Assembly (NCBI GenBank): GCA_943788175.1
Contig: CALSPG010000006.1
Location: 160,001 to 224,000 of the forward strand
Length of the DNA stretch: 64,000 nt
Origin: an uncultured bacterium
Lineage (GTDB): Bacteria; Fidelibacterota; Marinisomatia; Marinisomatales; UBA1611
Reading direction: 5' to 3'
Position numbers and translations under genes: made by a program. Position 1 is the stretch's first letter; each line of letters opens with the position of its first letter. Below, one piece after another: positions 1 to 64,000 of the stretch. Below the pieces are notes generated by a model, which saw nothing but the letters and a program-made list of their open reading frames with translations, searched no databases and had not been told where the DNA came from.

Positions 1-441
1 CGTTAGAATCTTGTTTTCAACATAAAATGTTATGTAAGGATCTACAATCATCTCCCAAATTGGAATATTACCGTTTTCTGGCTTTATTGGAAATAAATAA
101 TAGTCTGTATTATTCAGCGGATACAGCCATTTAATCCCAACAGTTCTAGCTGTAATATAATCTGTAAAAAGATGGACGCTTGATCCTATAAGAATGATAA
201 TAAAGAATGTTTTTATATTTTCATCTTTTCTCAATAAACCCACAAACCAGCCAAAACCACAAATGACAATCCAAATAGAAGGTGTGTGAAGTATACTATG
301 ATGCTCAACTACGGACTTAGACCATAGTCCATCAATATCAGGAATTACTGCAGCAATTAGCCATAAGGCTAGCCACTTTTTCTCAAAAAATTTTAATCTA
401 TGTAATAAGTAACCTGTTGCTAAATGAGAATTAATAAACAT
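1..441 (-). CDS. Membrane-bound metal-dependent hydrolase (YdjM/DUF457-like), 3' end runs off the window
   Basis: Not in the ORF track; read by hand from ATG at 441: MFINSHLATG...AAVIPDIDGLW...HHSILHTP...SVHLFTDY...GIKWLYPL. The H, PDxD, HxxxH, HLxxD and GxxxxxP motifs match this family. Confidence 0.75.
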   Translation of the reverse strand, partial: MFINSHLATGYLLHRLKFFEKKWLALWLIAAVIPDIDGLWSKSVVEHHSILHTPSIWIVICGFGWFVGLLRKDENIKTFFIIILIGSSVHLFTDYITARTVGIKWLYPLNNTDYYLFPIKPENGNIPIWEMIVDPYITFYVENKILT

Positions 442-479
442 ATTTCTGCTTATAAATTTTCAAAAATTAAACCACTAGT

Positions 480-2273
480 TCAATTTTTCTTTTTACGAAA
501 CTTTCTATTGTCCATAGAACGTTTTAATCGATTTTTAGGTCGATTACTAGATTTGTTTTTCTTAAAACTATCTTTCCTCGTTCTATCTTTTCTATTTTCT
601 GGCGCTGGTCTAGAACCTTCAATTTTAACAATTGTCCCATTGAAGTTTTTTCCATTTAGTGCCCCAGCTAGTGATTTAGAAAATTTTTCATCAATTTCAA
701 AAAAGGAAAAGCCTTTCATTATTTCAATTTTTCCTATTTCCATATTTTTTGATTTTAGATTATCGTTGATTAAACCTATCAATTTAACGGGGTTAACATT
801 GTTTTTTGAACCAACATTAATATGAAATCGACTAAACTTGACTCTACTAGACCTATCTTTATTATTTCTAGATTTATCTCTATTGTTTCTAGGTCTATCC
901 CTATTGCTACGATTTTTTCTTCCACCACCATCCCTAGAATCTTTTGAGTTAATATTTATATCTCTGGCATTTTTGTAATAGGAAACAAAACGGTTAAATT
1001 CCGCCGATACAAATTGTTTAATTAATTGTTCTCTAGATAAGCCTTCTAGCTTTTCATTTATTGTATCAAGGAATGGTTCTATCTTTTCATTATCGACTTG
1101 CACGCTTTTAATCTTTTCAATTAAAGAAAATAATTGTTTTTTGCAAATATCTTCTCCGGTAGGGACTAATTTTTTTTCAAAACGGACACCTGACAATTTT
1201 TCAATATCTCTAACCTTGCGATTTTCTCTGGAATGAACGATCGCAATAGAGATGCCTTTTCTTCCAGCTCTTCCTGTTCTACCGCTTCTATGGGTGTAGA
1301 CCTCAGGGTCATCTGGTAGGTTGAAATTTATTATGTGAGATAAGTCGTTTACATCTAAGCCCCTAGAAGCGACATCGGTTGCAACCAATAGCTGCAATTG
1401 CCCTTTTCTAAATTTTCTCATTACATCATCACGCTGAGATTGAGACAGATCACCATGCAATGCATCAGCATTATAGCCATCATATACTAACTTACTTGCG
1501 ATATCTTTTGTTTCTCTTCGTGTTCTACAAAATACGATGCCATAGATGGTTGGATTAATATCAGCAATTCTTTTAACTACTTCATACCTATCTCTAGCCT
1601 GTACCATGTGTACAATGTGTTTAACATTTGTAGATGCAGTATTGACTGGGTCAACTGCAACCGTTACTGGATTATTCATATATTGCTTTACAATAGATGA
1701 TAATTTTTTAGGCATTGTAGCAGAAAAGAATAGCTTTTGATTCTCAGTAGATATTTTTGATAAAATAAAATCAAGATCATCCTTGAAACCCATGGACAAC
1801 ATCTCATCTGCTTCATCGAGAATTACTCGCTCCACTCTATCGATGAAAAGCTTTTTCCTCTTTAATAAATCTTTTGTTCTACCTGGTGTTCCTACAACAA
1901 TTTGAGCGCGTTTTTTTATAGCTCTAATTTGCACGTCCATGCTTGCGCCGCCATAAATAGGCACAACACCAAGATTGTCAACATATTTAGAATAAGTTTT
2001 TATGTCACTAGTAACCTGCATGCACAATTCTCTAGTTGGGCAAAGAATAAGAGTTTGTGTTCTTGAATCAGATAAGTCTGTTAAATGAATCGAAGGAATT
2101 CCAAAAGCAGCGGTTTTTCCTGTTCCAGTTTGTGCAGAACCAATTAAATCATTATTGGAGTCCATTAATAGTGGAATTGTTTTTGCCTGAATTGGGGTAG
2201 GTTTTACGAAACCAAGTTCACTCAGTGATTTTGTAATTTGCTTACTTAATTTTATATCATTAAAGGTTTCCAT
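480..2273 (-). CDS. deaD: DEAD-box RNA helicase (DeaD/CsdA type with DbpA-like RNA-binding domain)
   Basis: Q motif PTPIQ, AQTGTGKT, PTREL, DEAD, SAT, RGLD and HRSGRTGRAG motifs, plus a basic C-terminal tail. Confidence 0.9.
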   Translation of the reverse strand: METFNDIKLSKQITKSLSELGFVKPTPIQAKTIPLLMDSNNDLIGSAQTGTGKTAAFGIPSIHLTDLSDSRTQTLILCPTRELCMQVTSDIKTYSKYVDNLGVVPIYGGASMDVQIRAIKKRAQIVVGTPGRTKDLLKRKKLFIDRVERVILDEADEMLSMGFKDDLDFILSKISTENQKLFFSATMPKKLSSIVKQYMNNPVTVAVDPVNTASTNVKHIVHMVQARDRYEVVKRIADINPTIYGIVFCRTRRETKDIASKLVYDGYNADALHGDLSQSQRDDVMRKFRKGQLQLLVATDVASRGLDVNDLSHIINFNLPDDPEVYTHRSGRTGRAGRKGISIAIVHSRENRKVRDIEKLSGVRFEKKLVPTGEDICKKQLFSLIEKIKSVQVDNEKIEPFLDTINEKLEGLSREQLIKQFVSAEFNRFVSYYKNARDININSKDSRDGGGRKNRSNRDRPRNNRDKSRNNKDRSSRVKFSRFHINVGSKNNVNPVKLIGLINDNLKSKNMEIGKIEIMKGFSFFEIDEKFSKSLAGALNGKNFNGTIVKIEGSRPAPENRKDRTRKDSFKKNKSSNRPKNRLKRSMDNRKFRKKKN

Positions 2274-2403
2274 TTACTATCTTCTTTCGACTGTTTTATA
2301 AAATACGCTAATCAGTCTAGGGAACACCAAAAATTAATATCACAAAAGGTGTGCATATAAGGCTGTGTTAGGTCGTGAATATAGCAGTTAAATAGTTAGG
2401 TCA

Positions 2404-4080
2404 CTATGGAATTGGACCGACAATAAAATCCATTCGAATCTCTTGCCCAAAATCCGATGGAAAGGTTTTCAAGAGATTCTGGCCTAGATCATAAAACCCT
2501 AAAGTCCCTGCTATTCCAACAGAATCTTTTTGTCTCCACCATAATTTGTCTATTCCATCTTCATTAAAATCATTAAAAACAAATTGATAGAGACCGTCTT
2601 CGAGTTTTATCAAAACATCATAATCTGTATTATCTAAAAATTGAGATTCAGAATAATATACGTTTTTCTGATAATCATGAATGCTAAATGAATTTTGCTT
2701 AGCCCTTCCAAAATTATTTGTTTTTAATTTCATTATAAAAGTTGTTGGAAATACTGGAGGTATATTTATAATTGAAATAATTTTATTATCAATCTCATTC
2801 TCATCTTTTCTTCCATTTATTGTCGCTGCCTGAACACAAAAACTTTGATTGTTTTTTAAACCGGTCCAATCATTTATTGGTAAAATAATAGTCGTACTAT
2901 CCAAAAATTTCAAATCACCAGACCAGTGGTGTATTGTTTTTTTTCCAAATTCAAGGCCATAATAAAACTTTATTCTCCTTATTTGTTCAGTTCCAATATT
3001 TCTAATCAGTACTTTCGCGTCACCTAATGTTGGATTAATTCTGGAAAATCTATCATGTGAACTAGGATTTATAATATCCAATATTTCTAAATTTCTCTTA
3101 AAATTCGGAGGCCCAAAAGAAAATAACTGGTGACTAATTCTATATATTCCATCTTTTTCATCAAAGTCTTCCATTTTTTCTATTTCATAATCAAATTTAA
3201 TTGTCTGCCCAGGATTAACTAAGTGAGTCAATTCAAATATTTCTTCATGTACTTTTGTACCAGGGCACCAACCTGCTCTATCAAATGGCCAAGTACCTCC
3301 TTGAGGATATATTGGGTTGTTTCCACAATCTTCCCAAACATTCCAAGTATGTTCTTTTGAATCATTAATGATATAATGGTGTGATTTACTTACCCATTCA
3401 CAACAATAGTTAGGCCCCTCATGTCCATGCCCACTTATTATTGATTTAATACTAAACTCAGATGCTAGTGGATCAAGATCTACTCTTCTTGGCTTTAGAA
3501 CTTTATTCTCAGATATTTCACCATATTTGTACGTGTATCCGTAATGCCCATCATACGCTCCTAATGGATATAAGTTTTTAACTGACATAGAATTGCGAGG
3601 TGGAATACCTTCGATAAAATGAAATTTAAGATCTAACAGTTCTTGATTATTACCTATATGTAATTCTTTTTCTCCTCGCAGAAGTGGCGCATAATCTGTC
3701 AGGTCATAAACCCATTGCCAACCCTCTTTTCCTCCCATCTTGAGCCTTTTACCATATGGCGTGACAAAACTTCCAATTTTAAAAACTTCAACAGTATCAC
3801 TAACCGGAACAAAAAGCATTGCGTCCCAAATGTAATCCCACTCGCCGCAATCATATTTATCTGCTTTCGTCATGGAATCACATTTAAGAGTTTGAATCAT
3901 TAATATTTTTCTCCAATTATTTTCTGTTTCAGGAAAATTAACTTGTACTTCATACTGTGCGACCCAGCCTTCAGGGCTAGGAGTAGAAAAACTAATCGGA
4001 TTAATTGTTAAGGTATCCTCTGAAAATGATTTCCCACAAATTAAAACAGAGAAAAAGATTATGAAAAAACGAATTTGGAT
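2404..4080 (-). CDS. Peptide-N-glycosidase F-related secreted protein
   Basis: CGEWDY, FVTPYG, SGHG, NPIYPQGGTWPFDRAGWCPG motifs. The frame stays open 60 codons upstream of the track ATG (3900) and encodes a signal-peptide-like N-terminus (IQIRFFIIFFSVLICGKSFS); the start is uncertain. Confidence 0.75.
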   Translation of the reverse strand: MQIRFFIIFFSVLICGKSFSEDTLTINPISFSTPSPEGWVAQYEVQVNFPETENNWRKILMIQTLKCDSMTKADKYDCGEWDYIWDAMLFVPVSDTVEVFKIGSFVTPYGKRLKMGGKEGWQWVYDLTDYAPLLRGEKELHIGNNQELLDLKFHFIEGIPPRNSMSVKNLYPLGAYDGHYGYTYKYGEISENKVLKPRRVDLDPLASEFSIKSIISGHGHEGPNYCCEWVSKSHHYIINDSKEHTWNVWEDCGNNPIYPQGGTWPFDRAGWCPGTKVHEEIFELTHLVNPGQTIKFDYEIEKMEDFDEKDGIYRISHQLFSFGPPNFKRNLEILDIINPSSHDRFSRINPTLGDAKVLIRNIGTEQIRRIKFYYGLEFGKKTIHHWSGDLKFLDSTTIILPINDWTGLKNNQSFCVQAATINGRKDENEIDNKIISIINIPPVFPTTFIMKLKTNNFGRAKQNSFSIHDYQKNVYYSESQFLDNTDYDVLIKLEDGLYQFVFNDFNEDGIDKLWWRQKDSVGIAGTLGFYDLGQNLLKTFPSDFGQEIRMDFIVGPIP

Positions 4081-4107
4081 AAAACTTTAATGGAAAAAAT
4101 TAGATAA

Positions 4108-4881
4108 TCATGACTGATGACGAGTAAAAACCGGTTTCATTTTGGATGAAAGAGAGGGATCAAATGAATAACCATCTAAATTAAATGATAATATCTCTTC
4201 GGAGCTATCGATTCTATTATCAATGATATATCTCGCCATCATTCCCCTAGCTTTTTTAGCATAGAAAGATATCATTTTAATAGTATCATTTTTTATTTCC
4301 TTAAACTCTGGTGTAATAACAGCAACTTCTAAAAATTGATTAGCAATTGATTTAAAATATTCATTTGAAGCACAATTAATAATTACTTTTTGTTTGTGGC
4401 CTTTTAATTCATTTGAAATATTCATTGCAATACTACTACCCCAGAAATCATAAAGATTTTTCCCTCTACTGTTCTGAAGTTTAGTACCCATTTCTAACCT
4501 ATAAGGAAGCATAAGGTCTAAAGGTTTTAGCACCCCATAAAGGCCTGAGAGTATTCTAACATTATCTTGCGCAAAAATAACATCTTTCTCTGATAAGCTT
4601 TCTGCATTTAAGCCGGTATATGTATCACCTTTAAATGAAAAAAAAGCTTCTCTGGATATACTAGGGGCATAATCTGAGGTCCATGATTGAAATCTTTCCC
4701 AATTAAGTTCAGATAGATTTTGACTGATTCCCATTAAGTTTTGCAATTGGTCAGGTTTATAATTCTTTAAAATACTAACTAACTTATCAGAGTCTTCTAA
4801 AAATACAGGCTTTGTGTAAGCGTTACCTTTGGCAGAACAATCAGTTGAAAGTTTTTTAGCGGGAGATAATACAGTTATCAT
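4108..4881 (-). CDS. yaaA: Peroxide stress protein YaaA (DUF328)
   Basis: LSPAK N-terminus, ILSGLYGVLKPLD, PYRLEMGT, ASNEY, ISFYAKKARG. Confidence 0.92.
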   Translation of the reverse strand: MITVLSPAKKLSTDCSAKGNAYTKPVFLEDSDKLVSILKNYKPDQLQNLMGISQNLSELNWERFQSWTSDYAPSISREAFFSFKGDTYTGLNAESLSEKDVIFAQDNVRILSGLYGVLKPLDLMLPYRLEMGTKLQNSRGKNLYDFWGSSIAMNISNELKGHKQKVIINCASNEYFKSIANQFLEVAVITPEFKEIKNDTIKMISFYAKKARGMMARYIIDNRIDSSEEILSFNLDGYSFDPSLSSKMKPVFTRHQS

Positions 4882-4956
4882 AAATCAAATTTATTAAAGA
4901 ATCTGTATAAACATAAAACATTGTTTATGAAAAATTTAAATACTGATAATACATTT

Positions 4957-5100
4957 TTAAATTCTCGTTTTTTTATTTTTTTGTATTAAAAATGGCGATT
5001 GAATAAAGGACCTAAAACCAATCCTCATTTTATTCATTAAAGCATCGACATCTTCATCTTTAAATAATTGAGCTTTTTTTATAGTTATATTTTTTTTCAT
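4957..5100 (-). CDS. Possible 47-aa small protein
   Basis: ATG-started ORF MKKNITIKKAQLFKDEDVDALMNKMRIGFRSFIQSPFLIQKNKKTRI, co-oriented and filling the gap between the peptidase and yaaA; no recognised homology. Confidence 0.3.
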   Translation of the reverse strand: MKKNITIKKAQLFKDEDVDALMNKMRIGFRSFIQSPFLIQKNKKTRI

Positions 5101-5157
5101 TTTTGATTTTATAATTACATACAAGCATTTATTGTAATAATATTTTCAGTAGTTTAT

Positions 5158-8058
5158 TTAAAAAAACCAGTACAATCGTATTCTTTCTTTAACCCAATTT
5201 ACATTGTTTGGAACTTTATTTTTCATCTCCCAGTTTTGATAAAGGGGTATTAGTATTGGACCAATAATTATTCCAACAGAAATATAGTTTGTTTCAGGAA
5301 GGCTTCTTCCAGTCGCAAAATCAAAAAACACATCTGGAGTAAAAAAGTTAGGGAATGATTGCCTTACGCGCACCGTAAAAATATTATCATCTGATGAAAG
5401 AAATGGATTTTCAATGTTAATTCCTCTAATCCCGCCACCATTATAGACCTTCTCAAGAACACTCAACCTGTTTCCAGCGTTGCGATCCCATACGTAGTTA
5501 TCAAAATCAGGACTAATAGAACCACTTAAAAAGTAATGATATTGCTTAGGAATATTATTAAAATGTAAAAATGATCCGGCATCTAATTGAATTTTTGTTT
5601 TCAACCCTTTCGAAAAAGTTTTTTCAAGACTTGCACCAATGTCAAATTTTGCAAAATTATTACCAGCATGAATCTTTGAAAAAATCTCATATGAACTTGA
5701 GAAAGATGGTTCCCAAAATGTTCCTAAACGCAATTTAACGGTTCCAAATTTTCCGACATTATAGATATTAGGATTCAATGCTATCGTCGATTTTATGCTA
5801 TGATAATTAAAAGAAATTTTCATATTATTTTGCTTATAAGTTTTTTGAGATCTATCGTTATCTTTTGCCTTAATAATAAATTTGATACCTTCTCTACCTC
5901 CACGAGAATCAAACACGGATTCAAATGAACCTGCGCTCAAAAACCCTAAATTATAAAATTCTTTTTTTGATCGGATAATTCCATTTATCTTTTTATTCTT
6001 ATCACCATAAAGCACAAATGCATTAAAACTCTTTTTGCCAAATCCAGCATCCCCACCATAAGAAAATAATAGACCATTTAAATTCCCATCATATGAGTTA
6101 TAGGTTGGTAGCCAAGGACTAATATTTATATCTGTATTATTATAGGTAGGTTTATCATAAATAAAATGAGGTTTTAATGGCCTCTTTGTTGAATTATTTG
6201 CTCTATTTACATCTGGCATGTATTGATCAGGGTCAATAATAATTTTTTTACATCCAATTGGTGTTTCTAATGTATGGCTACCTCCTTGAAACCTCACCCA
6301 CTCTTTGCCAACTTCCTTATTACGTTTATCATAAAATGCAACTTCGACAGGTACATTAAAATTTCCATTATTTTTTATAATAAATTTTCCATTTCTTTTA
6401 TGAGCCATATAATCAATGTATGTTGTACTATCGATCAAATTTTCGAAAAACCAACTTACATCCTCATCTAGGTGATTATTAAAAGAATTAATTAAATCAT
6501 TCGATTTGGGGTGCTTGAATTTCCAAGATTCGAAATAATCTTTTAAAATTATATCTATTTTACTCTCACCTATATAATGTTGAAGATATCTCATCATCAC
6601 AGCGACTTTTGAATAATTTTGGCCATAATTACGATATGAATAATTTTTATTAGATGAAATATTTAAAGGTTGCGCACCATCTTTAAGAGCATTGGAAGCA
6701 TAATTAGAATATTGAAAATGAGGCATATTAAAGTTTTTACCAATCCCAATTTTGTTTTGTAAAACATCTGAAAAAACTAACTGCGCATTCCTTCTAGCGT
6801 ATTTTTTTTCCCAATATCGAATTCCAGAATATTCTGTTAGACCCTCATCCATCCATGCATGATCCCTTTCGTTTGTACCTAAAATCCCATAGAACCAATT
6901 ATGTCCCACTTCATGCATAATAACATACTCTAGTAAATCTTCCGATGGAGAACTTGAAATTACAGTTATATTAGGATACTCCATTCCACCACCAGCTGAC
7001 ATATCTCCATCAACAGCTGAAATATGATTATAAGGATAATCCCCGTAAAACCTACTATACCAAAGTCCAGAATCATGAATATAATCTAATGACTTGCGCC
7101 ACATCCATGCATTTTTTGGTAGATACATACTCCATAATGAAATTTGTTTAGTGGAATCATCAAGCCAGAGTTCACCTTTTTGTACAATCCAGTTCGGATC
7201 AGCAAACCAAGCAAAATCATGAACATTATATTGTCTAAAATGAATAGTTTTGTTTGGATAAACTTTTAATGAATCTTTTTCATCACTTTTCTTTTTTTTA
7301 TCACTCTTTGGTTCTTTATTTTTAAAGTGTTTTGCTAATTCTTTTTTTGTAAGATTTTTTAAAGAGTCACCAATACTTGAAAGTGAATCTAACCAGGCAA
7401 GCTCTTTTTTACCATTAATCATATCCCCCGTAGCCATTAATCGATAATTTTCTGGTAGCGTAATTTTTACGTCAAACGTACCAAATTCGCTGTAAAATTC
7501 TCCCATATTTAAGTATGGCATTGGATGCCAACCCTCATTGTCATAAACAGCTGGTTTGGGATACCATTGCGTTATTTCAAAATGTTTTCCAGAATGACCA
7601 AGCCTTGAAACTACTTTTGGAAGTTTGACAAAAAATGGAGTTTCAATTATTATTTTATGTCCAGGGAGAAGTGGTTTTGGGAGATTAATTTTTGCAACGT
7701 CAATCCATTCAACATGAAAATCCCAATTAGCTTTTACACCATCAACATAAAAATCTAGACTATCTATATATCCCCGGTCCTTTTCTTTTGTATAAAGAAA
7801 ACGTGTACTACCAAGCCTAAGAAATTGTTTTGCTAATGCTGTCGAGTCATTTTTATAGGCATTTGGCCAAAGATGAAACCAAATAAAATTTAAGGTGTCT
7901 CTACTATTATTTTTATAGGTTATTTTTTCAAAAGCTGATAGAGTTTTATTAGAGTCATTCAGAGTAACATCAATATCATATGTAACATCTTGTTGAAAAT
8001 ATTCTTCACTTCGAATGAAAGCAAATAAAAAGAGTATAAAGAATGCATAAGACTTCAT
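5158..8058 (-). CDS. Secreted M1-family zinc aminopeptidase with long C-terminal extension
   Basis: Signal peptide; GGMEYP exopeptidase motif; HEVGH-x18-E (WMDEG); QWYPK. Confidence 0.88.
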   Translation of the reverse strand: MKSYAFFILFLFAFIRSEEYFQQDVTYDIDVTLNDSNKTLSAFEKITYKNNSRDTLNFIWFHLWPNAYKNDSTALAKQFLRLGSTRFLYTKEKDRGYIDSLDFYVDGVKANWDFHVEWIDVAKINLPKPLLPGHKIIIETPFFVKLPKVVSRLGHSGKHFEITQWYPKPAVYDNEGWHPMPYLNMGEFYSEFGTFDVKITLPENYRLMATGDMINGKKELAWLDSLSSIGDSLKNLTKKELAKHFKNKEPKSDKKKKSDEKDSLKVYPNKTIHFRQYNVHDFAWFADPNWIVQKGELWLDDSTKQISLWSMYLPKNAWMWRKSLDYIHDSGLWYSRFYGDYPYNHISAVDGDMSAGGGMEYPNITVISSSPSEDLLEYVIMHEVGHNWFYGILGTNERDHAWMDEGLTEYSGIRYWEKKYARRNAQLVFSDVLQNKIGIGKNFNMPHFQYSNYASNALKDGAQPLNISSNKNYSYRNYGQNYSKVAVMMRYLQHYIGESKIDIILKDYFESWKFKHPKSNDLINSFNNHLDEDVSWFFENLIDSTTYIDYMAHKRNGKFIIKNNGNFNVPVEVAFYDKRNKEVGKEWVRFQGGSHTLETPIGCKKIIIDPDQYMPDVNRANNSTKRPLKPHFIYDKPTYNNTDINISPWLPTYNSYDGNLNGLLFSYGGDAGFGKKSFNAFVLYGDKNKKINGIIRSKKEFYNLGFLSAGSFESVFDSRGGREGIKFIIKAKDNDRSQKTYKQNNMKISFNYHSIKSTIALNPNIYNVGKFGTVKLRLGTFWEPSFSSSYEIFSKIHAGNNFAKFDIGASLEKTFSKGLKTKIQLDAGSFLHFNNIPKQYHYFLSGSISPDFDNYVWDRNAGNRLSVLEKVYNGGGIRGINIENPFLSSDDNIFTVRVRQSFPNFFTPDVFFDFATGRSLPETNYISVGIIIGPILIPLYQNWEMKNKVPNNVNWVKERIRLYWFF

Positions 8059-8808
8059 TTAATGAAAAATATTATTAAATAAATCAGCTAGCCTAACTCC
8101 CGCTTGCATTAATCTCATATCTAAAATTGGTTTTGTTACAAACATATAATTATAAGTTAGGTTATTAGTTTCAAAACTATAACATACGTTTCTATACTTT
8201 TTAGATTCATTCGCATAAAATTCGAAATCTTTAACTATCCATTTAATGCACTCTGATTCGTCAAACTCTAAATTTAAAAAATGTGCATATTCAGTAAAAC
8301 TCAAGTTCTGATGTTCAATTAATTTCTCATCCCAAACCTCATGCAAGTTGGTGTCCTCACCAAACCATTTTACTTTTATATTGTTGCCCCCTCTATCCTT
8401 GCCATTACCAACATGTAAAGGCTGATGTAAATCACCAACAAGATGCACCAACCACTTAATAGCCTGCTTTTTTTCTTCTAAACTCATGTCAACAGAGTTG
8501 GCATTTTTAGAAAATTCATTTATTTTATCTACTAGTTTCCCAGAATGCTTTCCAATTTCATAAACTTCTCCATCAGGAATAGTAGCCCAATGCCAATCAT
8601 AAGCATGGTTCCAATTAGGATTTGATTTTATTCTATCTGCCCAAATGCTTATATAAGCTAAGTCATGATGACCAATAATATTTTTGATTTGACGTTTTGC
8701 TTTATTTGACAACCTATCTTCAGCAACTTTTCCAACAATCCGATGGCCAGTATTACCCCATCCAAAAAGGGTTGAAAAAAGAGTAAGAATTGATAATATT
8801 TGCTTCAT
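8059..8808 (-). CDS. S1/P1 nuclease, secreted
   Basis: Signal peptide followed by mature WGNTGH; WAD, HLVGDLHQPLH, DRGGN, NLHEVWD. Confidence 0.92.
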   Translation of the reverse strand: MKQILSILTLFSTLFGWGNTGHRIVGKVAEDRLSNKAKRQIKNIIGHHDLAYISIWADRIKSNPNWNHAYDWHWATIPDGEVYEIGKHSGKLVDKINEFSKNANSVDMSLEEKKQAIKWLVHLVGDLHQPLHVGNGKDRGGNNIKVKWFGEDTNLHEVWDEKLIEHQNLSFTEYAHFLNLEFDESECIKWIVKDFEFYANESKKYRNVCYSFETNNLTYNYMFVTKPILDMRLMQAGVRLADLFNNIFH

Positions 8809-8887
8809 TTCATTATGTAGTGAAAAATTAGATATAAAACATTTTTCTAATGTAAAGAAAATTTTTAAACAAATTATGAAAGAATAT

Positions 8888-9598
8888 TTATTGAATATTC
8901 CTCTTCTTTTTTATCTCGCTATAAGCATCACTAACAGCTTTAAATTTTTCTTCAGCAGTTTTTTGTATTTCTTTGCCTAAGTGAGCAACTTTATCTGGAT
9001 GATATTTAACTGCCATCTTTCGATAAGCTTTTTTTATTTCACTATCAGTAGCACTTGGTTCAATTTCTAGTATTTTATAGGCGCTATCCATATCTTTGAT
9101 AAAAATAGCTTTAATTGATTCATAGTCTTTTTTACTAATATTTAAATATCCAGATATAGTGCTAATCACCTTTACTTCTTGAGGGTGGATTTCTCCATCA
9201 GATGCAGATAGACCAAAAAGAACATGTAAAAGTTCGAGTCTGCTTGGATGATCCATAGACTTTTGTATCTGCCCGCATACTTCTGCAACACTGTAATCTT
9301 GTTTTAATATTTCTTGGAACATTTTAATAAAGACACTTGATTGCTTCGAACTCAGATTGCGTTTTAAGAAACTTTTTACATAGTCTAATTCCGATTTAAG
9401 GAGCTTGCCATCAGCTTTCATAACCTTTGCAAAAAGAACCAAAAGAGAGACCATAAAGTCTCCGGCCTGAGATTGTTTTATACTTTTGTAAGAGCTCTGA
9501 TCTCCCGATCCCGCAAAAATGACACCTAAAATCCCACCAATTGGACCACCAAATGCCCAGCCTAAGGTTCCCCACAGTATTTGTTTTCCTGATATCAT
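8888..9598 (-). CDS. djlA: DjlA-like co-chaperone (TerB domain plus J-domain)
   Basis: N-terminal Gly-rich TM segment (GWAFGGPIGG), KADG, C-terminal J-domain with HPD. Start moved to ATG 9598 to avoid overlap with typA. Confidence 0.85.
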   Translation of the reverse strand: MISGKQILWGTLGWAFGGPIGGILGVIFAGSGDQSSYKSIKQSQAGDFMVSLLVLFAKVMKADGKLLKSELDYVKSFLKRNLSSKQSSVFIKMFQEILKQDYSVAEVCGQIQKSMDHPSRLELLHVLFGLSASDGEIHPQEVKVISTISGYLNISKKDYESIKAIFIKDMDSAYKILEIEPSATDSEIKKAYRKMAVKYHPDKVAHLGKEIQKTAEEKFKAVSDAYSEIKKKRNIQ

Positions 9599-9602
9599 TA
9601 TT

Positions 9603-11429
9603 TTAGACTGAGTACTTTTCCTTTTTACGTGCAGACATGCGTTTGTTTTGATCAAGCTCCATTTTTCTAAGCCTAATAGATAGCGGTGTGATTTCAACCA
9701 GCTCATCTTCTGCAATAAATTCAATAGATTGATCCAGCGATAATCTTTTAGGGGGACGAAGAGTTACAGTATTATCAGATCCAGAGGCTCGCATGTTAGA
9801 GAGCTTCTTTTCTTTTGTAATATTAACATTTAAATCTTCTGGCCTATTTCTTTCGCCAATTACCATTCCAGAATAAACTTCTGTACCTACATCTACAAAT
9901 AATTCACCACGATCAACCATTCCAAGGCAAGCAAAAGTAGTTATTTTCCCAGAACGATCAGATACAATGGCTCCACTTTTTCGCTGCGGTATTGGACCGA
10001 ACCAAGGCGCATAACCATCAAAGAGTTTATTCATTATTCCAGCACCCTGAGTGTCCGTCATGAACTGAGAACGAAACCCAATTAACCCGCGTGAAGGAAT
10101 AGAAAACTCCATATTAACCCTACCACTTCCATGGTTTTGTAAATTTGTCATACGTCCTTTCCTTGTAGATAATTTTTCTGTAATCGTACCAACCTTATCT
10201 TCGGGGATATCAAGGAATACTTTTTCCATTGGTTCTAATGTTTTTCCATCTTCCTCTTTTGTAATCACTCTAGGTTTTGAGACCATAAGTTCATACCCTT
10301 CTCTTCTCATTGTTTCAATGAGAATAGCCATTTGCAGTTCTCCTCTACCACGAACCTCAAAAGCATCAGTACGCTCAGTTTCTAATACCTGTACAGACAC
10401 ATTGGATAGGATTTCTTTATCTAGTCTCTCTTTGATATGACGCGTAGTCAAATACTTACCTTCTTTTCCTGCAAAGGGGCTATTATTTATATAAAACAAC
10501 ATTGACACTGTTGGCTCATCGACTTCAATTCTTGGTAACGGTTCAGGGTTTTCATTACTAGATATAGTGTCACCAATAGTAATACCCTCTATACCTGCAA
10601 CAGCTATAATATCACCAGCTTCAAGTTTTTCAACTTTGATTTTATCCAAGCCATCAAAGGTATAAAGCGTTGAAAATTTTTGATTATGCAAAATATTATT
10701 TTCACTACACAACGCATAAGATCCATTCATGTCAAGCGTGCCATTATTTAATCGACCTATTGCAACCTGCCCAACATATGAATCATAATCAAGACTAGTT
10801 ATTAAAAATTGAGACGCTTTATTATCGTCAGCAATTGGCCCTTGAATTTTTGTTAATATCGTATCAAACAGAGGTTCCAAATTTGTAGAACCATCATCTA
10901 ATTCATTATGAGCAATCCCATCTTTAGCATTAGTATAAATTATTGGAAATTCAATTTGAGTTTCTGTAGCATCTAAATCAATAAATAAGTCATATACCTC
11001 ATCGACTACTTCCTCAATCCTAGCATCAGACCTATCAATTTTATTTATTATAAGAATTATAGGGAGATTTTTTTCTAGAGCCTTCTTTAATACAAACCTG
11101 GTTTGAGGCAAAGGCCCCTCACTAGAGTCAACTAGCAAGAGAGCGCCATCAACCAGGTTGAGGCTCCTTTCTACTTCACCACCAAAATCAGCGTGACCAG
11201 GGGTATCCATGATATTAATTTTTATGTCTTTATAATTAATAGCAGTGTTTTTGGCCGTTATTGTAATGCCTCTTTCTTTTTCAAGATCCATCGAGTCCAT
11301 CACTCGGTCTTCAACATTTTGATGTGCTTGAAATGTTCCACTTTGTTTCAATAAACCATCAACTAGTGTAGTTTTTCCATGATCAACATGCGCAATAATT
11401 GCAATGTTTCTAAAATTTTCTTTTCTCAA
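9603..11429 (-). CDS. typA: Translational GTPase TypA/BipA
   Basis: NIAIIAHVDHGKTT, ERGITI, DTPGHADFGGEVER, GRGELQ, ELVEITP; TTG start. Confidence 0.96.
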   Translation of the reverse strand: MRKENFRNIAIIAHVDHGKTTLVDGLLKQSGTFQAHQNVEDRVMDSMDLEKERGITITAKNTAINYKDIKINIMDTPGHADFGGEVERSLNLVDGALLLVDSSEGPLPQTRFVLKKALEKNLPIILIINKIDRSDARIEEVVDEVYDLFIDLDATETQIEFPIIYTNAKDGIAHNELDDGSTNLEPLFDTILTKIQGPIADDNKASQFLITSLDYDSYVGQVAIGRLNNGTLDMNGSYALCSENNILHNQKFSTLYTFDGLDKIKVEKLEAGDIIAVAGIEGITIGDTISSNENPEPLPRIEVDEPTVSMLFYINNSPFAGKEGKYLTTRHIKERLDKEILSNVSVQVLETERTDAFEVRGRGELQMAILIETMRREGYELMVSKPRVITKEEDGKTLEPMEKVFLDIPEDKVGTITEKLSTRKGRMTNLQNHGSGRVNMEFSIPSRGLIGFRSQFMTDTQGAGIMNKLFDGYAPWFGPIPQRKSGAIVSDRSGKITTFACLGMVDRGELFVDVGTEVYSGMVIGERNRPEDLNVNITKEKKLSNMRASGSDNTVTLRPPKRLSLDQSIEFIAEDELVEITPLSIRLRKMELDQNKRMSARKKEKYSV

Positions 11430-11475
11430 AATAAATACCTATCATTTGTTAAAATTAAAATTATTTTCAAAACTC

Positions 11476-11506
11476 AAAAAAAAACCCGCCATAAAGACGG
11501 GTTTTC
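11476..11506 (-). terminator. Rho-independent terminator after tRNA-fMet
   Basis: AAAACCCGTC-TTTAT-GGCGGGTTTTTTTTT on the minus strand. Confidence 0.85.
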
Positions 11507-11512
11507 TTGAAG

Positions 11513-11586
<74 letters not shown>

Positions 11587-11762
11587 ATCATTAATTTTTA
11601 TCTATATTAAATAGCGGTCGAAAGATAAGCTAAGTAAAAAATTTATACAACAGTTACAATTAATTATTTAATAAAAAACAATCAATACAAAACGTAAATA
11701 TATTTTTAGGATAAATGACATTAGATTAATAAGATTTGGCCCCGTAAACGGGTAAAATAACT

Positions 11763-12419
11763 ATGTCAAATAATAAAGAATTAGACGCTCTGTTACAGAT
11801 ATTATCTGGAGAACAGACAATTATCCAACGTACTGATCAAAAAGCGTTTACCCTTCTATCTATTCTTGGTGCTTTTATGGTATTTTTTATTGTCCATTTT
11901 ACAAAAATGCAACTCGACATGGTCATTTTTTCACTAATTATGATCTATTTTCCTGCAGCAATGGGAACAATTTACTTTTTGGTGAGAGTTTTAATACCTA
12001 GAGTCAGGGGAGCAAAAGAAAAAAATGAAGAACCCGATGAAGAACAAACTGAAGATATCAACCCAACTTTTTTTGCTGGAATCAGTCAGTTTAACTCTCC
12101 AAATGAATATGCTATATATCTAAAGTCAATAGCAAATGATGAAAAAAAATTATACAAAATGTTTTCTGCTCAAGTATTTTCGTTAGGTTTAATCAATCAG
12201 CGTAAAAACAACAGCCTTAGAAAATCAATGGTATTTTTTGTTACTGCGTTGGTCTCTGAATTGTTGATTATCATGTATTTAGCATACCTAAGAGCCTACT
12301 CTTATCTTGATGATAGGATTTATCAATTTATTTACGGTATCATATTTATCAGTGTGGTTGCCATTGCTTTAGCACGATATGATGTTATTAGCAAAGTACG
12401 AAAGTCACTAAACATATGA
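11763..12419 (+). CDS. Pycsar-effector-like membrane protein (PycTM/DUF5706-like)
   Basis: RTDQKAFTLL before TM1, two TMs ending LIPR, NPTFFAGIS, QVFSLGLINQRKNNSLR before TM3; one extra C-terminal hydrophobic helix. Confidence 0.7.
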   Translation: MSNNKELDALLQILSGEQTIIQRTDQKAFTLLSILGAFMVFFIVHFTKMQLDMVIFSLIMIYFPAAMGTIYFLVRVLIPRVRGAKEKNEEPDEEQTEDINPTFFAGISQFNSPNEYAIYLKSIANDEKKLYKMFSAQVFSLGLINQRKNNSLRKSMVFFVTALVSELLIIMYLAYLRAYSYLDDRIYQFIYGIIFISVVAIALARYDVISKVRKSLNI

Positions 12420-12934
12420 GCAAAAATATTTATGTTATTCTACTCAGCTTCTTAATAGGGTGCATACCTCCATCCTCAAGCATACCTGGTCCAAAAGGAG
12501 ATATTGGTCCAAGAGGCCCAATAGGAGTTCAAGGTCCAAAGGGAGATAAAGGCCCAAAAGGAAATAACGGCGAAAGCGTGCCATCAGAATTATTAAAAGA
12601 ATTAAAAAACTCATTAAATAATTCAAACAATGAAACAATTGTAGGTACTTTAGCTTACAGCTTTGGCATTGCACCACGAATAACTGGCTTTTCCTATTTA
12701 ACTTCCGCAGGTAAAGTTTTTAAGCTAGAAAATAAAAACCCTCAAAAATTTGGTAGTGAAATAAAACTAATTACTCAAATATCAACAGATCAAAAATTTG
12801 TTTCCTTTGGCCGTACCACATATGGCGATGACATAAAACAACTTTTCACTGCGGTTTCAACAAATGGTGATATATACATTTCTGAAAAATTAGATTCTTG
12901 GGCAAAAGTAGCTACCATTCCACTTAGCAATTAA
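12416..12934 (+). CDS. Lipoprotein with collagen-like (Gly-X-Y)10 segment
   Basis: Lipobox LIG-C at Cys16; GPKGDIGPRGPIGVQGPKGDKGPKGNNGES; ATGA overlap with the upstream gene. Confidence 0.75.
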   Translation: MSKNIYVILLSFLIGCIPPSSSIPGPKGDIGPRGPIGVQGPKGDKGPKGNNGESVPSELLKELKNSLNNSNNETIVGTLAYSFGIAPRITGFSYLTSAGKVFKLENKNPQKFGSEIKLITQISTDQKFVSFGRTTYGDDIKQLFTAVSTNGDIYISEKLDSWAKVATIPLSN

Positions 12935-12952
12935 ATTTTTATTGATTAACTT

Positions 12953-14131
12953 TTGATTATGGGCATAATCACAAAGTTTATCGGAAACAAACTTGTCAAA
13001 GCTGCTATCAAAGCTGGTCATATTCCAGCAGAAATACCTTCCAATGAGAAAGAAAGACTTGAAGACCTAAAGCGTTTAAAATTAGTAGAACAAAATATTA
13101 ATAAAGATAAACGCTATTCTAGTTTTCCAAAATTAGCCGCTACATTAACAGGCTGCTCTCAGTCAGCAATACACATACTTGATGACGATACCCAACATTG
13201 TAAAGTAAGCTATGGTAAAGATTTACCAACAGAAATCATGACAAAAGAAGCGCCAAGACAGCTTGCAATATGTTCTCACGTATTAAACAATAATTCAAAA
13301 CCCTTAGTAATAAGTGATGTTTCAATTGATGAAAGAACAAAACACGCATATGCTTTAGCACCAGGATTTCCTAGATTTTATGCCGGTAGCCCAATTATAT
13401 CAAAATCGGGTTTTACACTTGGAACATTTTGTGTATTTGATGACGAACCTAAAGTTCTTGAGCATTCAAAGATTGATGCATTGCGAATGCTGGCAGACCA
13501 ATTTATAAATATTTACGAATCATCAAATGAGTTTGCTTCAAATGATATTGACATAAATACTAGTTCAGAAAAAATCATTGGAGAATATTATTCATCAACA
13601 ACTATTTTATTTTCTGATTTTGTAGGATTTACAAAAAAAACTGAGGAATTAGATCCTGGTCAATTAATTGAAATTTTAGATTCATTTTTTAGTGGTTTTG
13701 ACAAAATTATGGAAAGATTTTCTATTAAAAAAATTAAAACCATTGGCGATGCATATATGGCTGCTGGAGGTATTCCTGATCTTAATTCAGATCACGCAGA
13801 TAGAACTGTGATGGCAGCCATTGAGATGATAAACTATGTAAGGGGAATAAACTTTCAACAAAAAGCGCTAGGAAATGAACCTTGGGAAGTCAGAATAGGA
13901 GTACATACTGGTCCTATAATCGCTGGAAAAACATCAAGTGAATTTGATATTTGGGGAGACTCTGTAAACATCGCTGCAAGATTAGAAAGCAGCGGAAAAA
14001 AGATGCGGGTTAATTGCTCAGAGGAAACAAAGTCGCATTTAAAAAACGCCTATAACTTTGAGACAAAGAGCAACGTTGAATTGAAAGGAAAAGGACAAGC
14101 GACTACTTTTATTATCAAAGATCAAATCTAA
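12953..14131 (+). CDS. GAF domain + class III adenylate cyclase
   Basis: P..E.ERL and RFYAGSPI...GTFCVFD GAF motifs; ILFSDFVGFT, KTIGDAYM, RIGVHTG, FDIWGDSVNIAARLE. Lys/Asp specificity pair indicates ATP. Start TTG 12953 or ATG 12959. Confidence 0.9.
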   Translation: MIMGIITKFIGNKLVKAAIKAGHIPAEIPSNEKERLEDLKRLKLVEQNINKDKRYSSFPKLAATLTGCSQSAIHILDDDTQHCKVSYGKDLPTEIMTKEAPRQLAICSHVLNNNSKPLVISDVSIDERTKHAYALAPGFPRFYAGSPIISKSGFTLGTFCVFDDEPKVLEHSKIDALRMLADQFINIYESSNEFASNDIDINTSSEKIIGEYYSSTTILFSDFVGFTKKTEELDPGQLIEILDSFFSGFDKIMERFSIKKIKTIGDAYMAAGGIPDLNSDHADRTVMAAIEMINYVRGINFQQKALGNEPWEVRIGVHTGPIIAGKTSSEFDIWGDSVNIAARLESSGKKMRVNCSEETKSHLKNAYNFETKSNVELKGKGQATTFIIKDQI

Positions 14132-14195
14132 TAAGCATATTTATTAACTTAAGGTTTTCGGCTACCACACTACTACTAATAACAATAAAAAACTT

Positions 14196-14223
14196 GGAAC
14201 TTTTTAAACTACCTTAAGTTAGT
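14196..14223 (+). promoter_or_regulatory. Putative ECF-sigma promoter GGAACT-N16-GTTAGT
   Basis: Same motif and spacing at 42115-42142 and 47846-47873; sits just 5' of the structured element. Confidence 0.5.
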
Positions 14224-14300
14224 AATAATAGGAGCAGGCTTTTAGTATGACACCTTTCCTCCTCTTTGGTTTCACCCCTGCCTGCTCCTATTATTTTTTT
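14224..14300 (+). ncRNA. Candidate structured sRNA with anti-SD loop (copy 1); may also act as terminator
   Basis: Perfect 16-bp outer stem AATAATAGGAGCAGGC/GCCTGCTCCTATTATT, inner hairpin with loop TTTCCTCCTCTTT, 3' T-run. Confidence 0.5.
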
Positions 14301-15606
14301 CTAAATGATAATCTAATTGGCAAGCCCTTTAAGTCAAAATTTAACCGTATCTGGTTCATAAGAAAACGTTGGTACGAAACCTTTATTAATTTTGGATAAT
14401 TAGCAAATAAAGCAATTACAACAGGCTGCTTGTGAACTTGGACACAATAATTTATTTTAATTACCTTCCCTTTTTCAGCTGGAGGAGGGTTTTCGTTCAT
14501 AGCTTTTTCAACTAAAGAATTCAACTTGTTTGTTGGAATAGAATTTTTTGACCTTTCGTAAACTGACCATGCGTCTCCAAAACTTTATTGATTCTTTGCC
14601 TGGTTGTGGAAGATATAAAAATAATTGGAAAATGATCTAATTCCTTATACTGTAAACGGATCTCTTCCTCAAATTCTTTCATTGTACTTGTGGATTTTTC
14701 AATTTTATCCCATTTATTTACAACAAAAATCAATGCCTTGCCCTTACTTATTACATAATCAACAATTGACTTATCTTGCTTACCAAAACCTTTTTCTGCA
14801 TCAATTAGAACTAAAGCAACATTACAACTAAAAATTGCATTTTGTGTTCTAAGGCTACTGTAATATTCTATTTTATCTTTTATTTTGGACAGTTTTCTAA
14901 GTCCAGCAGTATCAACTAATGTTATTTCATTCCCATGCCATTTTAAATATGAATCAATAGCATCTCTGGTCGTACCAGCTATTGGAGTTACAATTGTTTG
15001 TTCTCTCTGAAGAAGAGCATTCGTAAGAGATGATTTTCCAACATTTGGCATTCCGACGATTGCTAATCTTAAATCTTCAGGATTGTCATATTCTTCATTG
15101 GTTACTCCTAGACCAAGCTTACTAAGGACAGCATCAAGAAGGTCTCCTGTTAATCTACCATTAAGCGCAGAAATAGGATATGGTTCTCCAATTCCTAAAT
15201 GATAAAAATTTTGAACTATTGAATCGTATTTCATTGTATCAACTTTATTAACGACCAATAAGTGTGGACGATCACTTTCTCGAACAAATTGAGCGAGTGT
15301 AAGATCACTTGAGGTTGCATCAACACGACCATCAATCATAAGAAGAATTAAATCTGCTTCTGAAATAGCTAATTTTGCTTGTTCTCTTACAGCCGCATTA
15401 AATATATCAGTATCTTCTGGTATAAACCCACCGGTGTCAATAAAACGGAGCTTTTGTCCGCACCATTCCATTTCTCCATAGATTCGATCTCTGGTTATAC
15501 CCTCAGTTGCATCTACGATTGCCTGCCTTTGGCTCAAAACACGATTGAAAAATGTGGATTTACCGACATTCGGTCGACCAACTATTGCTATAAGGGGCGT
15601 TGACAT
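14291..15606 (-). CDS. der: Ribosome biogenesis GTPase Der/EngA, split by a 1-nt frameshift near 14575
   Basis: Two G domains (GRPNVGKST, DTGG; GMPNVGKSS, DTAG, NKWD). The KH-like C-terminus (NENPPP...Y.RFL.N..R) continues in the adjacent frame. Confidence 0.92.
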
Positions 15607-15687
15607 ATATAAAAATACTTAATTTAAACTAAAATCTTCACCAATAAATCAACTCAAAACTTGAATTATTTTAAAAGAAAAGCTTAA

Positions 15688-17560
15688 CTAATCAAGCAAT
15701 ATCATTTTTTTAGTTGAACTAAACTCGCCCGACTGAATTGAATAAAAATAAACGCCTGTGGAAACTTTTTGCTTATTATTATTCTTCCCATCCCATTTTA
15801 CACTTCTGAACCCTGCGGTCTGATATTCATTAGCCAATGTTTTTACTATTTTTCCCATTGTATTATAGACAGCAATTTTCACGTGGCTACTAATTGACAA
15901 CTGATATCTTATTTGAGTGCTTGGATTAAAAGGATTTGGATGATTTTGATATAATCTAAACACAGATGGATTGATTTCGTTTTCATTTTTTAATGTTGAT
16001 GCTGATATGCAGTCAAACAACGAGCTGTAAAACTGATTTGAATAATTAATATCATCAACAATATAACCGCAACCGCTAATCATACCACAATGATTATTTA
16101 CCCATGCAAATCCTAACGCCATGTCACAAAGGCCAAAATCCACTCCAGAAAGATCATTCATATTTCCCGGGTTTTCGCAAGTGATAAGTTGATCATCTTG
16201 ATAGTAATCAGCATAACAACCGCCGCAATAATTAGCGGCACATTCAGCACTATCATTTGAAGAACAATTTGAAACTGTGCAAGGCTCAACAAAACAGCTC
16301 ACTGGCTGCTGACATTGATCGGATAAAAAAATTGAATTAATGTTTACAGCGCTACATTCCACACATTGAATTGTATCACCTTCTATTTCAACAAATCTAT
16401 TTACAAAATATTCAAAATTCGGAATATTATTTTGATTTGCGACATTGTAAAGAAACTCTCCATTTTCGGATTCTAAATGATACATGCCACAATCATCCAT
16501 GCAGAAAGAAGCTTCAGTTGCACGTAAATAACCAATGTTTGTATCAGGAGGTGGTGGCGGTGGACCTTGCTCACAAATAATGGATGTTAGGAAAGAAGAA
16601 ACTCCATCAGGTTGTGTTATAACGGAATCACAATATGATTCATCATTTTTCATAAAGTAATTCAACCAGAAAAGAGCCTGCTTTCCAACAATTCCTGATG
16701 GCACTATAGAAGACCCATGCCCTTCATTAGCTGATTCAAAATATAATTTATCTGTATCATCCGGAACATGTTCATACTGAGGTAATGCCCACATATTATC
16801 ATATGCGTCATCATCTGGAGTTACAAGCTCATTATATTCATTTTCCCCTGCGAAAATAAGGACTGGTACATCATGATTTAGGTGCTCTTCGATTAAGCAA
16901 TAATAGTCACTTTCAGCATTACAATTAACAGAATCTAAAAATGCAACCGCTGGGTTTAATAATATCCCAGTTTTTAATGTAGAGTCTATTGTCAAAGCAG
17001 TATGCGCTCCGCCTCCACTTGTTGAATAACCAGAAACAGCAAAACTTGATGTATCGATCATATTAAATAAAGGTGATATTTGTCTTCCATTTTCTGATTT
17101 TACTGTTTCAATAGCACTCAGGAGAGCAATTGCTCTGTCCATATAATCCCAATCTGAATTGGAATCCCTTAAAGTCTCATCTAAATTGCCAATTGACATA
17201 GCTATATAACCGTGTGAGGCAAAAAATTGAGCCCAATTTATTAGACCGGGTTCGGACCCAAAAGCATCAATGAGTACAACGCTTTTGTAGGGTGGACTAG
17301 CATCAATAGGGTAATATAAAAATCCACTGCTGTATAAGTCACTAGATTGGAGACCGTCAAACTCTGTTAAATAAGTGTATTCATAAGGACCATTATTAGT
17401 TCCTCCGCCGCCGTTATCTTCACAAGAATTTTGGTCTTCATTCCAAGTGCAATAATCAGGATATGCCGCACAATCTGTTTGATTTAAATCACTGCATTCA
17501 GAAAATGCAAATTGTAAAAAGTAAATGACTATTAAAAAAAATACCTTTTATATGAAACAT
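15688..17560 (-). CDS. Secreted alpha/beta hydrolase of cutinase/polyesterase type with Cys-rich domains and C-terminal FlgD-Ig/sorting domain; 1-nt frameshift in the signal-peptide T8 tract
   Basis: Frame is open from about 17547: YYP...ASHG...ENGRQISPL...AVSGYSTSGGGA...PVLIFAGENE...EGH; C-terminal QNHPNPFNPST...GVYFY...KMILL. ATG 17560 gives MFHIKGIFLIVIYFLQFAFS if one T is removed at 17534-17541. Confidence 0.75.
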
Positions 17561-17650
17561 TCTACTTAACCTTTTTATTAACCTAACTTAAGAACTGTAC
17601 GTATTAAAATGCTAAGGTACTCACGATTAAAAATGTTTTAAAAATATATT

Positions 17651-17726
17651 TTGTATAAGGAGCAAACTAGGGAGGATACAATAGATGAAATTTTAATCTA
17701 CTATAAAGTGTCTGCTCCTTTTACAA
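17651..17726 (-). ncRNA. Candidate structured RNA (copy 2 of the GGAGCA...TGCTCC element)
   Basis: Outer stem AAGGAGCAGAC/GTTTGCTCCTT with a G-U pair possible only on the minus strand; inner hairpin TATAGTAGAT/ATCTATTGTA; unpaired TCCTCCCTA. Confidence 0.45.
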
Positions 17727-17731
17727 TTTAA

Positions 17732-18337
17732 TTAATAGTTTTTAGCAACCCTCTTTGACAAACGCGAACGAATTCTACTCAAAGCAACATCGGTGATACC
17801 TAGATAAGATGCTATCATTTTAAGAGAAATTGATTGGATTATCTTCGGATGATTTTCAACCAATTCAAGATATCTATCTTCTGCAGATTTCGTAATCATG
17901 GACTCAAATCTTTTCTCAATATTCTGATGAAATAAATTTGTAATCTTAAATGCGATAATTTCGAGGTTGGGAATTTTTCTCTTCCCGATCTCAAAATTTT
18001 CTTTTGTCAGCTCCCATACATCACAATCAGTGACAGCTTTTATTGAGTACCTTGAAGGTTCTTCCAGATAAAAACTCGGGTAGACCAATGCTGGAGAATC
18101 TCTAAATATAAAGTCTCTAACGAACACTTTCGAGCCATGTTGATATTCCATCGAAAGAATACCCTTATTTAGGTAATAAACAGACTTTGAGATAGTTCCT
18201 TGTTGATCAATTACAGATTTTTTTTTGTACTGTTTTCGAGAGTGTAGTGCTCCTAAAAAAATTTTTTCTTGTTCATTAAGCGAGGCAATTTTACTCATTC
18301 TATCAACATGAGAATTTTTTGATTTTATGCTAGACAC
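17732..18337 (-). CDS. Crp/Fnr-family regulator (cNMP-binding domain + HTH)
   Basis: YYLNKGIL, PSRYSIKAVTD, SAEDRY...IASYLGITDVALSRIR (Bacteroidetes-type Crp). Confidence 0.88.
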   Translation of the reverse strand: MSSIKSKNSHVDRMSKIASLNEQEKIFLGALHSRKQYKKKSVIDQQGTISKSVYYLNKGILSMEYQHGSKVFVRDFIFRDSPALVYPSFYLEEPSRYSIKAVTDCDVWELTKENFEIGKRKIPNLEIIAFKITNLFHQNIEKRFESMITKSAEDRYLELVENHPKIIQSISLKMIASYLGITDVALSRIRSRLSKRVAKNY

Positions 18338-18443
18338 ATATTATTTACGGGCAAAAACATTCCAGTACTCACACAAAATTTTTTAAATATTTATGCTAAA
18401 AAAAGATAAAAACAAAAAAAATGCAATATTTTGAACTTACAGT

Positions 18444-18476
18444 TTGACTCAAAAGTACCGCGCAATATATATTATG
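18444..18476 (+). promoter_or_regulatory. Putative sigma70 promoter overlapping an NrdR-box-like site
   Basis: TTGACT then TATATT; GCAATATATATTATG resembles acaCwAtATaTwGtg; a second weaker box ATACTACATAGGATGT at about 18560. Confidence 0.4.
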
Positions 18477-18580
18477 ATTCGCCAATCACGCATTAAATAA
18501 TGCTTTCATTTTAGTCAACTGTTTTGTTTTAAAAAATTGCCGCAGGGCATGAAAACCACATACTACATAGGATGTAAATT

Positions 18581-20989
18581 ATGGCAGAAGCATTAGATCT
18601 CAACATACCCCTTGGTGAAGGCGGAACAGAATCAGTCGAAAACATTATCAAACCTCTCCTAGAACTCGAAAAGGAGAAGAACAAAATTGATAAAAATGAA
18701 GTTTATACGATTGAAAATTATTATACTGACGACGCCCTAGGCTCAGACGTCTTAAAAAATAAATATCTAGCACCTGGTGAAAAACATCCATATCAAATGT
18801 GGGAAAGACAAGCAAAGGCCTTAGCCGGAGTAGAAAAAACAAACCCCGACAAAGAAAAGTGGGAAGAAAAATTCTACTCAATTCTTGAAGACTTTAGATT
18901 TGTGCCAGGTGGAAGAATTATGCATGGCGCTGGAAGAGAGGACATCACAACCACTTTAAATAACTGTTATGTTGTCGCTGTTAAGGACGATTCAATCAAA
19001 TCAATATATAATACAATTATCGAAGAAGCTTTGACCTATAAATACGGTGGTGGTTGTGGCCATGATTTATCGCTATTGAGACCATCAGGTGCTCCTATTA
19101 ATGGTACTGGGGGGGACTCTTGTGGTCCAACAGGTTTTATGAATCTTTTCAGCGAAAACACAAATACTATTGCACAACATGGTCGAAGAGGTGCAAACAT
19201 GCAAACACTCAGGATTGACCATCCAGACATAGAAAAATTTATCACTATTAAAACTGGTGATATAAACATGGTCAAATATTCTAACATTTCCGTATTGTTA
19301 ACCCATAAATTTATGGACGCTGTTAAGAATGATACTGATTTTGAATTAGTATTTGATGGGCAAGTTTACGAAACAATCAAAGCAACAGATCTCTGGAATA
19401 AAATTATCAGTAGTGCTCATGCAAGTGCTGAACCTGGTTTATTATTTTGGGATACTATGACCGATTATCACAATGCAGAGTACTGCTCGCCACTAGTTTC
19501 TACGAATCCCTGCGCAGAACAACCACTTCCTGATGGCGGATGTTGTAACCTAGGAGCTGTAAATTTGGAACGTTTTGTGGATGAAAATCAAAACTTTATG
19601 GTTGAAGAATTTAAAGAGACTGTTGAAATAGGTACTAGGTTCTTAGACAACGTCGTCGATTATAACTTGGATAGACATGCACTTGAAGATCAGAAAAAAA
19701 ATGCCATGAATGACAGAAGAGTTGGTATGGGCATACTTGGTCTTGGAGATATGCTTGTAAAGATGGGCATTAAATATGATAGTCAAGATGCCATTCAGAC
19801 AATAGACCAAATCATGACGATTTTTAGAGATGCTACGTACGAAACCAGCATAAACCTTGCTAAAGAAAAAGGCCAGTTCCCTCATTTTGATTGGAAAGGA
19901 TATAATAAAAGTAAATTTGTAAAGTCCCTTCCTAAATCATTAAGAGAAAGAATTAAAAATAACGGAATTAGAAATTGCACTCTAACCACAGTTGCTCCTA
20001 CAGGTAGTGGTGCTATAGTTGCAAGAGTAACATCTGGAGTAGAACCAATTTTCGCAACTTCATACAAAAGAATGGTTAAAAAGAACGATGGCGGTTACGG
20101 CAAGGAATTTGATCAATACACAGTATATCACCCAATTATAAAAGAATTATTTGGTACAGATGAAGATTTGCCAGACTATGTTACAACATCTCACAAAATT
20201 GATCCATTCTTTAGGGTAAAAATGCAGGGTACGGTGCAAAAATATATAGATTCTTCTATCTCCTCTACAGTTAATCTAAAAGAAAATACAAGCATAGAAA
20301 CAGTTGCAGATATTTACATGAAAGCCTACGAAAATGGTTTAAAAGGAATTACAGTCTATAGAGAAGGTAGCCGTGAAGGCATTCTAATTACCAATGATGA
20401 CAAAGAGGAAGACAAAAACACTGAAACTAACCTAGGTCAGTCCAAAGAAGTAGAAGGCCAACCACGTATAAGACCTACTCAAACTGCAGGATTAACAAGA
20501 AGAATAAAGACAGGTGAGGGGACTCTTTACATAACTATAAATGAAGATGAGCAAGGTCTATGTGAAGTGTTTACTACCATAGGTAAAGCAGGCGGCAATG
20601 CAGCAGCGCAATCTGAAGCAATAAGTCGACTAATTTCGTTAGCATTAAGATCTGGAGTCAATCCGCAATCAATTGTAAGACAATTAAAAGGTATTTCTGG
20701 TCCGAACCCAACATGGGAAGATGGGAGACTGATACTTTCTACCCCAGATGCAATTGGTAAGGCTCTTGATGATTATTTACATGAAAAAAAACAAAATCCG
20801 CATGATGATGATGGGAAATTATTAATCACGATGGACACAAATAAAGATGAAAAATTAGCAAAAACTATAGATCCAGAAATGATTGCTTCAGCAAAATTAA
20901 TGATGTGCAAAAGTTGTGATAGTAGAAGTGTAGTAAATGAAGGTGGATGTCTGACTTGCCAGAGTTGTGGCTGGTCGAAATGTGACTAA
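18581..20989 (+). CDS. nrdJ: Class II (adenosylcobalamin-dependent) ribonucleotide reductase with TSCPD domain and C-terminal Zn ribbon
   Basis: PGGR, NNCYV, GGGCG, RRGANM, TNPCAEQ, CNLG, VAPTGS, SISSTVN, KGITVYR; CKSC...CQSC; no nrdB partner. Confidence 0.9.
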   Translation: MAEALDLNIPLGEGGTESVENIIKPLLELEKEKNKIDKNEVYTIENYYTDDALGSDVLKNKYLAPGEKHPYQMWERQAKALAGVEKTNPDKEKWEEKFYSILEDFRFVPGGRIMHGAGREDITTTLNNCYVVAVKDDSIKSIYNTIIEEALTYKYGGGCGHDLSLLRPSGAPINGTGGDSCGPTGFMNLFSENTNTIAQHGRRGANMQTLRIDHPDIEKFITIKTGDINMVKYSNISVLLTHKFMDAVKNDTDFELVFDGQVYETIKATDLWNKIISSAHASAEPGLLFWDTMTDYHNAEYCSPLVSTNPCAEQPLPDGGCCNLGAVNLERFVDENQNFMVEEFKETVEIGTRFLDNVVDYNLDRHALEDQKKNAMNDRRVGMGILGLGDMLVKMGIKYDSQDAIQTIDQIMTIFRDATYETSINLAKEKGQFPHFDWKGYNKSKFVKSLPKSLRERIKNNGIRNCTLTTVAPTGSGAIVARVTSGVEPIFATSYKRMVKKNDGGYGKEFDQYTVYHPIIKELFGTDEDLPDYVTTSHKIDPFFRVKMQGTVQKYIDSSISSTVNLKENTSIETVADIYMKAYENGLKGITVYREGSREGILITNDDKEEDKNTETNLGQSKEVEGQPRIRPTQTAGLTRRIKTGEGTLYITINEDEQGLCEVFTTIGKAGGNAAAQSEAISRLISLALRSGVNPQSIVRQLKGISGPNPTWEDGRLILSTPDAIGKALDDYLHEKKQNPHDDDGKLLITMDTNKDEKLAKTIDPEMIASAKLMMCKSCDSRSVVNEGGCLTCQSCGWSKCD

Positions 20990-21015
20990 TAAATATTAAT
21001 CACTAATGGAAAATA

Positions 21016-21573
21016 CTAAACTTCCATTAGCTCTTTTTCTTTATTTTCTTGATGTAGTTCTAAATCCTTAATGTGGCTATCTGTAATTTCTTGTAAATCT
21101 GTCTCACGACCTTTTATTTCATCCTCACTTTCGTTTTCTTTCTTACCATAGTCATGAATTTTATGAAGGGTATCTCTTCTTATATTACGAATGGCGACTT
21201 TTCCATCTTCTATTATTTTGTGGACAAATTTTATTAATTCTTTTCTACGCTCCTCGGATAATGCAGGAATAGGTATAAGTATAGCATTCCCATTATTCCC
21301 AGGAGTATACCCTAAATTTGCGTCTACAATAGCCTTCTCAATTACAGGAATAAGAGATTTTTCGTAAGCCTGCAACGTGATTAACTTCGGTTCAGGAATG
21401 GAGACAGTTGACACCTGATTAAGAGGAGTAGGAGTACCATAATAATCAATAACGATAGAGTCAAATATTTCAGGGTTAGCTCGCCCAGTTCTTATTTTAT
21501 TTAATTCATTTTGCGTATGGTTAACAGCTGAATCCATACGCGAGATAGCGTCTTGGTGAATATTATCTAACAT
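21016..21573 (-). CDS. frr: Ribosome recycling factor
   Basis: IRTGRANP, YYG..TPL, LSEERRKEL, IRNIRRD. Confidence 0.96.
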   Translation of the reverse strand: MLDNIHQDAISRMDSAVNHTQNELNKIRTGRANPEIFDSIVIDYYGTPTPLNQVSTVSIPEPKLITLQAYEKSLIPVIEKAIVDANLGYTPGNNGNAILIPIPALSEERRKELIKFVHKIIEDGKVAIRNIRRDTLHKIHDYGKKENESEDEIKGRETDLQEITDSHIKDLELHQENKEKELMEV

Positions 21574-22289
21574 TATTTGCCTATAGTAGTTCCTATTTTA
21601 CTTCCCATAATTATATCATACAAGCCACCCGACGACTTAATATTGAAAACACGAATTGGAATATTATTTTCATTACATAGTGTAATAGCGGTCATATCCA
21701 TTACACGCAAGTTATCTCGAATAACTTTGTTGTATGTTAAATTTTCATATTTTTTTGCATCAGAATTCTTAATAGGATCCTTATCATAAACACCATCTAC
21801 CTTTGTACCTTTTAAAAGGATTTCTGAACCCAATTCATTTGCCCTTAAGGCAGCTGCAGAATCCGTGGTGAAAAATGGGTTTCCAGTCCCTCCAGCAATA
21901 ATTACAATTCGTCCTTTTTCCATATGCCTGATTGCGCGCCTTCGAATATAGGGTTCCGCTATTTGTGTTACATTAATTGCTGATAGAGCTCTAGTCTCGC
22001 ACCCAACTTTTTCCAATGCATCTTGCAACGCTATAGCATTCATGATCGTCGCTAGCATGCCAAGATAATCACCTGTGACTCTATCCATTCCACCAGCGCT
22101 AGCTTCCAATCCTCTAAAAATATTACCAGCACCAATAATCAAACCAATTTTAACATTGGCATCGTATACAGGTTTTATCTGTTGAGCTAGGTAAAGGACT
22201 TTTTCAGGATCAATACCGAAACCATGCTTATCGGCTAATACTTCACCGCTGAGTTTTAATAAAATTCGACTGAAAGCTGGTTCAGACAT
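21573..22289 (-). CDS. pyrH: UMP kinase
   Basis: LLKLSGE, GAGNIFRG, GTGNPFFTTD, KVDGVYDKDP. Confidence 0.97.
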   Translation of the reverse strand: MSEPAFSRILLKLSGEVLADKHGFGIDPEKVLYLAQQIKPVYDANVKIGLIIGAGNIFRGLEASAGGMDRVTGDYLGMLATIMNAIALQDALEKVGCETRALSAINVTQIAEPYIRRRAIRHMEKGRIVIIAGGTGNPFFTTDSAAALRANELGSEILLKGTKVDGVYDKDPIKNSDAKKYENLTYNKVIRDNLRVMDMTAITLCNENNIPIRVFNIKSSGGLYDIIMGSKIGTTIGK

Positions 22290-22309
22290 TTTTTAAAAAA
22301 AGAAAAAAC

Positions 22310-22918
22310 CTAATTTTGAGGATTTGACTCACCAACTGCAAAACGGGTGAATTGACTGATGGTAATATTTTCACCAAGAGTAGCAATTGTTTCAGTCATT
22401 AAATCAACTACCTTCTTGTCAGAATCTTTTATATATGCCTGTTCCATTAAACAATTTTCTTGATAGAACTTTGAAAGTCTTCCCTCAACCATTTTTTCAA
22501 TAATATTATCCGGTTTTCCCGAAGATTTTGCCTGATCAGTATAAATTTCTTTTTCTTTTTTAATTACATCTGTGGATACAGAATCTTTATCAAGAGATAT
22601 CGGATTCGTAGCCGCTATTTGCATAGCAAGGTTGTGAGCCAATTCAATGAAACCATCTGTCTTAGCTACAAAATCAGTTTCACAATTGACTTCGATCATT
22701 ACACCTAGCCTTCCACCTGCATGAATATATGAATAGACTAGGCCTTCCTTAGTCTCACGCTCACCTTTTTTTTCGGCCTTAGCAGCACCTGATTTTCTGA
22801 GATAGTCAACCGCACTGTCTACATCACCATTAGACTCAGTAAGGGCATTCTTACAATCCATCATTCCAGCACCCGTTTTATCTCTTAATCGCTTTACAGT
22901 TTTAGCATCTATTGCCAT
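22310..22918 (-). CDS. tsf: Elongation factor Ts (short form)
   Basis: LRDKTGAGMMDCK, EVNCETDFVA. Confidence 0.96.
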   Translation of the reverse strand: MAIDAKTVKRLRDKTGAGMMDCKNALTESNGDVDSAVDYLRKSGAAKAEKKGERETKEGLVYSYIHAGGRLGVMIEVNCETDFVAKTDGFIELAHNLAMQIAATNPISLDKDSVSTDVIKKEKEIYTDQAKSSGKPDNIIEKMVEGRLSKFYQENCLMEQAYIKDSDKKVVDLMTETIATLGENITISQFTRFAVGESNPQN

Positions 22919-22921
22919 AGA

Positions 22922-23692
22922 TTATTCCTCTTCGCCTTTTGCTTTTACAGGAGCTATAATTTTTGGCGTACTATTAGTAGTTTTATCTGTAGAGTCATCC
23001 TTCTCATCCTTATTCGTACCAGTTATCTCTAAAATTGAATCTGCAATGCAGCCTACAATAAGTTGGATTGTTCTCAAAGAGTCATCATTAGCAGGAATCG
23101 GGAAATCAATTTTATTAGGATCTGTATTGGAATCAACTATTGCTACCGTAGGTATATTCATACTAGTGGCTTCTTTAATAGCGGTCGCTTCGTACTGACT
23201 ATCTACAACGACAACAGCATCTGGCGGTTTTCTCATATCTTTAATACCTCTATGCTGGTCAGAAAGTTTAACTTTCTCCCTATTAAGCATCTGAGTTTCT
23301 TTTTTTGTAAGGTTTTCGTAAAGATTTGAACCCTCTTTTTCCAACATTTTTAGTCTTTTTATACTTTTTTTGATAGTTGTAAAGTTCGTTAGAGATCCAC
23401 CTAGCCATCTTTCAACAATATAAAACATTCCACACCTATCAGCCTCTTGCTGAACAATATCCTTGGCTTGCTTTTTTGTACCTATAAACAATATTTCACC
23501 ATTTTTCTTGACGATACCTTGGAGAAAATTCATAGCTTTATCAAAAGCGGCAATTGTTTCTTCTAAGTTAATGATGTGAACACCATTTTTTTCCATTAAA
23601 ACATATGGTTTATAATTAGGATGCCATTTTCTCGTCACATGACCGAAATGTGCTCCTGTATCAATTAAATCTTCAAATTTTATGAGTGCCAT
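22922..23692 (-). CDS. rpsB: 30S ribosomal protein S2
   Basis: GAHFGH, GTKKQA, RWLGG.LTN, IPANDD. Confidence 0.97.
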   Translation of the reverse strand: MALIKFEDLIDTGAHFGHVTRKWHPNYKPYVLMEKNGVHIINLEETIAAFDKAMNFLQGIVKKNGEILFIGTKKQAKDIVQQEADRCGMFYIVERWLGGSLTNFTTIKKSIKRLKMLEKEGSNLYENLTKKETQMLNREKVKLSDQHRGIKDMRKPPDAVVVVDSQYEATAIKEATSMNIPTVAIVDSNTDPNKIDFPIPANDDSLRTIQLIVGCIADSILEITGTNKDEKDDSTDKTTNSTPKIIAPVKAKGEEE

Positions 23693-23702
23693 ATGTTTGT
23701 TC

Positions 23703-24101
23703 TTATCTTTTAGAAAATTGAAACTTTTTTCTCGCGCCAGGTTGCCCAGGCTTTTGTCTCTCTACTTTACGAGAATCTCTTGTTAATAAGCCATTAGACT
23801 TTAAAATTGGCCTATCTTCAGGTGTAGCAGAAATGAGAGCTCGGGAAATACCAAGTCTGATTGCGCCGGCTTGCCCTGAAAGACCCCCACCTTTAACATT
23901 AACAGAAATGTCATATTCTTTATTTTTATCAAGCGCAGCAAGAGGCTGTTTAACCATAGTAGCTAAACTTTCTCTTGGAACATAATTATCAAGAGCGACG
24001 CCATTAATCTCAATGTTTCCCTTACCTGGGGATGTTAAGGTGACTCTCGCTACTGAACTCTTTCTTCTACCTGTTCCATTAAATTTTGATTTTTCTGCCA
24101 T
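23703..24101 (-). CDS. rpsI: 30S ribosomal protein S9
   Basis: [29 protein letters not shown]. Confidence 0.97.
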
Positions 24102-24102
24102 T

Positions 24103-24531
24103 TTATAACTCTATTGTTTTTGGGGATTGTGCTTCATGAGGATGATTCGTTCCAGTGTAAACCTTAAGATGCGAGAACATTCGCCTACCAAGTTTATTGC
24201 TTGGTAACATACCCTTAACTGCTTTTTCAATTATTCTTTCAGGGTAAGTTCTTCTCATATGAGCAAGACTAGTCGTTTTTACACCACCAACATAGCCAGT
24301 ATGTCTAAAATAAGTTTTTTGTTCCTCTTTATTACCAGTCACAACCACTTTCTCAGCATTAACAACTACGACACAGTCACCATTGTCCATGTGAGGAACA
24401 TAATTGACTTTATGTTTTCCTTTAAGAATTTGAGCAATTTTACTTGCCAATCTACCCAATACTTGCGAATCTGCATCTGCAATCCACCAGTTCTTCTCTA
24501 TTTCTGATATTTTAAGTGTTCTTGTCTTCAT
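24103..24531 (-). CDS. rplM: 50S ribosomal protein L13
   Basis: [34 protein letters not shown]; start moved to ATG 24531 (MKT). Confidence 0.96.
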
Positions 24532-24624
24532 ATTTAAAACATTTAAGCCTGCGAACTTAATTAATTGATTAGTTGATTTCAATCATTATTACAAAGAAAA
24601 TTGAAATATCTTAGTTTTATCAGT

Positions 24625-25917
24625 TTATAAAGTAGTGGCTATCTGCCCACTTGAAATAGTATACTTTACCCGACCTGACAACTCTTGGTTTATAAAAGGA
24701 GAATTTTTTGATTTAGACTCGATATTTTTTTCTTGAAAAGTCCATCGCTCTTCATCGTCAAAAATAACTAATTCTGCCTCTTTGCCTATTTCAAGTAAAT
24801 TATTATCAAATCCCATTATTTTTCTTGGCGAAATTGTAAGTAGCTTAATTATATCAACTAAGCTTAAACCCTCTTCATCAGCAAGTATTTTTTTCACAAC
24901 TCCAAAACAAGACTCCAAGCCAATTAATCCACAAGTGGCTAAATCAAAAGTTGTCTCTTTATCATGTGCGGTATGAGGCGCATGATCTGTAGCGATACAA
25001 TCAATTGTTCCATTTTTTATGCCTTTTATTAACGCTTCTCTAGATAATGGATCTCTAATCGGTGGCGCAACTTTTAAATTCGTATTATAATCTTCAAGGT
25101 ACTCATCATTATAAAATAAATGATGAGGAGTTACCTCAGCAGTAATTTTATCATAAGCATTCTTCATCTCATTAATATATTTAACAGAGTCTGCTGTACT
25201 CACATGCGGAATGTGCAGCCTAGCACCTGTAAGCTCAGCTAATTTTAAATCTCGAAAAACCATAATTGATTCTGCAATACTTGGGTTACCCACTAATCCA
25301 AGCCTTGTCGAGACCCTACCTTCATTCATTAGGCCCTCTGCTCTAAGACACTCATCTTCAGCATGATTAATTATTGGAAGTCCGAACATCTTTGAATACT
25401 CTAATGCCTTCCGCATAACCAAACCATTTTGGACTGGTAAACCATCATCACTAAACGCAACCGCACCGGCTTGATGCATTAGACCCATTTCGCTTAACTC
25501 AACACCATGCTGCCCTTTTGTTACTGATCCTATTGGGTGAATATGAACAGGCAGCGGCTTTGACTTTTCTATTATATAATTTATGGATTCCGGGTTGTCT
25601 ACTGTTGGTTGAGTATTAGGCATTGTACAAACCCTGGTAAAGCCACCGGCTAACGCCGACATAGAACCTGACTCAAGTGTCTCCTTATCCCCATTTCCTG
25701 GATCTCTAAAATGAACATGTAAATCACAAAACCCATGTGTTAAAGTCAGACCACTACAATCTATGGTTGTAATTGCATCGAGGTCTCGGATTCTGCCTAT
25801 TTCTGCTATTTTCCCTTCTACCAATAAAATATCGGCTATTGATTGACTTTCTTTTAGAGGATCAACTACCGTGGCATTTTTTAACAAAACTTTATTATCT
25901 AATTTATTAACCTTCAT
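24625..25917 (-). CDS. pyrC: Dihydroorotase (type I)
   Basis: DLHVHFRDPG, MPNT, HAED, HVST, ATDHAPH. Confidence 0.93.
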   Translation of the reverse strand: MKVNKLDNKVLLKNATVVDPLKESQSIADILLVEGKIAEIGRIRDLDAITTIDCSGLTLTHGFCDLHVHFRDPGNGDKETLESGSMSALAGGFTRVCTMPNTQPTVDNPESINYIIEKSKPLPVHIHPIGSVTKGQHGVELSEMGLMHQAGAVAFSDDGLPVQNGLVMRKALEYSKMFGLPIINHAEDECLRAEGLMNEGRVSTRLGLVGNPSIAESIMVFRDLKLAELTGARLHIPHVSTADSVKYINEMKNAYDKITAEVTPHHLFYNDEYLEDYNTNLKVAPPIRDPLSREALIKGIKNGTIDCIATDHAPHTAHDKETTFDLATCGLIGLESCFGVVKKILADEEGLSLVDIIKLLTISPRKIMGFDNNLLEIGKEAELVIFDDEERWTFQEKNIESKSKNSPFINQELSGRVKYTISSGQIATTL

Positions 25918-26845
25918 TTGCACTCTCATCTTTAACCCCTAAAAGCAAATATAGAATTGACATTCTTGAGGCTACACCATTAAGAACTTGATCTAATATT
26001 ATTGCTTGGTCACTATCTGCAACTTCACTATCGATTTCAACACCTCTATTCATTGGACCAGGATGCATAATTGCTAATTCTTTTTTTCTTCGATTAATTC
26101 TTTCAGAAGTAACACCAAACAATCTTCGGTATTCTCTATTTGATGGAACAAGTCCTATACCCATCCTTTCTCTTTGAATTCTAAGAATATTTACAGCATC
26201 TGCCCACTCGATAACTTCGTCAATATCATAATTTACTTTTACTCCAAGATCACTAATATTTTCAGGAATTAAATTAGCCGGACCACAAACCGTCACATTT
26301 GCCCCCATTGAAATAAGACCATACATATTACTTCTTGCTACTCTACTATGATTAATATCTCCAATAATTGCAATGTTAAGATCTTTTATTTTACCAAATT
26401 TTTCTTGAATGCTCATCATGTCTAAGATTGCTTGAGTGGGGTGCTCGTGAGTGCCATCGCCAGCATTTACAACTTTCGCATCTATAAATTCAGTAAGATG
26501 TTTAGAAGACCCTGGAGCAGGGTGTCTCATAACTACAGCATCTATTTTCATAGCTTCAATATTTTGTGCAGTATCTTTAAAACTTTCACCTTTTTTTAAA
26601 CTACTTGTTGAGGCTGAGAAGTTGACAGTATCCGCACTCAACCTCTTTTGGGCAAGTTCAAAGCTTATTCTTGTTCGTGTTGAATTTTCAAAAAATAAAT
26701 TAACAATCGTCACTCCCTGGAGTGATGGTACTTTTTTTATGGGCCGGTTTAGCACCTCTTTAAATTCGAATGCAGTATCAATTATTTTTTGAATATCTTC
26801 TCTTGGAAAATTTTCTAAACCTAAAAAGTGCTTATGGTCAAACAT
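25907..26845 (-). CDS. pyrB: Aspartate carbamoyltransferase catalytic subunit
   Basis: FFENSTRT, HEHPTQA, HSRVARSN, MHPGPMNRG. Confidence 0.96.
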   Translation of the reverse strand: MFDHKHFLGLENFPREDIQKIIDTAFEFKEVLNRPIKKVPSLQGVTIVNLFFENSTRTRISFELAQKRLSADTVNFSASTSSLKKGESFKDTAQNIEAMKIDAVVMRHPAPGSSKHLTEFIDAKVVNAGDGTHEHPTQAILDMMSIQEKFGKIKDLNIAIIGDINHSRVARSNMYGLISMGANVTVCGPANLIPENISDLGVKVNYDIDEVIEWADAVNILRIQRERMGIGLVPSNREYRRLFGVTSERINRRKKELAIMHPGPMNRGVEIDSEVADSDQAIILDQVLNGVASRMSILYLLLGVKDESANEG

Positions 26846-27387
26846 TATCCATCTCCAAATATTAAAAATACACCTTCATCGTTGTCTGACTCTTTTAATT
26901 TAACTTCTACATGTTCACCATCATTAGTGGGAATATTTTTACCCACAAAGTCAGCTCTAATAGGAACCTCTCTATGCCCTCTATCAATAAGCACGGCTAA
27001 GGCAACAATTGAAGGACGGCCAAAACTGTTGATTTCGTCAAGTGCTGCTCTAACTGTTCGGCCAGAGAAGAGAACATCATCAACTAGAACTACAATTTTC
27101 TCATCTAAATTAAAATTTATATCTGTGCCTTTGATTTCTGGCATAGTGAGTCGCTCTCTAAAATCATCTCTATGAAATGTAATATCTAAGGAACCCATAG
27201 GTACATCAATATCTGTAAGATTCTTCATAAACTTTTTTAATCTTTGAGCAATAGGAACACCTCTATTATGAATACCCAGAAGTACTATCCTAGATATATC
27301 ACTATAGTTTTCAACAATTTCATGTCCTATACGTATTATTTTTCTAGAAATATCACTAGATGTTAATATTTGTTTATTTTTGTTCAT
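26845..27387 (-). CDS. pyrR: Bifunctional pyrimidine regulator / uracil PRTase PyrR
   Basis: LDITFHRDD, VDDVLFSGRTVRAA, DRGHREVPIRADFVG. Confidence 0.95.
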   Translation of the reverse strand: MNKNKQILTSSDISRKIIRIGHEIVENYSDISRIVLLGIHNRGVPIAQRLKKFMKNLTDIDVPMGSLDITFHRDDFRERLTMPEIKGTDINFNLDEKIVVLVDDVLFSGRTVRAALDEINSFGRPSIVALAVLIDRGHREVPIRADFVGKNIPTNDGEHVEVKLKESDNDEGVFLIFGDG

Positions 27388-27437
27388 TACTTAAAAAAAT
27401 TACAAAGTCAAGGAGAGCATAAAACGAATTTGAATTT

Positions 27438-27468
27438 CCTTTTTAGTCTCTCTGTACTATTTTAAAGG
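27438..27468 (-). promoter_or_regulatory. PyrR-binding RNA leader (attenuator)
   Basis: CCTTTAAAATAGTACAGAGAGACTAAAAAGG matches the PyrR loop CUUUAA...AGUCCnGnGAGGCU...AAGG; lies directly upstream of pyrRBC. Confidence 0.8.
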
Positions 27469-27523
27469 TATTATTCTTGATAAATGTTACAAAAAAAACG
27501 AATACCAAAAAACTATAAATGAA

Positions 27524-28462
27524 TTAATCAATGTAACTGCTTCTGTATATGTCACTAATATGTAAACCAAGCTCTTTTAAATCTAAGTTTGTAGTATCAA
27601 CCGTAAGGTTTACACATTCTTTTTTGAACCATTGATTTTGCTTCCTAGCATACTGCCAAGTTTTATTAACGATGATATCAAACAATTCATTTTTATCTAT
27701 TTTCCCCTCTAAATAATCTGAAATTTGTTTATAACCAATTGAGTTGAGAGCTGGGAATGGAATATTTTTTTTATTCTTTAGAGCAATCAAGTTTTCAACT
27801 TCTTTTATCCATCCATTGTCTAGCATTTTTAATGCCCTGTCTTTAATGATTTTTCTGTGATCATCCCTTTTTAAAACCAAAAAAACAGTAAACAAATCTA
27901 GCTTTTTGGATTGATTCATTTTTTGATTGTCAAAGTGCTTTGTGGGAGGAATTCTACTAATTTGATATATTTCGAGTGCTCGAACTAATCGTTTTTTATT
28001 ATTTATGTGAACAATTTTGGAATATACTGGATCAATTTTTTTTAATTTTTCGTATAAAAATTCGGGATTGTCATCATACTCTTTTTCTAAATTTGATCTT
28101 ATCAAACTATTCGAGCAACTTTTATCAAAAATACCGCGCGTTATTGCACGGTAATATAGGCCTGCTCCTCCGATAATAATCGGAGTAAACCCGCCATCAA
28201 TAACATCCTTTACTTTTGATAAAACCATATCAGAATATTTACCAGCAGATACGATTTCATTAGGATCCTTGATGCCAATAAGGTGATGTTTAATTGACAT
28301 CATCTCATCTTTACTGGGCTGAGCTGTCCCAATTGGCATTTTCTTATATATTTGCCTAGAATCGAGTCCAATTATTTGACCATTTATATCTTTTGCTATT
28401 CTGATACCCAGCTCAGTTTTACCAATAGCAGTTGGTCCAATTATAGTTAATATTTTTTTCAA
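27524..28462 (-). CDS. miaA: tRNA dimethylallyltransferase
   Basis: GPTAIGKT, DSRQIY, IGTA, GGAGLY, RALE, IGYKQ, YARKQ..WF. Confidence 0.95.
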   Translation of the reverse strand: MKKILTIIGPTAIGKTELGIRIAKDINGQIIGLDSRQIYKKMPIGTAQPSKDEMMSIKHHLIGIKDPNEIVSAGKYSDMVLSKVKDVIDGGFTPIIIGGAGLYYRAITRGIFDKSCSNSLIRSNLEKEYDDNPEFLYEKLKKIDPVYSKIVHINNKKRLVRALEIYQISRIPPTKHFDNQKMNQSKKLDLFTVFLVLKRDDHRKIIKDRALKMLDNGWIKEVENLIALKNKKNIPFPALNSIGYKQISDYLEGKIDKNELFDIIVNKTWQYARKQNQWFKKECVNLTVDTTNLDLKELGLHISDIYRSSYID

Positions 28463-28538
28463 TTAATTAATTGCTATTTTTACAAAAAAGTTAAATCAAT
28501 GTACAAACCTTGCATTAAAATATGCATAAATTTTATTA

Positions 28539-29033
28539 ATGGGTAAGCGTAGTATTATAATTTTTCGTCACGGTAAATCTGATTGGGACGCAACATATAG
28601 CAAAGATCATGATAGACCATTATCTTCTAGAGGAATAGAAGCATCAAAAAAAATGGGCCGTTTTTTGAAAGACATAAAGACGATACCTGATATTATTATT
28701 TCATCAACTGCGGTGAGGACAAAAACGACTGCAGAGCTTGCAATTAAGTATGGAGGTTGGTCATCACATTTTATTACGGATAACAGAATTTATGGCTGTT
28801 CTTCAAATTTCTTATTAGAACTTACTCATCTTTTAGATGACTCAAATAGTACAGCTTGTTTTGTTGGTCATGAACCTACATGCTCAAGCTTTATTTCGTT
28901 GTGCACTTTTCAAAGCGAGAAATTTAAAACAGCAAGCATGGCAAAAATTGATTTTAATTGTGATACTTGGGAAGAAGTTAAATTCGGAAAAGGAAACCTT
29001 GACTGGATAAAATCTCCTAAGGATATATCTTAA
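28539..29033 (+). CDS. SixA-like histidine phosphatase
   Basis: RHGKSDW, DHDRPL, SSTAVRT..TA, VGHEP. Confidence 0.88.
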   Translation: MGKRSIIIFRHGKSDWDATYSKDHDRPLSSRGIEASKKMGRFLKDIKTIPDIIISSTAVRTKTTAELAIKYGGWSSHFITDNRIYGCSSNFLLELTHLLDDSNSTACFVGHEPTCSSFISLCTFQSEKFKTASMAKIDFNCDTWEEVKFGKGNLDWIKSPKDIS

Positions 29034-30769
29034 ATTCTTTCAAACCTTCTATCTAACTCCTCTAACGATAATTGCATTATTATTGGCCTTCCATGGGGGC
29101 AATAATAAGGATGCTCTGTAGAAAATAAACGATTAACCAACATAACCATTTCATCTTTTGACATTTGATCTCCAGCTTTAACCGCCGCTTTACAAGCAAA
29201 AGACGCAGCCAATGCCTCTTTATAAGAGCTATACTTTTTTCTTGTACTTATGAACTCATCTATAATTTCCTTAATAATTTTTTTCTCATCACCCCAGCTG
29301 ATATCTGAAGGAGTGGCTTCAACAACTAGTTTTGAATTTTCTGTTTCAACTATTTTAAACCCGATTTTTTCAAGGTAAGGAAAAATTTCTAAAAGGATAT
29401 CATATTCATCTTTTGAAAATTCAATTTCTTCTGGGAATAATAAAGTTTGAGATGACATTATTTTTGATTCAAACGCTTGTAAACACTCTTCATAAAGTAC
29501 TCTTTCGTGCGCCACATGCTGATCAATAACAACTAATCCACTATTTAATTCAGAAATGATATATTTCTTATGCACCTGCCACATTTTTTCAATGTTAAAA
29601 TTGTCTATTCCGTCTTTTGAAGAGTCAATATTTGATGCGTAAAGTTTTGCCCTATCAGTTTTTTCAAGGTTTGAAACCAGTCCGTTACCTTGAATGGTAT
29701 TGTTGAAATCAATAGAAGACTGATTATTAGAATTTTGAAAAAATGAGCTTGAGTCAGAGCTTATTCTTTGAAAATTTGGAATTGTATTTAGTATCTCTGA
29801 TAACGATTGACTTACTCCAGACTTTAATACATGATATACTCTCCATTCATCATTGAATCTAACTTCTGTTTTCATTGGATGAACATTGACGTCTACCTGT
29901 TCATAGGGCATTTGAATATTAATAATAAAAAATGGGTACTCTCCTCGCTGTACTAGGGATTGATAAGAAGAATAAACTGCAGAATTTAAAAGTCTATCTT
30001 TAATGTATCTACCATTCAAATAAATATATTGTTCTCCAAAACGTTTTCGAACGAGATTAAGGTTCCCAATATATCCTGTAAAAGTAAAATCCGCTTTTGA
30101 AATTTCTATAGGAATAATATTTTTTTGATAGGTATTATCAAATAAAGAACCAATTCTTTCTGATAATGTTTCAATTAATAAATTAATCACTTTTTTCCCA
30201 TCTACGACCAAAGAGAAACCAACCTGAGGATTTGACAATCCAAAACGTTTGACCATCTCAATAATTTTTCTTCCTTCAGTTCGAGGGGTTTTTAAAAATT
30301 TCCTTCGTGCTGGGGTGTTGTAGAATAGATTCTGAATAGTAATTTGAGTTCCACTAATGCTTGGGGCCGGCTTTATACCACCCGCCTGCCCATCTATTAC
30401 ACTAATTTCTGCGCCACCAGAATTCCCATCATCGGAAATAATTGATAATTGAGCAACCGAAGCAATGCTCGCTAAAGCTTCGCCTCTAAATCCAAGCGTG
30501 TTAATATTAAATAAATCATCTAGTTTCGATAATTTACTCGTATGAAAACGTTTAATTGAATTAGGCAGCTGATCTTTTTTAATGCCGATACCATTGTCTC
30601 TGACCTGAATCAATTGATTTCCTCCCTGCTCAATTGTAATGTCAATTTGATTTGAATTAGCATCAAGACTATTTTCTAGCAATTCTTTTACTACAGAAGA
30701 CGGTCTTTCAACAACCTCACCAGCAGAAATTTTATTTTGTAAATCTTCAGAAAGGCGAGAAATATTCAT
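29030..30769 (-). CDS. mutL: DNA mismatch repair protein MutL (endonuclease type)
   Basis: AGEVVERP, KELLENSLDA, GFRGEAL, DVNVHP.K, DQHVAHER, ACK, CPHGRP. Confidence 0.96.
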   Translation of the reverse strand: MNISRLSEDLQNKISAGEVVERPSSVVKELLENSLDANSNQIDITIEQGGNQLIQVRDNGIGIKKDQLPNSIKRFHTSKLSKLDDLFNINTLGFRGEALASIASVAQLSIISDDGNSGGAEISVIDGQAGGIKPAPSISGTQITIQNLFYNTPARRKFLKTPRTEGRKIIEMVKRFGLSNPQVGFSLVVDGKKVINLLIETLSERIGSLFDNTYQKNIIPIEISKADFTFTGYIGNLNLVRKRFGEQYIYLNGRYIKDRLLNSAVYSSYQSLVQRGEYPFFIINIQMPYEQVDVNVHPMKTEVRFNDEWRVYHVLKSGVSQSLSEILNTIPNFQRISSDSSSFFQNSNNQSSIDFNNTIQGNGLVSNLEKTDRAKLYASNIDSSKDGIDNFNIEKMWQVHKKYIISELNSGLVVIDQHVAHERVLYEECLQAFESKIMSSQTLLFPEEIEFSKDEYDILLEIFPYLEKIGFKIVETENSKLVVEATPSDISWGDEKKIIKEIIDEFISTRKKYSSYKEALAASFACKAAVKAGDQMSKDEMVMLVNRLFSTEHPYYCPHGRPIIMQLSLEELDRRFERI

Positions 30770-30770
30770 T

Positions 30771-32483
30771 TTAAATATTATGGCTAATTATTTTTTTTGT
30801 TAATGAAAAAGCTCTCCGGTGTAAATAAACAGATTCTTTCAAAATATTGTCAACTTTTTCAACGATTTTAGAATCGTAGTCTTCAATTTTTTCAAAACTT
30901 GATAGATTGATTAATACATTCATACAACCTCCACGAGCACCAGCTAGACCTACCTCTGCTGCAACATGACCATCAGTTACAGAATTTGGGTTTCCATTTT
31001 TAATTATATCTATTGACATCCTAATAATTTCCAGTGAAACCTGGGCAGTTTCAAGCGGAGTATCCGTAGCAAGTTTATTAGCTAAAAATAGTTTTTTGGC
31101 TTTATTTTTTTTATCTAATGATGTTTTACTTGGAAGTTTATTAGCTGACATGAGATCATAAAATGCTGCAGTATCTTCATCGACAAGTTCCATTAATCTT
31201 TTTTGATATTTTTGCGCTTGCTCACCAAAATCACTCATTTTTTTCTTCTTATTTATGAACTCTTTTTTTTCATGAGTAAGTGCGGCGACCATTGATAATA
31301 GAGCAGCACCTAAGGCCCCAGCAAAAGCAGATACGCTTCCTCCACCTGGGGCAGGACTACTTTCTGATATAGAAGAAATTAAATTTCGCCCAGTTAAGTC
31401 CATTAGCTTTGTAGCTTTGTCAGCAATAGCATACTCAATAATTTTTTCACTTACCTTGAAAGTTGATACATCATTAAGACCTAAACTTTGAATAGCACAT
31501 TCTAAAACATCATTTTCCGATACCCCTAGAGTCCTACCCTGTTTATTAAGATAATATTTTCCGGATGATAAAATTGCCTTTTTAGGTATGAGCCCCACTA
31601 ATTCGCTCCCAGTCACTCGAATACCTCTCATATTAGCCAATTCACAAACAGCATCAAAAACATGGTGTAATGAAGATATTTTAAAATTTGTAAAATTTAT
31701 AGATATTTGAGCCCTATTATATTCTTCTACATACCACCCTATTGCTTTAATATTTTTAAATATTCCAGGTACTTTTACTGGAGAGCCATCTTTATTTCTT
31801 ACAATTTCTCCATCGAGCAGATTATGTGATTCAGGATTTTTTTTACGTTTACTTCTACCTAGCTCTCTTATATCAAATGCTATGTCTGTAGCTAAACGTT
31901 TATCTTTTGTATTTAAATTAATATTATATGCAATTAAGAATTCTCTACATCCAATTACAGTTGCGCCTGCAAATTTATTCAGAGGTTCAACACCATAGTC
32001 AGGTTTCCAATTTGCCTTTTTTAATTTACTAGAAAGCCCCTCGAATTCTCCTTCTCTTATTATTGCAAGATTTTCACGATCTGGTTTTTGAGCAGATTTT
32101 TCATATAGATAAACTGGAATATTTAGATCTTGCCCGACTCTTTTTGCTAATTGATGAGAATATTTAATGCATTCTTCAATAGTGACGTCTTGGATGGGAA
32201 TAATAGGGCATACATCAGTAGCACCTAATCGAGGGTGGGTTCCTTTGTGAATTGTCATATCAATTAGCTCAGAAGCTCTCTTTATTCCTAAAAATGCAGC
32301 TTCTAAGACATCAAAGGGCTCACCAACAAATGTAACGACTGTTCGATTTGTATCTTTTCCTGAGTCCACATCCAAAACGGTAACACCCTCAATAAGTTTA
32401 ATAGCATCGACAATACTATTAATTTTATTGCTGTCTATTCCTTCACTAAAATTAGGAACACATTCTATAAGTTTTTTCAACAA
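30771..32483 (-). CDS. ftcD: Fused glutamate formiminotransferase / formiminotetrahydrofolate cyclodeaminase
   Basis: ECVPNFSEG, HPRLGATDVCP, LIAYNINL, PAPGGGS, GNPNSVTD. Confidence 0.92.
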   Translation of the reverse strand: MLKKLIECVPNFSEGIDSNKINSIVDAIKLIEGVTVLDVDSGKDTNRTVVTFVGEPFDVLEAAFLGIKRASELIDMTIHKGTHPRLGATDVCPIIPIQDVTIEECIKYSHQLAKRVGQDLNIPVYLYEKSAQKPDRENLAIIREGEFEGLSSKLKKANWKPDYGVEPLNKFAGATVIGCREFLIAYNINLNTKDKRLATDIAFDIRELGRSKRKKNPESHNLLDGEIVRNKDGSPVKVPGIFKNIKAIGWYVEEYNRAQISINFTNFKISSLHHVFDAVCELANMRGIRVTGSELVGLIPKKAILSSGKYYLNKQGRTLGVSENDVLECAIQSLGLNDVSTFKVSEKIIEYAIADKATKLMDLTGRNLISSISESSPAPGGGSVSAFAGALGAALLSMVAALTHEKKEFINKKKKMSDFGEQAQKYQKRLMELVDEDTAAFYDLMSANKLPSKTSLDKKNKAKKLFLANKLATDTPLETAQVSLEIIRMSIDIIKNGNPNSVTDGHVAAEVGLAGARGGCMNVLINLSSFEKIEDYDSKIVEKVDNILKESVYLHRRAFSLTKKIISHNI

Positions 32484-32628
32484 CCTTATCCTTTTAACAC
32501 CATAATTTTTAGATAAAACATCATATATAATACACCTACAAGCAATAAAATTAACCGCATGAGTGATTTTTTACCACTTTTGCTTTTATGATAAATACGT
32601 CTCAAAAAATCAAATACTTAATTAGAGT

Positions 32629-33258
32629 TTAAAAAAATATATATAGAAATAAATTAAATATGGGATTTATTATAAAAGAGAATAAATGAATACCAGTTGC
32701 CATACTAAAGATTACAATAAAAAATAATATTTTTGGACCATACATTTCCATTTTGTAGACCATCTCAATTCCAAATTTTCTCTCAATAAATGGCGAAAGA
32801 ATTTGAGAACCATCTAGAGGCGAGACTGGTAAAAGATTAAAAATAGCTAAGGTTATATTAATCTGCATAAAAATCACAATGAATGATTTAATAGAACCTG
32901 TTAATAAGTTATTTCCAAATAAAAAGCGTAAGCATAGCGCCGCTATTACTGCTAAAAATAAATTTGAAATTGGTCCGGCAGCAGCTATTTTCATCATATC
33001 TTCTTTAGGATTTTTTAAAAACCTAACATCAACGGGTACAGGTTTCGCCCAACCAAAACCCATTAATAATAATGCGATTGAGCCTACAGGATCTAGGTGA
33101 GCCATCGGATTCAATGTTAGTCTACCTAATTTTGCAGCTGTATTATCCCCTAGCCTAAATGCCATCCAAGCATGCGCAAATTCATGGAAGGATAGAGAAA
33201 ATATTAAAGAAGGTATTAAAAGAACAATAACTTCAATATCCAGATTCCCAAAGATCAT
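32629..33258 (-). CDS. Site-2 protease (M50 family)
   Basis: HEFAH, GRLTLNP..HLD, FGWAKPVP, AGPISN, FNLLPVSPLDG. Confidence 0.92.
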   Translation of the reverse strand: MIFGNLDIEVIVLLIPSLIFSLSFHEFAHAWMAFRLGDNTAAKLGRLTLNPMAHLDPVGSIALLLMGFGWAKPVPVDVRFLKNPKEDMMKIAAAGPISNLFLAVIAALCLRFLFGNNLLTGSIKSFIVIFMQINITLAIFNLLPVSPLDGSQILSPFIERKFGIEMVYKMEMYGPKILFFIVIFSMATGIHLFSFIINPIFNLFLYIFF

Positions 33259-34314
33259 TACGCATATTCCTTTTTATTTTTTTTTGAGCGAGGATGATAA
33301 TGATTGTATTCATTTCTTAATGTGGTTTTATCTAGATGGGTATATATTTGTGTTGTGGTTATATCAGCATGCCCTAACATATGCTGAACGAATCTTATAT
33401 CTGCGCCCCCCTCAATTAAATGAGTAGCAAAAGAATGTCTAAATGTATGAGGTGATATCTTCTTTATTAAATCAGATTGAATTGCCCACTTATTAACAAT
33501 TTTATTGACCATTGCTCTTGTTAAAGGTCTACCATTTCTACTAGTAAATAATTGTTCTGAACTATTATCATTTAAAAGCTGCTCTCTATAATGATTTTTA
33601 AATTCATACCATATATTTCTTGATTGTGCTCCAATAGGAACGACTCTCTCTTTTGAGCCTTTTCCTAAAATTTTAACTAGCCCTGGTCTTTTTTTTTAGT
33701 TCCGCATTGTACGCTAATTTAATAGAATGGTTTTCATCATAACTTTTTGCCAGCCCTGCTTCAATGACATTAGTTTTTCCATTTTTGTCATTATACTCTA
33801 TTTCATCCATATCGTCAATTGTCGGTTCTAAGAATGGTTGAATCACGCTCAGATCACATAACTCAGATACACGAAGACCGCAGGAATAAAGCATTTCAAT
33901 TATTGTATAGTCTCTAAAATTTAAAGGGTTATGTCTTGGAATAACATCCATGATAATTTTTATATCTTCAATGGTTAAAACAGATGGTAATTTTTTCTTT
34001 AGTTTTGGAGTATCGATTGACAAGGAAGGATTATCATTTAATATTTTTTCTTTCGATAGAAATTGATGGTAGGAACGAACAGAAGCCATCATCCTTGCAA
34101 TGCTGGCAGGAGCAAGAAAAACACTGCTCAAATTTTTAACATAATTTCTTATATGGTTTTGCTTAATTTTTTTTAAGGTATCTAAATTCTCAACATTATT
34201 CAAATAATTTAAGTACCGCAGAATATCAGCACTATAAGCTTCTATTGTTTTTTTTGAGCCATTTAATTCTACCCGAAGCATCGTTAAATAATCTTTCAGG
34301 TAGGATTGCTTCAA
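33258..34314 (-). CDS. xerD: Tyrosine recombinase XerD-like; 1-nt frameshift in an A9 tract (33689-33697); carries an internal insertion
   Basis: SAM-like N-terminal domain, LYSCGLRVSEL, GKGSKERVVP (second frame), SPHTFRHSFATH, LGHADITTTQIY. Confidence 0.85.
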
Positions 34315-34889
34315 TTTTCTATAACTGAATTTTCAACTTGATCGCAAAGTATTTGGCCTATCATTATATGAGCCTCCTGAATTCTTTGAGTATCCTCAGA
34401 CGGTACTTTAATTGTTATGTCTGCGAGGCCATCGATTTTTCCACCAGACTTACCAGTAAGGACAATTGTTTTTAATTTTTTAAAATTTGCCTGTTTTATC
34501 GCGCTTATCACATTTTTTGAATTACCACTAGTAGATATGCCAATCAATACATCACCTTCATTTCCTAGACCCTGAATTTGTCTTGAAAATATCGATTCAA
34601 AATCTAAATCATTTGACCAAGCTGTAATAAAAGAAGAATCAGTTGTTAACGCAATCGAGGGTATTGGCATTCTGTCATGGTCAGACATTCCACCCATAAG
34701 CTCGGTTGCTAAATGTTGAGCATCAGCAGCACTACCACCATTGCCGCACCATAAAATTTTGCATGATGAATTTATTGATTCAATTAAAACTTCTGCTGCA
34801 TCTTCTATATAGTTTAAACCATTTTCAATAATCGCTTCTTTGGTTTTAATGCTTTCCAGGATTTGTTTTTTTATAGAGTTTTTGTTCAT
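34311..34889 (-). CDS. gmhA: D-sedoheptulose-7-phosphate isomerase
   Basis: CGNGGSAADAQH, FSRQI, ISTSGNS, TQRIQEAH; start moved to ATG 34889. Confidence 0.93.
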   Translation of the reverse strand: MNKNSIKKQILESIKTKEAIIENGLNYIEDAAEVLIESINSSCKILWCGNGGSAADAQHLATELMGGMSDHDRMPIPSIALTTDSSFITAWSNDLDFESIFSRQIQGLGNEGDVLIGISTSGNSKNVISAIKQANFKKLKTIVLTGKSGGKIDGLADITIKVPSEDTQRIQEAHIMIGQILCDQVENSVIEN

Positions 34890-34926
34890 AATAATAACTG
34901 CTTTCTTAATTATTTTGCGATATTCA

Positions 34927-35661
34927 TTAATTGTGTATTGCAGATGCAAAATCATTCATTAATTCAATAGAATTTTCAATTGCAGACCCCACAACAATAA
35001 ATGAAGCACCAGATTGAGCAAGTTCATTAGCATCTTTTGGGGTCTTTATCCCTCCACCAACAATTAAATCTAACTGACTTTCTTTCGCAACGATTTCTAC
35101 TACCTCATTAGGTACTCTTTTTTTTGCTCCACTTCCGGCCTCTAAATATAAAAATTTCATTCCCAAAAATTGAGCTGCTAATACATGACTTATTATTAAA
35201 TCTATTCTGCTTGTAGGAAGGGGCTTTGTACCACTGATAAATTCAACTGTTGTTGAAGAGCCTCCATCGATAAGAATATAACCAGTTGAGATTGTTTCAA
35301 TTCCAAGATCTTTTACAATTGGAGCTGCTAGCACTTGTTCGCCTATGAGATAATGAGGATTCCGACCTGATATTAGCGACATAAAAAGCATTGCATCAAA
35401 ATGTCTATTAATTTGATTTATTCCACCAGGAAAAAGGACTAATGGAATATTAGATATCGATTTAATTCTTGCAATTCTTTCATGATATAAGCTATCCATC
35501 ATTAAACTTCCACCAATAAAAATAGCATCTACATCATTTAGATTCGCATGTTCAACAAGTTTTTCAATTTTATCATTATTTTTTTTATCGGGGTCAATAA
35601 GTAAAATGAAACTGGTTCCATTAACTTTAACAGAATTTTGAAGTCTAGATAAAACCTTCAT
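34927..35661 (-). CDS. Geranylgeranylglyceryl phosphate synthase family (group II-like, PcrB/GGGPS)
   Basis: LIDPDK, IGGS, LFPG, SLISGRNP..LIG, TGYILIDGG, YLEAGSGA, VGGGI, VVG. Confidence 0.9.
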   Translation of the reverse strand: MKVLSRLQNSVKVNGTSFILLIDPDKKNNDKIEKLVEHANLNDVDAIFIGGSLMMDSLYHERIARIKSISNIPLVLFPGGINQINRHFDAMLFMSLISGRNPHYLIGEQVLAAPIVKDLGIETISTGYILIDGGSSTTVEFISGTKPLPTSRIDLIISHVLAAQFLGMKFLYLEAGSGAKKRVPNEVVEIVAKESQLDLIVGGGIKTPKDANELAQSGASFIVVGSAIENSIELMNDFASAIHN

Positions 35662-36042
35662 TTATACTATTATTAAGCCATAATCTTTATGGTTAAGTAG
35701 ATTATCACTATTTAGAGTTTCGCCATCAAATTCTACTTTTACAATCCACCCAGAACCATAACAGTCTTGATTAATATTATTAGGGTTATCTTCTAAGTCC
35801 TCATTAATTTCAATAACAGTTCCATTTATTGGAGCATATAATTCGGATACAGTTTTAACTGCTTCTATTTCACCAAATGGCTCACCAGAAACAATTTTTT
35901 GCCCCACCTCTGGTAATTCTAAAAATATAATATCACCCAATTGGCTTTGAGCAAAATCTGTAATACCTATAGTCACTTTCCCATCTTCTTTCTTCACCCA
36001 CTCATGTTCTTTTGTATATAGTAATTTTTCTGGTATATTCAA
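35662..36042 (-). CDS. gcvH: Glycine cleavage system H protein
   Basis: HEWV, GITDFAQ..LGD, EAVKT (lipoyl-Lys), YG.GW. Confidence 0.95.
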   Translation of the reverse strand: MNIPEKLLYTKEHEWVKKEDGKVTIGITDFAQSQLGDIIFLELPEVGQKIVSGEPFGEIEAVKTVSELYAPINGTVIEINEDLEDNPNNINQDCYGSGWIVKVEFDGETLNSDNLLNHKDYGLIIV

Positions 36043-36046
36043 TTAA

Positions 36047-37408
36047 TTATCCTTTATTTTTCTTTGATTCAAAAGAGAAACTTTCTAGAAAACTTGTGTC
36101 AAATTTTCCAGAATTAAAATTTTTGTCTTCCATTATTTTTTGATGATATGGGATTGTAGTTTTTACACCTTCAATAATTGTTTCTTCAAGAGCTCTTTGC
36201 ATTCTATTTATAGCTCGTTTTCTATTTTTAGCATGAACTATTAATTTACCAATCATAGAATCATAATGAGTTGGGATTTCATATCCACTGTAAGCATGAG
36301 AATCTACTCTAACACCTTTTCCACCAGGCATGTGAAAATTATTAATTTTACCAGGAGATGGCCTGAAGTTTTTTTCAGGATCTTCTGCATTTATTCTACA
36401 TTCAATAGAATGACCACGAAGCTTATAATCTGGATTATAAGCGGGGCAATCTTTACCACTATGAACGCGAATTTGTTGTTTAATAAGATCCACACCGGTT
36501 ACCATCTCAGTTACTGGGTGCTCAACCTGTATTCGAGTATTCATTTCCATAAAATAAAAATTCTGATTCTTATCTAACAAAAATTCAATAGTGCCAACAC
36601 CCACATAATTAATGGCTTTGGCTCCAGCAATTGCAGCTTTACCCATTTCAAGTCTTAATTTATCATCCACAGCTGGAGAGGGTGACTCTTCAATTAGTTT
36701 TTGATGTCTTCTTTGAATTGAGCAATCTCTCTCTCCAAATTGAATTACATGCCCTGCTTCATCTGCTAATATTTGAATTTCAATGTGTCTTGGTTCTTCA
36801 ATAAACTTTTCAATATATAAGTTACCATTCCCGAAACCATTTAAAGCTTCTTGGTAAGCGACTTCATAAAGATCGCTTAGCTCTTCTTTTTTTGTTACAA
36901 AACGCATCCCGCGGCCGCCACCGCCTGCTGTCGCTTTCAGCATAATAGGATACCCCATTCTTTCAGCTATTTTTTTTGCTTCTTCAGGCCCAGACAAAAT
37001 ACCCTCACCTCCCGGAATGACTGGAACACCAGCTGACTTCATTGTCTTTTTTGCAGTCGCTTTGTCTCCCATTGATTTTATCATCTCTGGCCCTGGTCCA
37101 ATAAAGCTAAAGCCATTTTCTGAACAAATCTGTGAAAATTCTGCTGATTCTGATAGGAAACCATATCCAGGATGAATAGCATCAGAATTTGTAATTTCCC
37201 CAGCCGCTATTATTCTTGGTATATTTAAATAGCTTTCAGAACTGGCAGGTGGGCCAATGCAAACAGCCTCATCTGCAAATTTAACGTGCAATGAAAACTC
37301 ATCAGCAGTGGAATAAATTGCAACAGTTTTAATACCCAGCTCGTGACATGCCCTCATAATTCGCAGAGCGATCTCACCACGATTAGCAATAAGAATTTTT
37401 TTAAACAT
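36047..37408 (-). CDS. accC: Acetyl-CoA carboxylase, biotin carboxylase subunit
   Basis: [40 protein letters not shown]. Confidence 0.96.
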
Positions 37409-37420
37409 GCTAAATTGAAT

Positions 37421-37870
37421 TTACTCTACAATGAATAATGGCTGATTAAACTCGACAGGATCAGAATTACTAACGAGAACTTTTTTAACTGTACCCTCTA
37501 ATTCTGATTCAATCTCATTCATAATTTTCATTGATTCAATAATACATAGCACTTGACCTACTTTAATCTTATCTCCTTCAGATACGAAAGGTGGCTTTTC
37601 AGGTGTTTGAGAACTGTAAAAAACACCTGGCATTGGAGAAAGTATTTTTTCGCCAGAATCAATTTTTTCAGGATTGCTTTCGAGGCCTCTATCATTTGAA
37701 GTTTTATCATTTTGAATTATAGTTTCTGCCGCTGCTGCAGCAGAATTTGACAATATGCTAGAAGCATTTTTTACGACGCGAATTTTTCTCCCCCAAAATG
37801 TAATCTCAATTTCATTCACATTTGAATTTTCTAATATATTTATTACCTCTTTAACTTTATCTTGCCACAT
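37421..37870 (-). CDS. accB: Biotin carboxyl carrier protein
   Basis: SPMPGVFY, ESMKIMNEI. Confidence 0.93.
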   Translation of the reverse strand: MWQDKVKEVINILENSNVNEIEITFWGRKIRVVKNASSILSNSAAAAAETIIQNDKTSNDRGLESNPEKIDSGEKILSPMPGVFYSSQTPEKPPFVSEGDKIKVGQVLCIIESMKIMNEIESELEGTVKKVLVSNSDPVEFNQPLFIVE

Positions 37871-37885
37871 TTTTTTTCCTAACCT

Positions 37886-38452
37886 TTAATTATCTTTTGC
37901 TCTTTCAACATAATCACCACTCCTGGTATCAATTTTTATTCGGTCATCTTCATTAATAAATAATGGAACTTTAAGTTCATAACCAGTTTCAACTGTAGCT
38001 GGCTTATTAGCCCCGGTAGCAGTGTTCCCTTTAAACCCAGGTTCAGTTTTTATTACAGCTAGAATCACATGCGCTGGAATTCTAACATCAAGAATTTCAT
38101 CGTCGTCAAAAAGAATATCTACGTTCATGCCTGCAATTAAGTAGTTTTTATTATCTGATATTATATCGGTATTTACCATCAGTTGCTCATAGGATTCATT
38201 ATCCATAAAAACAAAATTTTCTCCATCAAGATAAAGAAATTGCATTTCTTTTGCTTCTACTCTAATAAACTCAATTTTCGACCCTGAATTAAATGTGTGA
38301 TCAATAATTTTCCCACTTTGAATGTCTTTTAACTTTGTTCTTACAAATGCGCCACCTTTTCCAGGTTTAACATGCTGAAACTCAATTACCTTCATTCTTT
38401 TAGATTTAAAAATAATTACTGCATTATTGCGAATATCTGCTGTTGTTGCCAC
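37886..38452 (-). CDS. efp: Elongation factor P
   Basis: HVKPGKGGAFVR, EPGFKGNTA, VPLFI, DTRSG.Y..R. Confidence 0.96.
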   Translation of the reverse strand: MATTADIRNNAVIIFKSKRMKVIEFQHVKPGKGGAFVRTKLKDIQSGKIIDHTFNSGSKIEFIRVEAKEMQFLYLDGENFVFMDNESYEQLMVNTDIISDNKNYLIAGMNVDILFDDDEILDVRIPAHVILAVIKTEPGFKGNTATGANKPATVETGYELKVPLFINEDDRIKIDTRSGDYVERAKDN

Positions 38453-38543
38453 AAAAACCTCTTAAATGTTTAATGATATTACTGTTAAATATAAGTTTTC
38501 TTAACTACTCTTCAAATGCAGGCTTAATAATAATGTATATGAT

Positions 38544-39434
38544 CTATTTATTAAGAAAAAACTTTTCAATCATATCCATTGCTTTGCTTTTGTCACTTTC
38601 AATGTCAATATGAGACACCTCAAATTTTGCATATTTTATTAAATCAGCTTTTTCTAAAAATTGAACCAACTCATTAAAGTTATCTTCACTGAAAGAAAAA
38701 ATATTTTTATTTTGTTTGATTTCTTCTGTCGTCATTTCAAGAGCATTTATGTACTGCACCTTTTCAACGAACTCACGAATAATATGGGATAACTCAACGT
38801 ATATCTCTTTTGTAAATCCAGTTGTTTTTATAGAAAAAATTCTGTCTTTGGCAATTTCAAAAGGATTTCTTTGAATACTACTTGAATTTTTACGATGTTT
38901 TTTGACTAGTCTCCTGCGCCAAACAATAAAGGCCATATATACTAAAATTAGTATAATTATAACTTTGACAATTATCGCATAGGGAATAACTCTAGAAACT
39001 TTAATTGGCGATTTTATTGGCCTGACTTTCACAGAATCGTTCGATGCTATTAAAGATTTAATATGAATTAATAATTTTTCCGCTTCAATTTGATAACCTT
39101 TATTATTATGTTTTTTTAAAACTTTTACATAATAAGAAGGGGTATAAAACTTTCCAGTTTCCCAAAACGCGATTCTAAAACTTCTCCCGATGATAATATT
39201 GTCTTCTATAATACTTCGTTGCGAGATAATAGAAAGAGTATCATTTTCAACTATTAATTCAGGGAATTCTAATTGAGTATCTTTATTTAAGTCGTGTATT
39301 TTGATATCCCACTGAATTTGATCTCCAATACTAGCAATAGTGGTATCAATTTTTGAGACTACTTTTAGTGACTGCGCACTTGAGAACGAAAGAGTGAGAA
39401 GGAGAGGAAAGATTAATTTAAATTTCTGTTTTAT
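38544..39434 (-). CDS. Membrane protein of the MoxR/DUF58 (Bat-type) cluster
   Basis: Frame is open 134 codons upstream of the track start to an ATA overlapping the DUF58 stop; signal peptide, IDTT..SIGD, one TM, ALEMTTEE, ADLIKYAK. Confidence 0.7.
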   Translation of the reverse strand: MKQKFKLIFPLLLTLSFSSAQSLKVVSKIDTTIASIGDQIQWDIKIHDLNKDTQLEFPELIVENDTLSIISQRSIIEDNIIIGRSFRIAFWETGKFYTPSYYVKVLKKHNNKGYQIEAEKLLIHIKSLIASNDSVKVRPIKSPIKVSRVIPYAIIVKVIIILILVYMAFIVWRRRLVKKHRKNSSSIQRNPFEIAKDRIFSIKTTGFTKEIYVELSHIIREFVEKVQYINALEMTTEEIKQNKNIFSFSEDNFNELVQFLEKADLIKYAKFEVSHIDIESDKSKAMDMIEKFFLNK

Positions 39435-40303
39435 TTTTTACCTCTTTTTTTAAAAAATCTCATTAGCGGTTCAACATAATCTTCAGATGTAGAAATAGGA
39501 ATAATGTCTAGTCCCATCTTTTGCGTGGATTTATAAAACTTATTAGTTTTTTTAGTGTTTAAATCATTCATTTGTTTTAAATAATGATCATTAGATGTAT
39601 CAATCCAAAATTTTACACCAGTCTCAGCATCTTCAGCTTTAAGCATACCAATGTTAGGAAAATTTTGTTCATAAGGATCAAAAATATTTATGCCAACTAA
39701 ATCATGTTTACGAGCTGTTATTTTTAAAGAATCTAAAAATCCTTCATCTAGAAAATCAGATAATAAGAATACCACAGCCTTTCTTTTTATGACTTTCATT
39801 AAAAATTCAAGAGCATTTTTAATCGAAGTTCCTTTAAAGTCTGGCTTCGTGTATAAAAGTTCTCTTACTACTCTCAAGACGTGTGATTTACCTTTTTTTG
39901 GAGGGATATATTTGACTATATCATTTGAAAATAATATTAGACCGACCTTGTCATTGTTTTTAATAGCAGAAAACCCCAGAACACTAGCAATTTCAGCACT
40001 AACACCTATTTTCTGATAATTCTTTGACCCGAAAGAACCAGAAGAAGATATATCGACTAACAAAATAACCGTTAACTCCCTCTCTTCTTCAAAAACTTTG
40101 ATAAATGGACTACCAGACCTAGCAGTAACATTCCAATCTATAAGTCTTACATCGTCACCAGGCTGGTATTCCCTTACTTCAGAAAATGTCATGCCTCGGC
40201 CTTTAAAAGAAGAGTGATATTCTCCGCCAAAAAAGCTATCTACTAAACCACGCGTTCGAATCTCAATCCGTTTTACTTTTCTAAGTATTTCACGCGGCAA
40301 CAT
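39431..40303 (-). CDS. DUF58 domain protein
   Basis: FKGRGMTFSEVREYQPGDDVRLIDWNVTAR, EEREL. Confidence 0.92.
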   Translation of the reverse strand: MLPREILRKVKRIEIRTRGLVDSFFGGEYHSSFKGRGMTFSEVREYQPGDDVRLIDWNVTARSGSPFIKVFEEERELTVILLVDISSSGSFGSKNYQKIGVSAEIASVLGFSAIKNNDKVGLILFSNDIVKYIPPKKGKSHVLRVVRELLYTKPDFKGTSIKNALEFLMKVIKRKAVVFLLSDFLDEGFLDSLKITARKHDLVGINIFDPYEQNFPNIGMLKAEDAETGVKFWIDTSNDHYLKQMNDLNTKKTNKFYKSTQKMGLDIIPISTSEDYVEPLMRFFKKRGKK

Positions 40304-40308
40304 AGGTA

Positions 40309-41304
40309 TTAAGGCACTTCAATTTTTTCAAAGAGCCTTGATATAACTTGGTCAGTAGATAATTCTTCAGCCTCAGCTTCATAAGTTAATATTACCCTAT
40401 GCCTCAATATATCGGCACCTATGTATCTAATGTCCTCAGGCGTCACATATCCCCTGCCATCGGTAAATGCTCTAGCCTTTGCAGCTCTAACGATATTAAT
40501 GGTTGCCCTAGGCGATGCACCTACATCAATTATCCCATCAAGATCTTTAAGATTATATTTTAGCGGGTCTCTGGTTGCAAAGATTAAATTTAATATATAA
40601 TCTTCTACTTTCTCATCAACATAAATATCTTTTATTATATTTTGTGCTTCAATTATTTTTTCAGGCTTAACAATTGGATTTTCTTCTGCGTTCTTCGAGG
40701 ATTGAGTATTTAACCTCATTAGTTTTTTTTCAGAATCAATATCTGGATAACTAACAATTAGCTTAAACATAAAACGATCTACCTGAGCCTCTGGTAATGG
40801 ATAAGTACCTTCTTGCTCAAGAGGGTTTTGAGTTGCTAAGACTAAAAAAGGAAGATTCATTTTAAAAGTATTTTCGCCAATGGTCACTTGTTTTTCTTGC
40901 ATTGCTTCTAGAAGAGCACTTTGAACTTTTGCAGGAGACCTATTTATTTCATCAGCAAGGATAATATTTGAAAATATCGGACCTTTTCTTGTATCGAACT
41001 CTCCAGATTTTTGATTGTAAATTAATGTACCTATCAAATCAGCAGGAAGCATGTCTGGTGTAAATTGAATTCTTTGGAAACCTGTGCTAATCGACGAAGC
41101 CAACGTTTTTACAGTTAGTGTTTTAGCAAGTCCGGGTACACCTTCTAAAAGCATATGGCCATCTGCAAGCATACAAATAATAATTTTATCTAGAAGGGTT
41201 TTTTGGCCAACTACTTTTTTTTGGAGACCATCTTTTAATGGTTGTACAAAATCAGAGGCCTCTGATATACGATCATTAATAGCTGATAAACTAAACTCAT
41301 TCAT
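40309..41304 (-). CDS. moxR: MoxR-family AAA+ ATPase
   Basis: GVPGLAKT, RIQFTPDMLPAD, DEINR, ATQNPLEQEGTYPLPEAQVDRF. Confidence 0.93.
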   Translation of the reverse strand: MNEFSLSAINDRISEASDFVQPLKDGLQKKVVGQKTLLDKIIICMLADGHMLLEGVPGLAKTLTVKTLASSISTGFQRIQFTPDMLPADLIGTLIYNQKSGEFDTRKGPIFSNIILADEINRSPAKVQSALLEAMQEKQVTIGENTFKMNLPFLVLATQNPLEQEGTYPLPEAQVDRFMFKLIVSYPDIDSEKKLMRLNTQSSKNAEENPIVKPEKIIEAQNIIKDIYVDEKVEDYILNLIFATRDPLKYNLKDLDGIIDVGASPRATINIVRAAKARAFTDGRGYVTPEDIRYIGADILRHRVILTYEAEAEELSTDQVISRLFEKIEVP

Positions 41305-41320
41305 TTTATAAATTTGATAT

Positions 41321-42058
41321 TTAAGAAGTAATGTGTTTTAAAGCGGGAATTTCATTGATATCTTTTCCAAGATAATCAATTTCAAATTTGACTGATGGAT
41401 ACAACTCATGCTTAGGGAAATTATCTAAAAATACTTGATATTCTTTACGAGCTGAATCGAAATCTTTTAAGACATTCGCATATATGTAGCCTATCATAAA
41501 CTGCGCAAGTGCCTCTTCTTTAGAGCCAATGTATTTAGATAGAACAATTCGATATTCTGTTAATGCTTTTTCAAAATCTCTTAGATCATTCATATAAATA
41601 TCACCAACTATATACTGAGCTTTAGATGCCAATTCGTGTTTAGGAAAGTTTTTAACTAAGTAGTCGAGGTTATTAATCGACTCCATTGTCATTTTCCTTT
41701 TTCTCAACGTTTCAGCATTATTTATAATCCATCCCTGAAAAGCTTCTTTTTCTTTTTTTGCCTGCTTAGAATGCAAAGAATTTGGGTAGTTATTAATTGT
41801 TTTTTCAAGTGCTTCGATAAGATTTCCAGGGTCGTTTTTCCAATTTTTATATATGCTTGCTAATTTGTATTGTGCATATGAAGCAAGACTATCATTGGGG
41901 TATTTATCTAAAAGAGTATTTAAATTTTTAATAGCATCATCTTCCTGATTTTTATCAAGATTTGATTGCGCAAGATTAATTAAATCGGGCGCATTTTTTG
42001 CACATGAAATAAAAAGCATCAGAACAGGTAATATTAATAAGTTTTTAGATATATTCAT
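41321..42058 (-). CDS. TPR lipoprotein (BamD/YbgF-like)
   Basis: Lipobox FIS-C; repeated YP.S..A..AQY TPR-like units. Confidence 0.75.
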   Translation of the reverse strand: MNISKNLLILPVLMLFISCAKNAPDLINLAQSNLDKNQEDDAIKNLNTLLDKYPNDSLASYAQYKLASIYKNWKNDPGNLIEALEKTINNYPNSLHSKQAKKEKEAFQGWIINNAETLRKRKMTMESINNLDYLVKNFPKHELASKAQYIVGDIYMNDLRDFEKALTEYRIVLSKYIGSKEEALAQFMIGYIYANVLKDFDSARKEYQVFLDNFPKHELYPSVKFEIDYLGKDINEIPALKHITS

Positions 42059-42114
42059 TTTATTTGTTCTATTTAATTTGAATTAATTTAATATCAAATT
42101 TTAAGGATAACATT

Positions 42115-42142
42115 AATAACAAAATAAGATATTTTAAGTTCC
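42115..42142 (-). promoter_or_regulatory. Putative ECF-sigma promoter GGAACT-N16-GTTATT
   Basis: Upstream of the TPR lipoprotein; same motif at 14196 and 47873. Confidence 0.5.
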
Positions 42143-42155
42143 AAAATATATTCAA

Positions 42156-44003
42156 TTAAAATAGATATTGCACTCCAAAATTAATTTTTCCATTACTAAA
42201 AATGACTTTATTATCTATGCTAGGGATTGCATAATCAAACCTCACTGGCCCAAGTGGAGTTGCAAAAGTAAAACCAATCCCAACATCCCAACCCAATTTG
42301 CTTTTTACTAATTTATCAAAATTTTCAGAAAGAATGCCACCATCATAAAATAATGTCAACCCTAAGTTCTGATTAAATTGATGACGAAACTCTGAATTTA
42401 TAAGTAACCTATGTGTTCCACCCTTTGGGATATTTGTTTGATCATTAACAGTACTATATTTTAAAATTTCCCACCCTCTCATATTTGAACTTCCACCTAA
42501 ATAAAATTTTTCATAGCTATAATCGATATAAGAACTTTCCCAGAACCAAAATCTCCCTATTTTAAACCTTGTAGCCAAAACAGATTTTTTTGATATTCTT
42601 AAATACTTATTAAAAGAAATATCAATTTTATAATAATCTCTAGCACCACCTAAAAAATATCCCGTTGACTTAAAATAAAGATCTAATAAATATCCTGTTT
42701 TTGGAAATAACGGATCATCTTTTTTATCTATGTGCAATCTGAAAGAGAGTGATCTTTGTTGTAGATTTTTTATTGAATTAGTATTGCTCGATTGATCTAA
42801 TGCATTCACGCTATTATTGTCACTAAAATTTTCCCAAACAGTTGTGTTTTGAAAATACGATCTTTCATCAATCATAATTCTTTGTAGCATCTCAACTCCA
42901 TACCGCTCTACACGGTCAATATTTTCTTGATCATAATTTATTAATGTTTCATAAAAGCTATTTAGCTTAGTAGGCCAACGTATGCCAAAAATCCAATTTG
43001 AATCAAAACCGATATCATAACGAAGTCTTGGTAAATTAAAATTTGTTTCCCATGGAAACCCTACTAAAAACTTTGTAGAAAAATTTGAGTTGGTATTAAA
43101 AATCGACCTGTTTCGCCATTCTATAAAACCACCTAAAGAGGGTAATGGATCTAATCCTTCATAAAATTCTATTGGCTCAAAGCCACCGACTGATAACCAT
43201 TCTCTTTGCTTATATTCATTTAAGGATATGACCATATTTACTATCGAATCTGAATCTGTAACTTTCACTGGAGTAATATTTATAAGAGAATAAATATCAG
43301 TCTCTTTTAATCTTCTCTTAGACTTTTCTACCTTATCAGGATCAAAATAATCACCCTTTTTATAAATCAATTCTCTTTCTACTAGAACACCATCTTTAGA
43401 AGCAATGCCTTCAATATATGTTTTCCCAATAAATACATCTTTACCTTCTTGAATATTTATATTAATTGCAACTGAATCACCTATAATTGGCTCTATTTCT
43501 ATTAATGAAAATAATTTTGAAAAAAGTTCCAATTTTTTTTGCAAACTCGCAACCCTCTCGTTAAGTAAAACACTATTAAAAGGATCATTTTTAAATAGTT
43601 TAAGTGTCCGTTGAATTTCATGAGAAGATAGACTCAAGTTGCCACTAATGTTTACTTCAGAAATAAAAAATTGTTTTCCTTCACTAACATTAAAAACAAT
43701 ATCAGCTTCATTATTGTGAAATGATGCAGATTCTTTAACATCTGCCAATAAAAAACCTTTAGAAATAAAATAATTTTTTAAAGTCAAGGCATCCATTTTT
43801 AAAAGGCGATTATTAAATGGCCTACCTTTGAATGTAAAAGAGAAATTTGACGGCCGTTGTCTGAGCAATGGCATTAGCTCTTTCTTTTTTATAGATTTAT
43901 TTCCATCAATGCTGACAGACTTGATCTTAATTGCTTCTTCCTGAGCAATAAGATTACAAAAGATTGAAAAGCCTAAAATGGCGATGTAAAAATATTTTAT
44001 CAC
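42156..44003 (-). CDS. Omp85-family outer-membrane protein (TamA/BamA-like)
   Basis: Signal peptide, POTRA-like repeats (I.GN), FYLGGSSNMRGW, TPLGPVRFDY, terminal Phe. Confidence 0.88.
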   Translation of the reverse strand: MIKYFYIAILGFSIFCNLIAQEEAIKIKSVSIDGNKSIKKKELMPLLRQRPSNFSFTFKGRPFNNRLLKMDALTLKNYFISKGFLLADVKESASFHNNEADIVFNVSEGKQFFISEVNISGNLSLSSHEIQRTLKLFKNDPFNSVLLNERVASLQKKLELFSKLFSLIEIEPIIGDSVAININIQEGKDVFIGKTYIEGIASKDGVLVERELIYKKGDYFDPDKVEKSKRRLKETDIYSLINITPVKVTDSDSIVNMVISLNEYKQREWLSVGGFEPIEFYEGLDPLPSLGGFIEWRNRSIFNTNSNFSTKFLVGFPWETNFNLPRLRYDIGFDSNWIFGIRWPTKLNSFYETLINYDQENIDRVERYGVEMLQRIMIDERSYFQNTTVWENFSDNNSVNALDQSSNTNSIKNLQQRSLSFRLHIDKKDDPLFPKTGYLLDLYFKSTGYFLGGARDYYKIDISFNKYLRISKKSVLATRFKIGRFWFWESSYIDYSYEKFYLGGSSNMRGWEILKYSTVNDQTNIPKGGTHRLLINSEFRHQFNQNLGLTLFYDGGILSENFDKLVKSKLGWDVGIGFTFATPLGPVRFDYAIPSIDNKVIFSNGKINFGVQYLF

Positions 44004-44027
44004 GTATTATTTATCTTTTATATAGAA

Positions 44028-47000
44028 CTAATAAGCGTATCTGTAACGATACTTAAGATGTAAGTTACCCTTATCATCCATGTTCCCTACAAGAGATAAA
44101 TTACGATTTAATTTATATTCTACACCAATTTGTAATTGATCAGGGTTTGTAAGCGAAAATGATTTTTTATAGGATAAATTCGCATATGTTTTACTTCCAA
44201 ATTTCTTTTTAGCAGAAATCTTAAAATCTTCTAATTCATTTCGCTCGCTAGCAGATAAGTTTTGACCACTTATAAAACTAGCAGTTCCTGAAACATCAAT
44301 TTCATCAGGTTTAAGCAATTTTAGAGAAGACATCTCTTCAAGATTTTTCTCTAATTGAGTTTCAAGTAGCGAGCCAAGAACTGAAGTTGCTTGAACACCA
44401 AACCCGTTAGACAACATTGATTGATCTTCAAATCTAGAGCCAAAAGTTAATAATTCTATAATATCACTCTCAGAGAACCCGCTTGATGATTCAAGTACTA
44501 GGTCTGCATTATCTAAATCACCTTTGACTCGAAGTCTTATTTCTTCATCAGCTATCGTTGTAGAAGCTATTAAGTCCATATCGGGGTTTATACCATTATT
44601 GTCAAAATAGACATAACCATTTAGGCCTGAAAAATTATCTTTAAATGATAGAATTGAGCCGTCATCGATAAATACTTCACCCCCAATATTCCAAAAATCA
44701 TTCCCGGTTTTTGATAGGCTAATCTCTCCAATCATTATTGCATCAACCTGTGAATTTTGAAATCGCCCTTCATTTTTTATAGGAACATTTATGCTGTATG
44801 ACATAATAATTCCATCGTTAGTTACTAACCTTTCTCCTACGTCTTCAGATATAAATTCATGGAAAAGAGTCATATCAGCTACCTCAACGAGCCCAGTAAT
44901 GTTAACAGTATCTTTTCCAAAAACTTTTACATTAATTGAATCGACAACGCCAACCAGATCTATTGGCATTGCTTCTATATAAATGTTTTTATTATTTATT
45001 GAATTAACTGTAATATTGTAGTCAGGTTCAAAAAATTTAGAAAAATCTATGCTCCCAGAAACCATAATATTATCGTGATCTTCATTTGATTTTTTATTAT
45101 TATCTACTGAAGCACCATTCATATAACTAATTACTAATTCATTCTTTTTTAATAACGCATTTCCATCAACACTTGTAATAGGATTATCTAATAATGTTGT
45201 AAAAACACTCGAATTAGAAATTGAAATATTACCATTTCTTATTATCGATTTTGCATTCCCGCTTAAGGAAAGATTAATGCTAACATCGCCTCTTATAGAG
45301 TCCAACTCTGAAACATACGAACTCAAAAAGAACATTGATTTTAAATAAGCAGAAGCTTGATAATCGATTGGTGCTTGTTCAAAAAATTGACCAAAATTAT
45401 TAGAGCCCAAATTTAAATCAAATGGAATATCTCCCTTAGACTTTATACTTTCAAACCCATTAAGTGAGTTAGCATATTCGACAGATAATAACTTACCACT
45501 ATAAAAACCTTTGCTTTTCACCTTACCAAGTTGTAGCCGATCAAAAACTGCGTTTTTAATAGACACATTATAATCGATTTCAGTTTTTTCTAATTTCCCG
45601 CCAATTTTTAATTCTCCTGATGCAATCCCTTCTAAATTGAAAAATTTTGGTATTAGCCTATGAACCATTGAAAGAGGCAAATCTTTGAATGTTGCATTTA
45701 AAGAAACATCTGCTTGTTTCGATGGTGCTTTTGTCGTGGGTAAGATACCAGAAAGTTGAAAACCTAAGGTTGTATCGCTAGTAAAAGAAAAATCATCAAT
45801 TATGACATTACCAGAATTCAACATAAAAGAAAGAGTCATTTGGTCATAACTATTTCCAAGATATGATCCTTTTTTTAGAGCAACATCAACATCATATTTT
45901 AATTTTTTCCCATAATCTTGAAAAGAAATTTCACCAAAGACTATTCCCGATAAATCCAAATATTTATTATCCATAAATTGAGTTATGACATTAGCATCAA
46001 AGTTAGACATTTTTAATCTGCCCTCAGAACTCGAACCAAAAGTTAAAACGCCATCTAAAATACCATCATTGATATGGATTTCAAACGGATCAACTGATAC
46101 TGCACTATCTTGATACATTACAAAAATTGGCTTAGCATTAACAAGATAATTATTTTGATAAGCTGATTGAACCCTATCAATCTTATATTTATTTTTTGAA
46201 AGCCATGAACCAGATATAAGTAAATAATCATTGCCAGCTTTGAAATGGCAATTCTCGATAATCATTCTATTTTTAGAAAAAGATATATCCAATGTCCCAG
46301 AATCAAAATTTTCACTCCTCCATTTCCCTCCATCAATTTTAAGATTCACGAAACCAGATGGAAAATCTGAATCAGACTCCATCTCAGAATGAAAATTAAT
46401 TGCTCTCATTGAAAAATCTTTATACCTGATATTTTGACAGTTCAAATCAGCAACGACATCTGGCTTATCAATTGTCCCTCTAATAATAAGCTTTCCAGTG
46501 GCCACTCCACCTTTAAATTCATCCATCCAAAAATTATTTATTATCTCAATATCTGCATTTTCTAATTCAGATATAATATTAACACTCCGTGTTTTTAAAT
46601 CAACTTCACCATCAATGGATAAAATACTCTCTCCAATGATTAACATAACAGGGTCAACAGTAGAAATAGTGCTATCACTGTATAGAATAGTCCCATGAAA
46701 AGAACTTTCATCACTCATTAAGACTCCGTATTCTGCAACTTCTAGAGTTAATTCAATATTTTCGAGTGCATTGTTTTTATTCATTGAGCCTTCTAAAATT
46801 GCCATTCCAGAAAGTAATGTGGCTTCTTGCTCAATTAACCAGCGACTTAAATCAAGGCTATCTAAGTAAAAATAACCACTGATTCGTTGATCTTTTTCCC
46901 ACACTCCATTTACTCTTAAATTTGAATCCTCACCATTCAATTTTAAAGATTTTAGCAAAATATTATCTTCGGATTTAACAATATCAATATTTCCCGCCAT

Positions 47001-47828
47001 TTTAAGACCAAGTTCATTTGAAATAGATAACTCGCCACTAAGATTACCTTTAATCGAATGAAAGTCTACCTTTCCAGAAATTTTTTCAAATTTCCCTTTC
47101 AAAGGTGTTTTACTAAATAATTCTTTTGATATAGCAAATTCTGCTATATCAAGTGAACCGAAAATTTTTTCTTCTTTTTCAAGATAAAGCATTTTACCAT
47201 TTACAGGAGCATTACCAATTTTCCCTGAAAAATTTTTTACAATTAGGCTGTCATTATTAGTAATTAAATCGAAGTCATCCATTTGAAACAATATAGAACT
47301 ATCACCCTCATTTTTTAAACTCAATCTGCTTAAGTCTAATTTCAGTTCATCTTTCAATAAAACCTTTCCTTCAACATAACCGTTAAAGAACAATATTTCT
47401 TTTTGAAATTGTATTGGTATTTGCCCTCCAACCGAGAACCTATCAACCCTAATTGGAAATTTTTGAATTTTAAGAATATTGCTCTCGAAAGACTGTCTAG
47501 TTGAATCTATTAAAATTCCTTCAATAAATATTTTATCAAAAGATATGACACCAAATAATGAATAAGCATAATCAACATTAATTGTGAAATTGTCTATAAA
47601 TATATTGCCAAAAGAAGGATGTGTAACCTGCAATTCTCGCCCTTTTATATCTGATAATAAATTACCAGACATGCTAACCGATTGAACACTTATATCAAAT
47701 TTATTTAGCGCGTTATTTACCTGTTTTATTATAAAAGGCTGCCAAAAAAAAGAATAACTGAAAAAGTATAGAACTAGAATGCCAAAAAAGGCATATAATA
47801 CTTTTGATGTTTTAATTTTATGAAACAT
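44028..47828 (-). CDS. TamB-like translocation and assembly protein
   Basis: N-terminal anchor, long beta-rich body, C-terminal DUF490-like region (SESDIIELLTFG...GVEYKL...Y.Y.Y); adjacent to the Omp85 gene. Confidence 0.75.
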   Translation of the reverse strand: MFHKIKTSKVLYAFFGILVLYFFSYSFFWQPFIIKQVNNALNKFDISVQSVSMSGNLLSDIKGRELQVTHPSFGNIFIDNFTINVDYAYSLFGVISFDKIFIEGILIDSTRQSFESNILKIQKFPIRVDRFSVGGQIPIQFQKEILFFNGYVEGKVLLKDELKLDLSRLSLKNEGDSSILFQMDDFDLITNNDSLIVKNFSGKIGNAPVNGKMLYLEKEEKIFGSLDIAEFAISKELFSKTPLKGKFEKISGKVDFHSIKGNLSGELSISNELGLKMAGNIDIVKSEDNILLKSLKLNGEDSNLRVNGVWEKDQRISGYFYLDSLDLSRWLIEQEATLLSGMAILEGSMNKNNALENIELTLEVAEYGVLMSDESSFHGTILYSDSTISTVDPVMLIIGESILSIDGEVDLKTRSVNIISELENADIEIINNFWMDEFKGGVATGKLIIRGTIDKPDVVADLNCQNIRYKDFSMRAINFHSEMESDSDFPSGFVNLKIDGGKWRSENFDSGTLDISFSKNRMIIENCHFKAGNDYLLISGSWLSKNKYKIDRVQSAYQNNYLVNAKPIFVMYQDSAVSVDPFEIHINDGILDGVLTFGSSSEGRLKMSNFDANVITQFMDNKYLDLSGIVFGEISFQDYGKKLKYDVDVALKKGSYLGNSYDQMTLSFMLNSGNVIIDDFSFTSDTTLGFQLSGILPTTKAPSKQADVSLNATFKDLPLSMVHRLIPKFFNLEGIASGELKIGGKLEKTEIDYNVSIKNAVFDRLQLGKVKSKGFYSGKLLSVEYANSLNGFESIKSKGDIPFDLNLGSNNFGQFFEQAPIDYQASAYLKSMFFLSSYVSELDSIRGDVSINLSLSGNAKSIIRNGNISISNSSVFTTLLDNPITSVDGNALLKKNELVISYMNGASVDNNKKSNEDHDNIMVSGSIDFSKFFEPDYNITVNSINNKNIYIEAMPIDLVGVVDSINVKVFGKDTVNITGLVEVADMTLFHEFISEDVGERLVTNDGIIMSYSINVPIKNEGRFQNSQVDAIMIGEISLSKTGNDFWNIGGEVFIDDGSILSFKDNFSGLNGYVYFDNNGINPDMDLIASTTIADEEIRLRVKGDLDNADLVLESSSGFSESDIIELLTFGSRFEDQSMLSNGFGVQATSVLGSLLETQLEKNLEEMSSLKLLKPDEIDVSGTASFISGQNLSASERNELEDFKISAKKKFGSKTYANLSYKKSFSLTNPDQLQIGVEYKLNRNLSLVGNMDDKGNLHLKYRYRYAY

Positions 47829-47845
47829 AAATACAATTCATAATT

Positions 47846-47873
47846 ATAAACTACTTAGAGATGGAGGAGTTCC
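47846..47873 (-). promoter_or_regulatory. Putative ECF-sigma promoter GGAACT-N16-GTTTAT
   Basis: Lies between the dnaK terminator and the tamB-like start. Confidence 0.5.
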
Positions 47874-47875
47874 AA

Positions 47876-47909
47876 AAACAAAAAAAGCGTTCATAATAGA
47901 ACGCTTTTT
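47876..47909 (-). terminator. Rho-independent terminator after dnaK
   Basis: AAAAAGCGTTC-loop-GAACGCTTTTTTT. Confidence 0.88.
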
Positions 47910-47930
47910 GCAACGAATAGACTGAGAAAT

Positions 47931-49826
47931 TCAATCAACTACTTCAAAATCAGCATCTTCAATTTCATCTTTACTTTTACTTTTTTTCGTACCTTCAGAT
48001 TTTGCGCTTTGTTCAGTCGCATCCGGTTCTTCTGGCTGGTGTAATTTTGAAGCAACTTGAGACCAAGATTTATTTAACTCTTCGAGCGCCTTTTTCATAT
48101 CAGCAACATTACCACTTTCTTTAGACTTTTTAAGATGGTCTAACTTTTCATTAATCATGGATTTATCTTCGCTTGATAACTTATCATCATTTTCTTTAAT
48201 ACTCTTTTCAATCTCATAAATGAGATGCTCAGATTGGTTAGAAATATCTATTTTTTCTCTCTTTTCTTTATCTTTCTGCTCGTTTTTCTTAGAGTCATTT
48301 ATCATTTTTTCTATTTCTGCTTCTGATATTCCGCTCGAAGCTTCAATTCTAATACTTTGCTCTTTACCTGTTGCCTTATCTTGAGCACCAACATTCAAAA
48401 TACCATTCGCATCTATATCAAATGTCACCTCTATTTGTGGAACACCTCTGGGTGATGGCGGGATGTCTGCTAGATGAAATCTTCCAATTGTTTTATTATC
48501 CGAAGCCATTTCTCTTTCACCTTGTAGAACATGAATTTCAACAGTGGTTTGATTGTCAGCTGCGGTACTAAAAACCTGTGACTTTTTTGTTGGTATTGTT
48601 GTGTTACGCTCAATTAGTTTTGTTGAAACAGAACCCAATGTTTCTATTCCCAGAGAAAGCGGGGTAACATCGAGCAATAATACATCATCAACATCACCAG
48701 CTAAAACACCACCCTGTATTGCAGCGCCTAAGGCAACTACTTCATCTGGATTTACACTTTTATTTGGTTCTTTACCAAAGATTTCTTTCACTTTTTCTTG
48801 AATACTAGGTATACGAGTAGAACCTCCAACAAGGATAACTTCATCGATGTCAGAAGCATTTAAACCAGCATCAGACATAGCTTTTTTGCATGGATCAATA
48901 GTGCGATCAACAAGATCATTTACAAGCTCGTCAAATTTAGCTCTGGTTAAATTTAGATTTAGATGTTTCGGACCAGATGCATCTGCAGTGACAAAAGGTA
49001 GGTTTATATCTGTTTGCTTTGATGAAGAAAGTTCTTTTTTTGCAGCTTCTCCGGCCTCCTTTAATCTTTGAAGCGCCATTGGATCTTCTCGGAGGTCTAT
49101 CCCATCACTCTTTTTAAATTCTTCAGCAATCCAATTGATGACTTTTTGATCAAAGTCATCTCCACCTAAATGCCCATCACCATTAGATGCTTTTACTTCA
49201 AAAACACCATCACCGAGTTCTAGTATAGAAACATCAAATGTCCCTCCGCCTAGATCAAAAACAGCAATTTTTTCATCTTTTTTCTTGTCCATGCCATATG
49301 CCAGCGCTGCAGCTGTGGGTTCATTAATAATACGCCTGACATTGAGACCCGCGATTTTTCCAGCGTCTTTAGTAGCTTGCCTTTGTGAGTCATTAAAGTA
49401 AGCGGGGACAGTAATAACTGCATCTGATATTTTACTACCCAAATATTCTTCAGCGTCTTGTTTTAATTTTTGTAAAACCATGGCACTAATTTCAGGAGGA
49501 GTATATTCTTTCCCATTTGCTTTAACGATGACAGCGCCATTCGAATTCTTATCAACATTATATGGTACCTCAGAAATTTCATTACTGACTTCTTTAAACA
49601 TCCTACCCATAAATCTTTTGATGGAGAAGATTGTGTTTTCTGGGTTCGTGACAGCTTGTCTTTTAGCTGTTTGACCAACAAGCCTATCCTCATCTTTAGA
49701 AAAAGCTACAACTGAAGGCGTCGTCCTACCACCTTCAGGATTTGTAATTACTGTTGGTTCACCACCTTCAAGCACAGATACGCATGAATTAGTAGTACCT
49801 AAATCAATCCCAATTATTTTAGACAT
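47931..49826 (-). CDS. dnaK: Chaperone DnaK
   Basis: [39 protein letters not shown]. Confidence 0.98.
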
Positions 49827-49868
49827 AATATTTCTCCAAAAAATTTAAAAGTTACTTAGCTAAATCAC

Positions 49869-49960
49869 GCAAGCAATATTCCACTGACGAGAATAGTACT
49901 ATTTGTCATATTATAATTCAGGCTCTCACAATTTGTCAGTAATATTTATACTGTTTTGTC
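49869..49960 (-). promoter_or_regulatory. Putative sigma54 promoter of dnaK with upstream TGACAAA repeats
   Basis: TGGAATATTGCTTGC (GG-N10-GC) at 49869-49883; TGACAAAT at 49901-49908 and 49931-49938; GACAAAA near 49960. Confidence 0.6.
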
Positions 49961-49961
49961 T

Positions 49962-52410
49962 CTATGCTTTCTTTAAAGGTGGCTTTTTTTTGATATACGA
50001 GAACTTAAACTGATCTTTAATTGCATCAATTTTTATAAGAGTACCAATTTGGAAATTACGTTTCAACAAAGCCTCAGAAAGGTGATCTTCAATGGACAGT
50101 TGAATTTCACGCTTTAATGGCCTGGCTCCATATTTAGGTTTATAGCCTCGCTTTCCTAATAATCTTTTTGCTGCTACAGAGACTCTAATCTTTAATCCTA
50201 TTTTTGAAAGGTTATCATGTAAACTAGCAAGCTGCAGATCAATAATTTCAAAAATGTCTTTTTCGCTAAGCGAGTGAAATACTATTCTTTCATCTATTCT
50301 GTTTATTAATTCTGGTGAAAATGTATTATCAACTGATTTCATTATTTTTGATTCTATTGATTTTTGATTATGAGATGTTAGCTTACTTCCAAAACCTAAA
50401 TTATTTACTGATAGCTCCTTTGAGCCAAGGTTAGAGGTCATGATTATTATAGTATTGCTGAAATCAACCTTACGACCAAAACCGTCAGTTAAAACTCCAT
50501 CGTCAAAAATTTGCAACATAATATTAAAAAGATCTGGATGTGCTTTTTCAACTTCGTCGAATAATACGACAGAATAAGGGTTTCTTCTAATTTTTTCAGT
50601 TAACTCTCCACCCTCCTCATGACCAACATAACCAGGAGGAGCCCCAATTAGCCTTGATAAAGAAAATTTTTCACCAAATTCTGACATATCGATTTTGACC
50701 AAAGATTCTGTATGACTAAATAAATAATTTGCTAAAACTTTTGCGAGTTCTGTTTTACCAACTCCAGTTGGACCAAGAAAAAGAAAAACACCAATTGGCT
50801 TAGAGGGATCTTTTAATCCTGTTCTCGCCCTGCGAATTGCTTTCGCAACACTTTGAATAGCCTTCTTTTGACCAATTATAAATTGGCTAAGGCTTTCTGG
50901 AAGGTTCAAAAGTTTATTACTTTCGGTTTCAGCTACTTTATTTACAGGGATTCCTGTAATAAGAGAAACTACATCCGCAACATGCTCTGAAGAAATACTA
51001 TGCGCATTTACTTTTGTTTTTTCATTCCAAGTTTTTTGAGCATTACTAAGTTTCTCTAATAATTTGCGTTCTTTATCACGAAGAACTGCAGCTTCTTCAA
51101 ATTTTTGTTTTGTTACTTTGATTTCCTTTTTTGACCTTAATGATTCAACTTGTTTTTCTATTGAAATAATATTTTTTTGGAACTTCGTCATTAAACATTT
51201 GCGCTCTAGCACCAACCTCGTCAAGAATGTCAATGGCTTTATCAGGTAAAAATCTATCTGTTATATATCTTTCAGATAACTGAACACAAGCTTCAATAGC
51301 ATCATTTGAATATTTTACATTATGATGCTCTTCATATCTGTCTTTCAAACCCATGAGTATTTCAATAGATTCATTTACTGACGGAGCATTGATAATAATT
51401 TTTTGGAAACGCCTTTCTAAAGCTCCATCTTTTTCAATATGTTGGCGATATTCGTTTAATGTAGTTGCTCCGATACAATGTAAATCACCTCTAGCTAAAG
51501 AGGGCTTAAACATATTTGATGCATCTAATGACCCAGAGGCTCCACCAGCTCCGACTAAAGTATGAAGTTCATCAATAAAAACAATAAGGTTCTTTCGAGA
51601 TTCCAGCTCATTCATAATATTTTTTAAACGTTCTTCGAACTGACCGCGATATTTTGTGCCCGAAACCAAAGCAGCTAAGTCTAGAGATAATATTCTTTTA
51701 TTATGTAATAATCTTGGAACTGTTTTTCTTACAATCCTCTGAGCTAGTCCCTCAATTATAGCAGTTTTCCCAACCCCAGGCTCTCCAATAAGCACCGGGT
51801 TGTTTTTCTTTCTTCTTGCTAATACTTGAGCTACTCTTTCAATCTCTTTTTCTCGACCGATAACTGGATCAAGCTTTCCTTTTTTCGCAAGCCTAGTAAT
51901 ATCTCTAGAGAAATGATCTAATGTAGGCGTTTTTTCTTCACTCTTAATACTTTCAGAGTTATAAAAATCATCCTTGTCAGAATTTTCACCATCTATTAGT
52001 TCGCAAACAGTATCAAAATCGAGATCTAGTGAATGAAGAACCTCATAGATGATACCTTCTTTTTCTCTTAACATCGCTAACAACAGATGCTCATCATCGG
52101 CCACATTACTATTTCGAGAAGAAGCTTCAAGATATGCATTTTTTAATACTCTTTCAGCTCTCATGCTTAGGGGTAAATGCCCGAGTGATATTGTGCTATC
52201 AGAACTACTAATTAAATCTTCAATCATTTTTACAATCGATTTAGCATTAACATCATAAAGCTCAAAAATCTTGAAAGATATACCAGCTTTAATTTTTAAT
52301 AGGCCTATCAATAGATGCTCAGAACCAACATATGAATGACCTAGGCGTATAGCTTCTTCTTTTGCTAGTTTTAGTATCGCTTGTAATTTCTTAGAAAAAT
52401 TTTTCTTCAT
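49962..52410 (-). CDS. clpC: ClpC-type Hsp100 ATPase, split by a 1-nt frameshift in an A7 tract (51172-51178)
   Basis: Clp N-terminal repeats, [21 protein letters not shown] motif [30 protein letters not shown]. Confidence 0.92.
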
Positions 52411-52411
52411 T

Positions 52412-53085
52412 TTATCTCTTAAATAAGGTTTTTGACTTTAGTTCATATTTATCACTGCCCATATTTGCAATGCGCGGATTGTGAGTGGTTAATACAATGG
52501 ATGTGCCTAAATTTCTATTAATTGACTCAAAAAGGTCAATTAGTTTCATTGAGTTTTTTTCATCTAAGTTTCCAGAAGGTTCATCAGCAAAGAGAACTTT
52601 AGGATCATTAATTATAGATCGGAGAATAGCTGCTCTCTGTTTTTCCCCACCAGAAATTTCATTAGGATATTTATGACTTATTTTTTCTAATCCAAAATTT
52701 TTTAATAATTCATCTACTTTTTTATCTTTTCCATAATCTTTATTTATCCACGCAGGCATTAAAATATTTTCACGCACATTAAAATCAGGCAATAAATGAT
52801 GAAATTGAAAAATAAAACCAATGCTAGAATTCCTAATAAACATAACTGCTTTTCTGAAAAATTTTTAATATTACTACCCTTAATATTCAATTCACCTTTA
52901 TCGAAAACGTCTAAAGAACTTAATACATTTAATAATGTTGATTTACCGGCCCCAGACTCTCCAATAATAGAAATAATACTATTTTCACGAATTTGGATGT
53001 TAATGTTATCTAGAACTACTAGTCGGCCTTTCCCATTTTGATATGTCTTTACTAAATCTTTTGCTTCTATAATTATTTTACCCAT
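52412..53085 (-). CDS. lolD: Lipoprotein-releasing ABC transporter ATPase, 1-nt frameshift near 52835
   Basis: GESGAGKST in frame 1; [26 protein letters not shown] in frame 2. Confidence 0.88.
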
Positions 53086-54248
53086 TTAAGCATCTCCAAT
53101 GGATCAGTTCTTAAAAACTTTTTTGCACTAATTAATCCAGCAGTGATAATAAAAAACATGTTTATTATCAAAACTACTAGGATATCTTCATACACAATAA
53201 CCATTGGGAGTACTTCCATGGCATAAATTTCACTAGGCAAGGTGATTAGTTCATAATTATTTTGTAATAGAACAAAAGAAATTCCAAAAAACAAACCTAA
53301 GAGAAGACCTTTCAATCCAATTATTATTGTCTGAATTATTATTATTTTCTTAACATTGACTAATTCCATACCAAGTAACCTTAGAACACCAATATCTTTA
53401 ATTTTTTTCATAGTTATCAACGATATGGTTGATATCACGCTAAAACTAGCAACAACAATTATTAAACTTAAAACTATTATTGACCCTAATTTTTCCGCTT
53501 CAATTGCACTAACTAATACAGCATTCCTATCTCTCCATGAGTGAATTTCATTTCCTTTATCAATGATATTTGCAGCTTTTGCTTTAACTACTCCAATCTT
53601 TGACACATCACTTATTTTGACATCTAGTGCAGGTAAATTAGAATTATTATAGAATATTTTATTCCCTAATTTGTTTGAAATTAAAATATATCTATTATCA
53701 TAATCTAAGATCTTACTAAAAAATATACCCGAGATAGAGGTTTTGACTGTTGATGAAAAACCAAAAATTGAATTCTGATCTAATGGAGATGAGATAACAA
53801 CTTCGTCTCCTATTGACAGCCCCATTCTAGAAGCAATATCATTCCCAATAATAAGTTTATTATCATCAGCAATATCTCCAACAAACGGAATATTATAAAA
53901 CGACTTTAATTTATCAAAATCTAATTGCTTAAAAGTGACGATTGCCTCATTAATATTATTCTTTATAATACCCTTGCGATCTGAACTAAAAGACAGGTCC
54001 GTAATTGATTCGATTGTTCTAAATTTTGTCAAATCATAGTTTTGATTTAAACCTGAAATCTTAAGGTGTCCTTCAAAATTACTTATTTTTTCATCTAGCT
54101 TATTTTCAAAACCATTTAATACCGAAATTGAAATGACTAGAGCAAAAGACCCAATACAAATCCCTACAATTGAGATAATACTTGTGAACCTTCCTGTATC
54201 ATTTACAGATGAAAGAAACCTCTTTGCAATATGAATATAAATATTCAT
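53073..54248 (-). CDS. LolC/E-family permease
   Basis: SVLNGFE, MacB/FtsX topology, Y....LP motif; next to lolD. Confidence 0.85.
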   Translation of the reverse strand: MNIYIHIAKRFLSSVNDTGRFTSIISIVGICIGSFALVISISVLNGFENKLDEKISNFEGHLKISGLNQNYDLTKFRTIESITDLSFSSDRKGIIKNNINEAIVTFKQLDFDKLKSFYNIPFVGDIADDNKLIIGNDIASRMGLSIGDEVVISSPLDQNSIFGFSSTVKTSISGIFFSKILDYDNRYILISNKLGNKIFYNNSNLPALDVKISDVSKIGVVKAKAANIIDKGNEIHSWRDRNAVLVSAIEAEKLGSIIVLSLIIVVASFSVISTISLITMKKIKDIGVLRLLGMELVNVKKIIIIQTIIIGLKGLLLGLFFGISFVLLQNNYELITLPSEIYAMEVLPMVIVYEDILVVLIINMFFIITAGLISAKKFLRTDPLEMLKWVK

Positions 54249-55429
54249 CGCTGAGCTAAAAGTCTAATCACACCATTGTTAAACATTGATTTTGTCGGAA
54301 ACAAACCAGCAATTATTGAAATAAAAAAACTAAAAACAATAACCGTAATTGATGAGATGTAATCAAAAGTCACAGGTAAACTATCCATAAAGTAAACTTT
54401 TTCTGGTAGCGCGATTACTTTGTAATTATTTTGAATGTAAATGAATGACCACGCTGCCAATGAACCAAGAAGACTTCCAGCAAATCCTATTAACCCCGAT
54501 TGCAGTAAGAATATTTTTCTAATTTGACTATTTTGTAGACCTTGAGAAATCAGTAGGCCAACTTGTAATTGTTTCTCATTAATCATCAACGAAATTGTCG
54601 ACATTATATTTGCAATTCCTACAAGTGCAATTAGACTGAAAATGATAATAATTGGTATTTTTTGAGTATTGACCCAATCGAATATAATTCTATGCCGATC
54701 TTTCCAAGTTTCAACATAATACGGATATTTGACATGTTTACTAATTTTTTCTACCAAATATTTTATTTCCTCGTCAGAATTTACAATATAACCACTCACC
54801 TTCCCCTCCATACCGAACAGATTTTGAGCACTATTCAAACTTACATATGCAAGGTTTTTATCATATTCTTCCATACCTGATTTAAATATTCCACCAACTT
54901 GATATTTACTATATTTCAAATCGATAAGTTCACCTGTATAACCGTTTAACGGTGCAACTACTAAAATATCTGAAATATACAACTTTAGATTATCACTTAA
55001 AGAGCTTCCAATTATGATATTATCATCAGTTATAAAGCTATCTTTTAAGTTTAACAATGAAGGATTGCTGAAGGATTCTATACCTTCAACTAATAAACCT
55101 TCAGTATTCTTTCCTCGGCGCGCAATGAGCATCCCTCTGACAAAAGGTTTTACTTCAATTTTCAAGTTTGAATCAAGCAGTATAGAATCCAAACGGTCTG
55201 ATTCATCAATAGGCTTTCCAAAAATAGTTTTAATGCGAATCTGGCCATCAATATTTGAAATTTTATTTGCTAGGACTTCCTCAAAACCTTTAATGATACT
55301 CATAGTGAGGATAAGTGAAAAAACCCCTATTGCCAATCCAAAAACCGCCATAGCAATTGCGTTGGATGAAAAACTACTTTTTTTACCGCCTTTAAAATAC
55401 CGCAGCGCAAACTGCAGATATAAATTCAT
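54245..55429 (-). CDS. LolC/E-family permease
   Basis: ALRY, GLAIGV, GFE, GIFKSGMEEYD, YFMDSLP; start moved to ATG 55429. Confidence 0.85.
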   Translation of the reverse strand: MNLYLQFALRYFKGGKKSSFSSNAIAMAVFGLAIGVFSLILTMSIIKGFEEVLANKISNIDGQIRIKTIFGKPIDESDRLDSILLDSNLKIEVKPFVRGMLIARRGKNTEGLLVEGIESFSNPSLLNLKDSFITDDNIIIGSSLSDNLKLYISDILVVAPLNGYTGELIDLKYSKYQVGGIFKSGMEEYDKNLAYVSLNSAQNLFGMEGKVSGYIVNSDEEIKYLVEKISKHVKYPYYVETWKDRHRIIFDWVNTQKIPIIIIFSLIALVGIANIMSTISLMINEKQLQVGLLISQGLQNSQIRKIFLLQSGLIGFAGSLLGSLAAWSFIYIQNNYKVIALPEKVYFMDSLPVTFDYISSITVIVFSFFISIIAGLFPTKSMFNNGVIRLLAQR

Positions 55430-55431
55430 CC

Positions 55432-56925
55432 TTAATACTTTTCCGGTCTCATAGTCGGAAACAGTATTACGTCCCTTATCCAATGATTATTTGTAAGTAA
55501 CATTATTAATCTATCTATACCGATTCCAACACCCCCAGTAGGAGGCATACCAATTTCCATTGCCCTAATAAATTCCTCATCAATGGGTTGGGCTTCTTCA
55601 TCTCCCTGATCGCGTAATTTCGATTGTTCTTCTAATCTAGATCTTTGATCAATCGGATCATTCAGTTCTGAAAAAGAGTTCGCAAATTCAGCTCCACCAA
55701 TAAATAATTCAAATCTTTCTACAATATTATCACTACCATCTCTCTTTAATTTTGCTAAGGGTGATATCGACTTGGGGTAATCAATAACGAATGTTGGAGC
55801 TATGAGATTAGGCTCAACTAACGTACTCATCAGGCCATCGAGCATTTGATTTACATTACAATTGTCTTCAATATCTATATTATGATCTTTACAAACTGTG
55901 AACATCTCCGTCTTATCCATTTTTTCCAAATCAGCGCCTGTGGCTTCTTCAAGTAAAGCATAAAAAGACTTTTTCTCAAATTTCTTAGAAAGATCTATGT
56001 TTAATTTGCCCCAGTTAATTTTTAATTCACCAATACATTTTGCGGCATTCCGAATTATTTCTTCAACAAGCTCCATGCAGTCTTTATAATCAGCATAGGC
56101 CCAGTAAAACTCTAACATTGTAAACTCTGGATTATGATTTTTATCCATGCCTTCATTCCTAAAATCTTTTGACATTTCATAAACTTTTTCGAATCCACCA
56201 ATTATAAGCCTTTTTAAGTAAAGCTCATCCGCAATTCTTAAAAAAAGTTTTTGATCAAGGGCATTATGATGTGTTGTAAAAGGCCTTGCGTTAGCTCCTC
56301 CATATACTGGCTGAAGGACAGGTGTTTCAACCTCCAAAAACGCCTTAGCGTTAAGTGTTGCTCTTATTTCATTAATAACTTGAGTACGTTTTATAAAAGT
56401 TGACCTTGTTTCAGCATTCACAATCAAGTCTAAATGACGGTTTCTGTATCGAAGTTCTTTATCTGTAAAGGCATCATAAACTTCACCTTCTTTCTCTTTG
56501 ACAATTGGTAGAGGTCGTATGCTCTTTGATAAAACATCAAATTTTTCAGCAGATATGGAAATCTCCCCCACTTTTGTTTTAAAAACAACACCACTTATTC
56601 CAATAAAATCGCCAATATCCATTAATTTAAAAGCATCATAAATATTTTCGCCAACATTATCTTTTTTTATAAAAATTTGAATTCGTCCTTTATCATCCAT
56701 TACATGGGTGAAAGAAGCTTTTCCCATCTTTCTTAAAGCCATAATTCTCCCGGCGACACAAACAGTTTTATTCTCTAGGTTACTAAAACCATCAAGAATT
56801 TCAATACTTTTATGAGTAGGTGAGAATTTATGAGGGTAGGGATTAATACCTAGCCCTTTAAGTTTATTTAATTTTTCTTTACGAAAGTCAATAATTTGAT
56901 TAATACTTTTATTTTTTTCAGTCAT
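55432..56925 (-). CDS. lysS: Lysyl-tRNA synthetase (class II)
   Basis: VAGRI, EVETP, GGANARPF, FRNEG, HNPEFT, GMPPTGG.GIGIDRL. Confidence 0.97.
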   Translation of the reverse strand: MTEKNKSINQIIDFRKEKLNKLKGLGINPYPHKFSPTHKSIEILDGFSNLENKTVCVAGRIMALRKMGKASFTHVMDDKGRIQIFIKKDNVGENIYDAFKLMDIGDFIGISGVVFKTKVGEISISAEKFDVLSKSIRPLPIVKEKEGEVYDAFTDKELRYRNRHLDLIVNAETRSTFIKRTQVINEIRATLNAKAFLEVETPVLQPVYGGANARPFTTHHNALDQKLFLRIADELYLKRLIIGGFEKVYEMSKDFRNEGMDKNHNPEFTMLEFYWAYADYKDCMELVEEIIRNAAKCIGELKINWGKLNIDLSKKFEKKSFYALLEEATGADLEKMDKTEMFTVCKDHNIDIEDNCNVNQMLDGLMSTLVEPNLIAPTFVIDYPKSISPLAKLKRDGSDNIVERFELFIGGAEFANSFSELNDPIDQRSRLEEQSKLRDQGDEEAQPIDEEFIRAMEIGMPPTGGVGIGIDRLIMLLTNNHWIRDVILFPTMRPEKY

Positions 56926-56945
56926 AATTTTATTTTCCTGTAACT

Positions 56946-58053
56946 TTATAATATTTCTTTATTCATTTGGCCTAGCAAGTACGCTTTTATAAAGATATTT
57001 ATATCTCCATCCATTATACTTTGTATGTTTCCAGTTTCTTCTTTTGTTCTGTGATCCTTAACGAGGTTATATGGATGAAAAACATAAGAACGTATTTGAC
57101 TACCCCATGCAATATCTTTTTTTTTATCTTCTAAATCTTTTTGCTTTTCTTTTTCTTTCTCTATTTCGAGTTGATATAATCTTGCCTTTAACATTTTCAT
57201 AGCTTGATTTTTATTTTTATGCTGTGAACGCTCATTTTGACATTGAGCAACTATCCCCGATGGTAGGTGAGTTATTCGAACTGCTGAATCAGTTTTATTT
57301 ACGTGCTGACCTCCAGCTCCACTTGCTCTATATGTGTCAATTCGTAGATCAGCAGGATTTATATCGATTTCAATAGAGTCATCAACCGCTGGGTATACAT
57401 ATACAGAAGCAAAAGAAGTGTGTCTGCGACTATTAGAATCAAAAGGAGATATTCTAACCATTCGATGAACACCAAATTCTGCTTTTGCTTGACCATAAGC
57501 ATACTCTCCTTTTACTTCAAACGTAACATCCTTAATCCCAGCTTCATCCCCAGCCTGAAAGTCTAATATAGAAAATTCAAATCCTTTTTTTTCTGCCCAA
57601 CGCCCATACATTCTATATAGCATTTGAACCCAATCTTGACTTTCAGTTCCTCCAGCACCAGGATGAATTGTCATAATTGCATCTTGAGAATCTTCTTCTC
57701 TCCCTAAAATCATTTTTAATTCTAGATCCTCAACTGTGCTTTTATATGTATTTACTTCAAGATATACTTCTTTTGAAGAAATTTCACCCTCAGCATGAAA
57801 TTCAAACAGTATCTCAATATCACTCTGTTTTTCATCAATTTCGATCCATACATTAATTTCTTTTTCAATTCTAGAAATTTTTTTTAAGACAGCTGAAGCT
57901 TTTAGGTTATTATCCCAAAAAGAAGGGGCGGAAGTCTTCTTTTTAAGTTTTTTTAGACTATCATTTAAAGAAGGTAAATCAAAGATACCCCCTTAAAGAA
58001 GAATATTTTTGATTTGATTTTGTAAAAATCTCTCGTATATCAGATATTTCCAT
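56946..58053 (-). CDS. prfB: Peptide chain release factor 2 with programmed +1 frameshift
   Basis: 24-codon first ORF ending AGGGGG-TAT-CTT-TGA-T; SPF and GGQ motifs in the second frame. Confidence 0.96.
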
Positions 58054-58095
58054 AATTTAATTTACTGTATCAGAAATATTTATATGCCTAGAATG

Positions 58096-58875
58096 TTAAT
58101 CGCCAGAAGAAATAAATAATCTTTCATTTAAATAGCGTCTTAAAGACATTTCATCCATATCTAATTTTACAAAGCTTCCATTTTCAGCTGTTGCAATTGC
58201 ACCACGTTCTTCAGAAATCACAATAACGATAGCATCCGTTTCCTCAGTCAAACCCAAGGCCGCCCTATGCCTAGTACCCATATCAGGAGCAACCATTTCA
58301 CTCTCTGTTAGTGGTAAAATACATCCAGCTGCTTCTACTAAAGTATTTTGCAAAATAACGGCCCCATCATGCAAAGGCGAGCCAGGATTAAAAATAGATA
58401 ACAGAAGCCCCGATGTTACCTCTCCTTTTATTGGTGTTCCCGTCTCTTTGTAAATACGTAAACCTGTTTCTCGTTGTACGACAATTAATGCTCCCACTTT
58501 ATTTTTGCTAAGAAGCAAAGAGGATTCCACAATAGCTTCAAGAGATCGAGAAGTACCTACTCGAAAAATTGTTCTAAAAAATCTTGTTTGGCCTACATAA
58601 ATCAACAACCTACGTATTTCAGGTTGAAATAAAATAACAAAGGCAACAACCCAAATTGTTTGAAATTGGTTTATTAGCCAAGAAGTTGCACTGATTCCAA
58701 ATGCGTTGAATAAAAAAGATGCAATCAGGAGAATAATAAGGCCTATAAGCATTTGCCCAGCTCTAGTTTCTTTAAAGTACTGGTATACTTTATAAAATAT
58801 CCAAGTCACTAATAGGATATCAATTATATCAATCAGAGTTACTTTAATAAAGCCTATTTTGAAAAGATCTATCAT
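58096..58875 (-). CDS. cdaA: Diadenylate cyclase CdaA/DacA
   Basis: Three TMs, FQPEIRR, LHDGA, GTRHRAA, SEERG. Confidence 0.93.
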   Translation of the reverse strand: MIDLFKIGFIKVTLIDIIDILLVTWIFYKVYQYFKETRAGQMLIGLIILLIASFLFNAFGISATSWLINQFQTIWVVAFVILFQPEIRRLLIYVGQTRFFRTIFRVGTSRSLEAIVESSLLLSKNKVGALIVVQRETGLRIYKETGTPIKGEVTSGLLLSIFNPGSPLHDGAVILQNTLVEAAGCILPLTESEMVAPDMGTRHRAALGLTEETDAIVIVISEERGAIATAENGSFVKLDMDEMSLRRYLNERLFISSGD

Positions 58876-59711
58876 TTTGCCCTCAAAATATTTTCAGTAA
58901 TTACAACTGCTCTTTTAACTTCTTTCACATTATGAACCCTGACGATATTTGAACCATTTAGTATCCCAGCCACGATTGTAGCGATTGTACCCTCAACTCT
59001 ATCGTCTGGTGGCAAATCTAGAGCATCTCCAATAAAGGCTTTTTTGCTCGGACCTATTAAAAGAGGATAACCAAGAACTTTGAAATCTTTCAGTCGTCGG
59101 ATAATTGAAAAATTATGATCGAACGTTTTACCAAACCCAATACCTGGGTCAAGGATAATATTATTTTTTTCAATTCCTGCATCCCGAGCAGCACTAACTT
59201 GATTTAGAAAAAATTGTTTTATATCATCGATTAAATTCACGTACGAAATATTTTTTTGCATGGTTTTAGGTTTACCATTAATATGCATAATAATTACTGG
59301 TGTATTATTATTTGCTAATAAAGCCTTCATTCCAGAATCAAAGGTTAACCCGCTTATATCATTAACTATATCAGCACCAACGTCAATTGCTCTTTTGGCA
59401 ACACTCGATTTATAGGTATCCACAGAAACTAATATTTCATCACTTTTCTTTTTTAAAGCGTCTATGATCGGTATAACCCTTTTTAACTCTTCTTCTATAG
59501 AAACAGATTCAGATCCTGGTCTAGTAGACTCACCACCTATGTCAATAATATCTGCCCCTTTATTAACCATGTCGATAGCATGATCAATCGCAACTTTAGG
59601 ACTATTGTATAGCCCTCCATCACTAAAAGAATCCGGAGTGACATTTAAAACTCCCATAATAAGAGTGCTAGATGGTTTTTTTAACCAGTGTTTAAATTGG
59701 GTATTGTTTAT
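58872..59711 (-). CDS. folP: Dihydropteroate synthase
   Basis: NVTPDSFSDGG, DIGGESTRPG, DPGIGFGK, RVH. Start is ATG 59657 or ATA 59711 behind a GAGG SD. Confidence 0.95.
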   Translation of the reverse strand: MNNTQFKHWLKKPSSTLIMGVLNVTPDSFSDGGLYNSPKVAIDHAIDMVNKGADIIDIGGESTRPGSESVSIEEELKRVIPIIDALKKKSDEILVSVDTYKSSVAKRAIDVGADIVNDISGLTFDSGMKALLANNNTPVIIMHINGKPKTMQKNISYVNLIDDIKQFFLNQVSAARDAGIEKNNIILDPGIGFGKTFDHNFSIIRRLKDFKVLGYPLLIGPSKKAFIGDALDLPPDDRVEGTIATIVAGILNGSNIVRVHNVKEVKRAVVITENILRAK

Positions 59712-59756
59712 ATCGTAAACCTCTTTCCGAAACTGGATGTAAATTAAAGGTTCATT

Positions 59757-61760
59757 TTATAACTTACCATTAGGTTTTTTTTCGATTGAATCAGCCAAGC
59801 TAGTTTTATTTATTTTTCCATTAGCGGATTTTGAACTTTTTAAACTAGGTTTTCTTCTAACGATTGTTTTTCCATCTAAAATTTTCTGGATATCTTTTGA
59901 ATCAATTGTCTCGTGTTGCAGCAGAGAACTTGCCATAGAATGCAATAATTCTTTATTGTCATAAAGAATTTTTTCTGATTTTTTTTGAGCAATTCGTATT
60001 ATTTTTGCAATTTCCTCGTCAATCATTCTAGCTGTTACTTCGCTGTAATCTCTTTGAGATTGAATATCTCGACCCAAGAACACTTCATCATTATTTTTAC
60101 CAAAAGTCATAGGCCCTAGAGTATCACTCATACCCCATTCAGTAACCATTTTCCTAGCAATTTTAGTTGCTTGTTCAATATCGTTACCTGCTCCTGTAGT
60201 CATTTTATCAAAAATAAGCATTTCAGCAGCTCTTCCTCCCATTAAAATTGCTAATCTACCATCCACATAAGGTTTAGAATACCCGTGCTTTTCATCCATC
60301 GGTAATTGCATTGTTACCCCTAGCGCTCTTCCTCTGGGGATAATTGTAACTTTATGTACTGGATCAGCACCTTCAGTCTTAATAGCTACAATTGCATGTC
60401 CAGCCTCATGATAAGCTGTAGTTTCTTTTTCATCATCAGTTAAGACCATGCTTCTTCTTTGAACACCCATCATTACTTTATCTTTTGCTTCCTCAAAATC
60501 ATCCATATCAATAGATTTCTTCTTGGCTCTAGCTGCTAGCAACGCAGCTTCATTTACAATATTTGCTAAATCAGCCCCCACCATTCCAGGCGTTCCTTTA
60601 GCAATAGCTTTAAGATCAATCTTTCTTTTATTTAAAACCACTTTTTTTGTATGCACTTGCAAGATACCTAGACGACCTTTGATATCTGGTGCATCTACAA
60701 TAATTTGGCGATCAAACCTCCCAGGCCTCAATAAAGCGGTATCAAGAACATCTGGCCTATTCGTGGCAGCAATTACTATAATATTGTAATTATTATCAAA
60801 TCCATCCATTTCGACGAGTAAAGCGTTAAGAGTTTGTTCTCGCTCATCATGTCCACCACCAATACCGGCGCCTCTCTGTCTACCAACTGCATCTAACTCA
60901 TCAATAAATATAATACATGGAGTGCTCTTCTTTGCTTGCTCAAAAAGGTCTCTAACTCTTGAAGCACCAACACCAACAAACATTTCAACAAAATCAGCTC
61001 CGCTTAGGCTATAAAAAGGAACTCCAGCTTCGCCTGCAACAGCTCTAGCCATTAATGTTTTTCCTGTACCTGGCTGCCCAACAAGCAATGCTCCCTTTGG
61101 AACCTTTGCTCCGAGCTTTTGAAATCTTTTAGGGCTTTTTAAATATTCAATAACTTCCATTAACTCTTCCTTAGCCTCGTCACAGCCAGCAACATCTTTA
61201 AAAGTTACCCTGGGCTGATCAGAAGTCCATAAAGAGGCCTTACTTTTACCAAATTTAAAGATATTACCCATACCGCCGGCACCGCCTTGCATTCTGCGCA
61301 ACATAAAAAACCAAAATCCAATTAGTATAATCCAAGGAAGCATGTTGAGAAAATACCCTGTCCAATCAATACTTTTTTCTTGAAAAGTATATAGGATCCC
61401 TGCAGCATCCCATGTTTCTATTATTTCCCTATCAATGAATGGCATTGACAATCTAAATTTTGTGATATCATCTCTGATGCCCAATGGAGTATCAATAGTT
61501 TGTTTAGTTTTAAATTCACCATAAAATGTTTTGTTTATTATGATAGCACTTTTAATTGCACCTTCACTCAAATAATTTTTGTACTCGGTGTATTCAACTT
61601 CAACTTCATTATTCCTATTCTCTGACAGAACGCTAGAAAAGTAAACAGTTACTAAAATAATTGTTATCCATATAAAACTGGTCTTACCAGCTTTTTTCCA
61701 TTGAAATTCCAATTTTTCTTTTTTCTTTTTGTTGTCTTTTGATTTTTTGTTTTGTTCCAT
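59757..61760 (-). CDS. ftsH: ATP-dependent zinc metalloprotease FtsH
   Basis: Two TMs, [26 protein letters not shown] region, HEAGH. Confidence 0.97.
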
Positions 61761-61775
61761 AAATATTTCCTTAAG

Positions 61776-62310
61776 TCACCTTGAAGGTGGATGTAACTTG
61801 AAAATTGATTTCAAATTTCTAAATCGTTGATTAAAATCTAGCCCATAGCCTACTACAAACTCTGATGATAGTTCAAACCCTATAATATCAATATTAAAAT
61901 TTAACTTATAATTGTTCGTTTTTGCTAAGAGTGAAACTATTGTAATGTCTTTTGGTTTATATTTTATTATATGTTCATATAAATATTTAATGGATAAACC
62001 TGAATCAATAATATCTTCAACAATAATAACTCGCCTATTTTTAATATCAATACTAAGGTCCTTAGACATTTTTATCGCGCCTGTTGAATTCATACCTCTA
62101 TAGCTAGAGATTTTAATAAAATCAACCTCACAATCAATGTCTATTGCTCTAATTATATCTGCTGTAAAAACAAAAGCACCATTCAAAATACTAACGATGA
62201 CAGGATTGGTGTCATGAAACTTCTCTGAAATTTCTAAAGAAATCTCGCTCACTCTTTTCGCGATATTTTCCTTCGAAATAAATAATTCAAAGTTCTTATC
62301 TTGACTTATA
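61776..62310 (-). CDS. hpt: Hypoxanthine phosphoribosyltransferase (start uncertain, upstream of GTG 62252)
   Basis: ILNGAFVF, ISSY, IVEDIIDSG, FVVGYGLD; in-frame DKNFELFISKENIAKRV upstream of the track start. Confidence 0.9.
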
Positions 62311-63716
62311 ATTGAGGATTCGATTGTGCCACCCTTTTTATCTCTACTATATTTTTTGACAAATTACTAACCTTCACTGAATTATCTATTCTGTGTCCAC
62401 ACAACCATATAATTTTTTCTCCTGCTAACAAAACAACTTGATTCCATTTTTCAAACTGATTTACTTTTTTTATTAATTAAATAGTCACTCACTTTCTGAT
62501 TACCAGACATACCAAGGGGGCTAAAACTATCACCACTTCTCCAAAGTCTTAAGTATAATTTTTGATTCTTTATTTTATCTAATTCAAATAGTTCAATATT
62601 TGGATCAGCTGAGAATTTTGAACTTTTATCTACTCTTTTTAAAATATATTCGTATTCAATGTAATTTATTTTTTTGTCTTCGTGAATACGTGTCTTAACT
62701 TTTTTTATATTTGTTTGATTTAATTGAAGTAAATATTGAATTCGATCATTTAAAAGAATCCATCTAAATCTTGATTTATAAATATTCCCGATTTTTTTAT
62801 TTAGTAAAAAATTTTTAATATTTTCAAAATCATATTTCCTTAATCGCCCTAAAGTACTTGTTAGGTTTTGAAGAACTAGGATTCTGGCAATTATCGGTAA
62901 CTTACTAAAAGCGTTCTTACTAATTGTAAAATACCCTTCCTTCATTTGTGAGATATGTAATGAAATGAAATCATTTATAAAAAATTGTAAAGCATTTTGA
63001 TATTCTTGAAAATTAGAACCAGCAGTAGCAATTGATTCTACTACCTCATTATCATAGCGCTCCCAAGGTTTTAAAATTTGTTTTCGTATAAAATTGCGTT
63101 TGAAGTTGAGATTGTCATTTGATGCATCATTTATATGTGGAATGCTATATTTATCAATCATTCTATTTAATTGATTTTTTGAAAATGATAAAAGAGGTCT
63201 AATAATATTTTTATATTCAATTTTCATCCCACTCAATCCATATAAACCAGCTTGTTCAGATAAATTTTTTAATATCGTTTCTACTTGATCATTCTTATGA
63301 TGCCCTGTAACAATAACATCACTTTCTGTTTTTATGGCAAGTTCATTTAAGATGTTATATCTACCTTTCCTTGCCCACGATTCAATACTTTCCTTTTTAG
63401 TCTTCTCTTTTGGGTTTAATTGCCTAATAATTGTTTCTACTTTTAATACCCTGCCTAATTCAACTATGAATTTTTGATCATCAATACTATTGATTCGAAG
63501 ATTATGATTTATATGAGCTACTATTATATTTCGCTTACTACTTTCAAAAAATCTCAAAATTAAATATAAGAGAAGAACAGAATCACTTCCACCAGATAAG
63601 GACACTAATACTTTTACATTCTCTTTTGCTTTAAAAAAATTTTTAAAACAATTTTTAAAAACTAAAAAATCTTTTTCTTGAAAAACATCCGGGTTAGGTA
63701 TTTGAGAGATAACCAA
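62306..63716 (-). CDS. tilS: tRNA(Ile)-lysidine synthetase, 1-nt frameshift in an A7 tract (62465-62471)
   Basis: SGGSDS, HINHNLR, AR..RY, GHHKNDQVET, IRPLL, RNFIR; the C-terminal IIWLCGHR continues in the shifted frame. Confidence 0.92.
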
Positions 63717-63739
63717 TTAAAAGCCTCACAGAAAAGCTA

Positions 63740-64000
63740 TTAAATATTGTTGAAAAATAAATCAGATAGACATTGAATCTTGTCCTCATAAGAATGAGGG
63801 TATAGAAACCATTCTGTTGCGGAAATACTGCTTAATATTGAGTTTCCATCCTGAGGTGTAAAGCAAAACCCCGTAATTTCATTTCCATTCCTAATGTTCA
63901 AAGACTGTTCGACAATGACTGTTTGATTTAATATCCGACCATAATGCCCATGGTCTCTGCCAAAAGAAAAAACAGAACTAGTCATGTTTTTGGTTGTCAT
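63740..64000 (-). CDS. 3' end of a protein resembling archaeal-type (class II) GAPDH
   Basis: Partial. The pattern RDHG...L....E.SLN..NGNE......Q resembles my recollection of the archaeal GAPDH C-terminus RDLG...L....EES..V.G.E......HQE. Confidence 0.35.
   Translation of the reverse strand: MTTKNMTSSVFSFGRDHGHYGRILNQTVIVEQSLNIRNGNEITGFCFTPQDGNSILSSISATEWFLYPHSYEDKIQCLSDLFFNNI

Follow-up and report, generated by a model that had tools for sequence, protein, structure and literature searches.

A PycTM-family membrane protein and a predicted collagen-stalked lipoprotein form a conserved gene pair in Marinimicrobia

We analyzed a 64,000-nucleotide stretch of DNA from an uncultured bacterium (hereafter, the window) in which three tightly packed genes, here called A, B, and C, share one strand, while their immediate neighbors lie on the minus strand and a tRNA gene is transcribed divergently from them (Table 1). 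This layout had been described in the initial annotation of the window, and both the open reading frames and the tRNA features agree with it. Genes A and B overlap by the ATGA at 12416–12419, and the 18-nt gap reported earlier between B and C is present when counted to a TTG start; the ATG at 12959, the probable start of C, which is favored by the alignment of its orthologues, would make the gap 24 nt. The tRNA-Met(CAT) has a C1·U72 mismatch and three G-C pairs (GGG/CCC) closing the anticodon stem, which we take to be the marks of an initiator tRNA. A tRNA-Met adjoins A in 5 of 20 wide loci that we compared, and a tRNA-Ala(GGC) does so in 4 of the 20; the tRNA-Met is context and lies outside the A–B module.

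Table 1 Features of the locus, with positions in the window.
Feature	Position	Strand	Length	Description
Gene A	11763-12419	+	218 aa	Predicted inner-membrane protein of the PycTM / pJV1-SpdB3 3TM family
Gene B	12416-12934	+	172 aa	Predicted lipoprotein with collagen-like stalk
Gene C	12953-14131	+	392 aa	Predicted GAF + class III adenylate-type cyclase
tRNA-Met(CAT)	11512-11586	-		ARAGORN; Rfam tRNA 63.1 bits
Crp-like cNMP-binding regulator	17732-18337	-		cNMP_binding 36.5 bits; context only
Possible two-way terminator	region 14230-14300			Inverted repeat and T-run between convergent C and der; read from sequence

A consensus scan found no plus-strand terminator-like site between A, B, and C, and neither promoter-like matches (10, compared with 13.2 ± 4.1 in shuffled sequence) nor terminator-like matches (3, compared with 2.3 ± 1.6) were commoner than in shuffled sequence. 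Between C and der, a perfect 10-bp inverted repeat with its arms 40 nt apart (14230–14239 and 14280–14289), followed by a T-run, is a possible two-way terminator, which the scan did not report because the loop is longer than 8 nt. A search with Rfam over 11400–14400 returned the tRNA alone, with two sub-threshold sRNA matches (E = 0.19 and 0.63). Contigs from RNA libraries bridged the B–C junction in 4 of 4 runs, representing three studies, and the A–B junction in two runs of one study; runs X6 and X8 had no listed cover at the latter junction, which says nothing about absence. Because one RNA contig also crosses the boundary between the convergent C and der, these contigs are no proof of single transcripts.

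By profile comparison, gene A genuinely belongs to the PycTM/DUF5706 family, as the initial annotation had suspected, although it is divergent. It passes the Pfam model PF18967 (PycTM) with 47.8 bits against a cut-off of 27.2, covers nearly the whole of the 160-position PADLOC PycTM model (E = 1.4 × 10−16), and aligns over 181 columns with the PycTM module of HD-PycTM fusion proteins (hhalign 98.6%, E = 6 × 10−16); PF18967 was present in all 30 representatives sampled from a profile search, and a search of NCBIfam gave no family for A. The AF2 model (pLDDT 77) is all helical, with no beta-sheet appendage. Hydrophobic peaks at residues 28–46, 54–72, 156–174, and 186–204, and enrichment of K and R at both termini and in the long loop, accompany a predicted topology of three core transmembrane (TM) helices, a lineage-specific fourth TM helix, and a helical cytoplasmic loop of ~78 residues. 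Sixteen of 20 orthologues stop after TM3, and the fourth helix occurs in the window protein and three others. The most conserved motifs, R-x-DQKAFT before TM1, NPTFF-G after TM2, and L-G-x-I-N-x-x-K, are cytoplasmic and are held in common with HD-PycTM proteins, which have no B partner. Foldseek gave no match to A in the PDB at E ≤ 0.001 (best E = 0.33), and no PucTM chain was among the fold matches, although that structure may be missing from the PDB copy searched. A wide VIA search returned unrelated helical proteins with a best Z of 11.2, a value within the range of this tool for helical models that is silent on fold novelty. With no informative fold neighbor, the analogy to channels that we draw below comes solely from the sequence family; by that analogy, A probably forms an oligomeric, gated channel-like assembly, and gating by a cNMP is less likely than not.

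Gene B encodes a predicted lipoprotein that combines a collagen-like stalk with a short helix and a beta-propeller domain of two blades. The collagen lipoprotein that the initial annotation placed between A and C has a lipobox (LIGC, residues 13–16) whose Cys is kept by all 19 orthologues. It also has 10 uninterrupted G-X-Y triplets (5–14 in the 19 orthologues), but the Pfam Collagen score of 23.5 falls under the cut-off of 27.2. Matches to the NCBIfam models of Lcl and Scl were weak. Like Scl1/Scl2 and Lcl, B has a G-X-Y stalk that is expected to trimerize; unlike them, it is a lipoprotein of 172 aa, neither an LPXTG protein nor a secreted adhesin. The AF2 model (pLDDT 84.9) contains eight strands, and its best Foldseek matches were WD40 propellers (E = 3 × 10−3), with an RSL-lectin fusion (7p2j) also among them, the likeness to the latter being one of fold only (E = 1.7 × 10−2, TM 0.40 on the target). 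RSL is a small oligomeric propeller lectin that trimerizes, and the two-blade unit of B was likewise modeled as closing into a six-bladed ring as a trimer. The trimer model of residues 53–172 scored 0.90, compared with 0.00 for the best of three controls, with at least 98% of contacts agreeing between runs and pLDDT of at least 90. The mark used for this score was reached by 20 of 30 solved homomeric pairs and by 1 of 23 single chains, a calibration that is only rough for B because three copies and a custom alignment were used. On the strength of the model, the head of B is probably a trimer that closes into a six-bladed propeller. Public data contain at least 1,880 proteins of the B family, none with a functional name, and our literature search for Marinimicrobia with collagen-like proteins returned no paper.

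Gene C is predicted from its sequence to be a GAF-regulated class III cyclase with purine-type residues (Guanylate_cyc 160 bits, GAF_2 30.3). All of the features that the initial annotation had listed for it, namely the Lys of KTIGD, the Asp of FDIWG (here FDIWGD), the N-terminal GAF domain, and the short loop, are present. Class III cyclases depend on a metal-binding Asp pair, a Lys/Asp pair for the purine base, and Asn/Arg residues. All 10 orthologues of C that were aligned keep the catalytic and Lys/Asp residues, the metal Asp pair and Asn/Arg being invariant too, and the Lys/Asp residues presumably speak for ATP and against GTP. When C is aligned to AC9 with HMMER, the short loop shows as a gap of three residues ahead of FDIWGD, and since the gap is common to all 10 aligned orthologues it is a trait of the subfamily and not a lesion. 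The nearest solved structures are the adenylate cyclases AC9, AC5, and AC8 together with bacterial adenylate cyclases, and no Pycsar cyclase was among the 55 structure matches. The genome has six class III cyclases, including C, and C scored 39.8 bits against the PycC model, compared with 57.7, 80.9, and 83.3 bits for three unlinked cyclases. By these comparisons C is not PycC-like, and we predict that it serves ordinary physiology as a GAF-adenylate cyclase.

The constant partner of A is the collagen lipoprotein, which is no interloper. Of 78 related loci that have room for gene B, 77 carry it immediately after A, locus L121 being the only one with A and without B, and it follows A in 19 of the 20 wide loci, which span more than 10 families of the order. 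At 20 of 20 A–B junctions compared, the two genes overlap or stand no more than 8 nt apart. In counts of protein families at A loci, A was recorded 80 times, B 77 times, and the next family 26 times, so that no third family travels with A and B. We conclude that A and B are very probably a functional pair. Physical contact between the two proteins is something that we infer, and it is not obvious, given that A exposes to the periplasm a loop of ~6 residues and a short tail, with periplasmic parts of fewer than 30 residues.

In contrast to B, gene C is a recent, lineage-specific neighbor. It adjoins A–B only in G000 (the window genome), G001, G003, G006, and locus L063, which constitute a sub-lineage of one genus; the adjacency is held across at least five genomes, down to 75–83% identity, and within this sub-lineage C is probably co-transcribed with A–B. 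No cyclase was found within ~7 kb of A in any of the 20 wide loci, and 4 of 80 further A loci had one, three of these four being the same A–B–C arrangement. Eight loci of C orthologues in other genera contained neither A nor B, and C orthologues elsewhere occur on other contigs with flanks that vary between genera. In G007, a member of the same genus, the slot after B is occupied by a gene of the CotH family, which overlaps the end of B. The trio therefore does not hold together as the linked unit that the initial annotation had seen in it, 20 of 20 wide and 76 of 80 further loci being without a cyclase.

The distribution of A follows bacterial families. Gene A was present in 44 of 61 relatives and in 102 of 276 genomes of the phylum, occurring in most or all genomes of some families (f1, 22/24; f9, 39/44; f2, 4/4; f10, 4/4; f21, 9/11) and in none of others (f12, 0/21; f17, 0/24; f23, 0/20; f30, 0/21). 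In the same family-level genome pairs, A proteins were 62–64% identical where der was 60–77% and RNR 73–74% identical; B evolves faster than A, at 42–48% identity. The neighbors of A are TypA, der, RNR, RRF, PyrH, EF-Ts, S2, and similar housekeeping genes, the GC content at the locus shows no anomaly, and around the locus PADLOC gave only generic cross-matches to helicases and GTPases. The initial annotation had offered two readings, a Pycsar-like defense module or a domesticated effector. The former fails, for the cyclase, on a refuting condition that the annotation itself had named, a lack of linkage in other genomes, and C is not PycC-like and the marks of a defense island are lacking as well; "domesticated" is an apt label for A, which is old, slowly evolving, and surrounded by housekeeping genes. 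The locus is very probably not a defense system. Among the matches listed in a literature search on PycTM/DUF5706, judged by title and the start of the abstract, none gave the family a housekeeping role, and among those listed for Pycsar with housekeeping or vertical inheritance nothing was relevant.

Pycsar systems combine a PycC pyrimidine cyclase with a PycTM or PycTIR effector (PMC11224242). The locus resembles Pycsar in that A is placed in the PycTM family by both PF18967 and PADLOC and in that a class III cyclase lies nearby on the same strand. It differs in that C combines the purine Lys/Asp with a GAF sensor, scores low against PycC, and has its nearest relatives of solved structure among the adenylate cyclases; in that the pairing of cyclase and effector seen here is not kept across homologous loci; and in that A evolves slowly, is vertically inherited, is paired with a lipoprotein, and sits in a housekeeping context. 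The best structural analogy that we see for A is EcPucTM of the Pucsar system. In the available part of the Pucsar preprint (10.64898/2026.08.12.744502), Pucsar is a two-gene abortive-infection operon of a PucC cGMP cyclase and PucTM or PucTIR, and EcPucTM, each 3TM protomer of which has a helical part in the cytosol, assembles into a hexameric channel with TM2 as its lining and has a cGMP site that is unresolved; the same text predicts an ATP-preferring subclade, "Pycsar-like-4", and reports that immune clades are fast-evolving. The likeness lies in purine cNMP signaling to what the preprint calls a "pJV1-SpdB3 family 3TM" effector. Unlike Pucsar, A has no conserved cyclase partner with which to make a pair of the PucC–PucTM type, its model has no beta-sheet appendage, and in this genus it has a fourth TM helix. 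SpdB3 itself, the member that gives the family its name (10.64898/2026.08.12.744502), is described in the available part of a further report as a membrane protein of Streptomyces conjugative plasmids that acts in plasmid spreading as part of an envelope complex of several proteins and whose over-expression is toxic (PMC4447253). Its kinship with A, as a membrane protein of one family, follows the family name used in the preprint; unlike A, SpdB3 is plasmid-borne, Gram-positive, and engaged in DNA spreading.

The HD-PycTM fusion proteins of FCB-group bacteria, on which we found no publication, are homologous over the full length of the 3TM module of A and, like A, occur in non-defense, envelope-type neighborhoods. 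At 80 metagenome loci, their neighbors included a Metallophos-Omp85 protein (43), SdiA-regulated-family lipoproteins (27), and ppk1 (5). Unlike these proteins, A has no HD domain, and neither Metallophos-Omp85 nor ppk1 genes lie near it. The SdiA-regulated family has a beta-propeller fold; homology of B to the SdiA-regulated lipoproteins beside HD-PycTM genes was not supported (hhalign 25%), and a search with the B profile hit none of the ORFs around the 80 loci. A 790-aa neighbor of HD-PycTM with a weak GAF match showed no detectable relationship to C (hhalign 0.8%).

Our best reading is that A and B are an undescribed housekeeping envelope module, and it is likely that they make up an old, vertically inherited, translationally coupled two-gene module of Marinimicrobia that does not act against phages. 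Protein A would reside in the inner membrane, its N-terminus and the ~78-residue helical loop both facing the cytoplasm, and B would be exported and lipid-anchored, its stalk probably trimerizing and three two-blade domains forming a six-bladed periplasmic head; the two proteins would be made together and most likely act together. In one sub-lineage of the genus, gene C would have come to occupy a variable slot between B and der, where it may supply cAMP sensed by A, while A–B would not depend on an adjacent cyclase. That the trio is instead a non-canonical, cAMP-using abortive-infection system of the Pycsar or Pucsar kind, in which the GAF-cyclase answers infection by making a cNMP, the PycTM pore opens, and the cell dies, is very improbable, even though the PycTM models recognize A, a class III cyclase is found two genes downstream on the same strand, and purine-using relatives of Pycsar exist in the form of Pucsar with its cGMP and the predicted ATP-preferring Pycsar-like-4 (available part of 10.64898/2026.08.12.744502). 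It is largely refuted by synteny, the cyclase–effector pair being missing from all 20 wide loci and 76 of the 80 further loci. Moreover, C is less PycC-like than its unlinked paralogues and is one of a conserved group of orthologues that behave like housekeeping genes, A evolves as slowly as der while immune clades are reported to be fast-evolving, A is distributed by bacterial family without defense neighbors, and Pycsar is not known to have a constitutive lipoprotein partner.

Two further explanations accept that the locus is physiological and differ over nucleotides. One holds that the trio of the sub-lineage is a cAMP circuit in which the GAF domain senses a metabolite, C makes cAMP, A is gated by it, and B delivers a periplasmic output, the relocation of C (and of the nearby Crp-like gene) having been selected for co-regulation. 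The close spacing of B and C on one strand with no terminator-like site between them, the bridging of their junction by RNA contigs in all four runs, and the retention of their adjacency in G000, G001, G003, G006, and L063 all argue for such a circuit. The Crp-family gene that the initial annotation had noted near the trio does exist, as one of two CNBD matches in the genome; it is sporadic (6 of 37 relatives), its slot in the order hydrolase–Crp–RNR is repeated in G001 and G003 only, and it accompanies the trio in G000, G001, and G003, the three genomes in which the full A–B–C was seen, a placement confined to the same sub-lineage. Six cyclases against two CNBD proteins in the genome leave room for other cNMP receptors. 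Among genomes with a completeness of at least 90%, every one that has A also encodes a class III cyclase, and the two that lack cyclases, G047 and G050, are both without A. At 8 of the 80 HD-PycTM loci, a class III cyclase is again a neighbor (phmmer with the cyclase domain of C found three, and Pfam on cluster representatives raised the count to eight), and one representative, P0123, is a cyclase–PycTM fusion. Against the circuit, the slot behind B in G007 takes the unrelated CotH gene with equally tight packing, so that such packing is not specific to cyclases; A–B has no adjacent cyclase in almost all lineages; A has no detectable or known cNMP-binding motif; and the phyletic co-occurrence hangs on the two cyclase-free genomes in a set of related genomes. 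We regard the circuit as unlikely. The other explanation, for which we see a modest chance, is that A–B has nothing to do with nucleotides and that A serves as a membrane anchor, assembly factor, or export channel for a lectin-like B. It would account for the strict pairing and translational coupling with no nucleotide enzyme conserved nearby, and it is consistent with the resemblance of the B head to RSL (7p2j) and other small oligomeric propeller lectins, with the faster evolution of B, which is common for exposed binding proteins, and with the available description of SpdB3-type relatives as membrane-toxic parts of envelope translocation complexes (PMC4447253). However, conservation in A is highest in cytoplasmic motifs that the B-less HD-PycTM proteins also have, which suggests a family-wide cytoplasmic ligand or gating function, and in the available parts of the two reports the only characterized family members answer cNMP-producing cyclases (PMC11224242; 10.64898/2026.08.12.744502).

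A more speculative extension of the envelope-module reading, and a rather improbable one, is that A forms a six-fold, PucTM-like channel and that the B trimer docks its three-fold head on the periplasmic face of A, matching the six-fold symmetry, to make a trans-periplasmic device switched by cAMP from enzymes like C, with the Pycsar and Pucsar pores as weaponized offshoots. If this were true, an older housekeeping envelope channel gated by cNMPs would survive in SAR406 and, in its HD-fused form, in Bacteroidota.

Marinimicrobia (SAR406) are among the abundant bacteria of the dark ocean. Pfam and PADLOC annotate the PycTM family as a phage-defense effector, and here it is a slowly evolving gene of whole families of this phylum, with a partner that is both fixed and unusual. 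Automatic Pycsar calls that combine PF18967 with any nearby class III cyclase would yield false positives in such lineages, and a physiological branch of the PycTM family could show the origin of the immune pores. Protein B, for its part, offers a compact, testable case of a bacterial collagen stalk that is predicted to assemble a propeller from three chains.

The locus is an undescribed conserved module of Marinimicrobia that pairs a PycTM-family membrane protein (gene A) with a collagen-stalked lipoprotein (gene B), and the GAF class III cyclase that follows them (gene C) would, judging by its sequence, be a housekeeping adenylate cyclase that has recently become their neighbor. Gene A was present in 44 of 61 related genomes, and B directly followed it in 19 of 20 wide loci (about 7 kb on each side of A) representing more than ten of the order's families. 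A search with C at E <= 1e-5 detected no cyclase in any of these wide loci. The A and B genes overlapped or lay no more than 8 nt apart at 20 of 20 junctions. A second set comprised 80 loci from species-representative genomes. Of the 78 with room for B, 77 had it directly after A, the sole exception being L121, where a SUI1-like gene follows A, and a class III cyclase was found in only four of the 80: three were A-B-C arrangements in close kin, and one was a different cyclase on the opposite strand. No third gene family traveled with the pair: the most frequent one after A (80 loci) and B (77) occurred in 26. These counts contradict the initial annotation's view of the trio as a linked cyclase and effector. 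We found no published description of a module of a PycTM-family protein and a collagen-stalked lipoprotein in the literature searched; the supplements of the Pucsar preprint, outside that search, could include related cyclases or 3TM proteins.

Gene C lies between B and der only in genomes G000, G001, G003 and G006 and in locus L063. In other genera der comes immediately after B, and in G007, a genome of the same genus whose A is 89% identical, the slot is filled by a 738-aa CotH-family gene. The slot between B and der may be empty, CotH-filled or C-filled, which makes it a site of variable insertion where the cyclase arrived late. Eight loci carrying C orthologues had neither A nor B, and their flanks vary between genera. 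The CotH-family gene of L062, the G007 locus, spans 7141-9357 (+) there, scores 195.8 bits against Pfam CotH and shares about 30 nt with the end of B. A tRNA-Met(CAT) was located just upstream of A in five of the 20 wide loci, all from the window's own family (L028, L031, L032, L034 and L035), and a tRNA-Ala(GGC) upstream of A in four loci of other families of the order (L041, L043, L045 and L047).

Coordinates of the A-B-C genes and of nearby features in the window
Feature	Position	Strand	Length	Remark
TerB-DnaJ fusion protein gene	8888-9724	-		longest ORF
tRNA-Met(CAT)	11512-11586			divergent, upstream of A
Gene A	11763-12419	+	218 aa	ORF
Gene B	12416-12934	+	172 aa	ORF
Gene C	12953-14131	+	392 aa	ORF
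der (EngA)	14291-15606	-		broken ORF

The layout initially described, a packed, co-oriented trio opposite in strand to its neighbors and divergent from a tRNA-Met, was borne out. Minus-strand genes flank the trio on both sides, an ATGA overlap joins A and B, and B is separated from C by 18 nt to the TTG of C or by 24 nt to an ATG at 12959, the position at which C orthologues begin. The tRNA has a C1.U72 mismatch and an anticodon stem closed by three G-C pairs, which we take to be the marks of an initiator tRNA. GC content is uniform (0.32-0.36). The genome assembly measures 2.27 Mb (12 contigs, 92% complete). A consensus scan detected no terminator-like sites between A, B and C, and promoter-like and terminator-like matches did not exceed the level of shuffled sequence; in the convergent gap between C and der, a T-run follows a perfect inverted repeat of 10 bp. 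RNA-library contigs from three runs stop at 11734, 11746 and 11762, immediately 5' of the ATG of A, one of them with adapter letters past its end, which weakly hints that transcription starts there and leaves a very short leader.

Gene A scores 47.8 bits against Pfam PF18967 (PycTM; cut-off 27.2) and matches the PADLOC PycTM model nearly end to end (E 1.4e-16), confirming its proposed membership of the PycTM/DUF5706 family. The predicted structure is wholly helical (pLDDT 77), hydropathy indicates four membrane segments, and charge distribution puts the N-terminus, a 78-residue loop at about residues 78-155 and the C-terminus on the predicted cytoplasmic side. The protein has two invariant motifs, R-x-DQK and NPTFF-G. 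The fourth segment is confined to the window's genus and close kin, and 16 of 20 orthologues stop after the third. A profile search with A among 1.84 billion proteins returned 443 representatives at E <= 0.001, of which 92 were at <=1e-10 with a sharp drop beyond. All 30 sampled representatives contained PF18967; six were fusions of an HD domain to the PycTM module (HD-PycTM) scoring 97-120 bits for PycTM, and one was a Guanylate_cyc-PycTM fusion. Since three A-type representatives reached just 44-50 bits, A represents a divergent branch. It aligns with the HD-PycTM fusions over 181 columns (hhalign, 98.6%, E 6e-16), with the common motifs D-x-K-A, N-x-x-F-F-G and L-G...K. The sampled protein P0123 (356 aa) carries a Guanylate_cyc domain (42.5 bits) and a PycTM module (109.7 bits) in one chain and would be a one-gene cyclase-effector fusion. 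SpdB3, the family's name-giver, is reported to have a role in plasmid spreading and to be toxic in E. coli (PMC4447253), and EcPucTM is described as a hexameric 3TM channel with a cGMP site still unresolved (Pucsar preprint, bioRxiv 10.64898/2026.08.12.744502).

The lipobox Cys of B is invariant in 19 of 19 orthologues. It is followed by 10 uninterrupted G-X-Y triplets (5-14 across orthologues), and then by a short helix and a domain of eight strands. In Foldseek the fold matched the RSL-lectin fusion 7p2j and, with a best E of 3e-3, two WD40 propeller blades. Modeled as three copies, residues 53-172 formed a closed ring scoring 0.90, against a best of 0.00 for three controls, with at least 98% of contacts common to three runs and pLDDT >=90. 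Of solved homomeric pairs, 20 of 30 reached the mark of the complex tool, as did 1 of 23 single chains; this calibration is only rough for the trimer because three copies and a custom alignment were used. The model supports, but does not show, that B forms a trimer.

We compared the locus with 80 metagenome loci of HD-PycTM (L140-L219). Recurring neighbors there were a Metallophos-Omp85 protein in 43 loci, a 790-aa protein whose GAF match stays below threshold in 35, SdiA-regulated-family lipoproteins in 27, class III cyclases of the membrane type in 8 and ppk1 in 5. The 790-aa protein and the cyclases never occurred in the same locus, as if they were alternatives. Both kinds of loci share a theme, a PycTM-family protein accompanied by an envelope lipoprotein and, in some cases, a cyclase; however, hhalign detected no homology between B and the SdiA-regulated-family lipoproteins (25%) and no relation between C and the 790-aa protein (0.8%). 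The theme therefore recurs with unrelated parts.

Gene C combines a GAF domain with a Guanylate_cyc domain (160 bits), and among solved structures those closest to it are AC9, AC5 and AC8 of mammals and adenylate cyclases of bacteria. The GAF domain, KTIGD Lys, FDIWGD Asp and short loop first noted in C are all present; these two residues, the metal-binding Asp pair and the Asn/Arg are invariant among its orthologues, and the loop, three residues shorter than that of AC9, is common to all 10 aligned sequences. Full-length orthologues (43-97% identity) occur in several genera of the family. C is not a PycC: its best PycC score was 39.8 bits, while three other cyclases of the same genome, remote from any PycTM gene, scored 57.7, 80.9 and 83.3 bits and a fourth 36.3 bits. 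Genome G001 has near-identical C copies on separate contigs (C19 and C209; 96% and 95% identical to the window's), possibly reflecting strain heterogeneity of the assembly.

The initial annotation offered two readings, a non-canonical cAMP-using Pycsar-like defence module or a domesticated cNMP-gated membrane effector circuit. The former is not supported, as the cyclase is seldom linked to A-B, C is not a PycC, defence neighbors are lacking and A is as conserved as der; the locus is not a defence island. PADLOC found only generic helicase and GTPase cross-matches near the trio, and the neighbors are genes for a DbpA-type helicase, YaaA, an M1 peptidase, an S1/P1 nuclease, a TerB-DnaJ protein, TypA, Der, a T9SS hydrolase, a Crp-like protein, RNR, RRF, PyrH, EF-Ts and S2. 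Identities between family-level genome pairs were 62-64% for A, 60-77% for der, 73-74% for RNR and 42-48% for B. Across the phylum, A occurred in 102 of 276 genomes, and in 73 of the 190 of high quality, being near-universal in some families and absent from others. The Pucsar preprint (bioRxiv 10.64898/2026.08.12.744502) describes immune cyclase clades as fast-evolving compared with physiological outgroups; in this respect both A and C resemble the outgroups. Around 14572-14574 the der gene is broken into two ORFs, of 361 aa and 77 aa, that lie in different frames. Given an intact 438-aa der in G007 and one extra base at 14572 or 14574 in RNA-library contigs of three of four runs (the fourth lacking cover), the frameshift is probably an assembly or strain artefact. 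The TerB-DnaJ ORF overlaps the typA 3' end by about 120 nt, and because its G007 orthologue aligns from residue 43 only, its start is probably downstream and the overlap spurious.

The second reading was half right: a conserved non-defence PycTM-family module stands, but the cyclase is a recent neighbor and the pair mostly occurs without it. A cNMP might act on A-B, with observations on both sides. Every A carrier among genomes at least 90% complete has a class III cyclase, and the two cyclase-free genomes of that completeness, G047 and G050, lack A, although these are two data points from related genomes and G045 (just 87% complete) has A with no cyclase match. The window's genome encodes six class III cyclases and two CNBD proteins. 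The adjacency of C to A-B is maintained across at least five genomes, and the Crp-like gene occupies its slot in the three genomes where the full A-B-C arrangement was seen (G000, G001 and G003), yet A-B is found almost everywhere without a neighboring cyclase. RNA-library contigs span the B-C junction in four of four runs (three studies) and the A-B junction in two runs (one study), but they do not prove single transcripts, and one also traverses the convergent C/der boundary. In another genus, a class III cyclase adjoins a Crp-like paralogue that shares 42% identity with the Crp-like protein of the window (L225, G021:C108, about 447-1893), a pairing separate from and unrelated to A-B.
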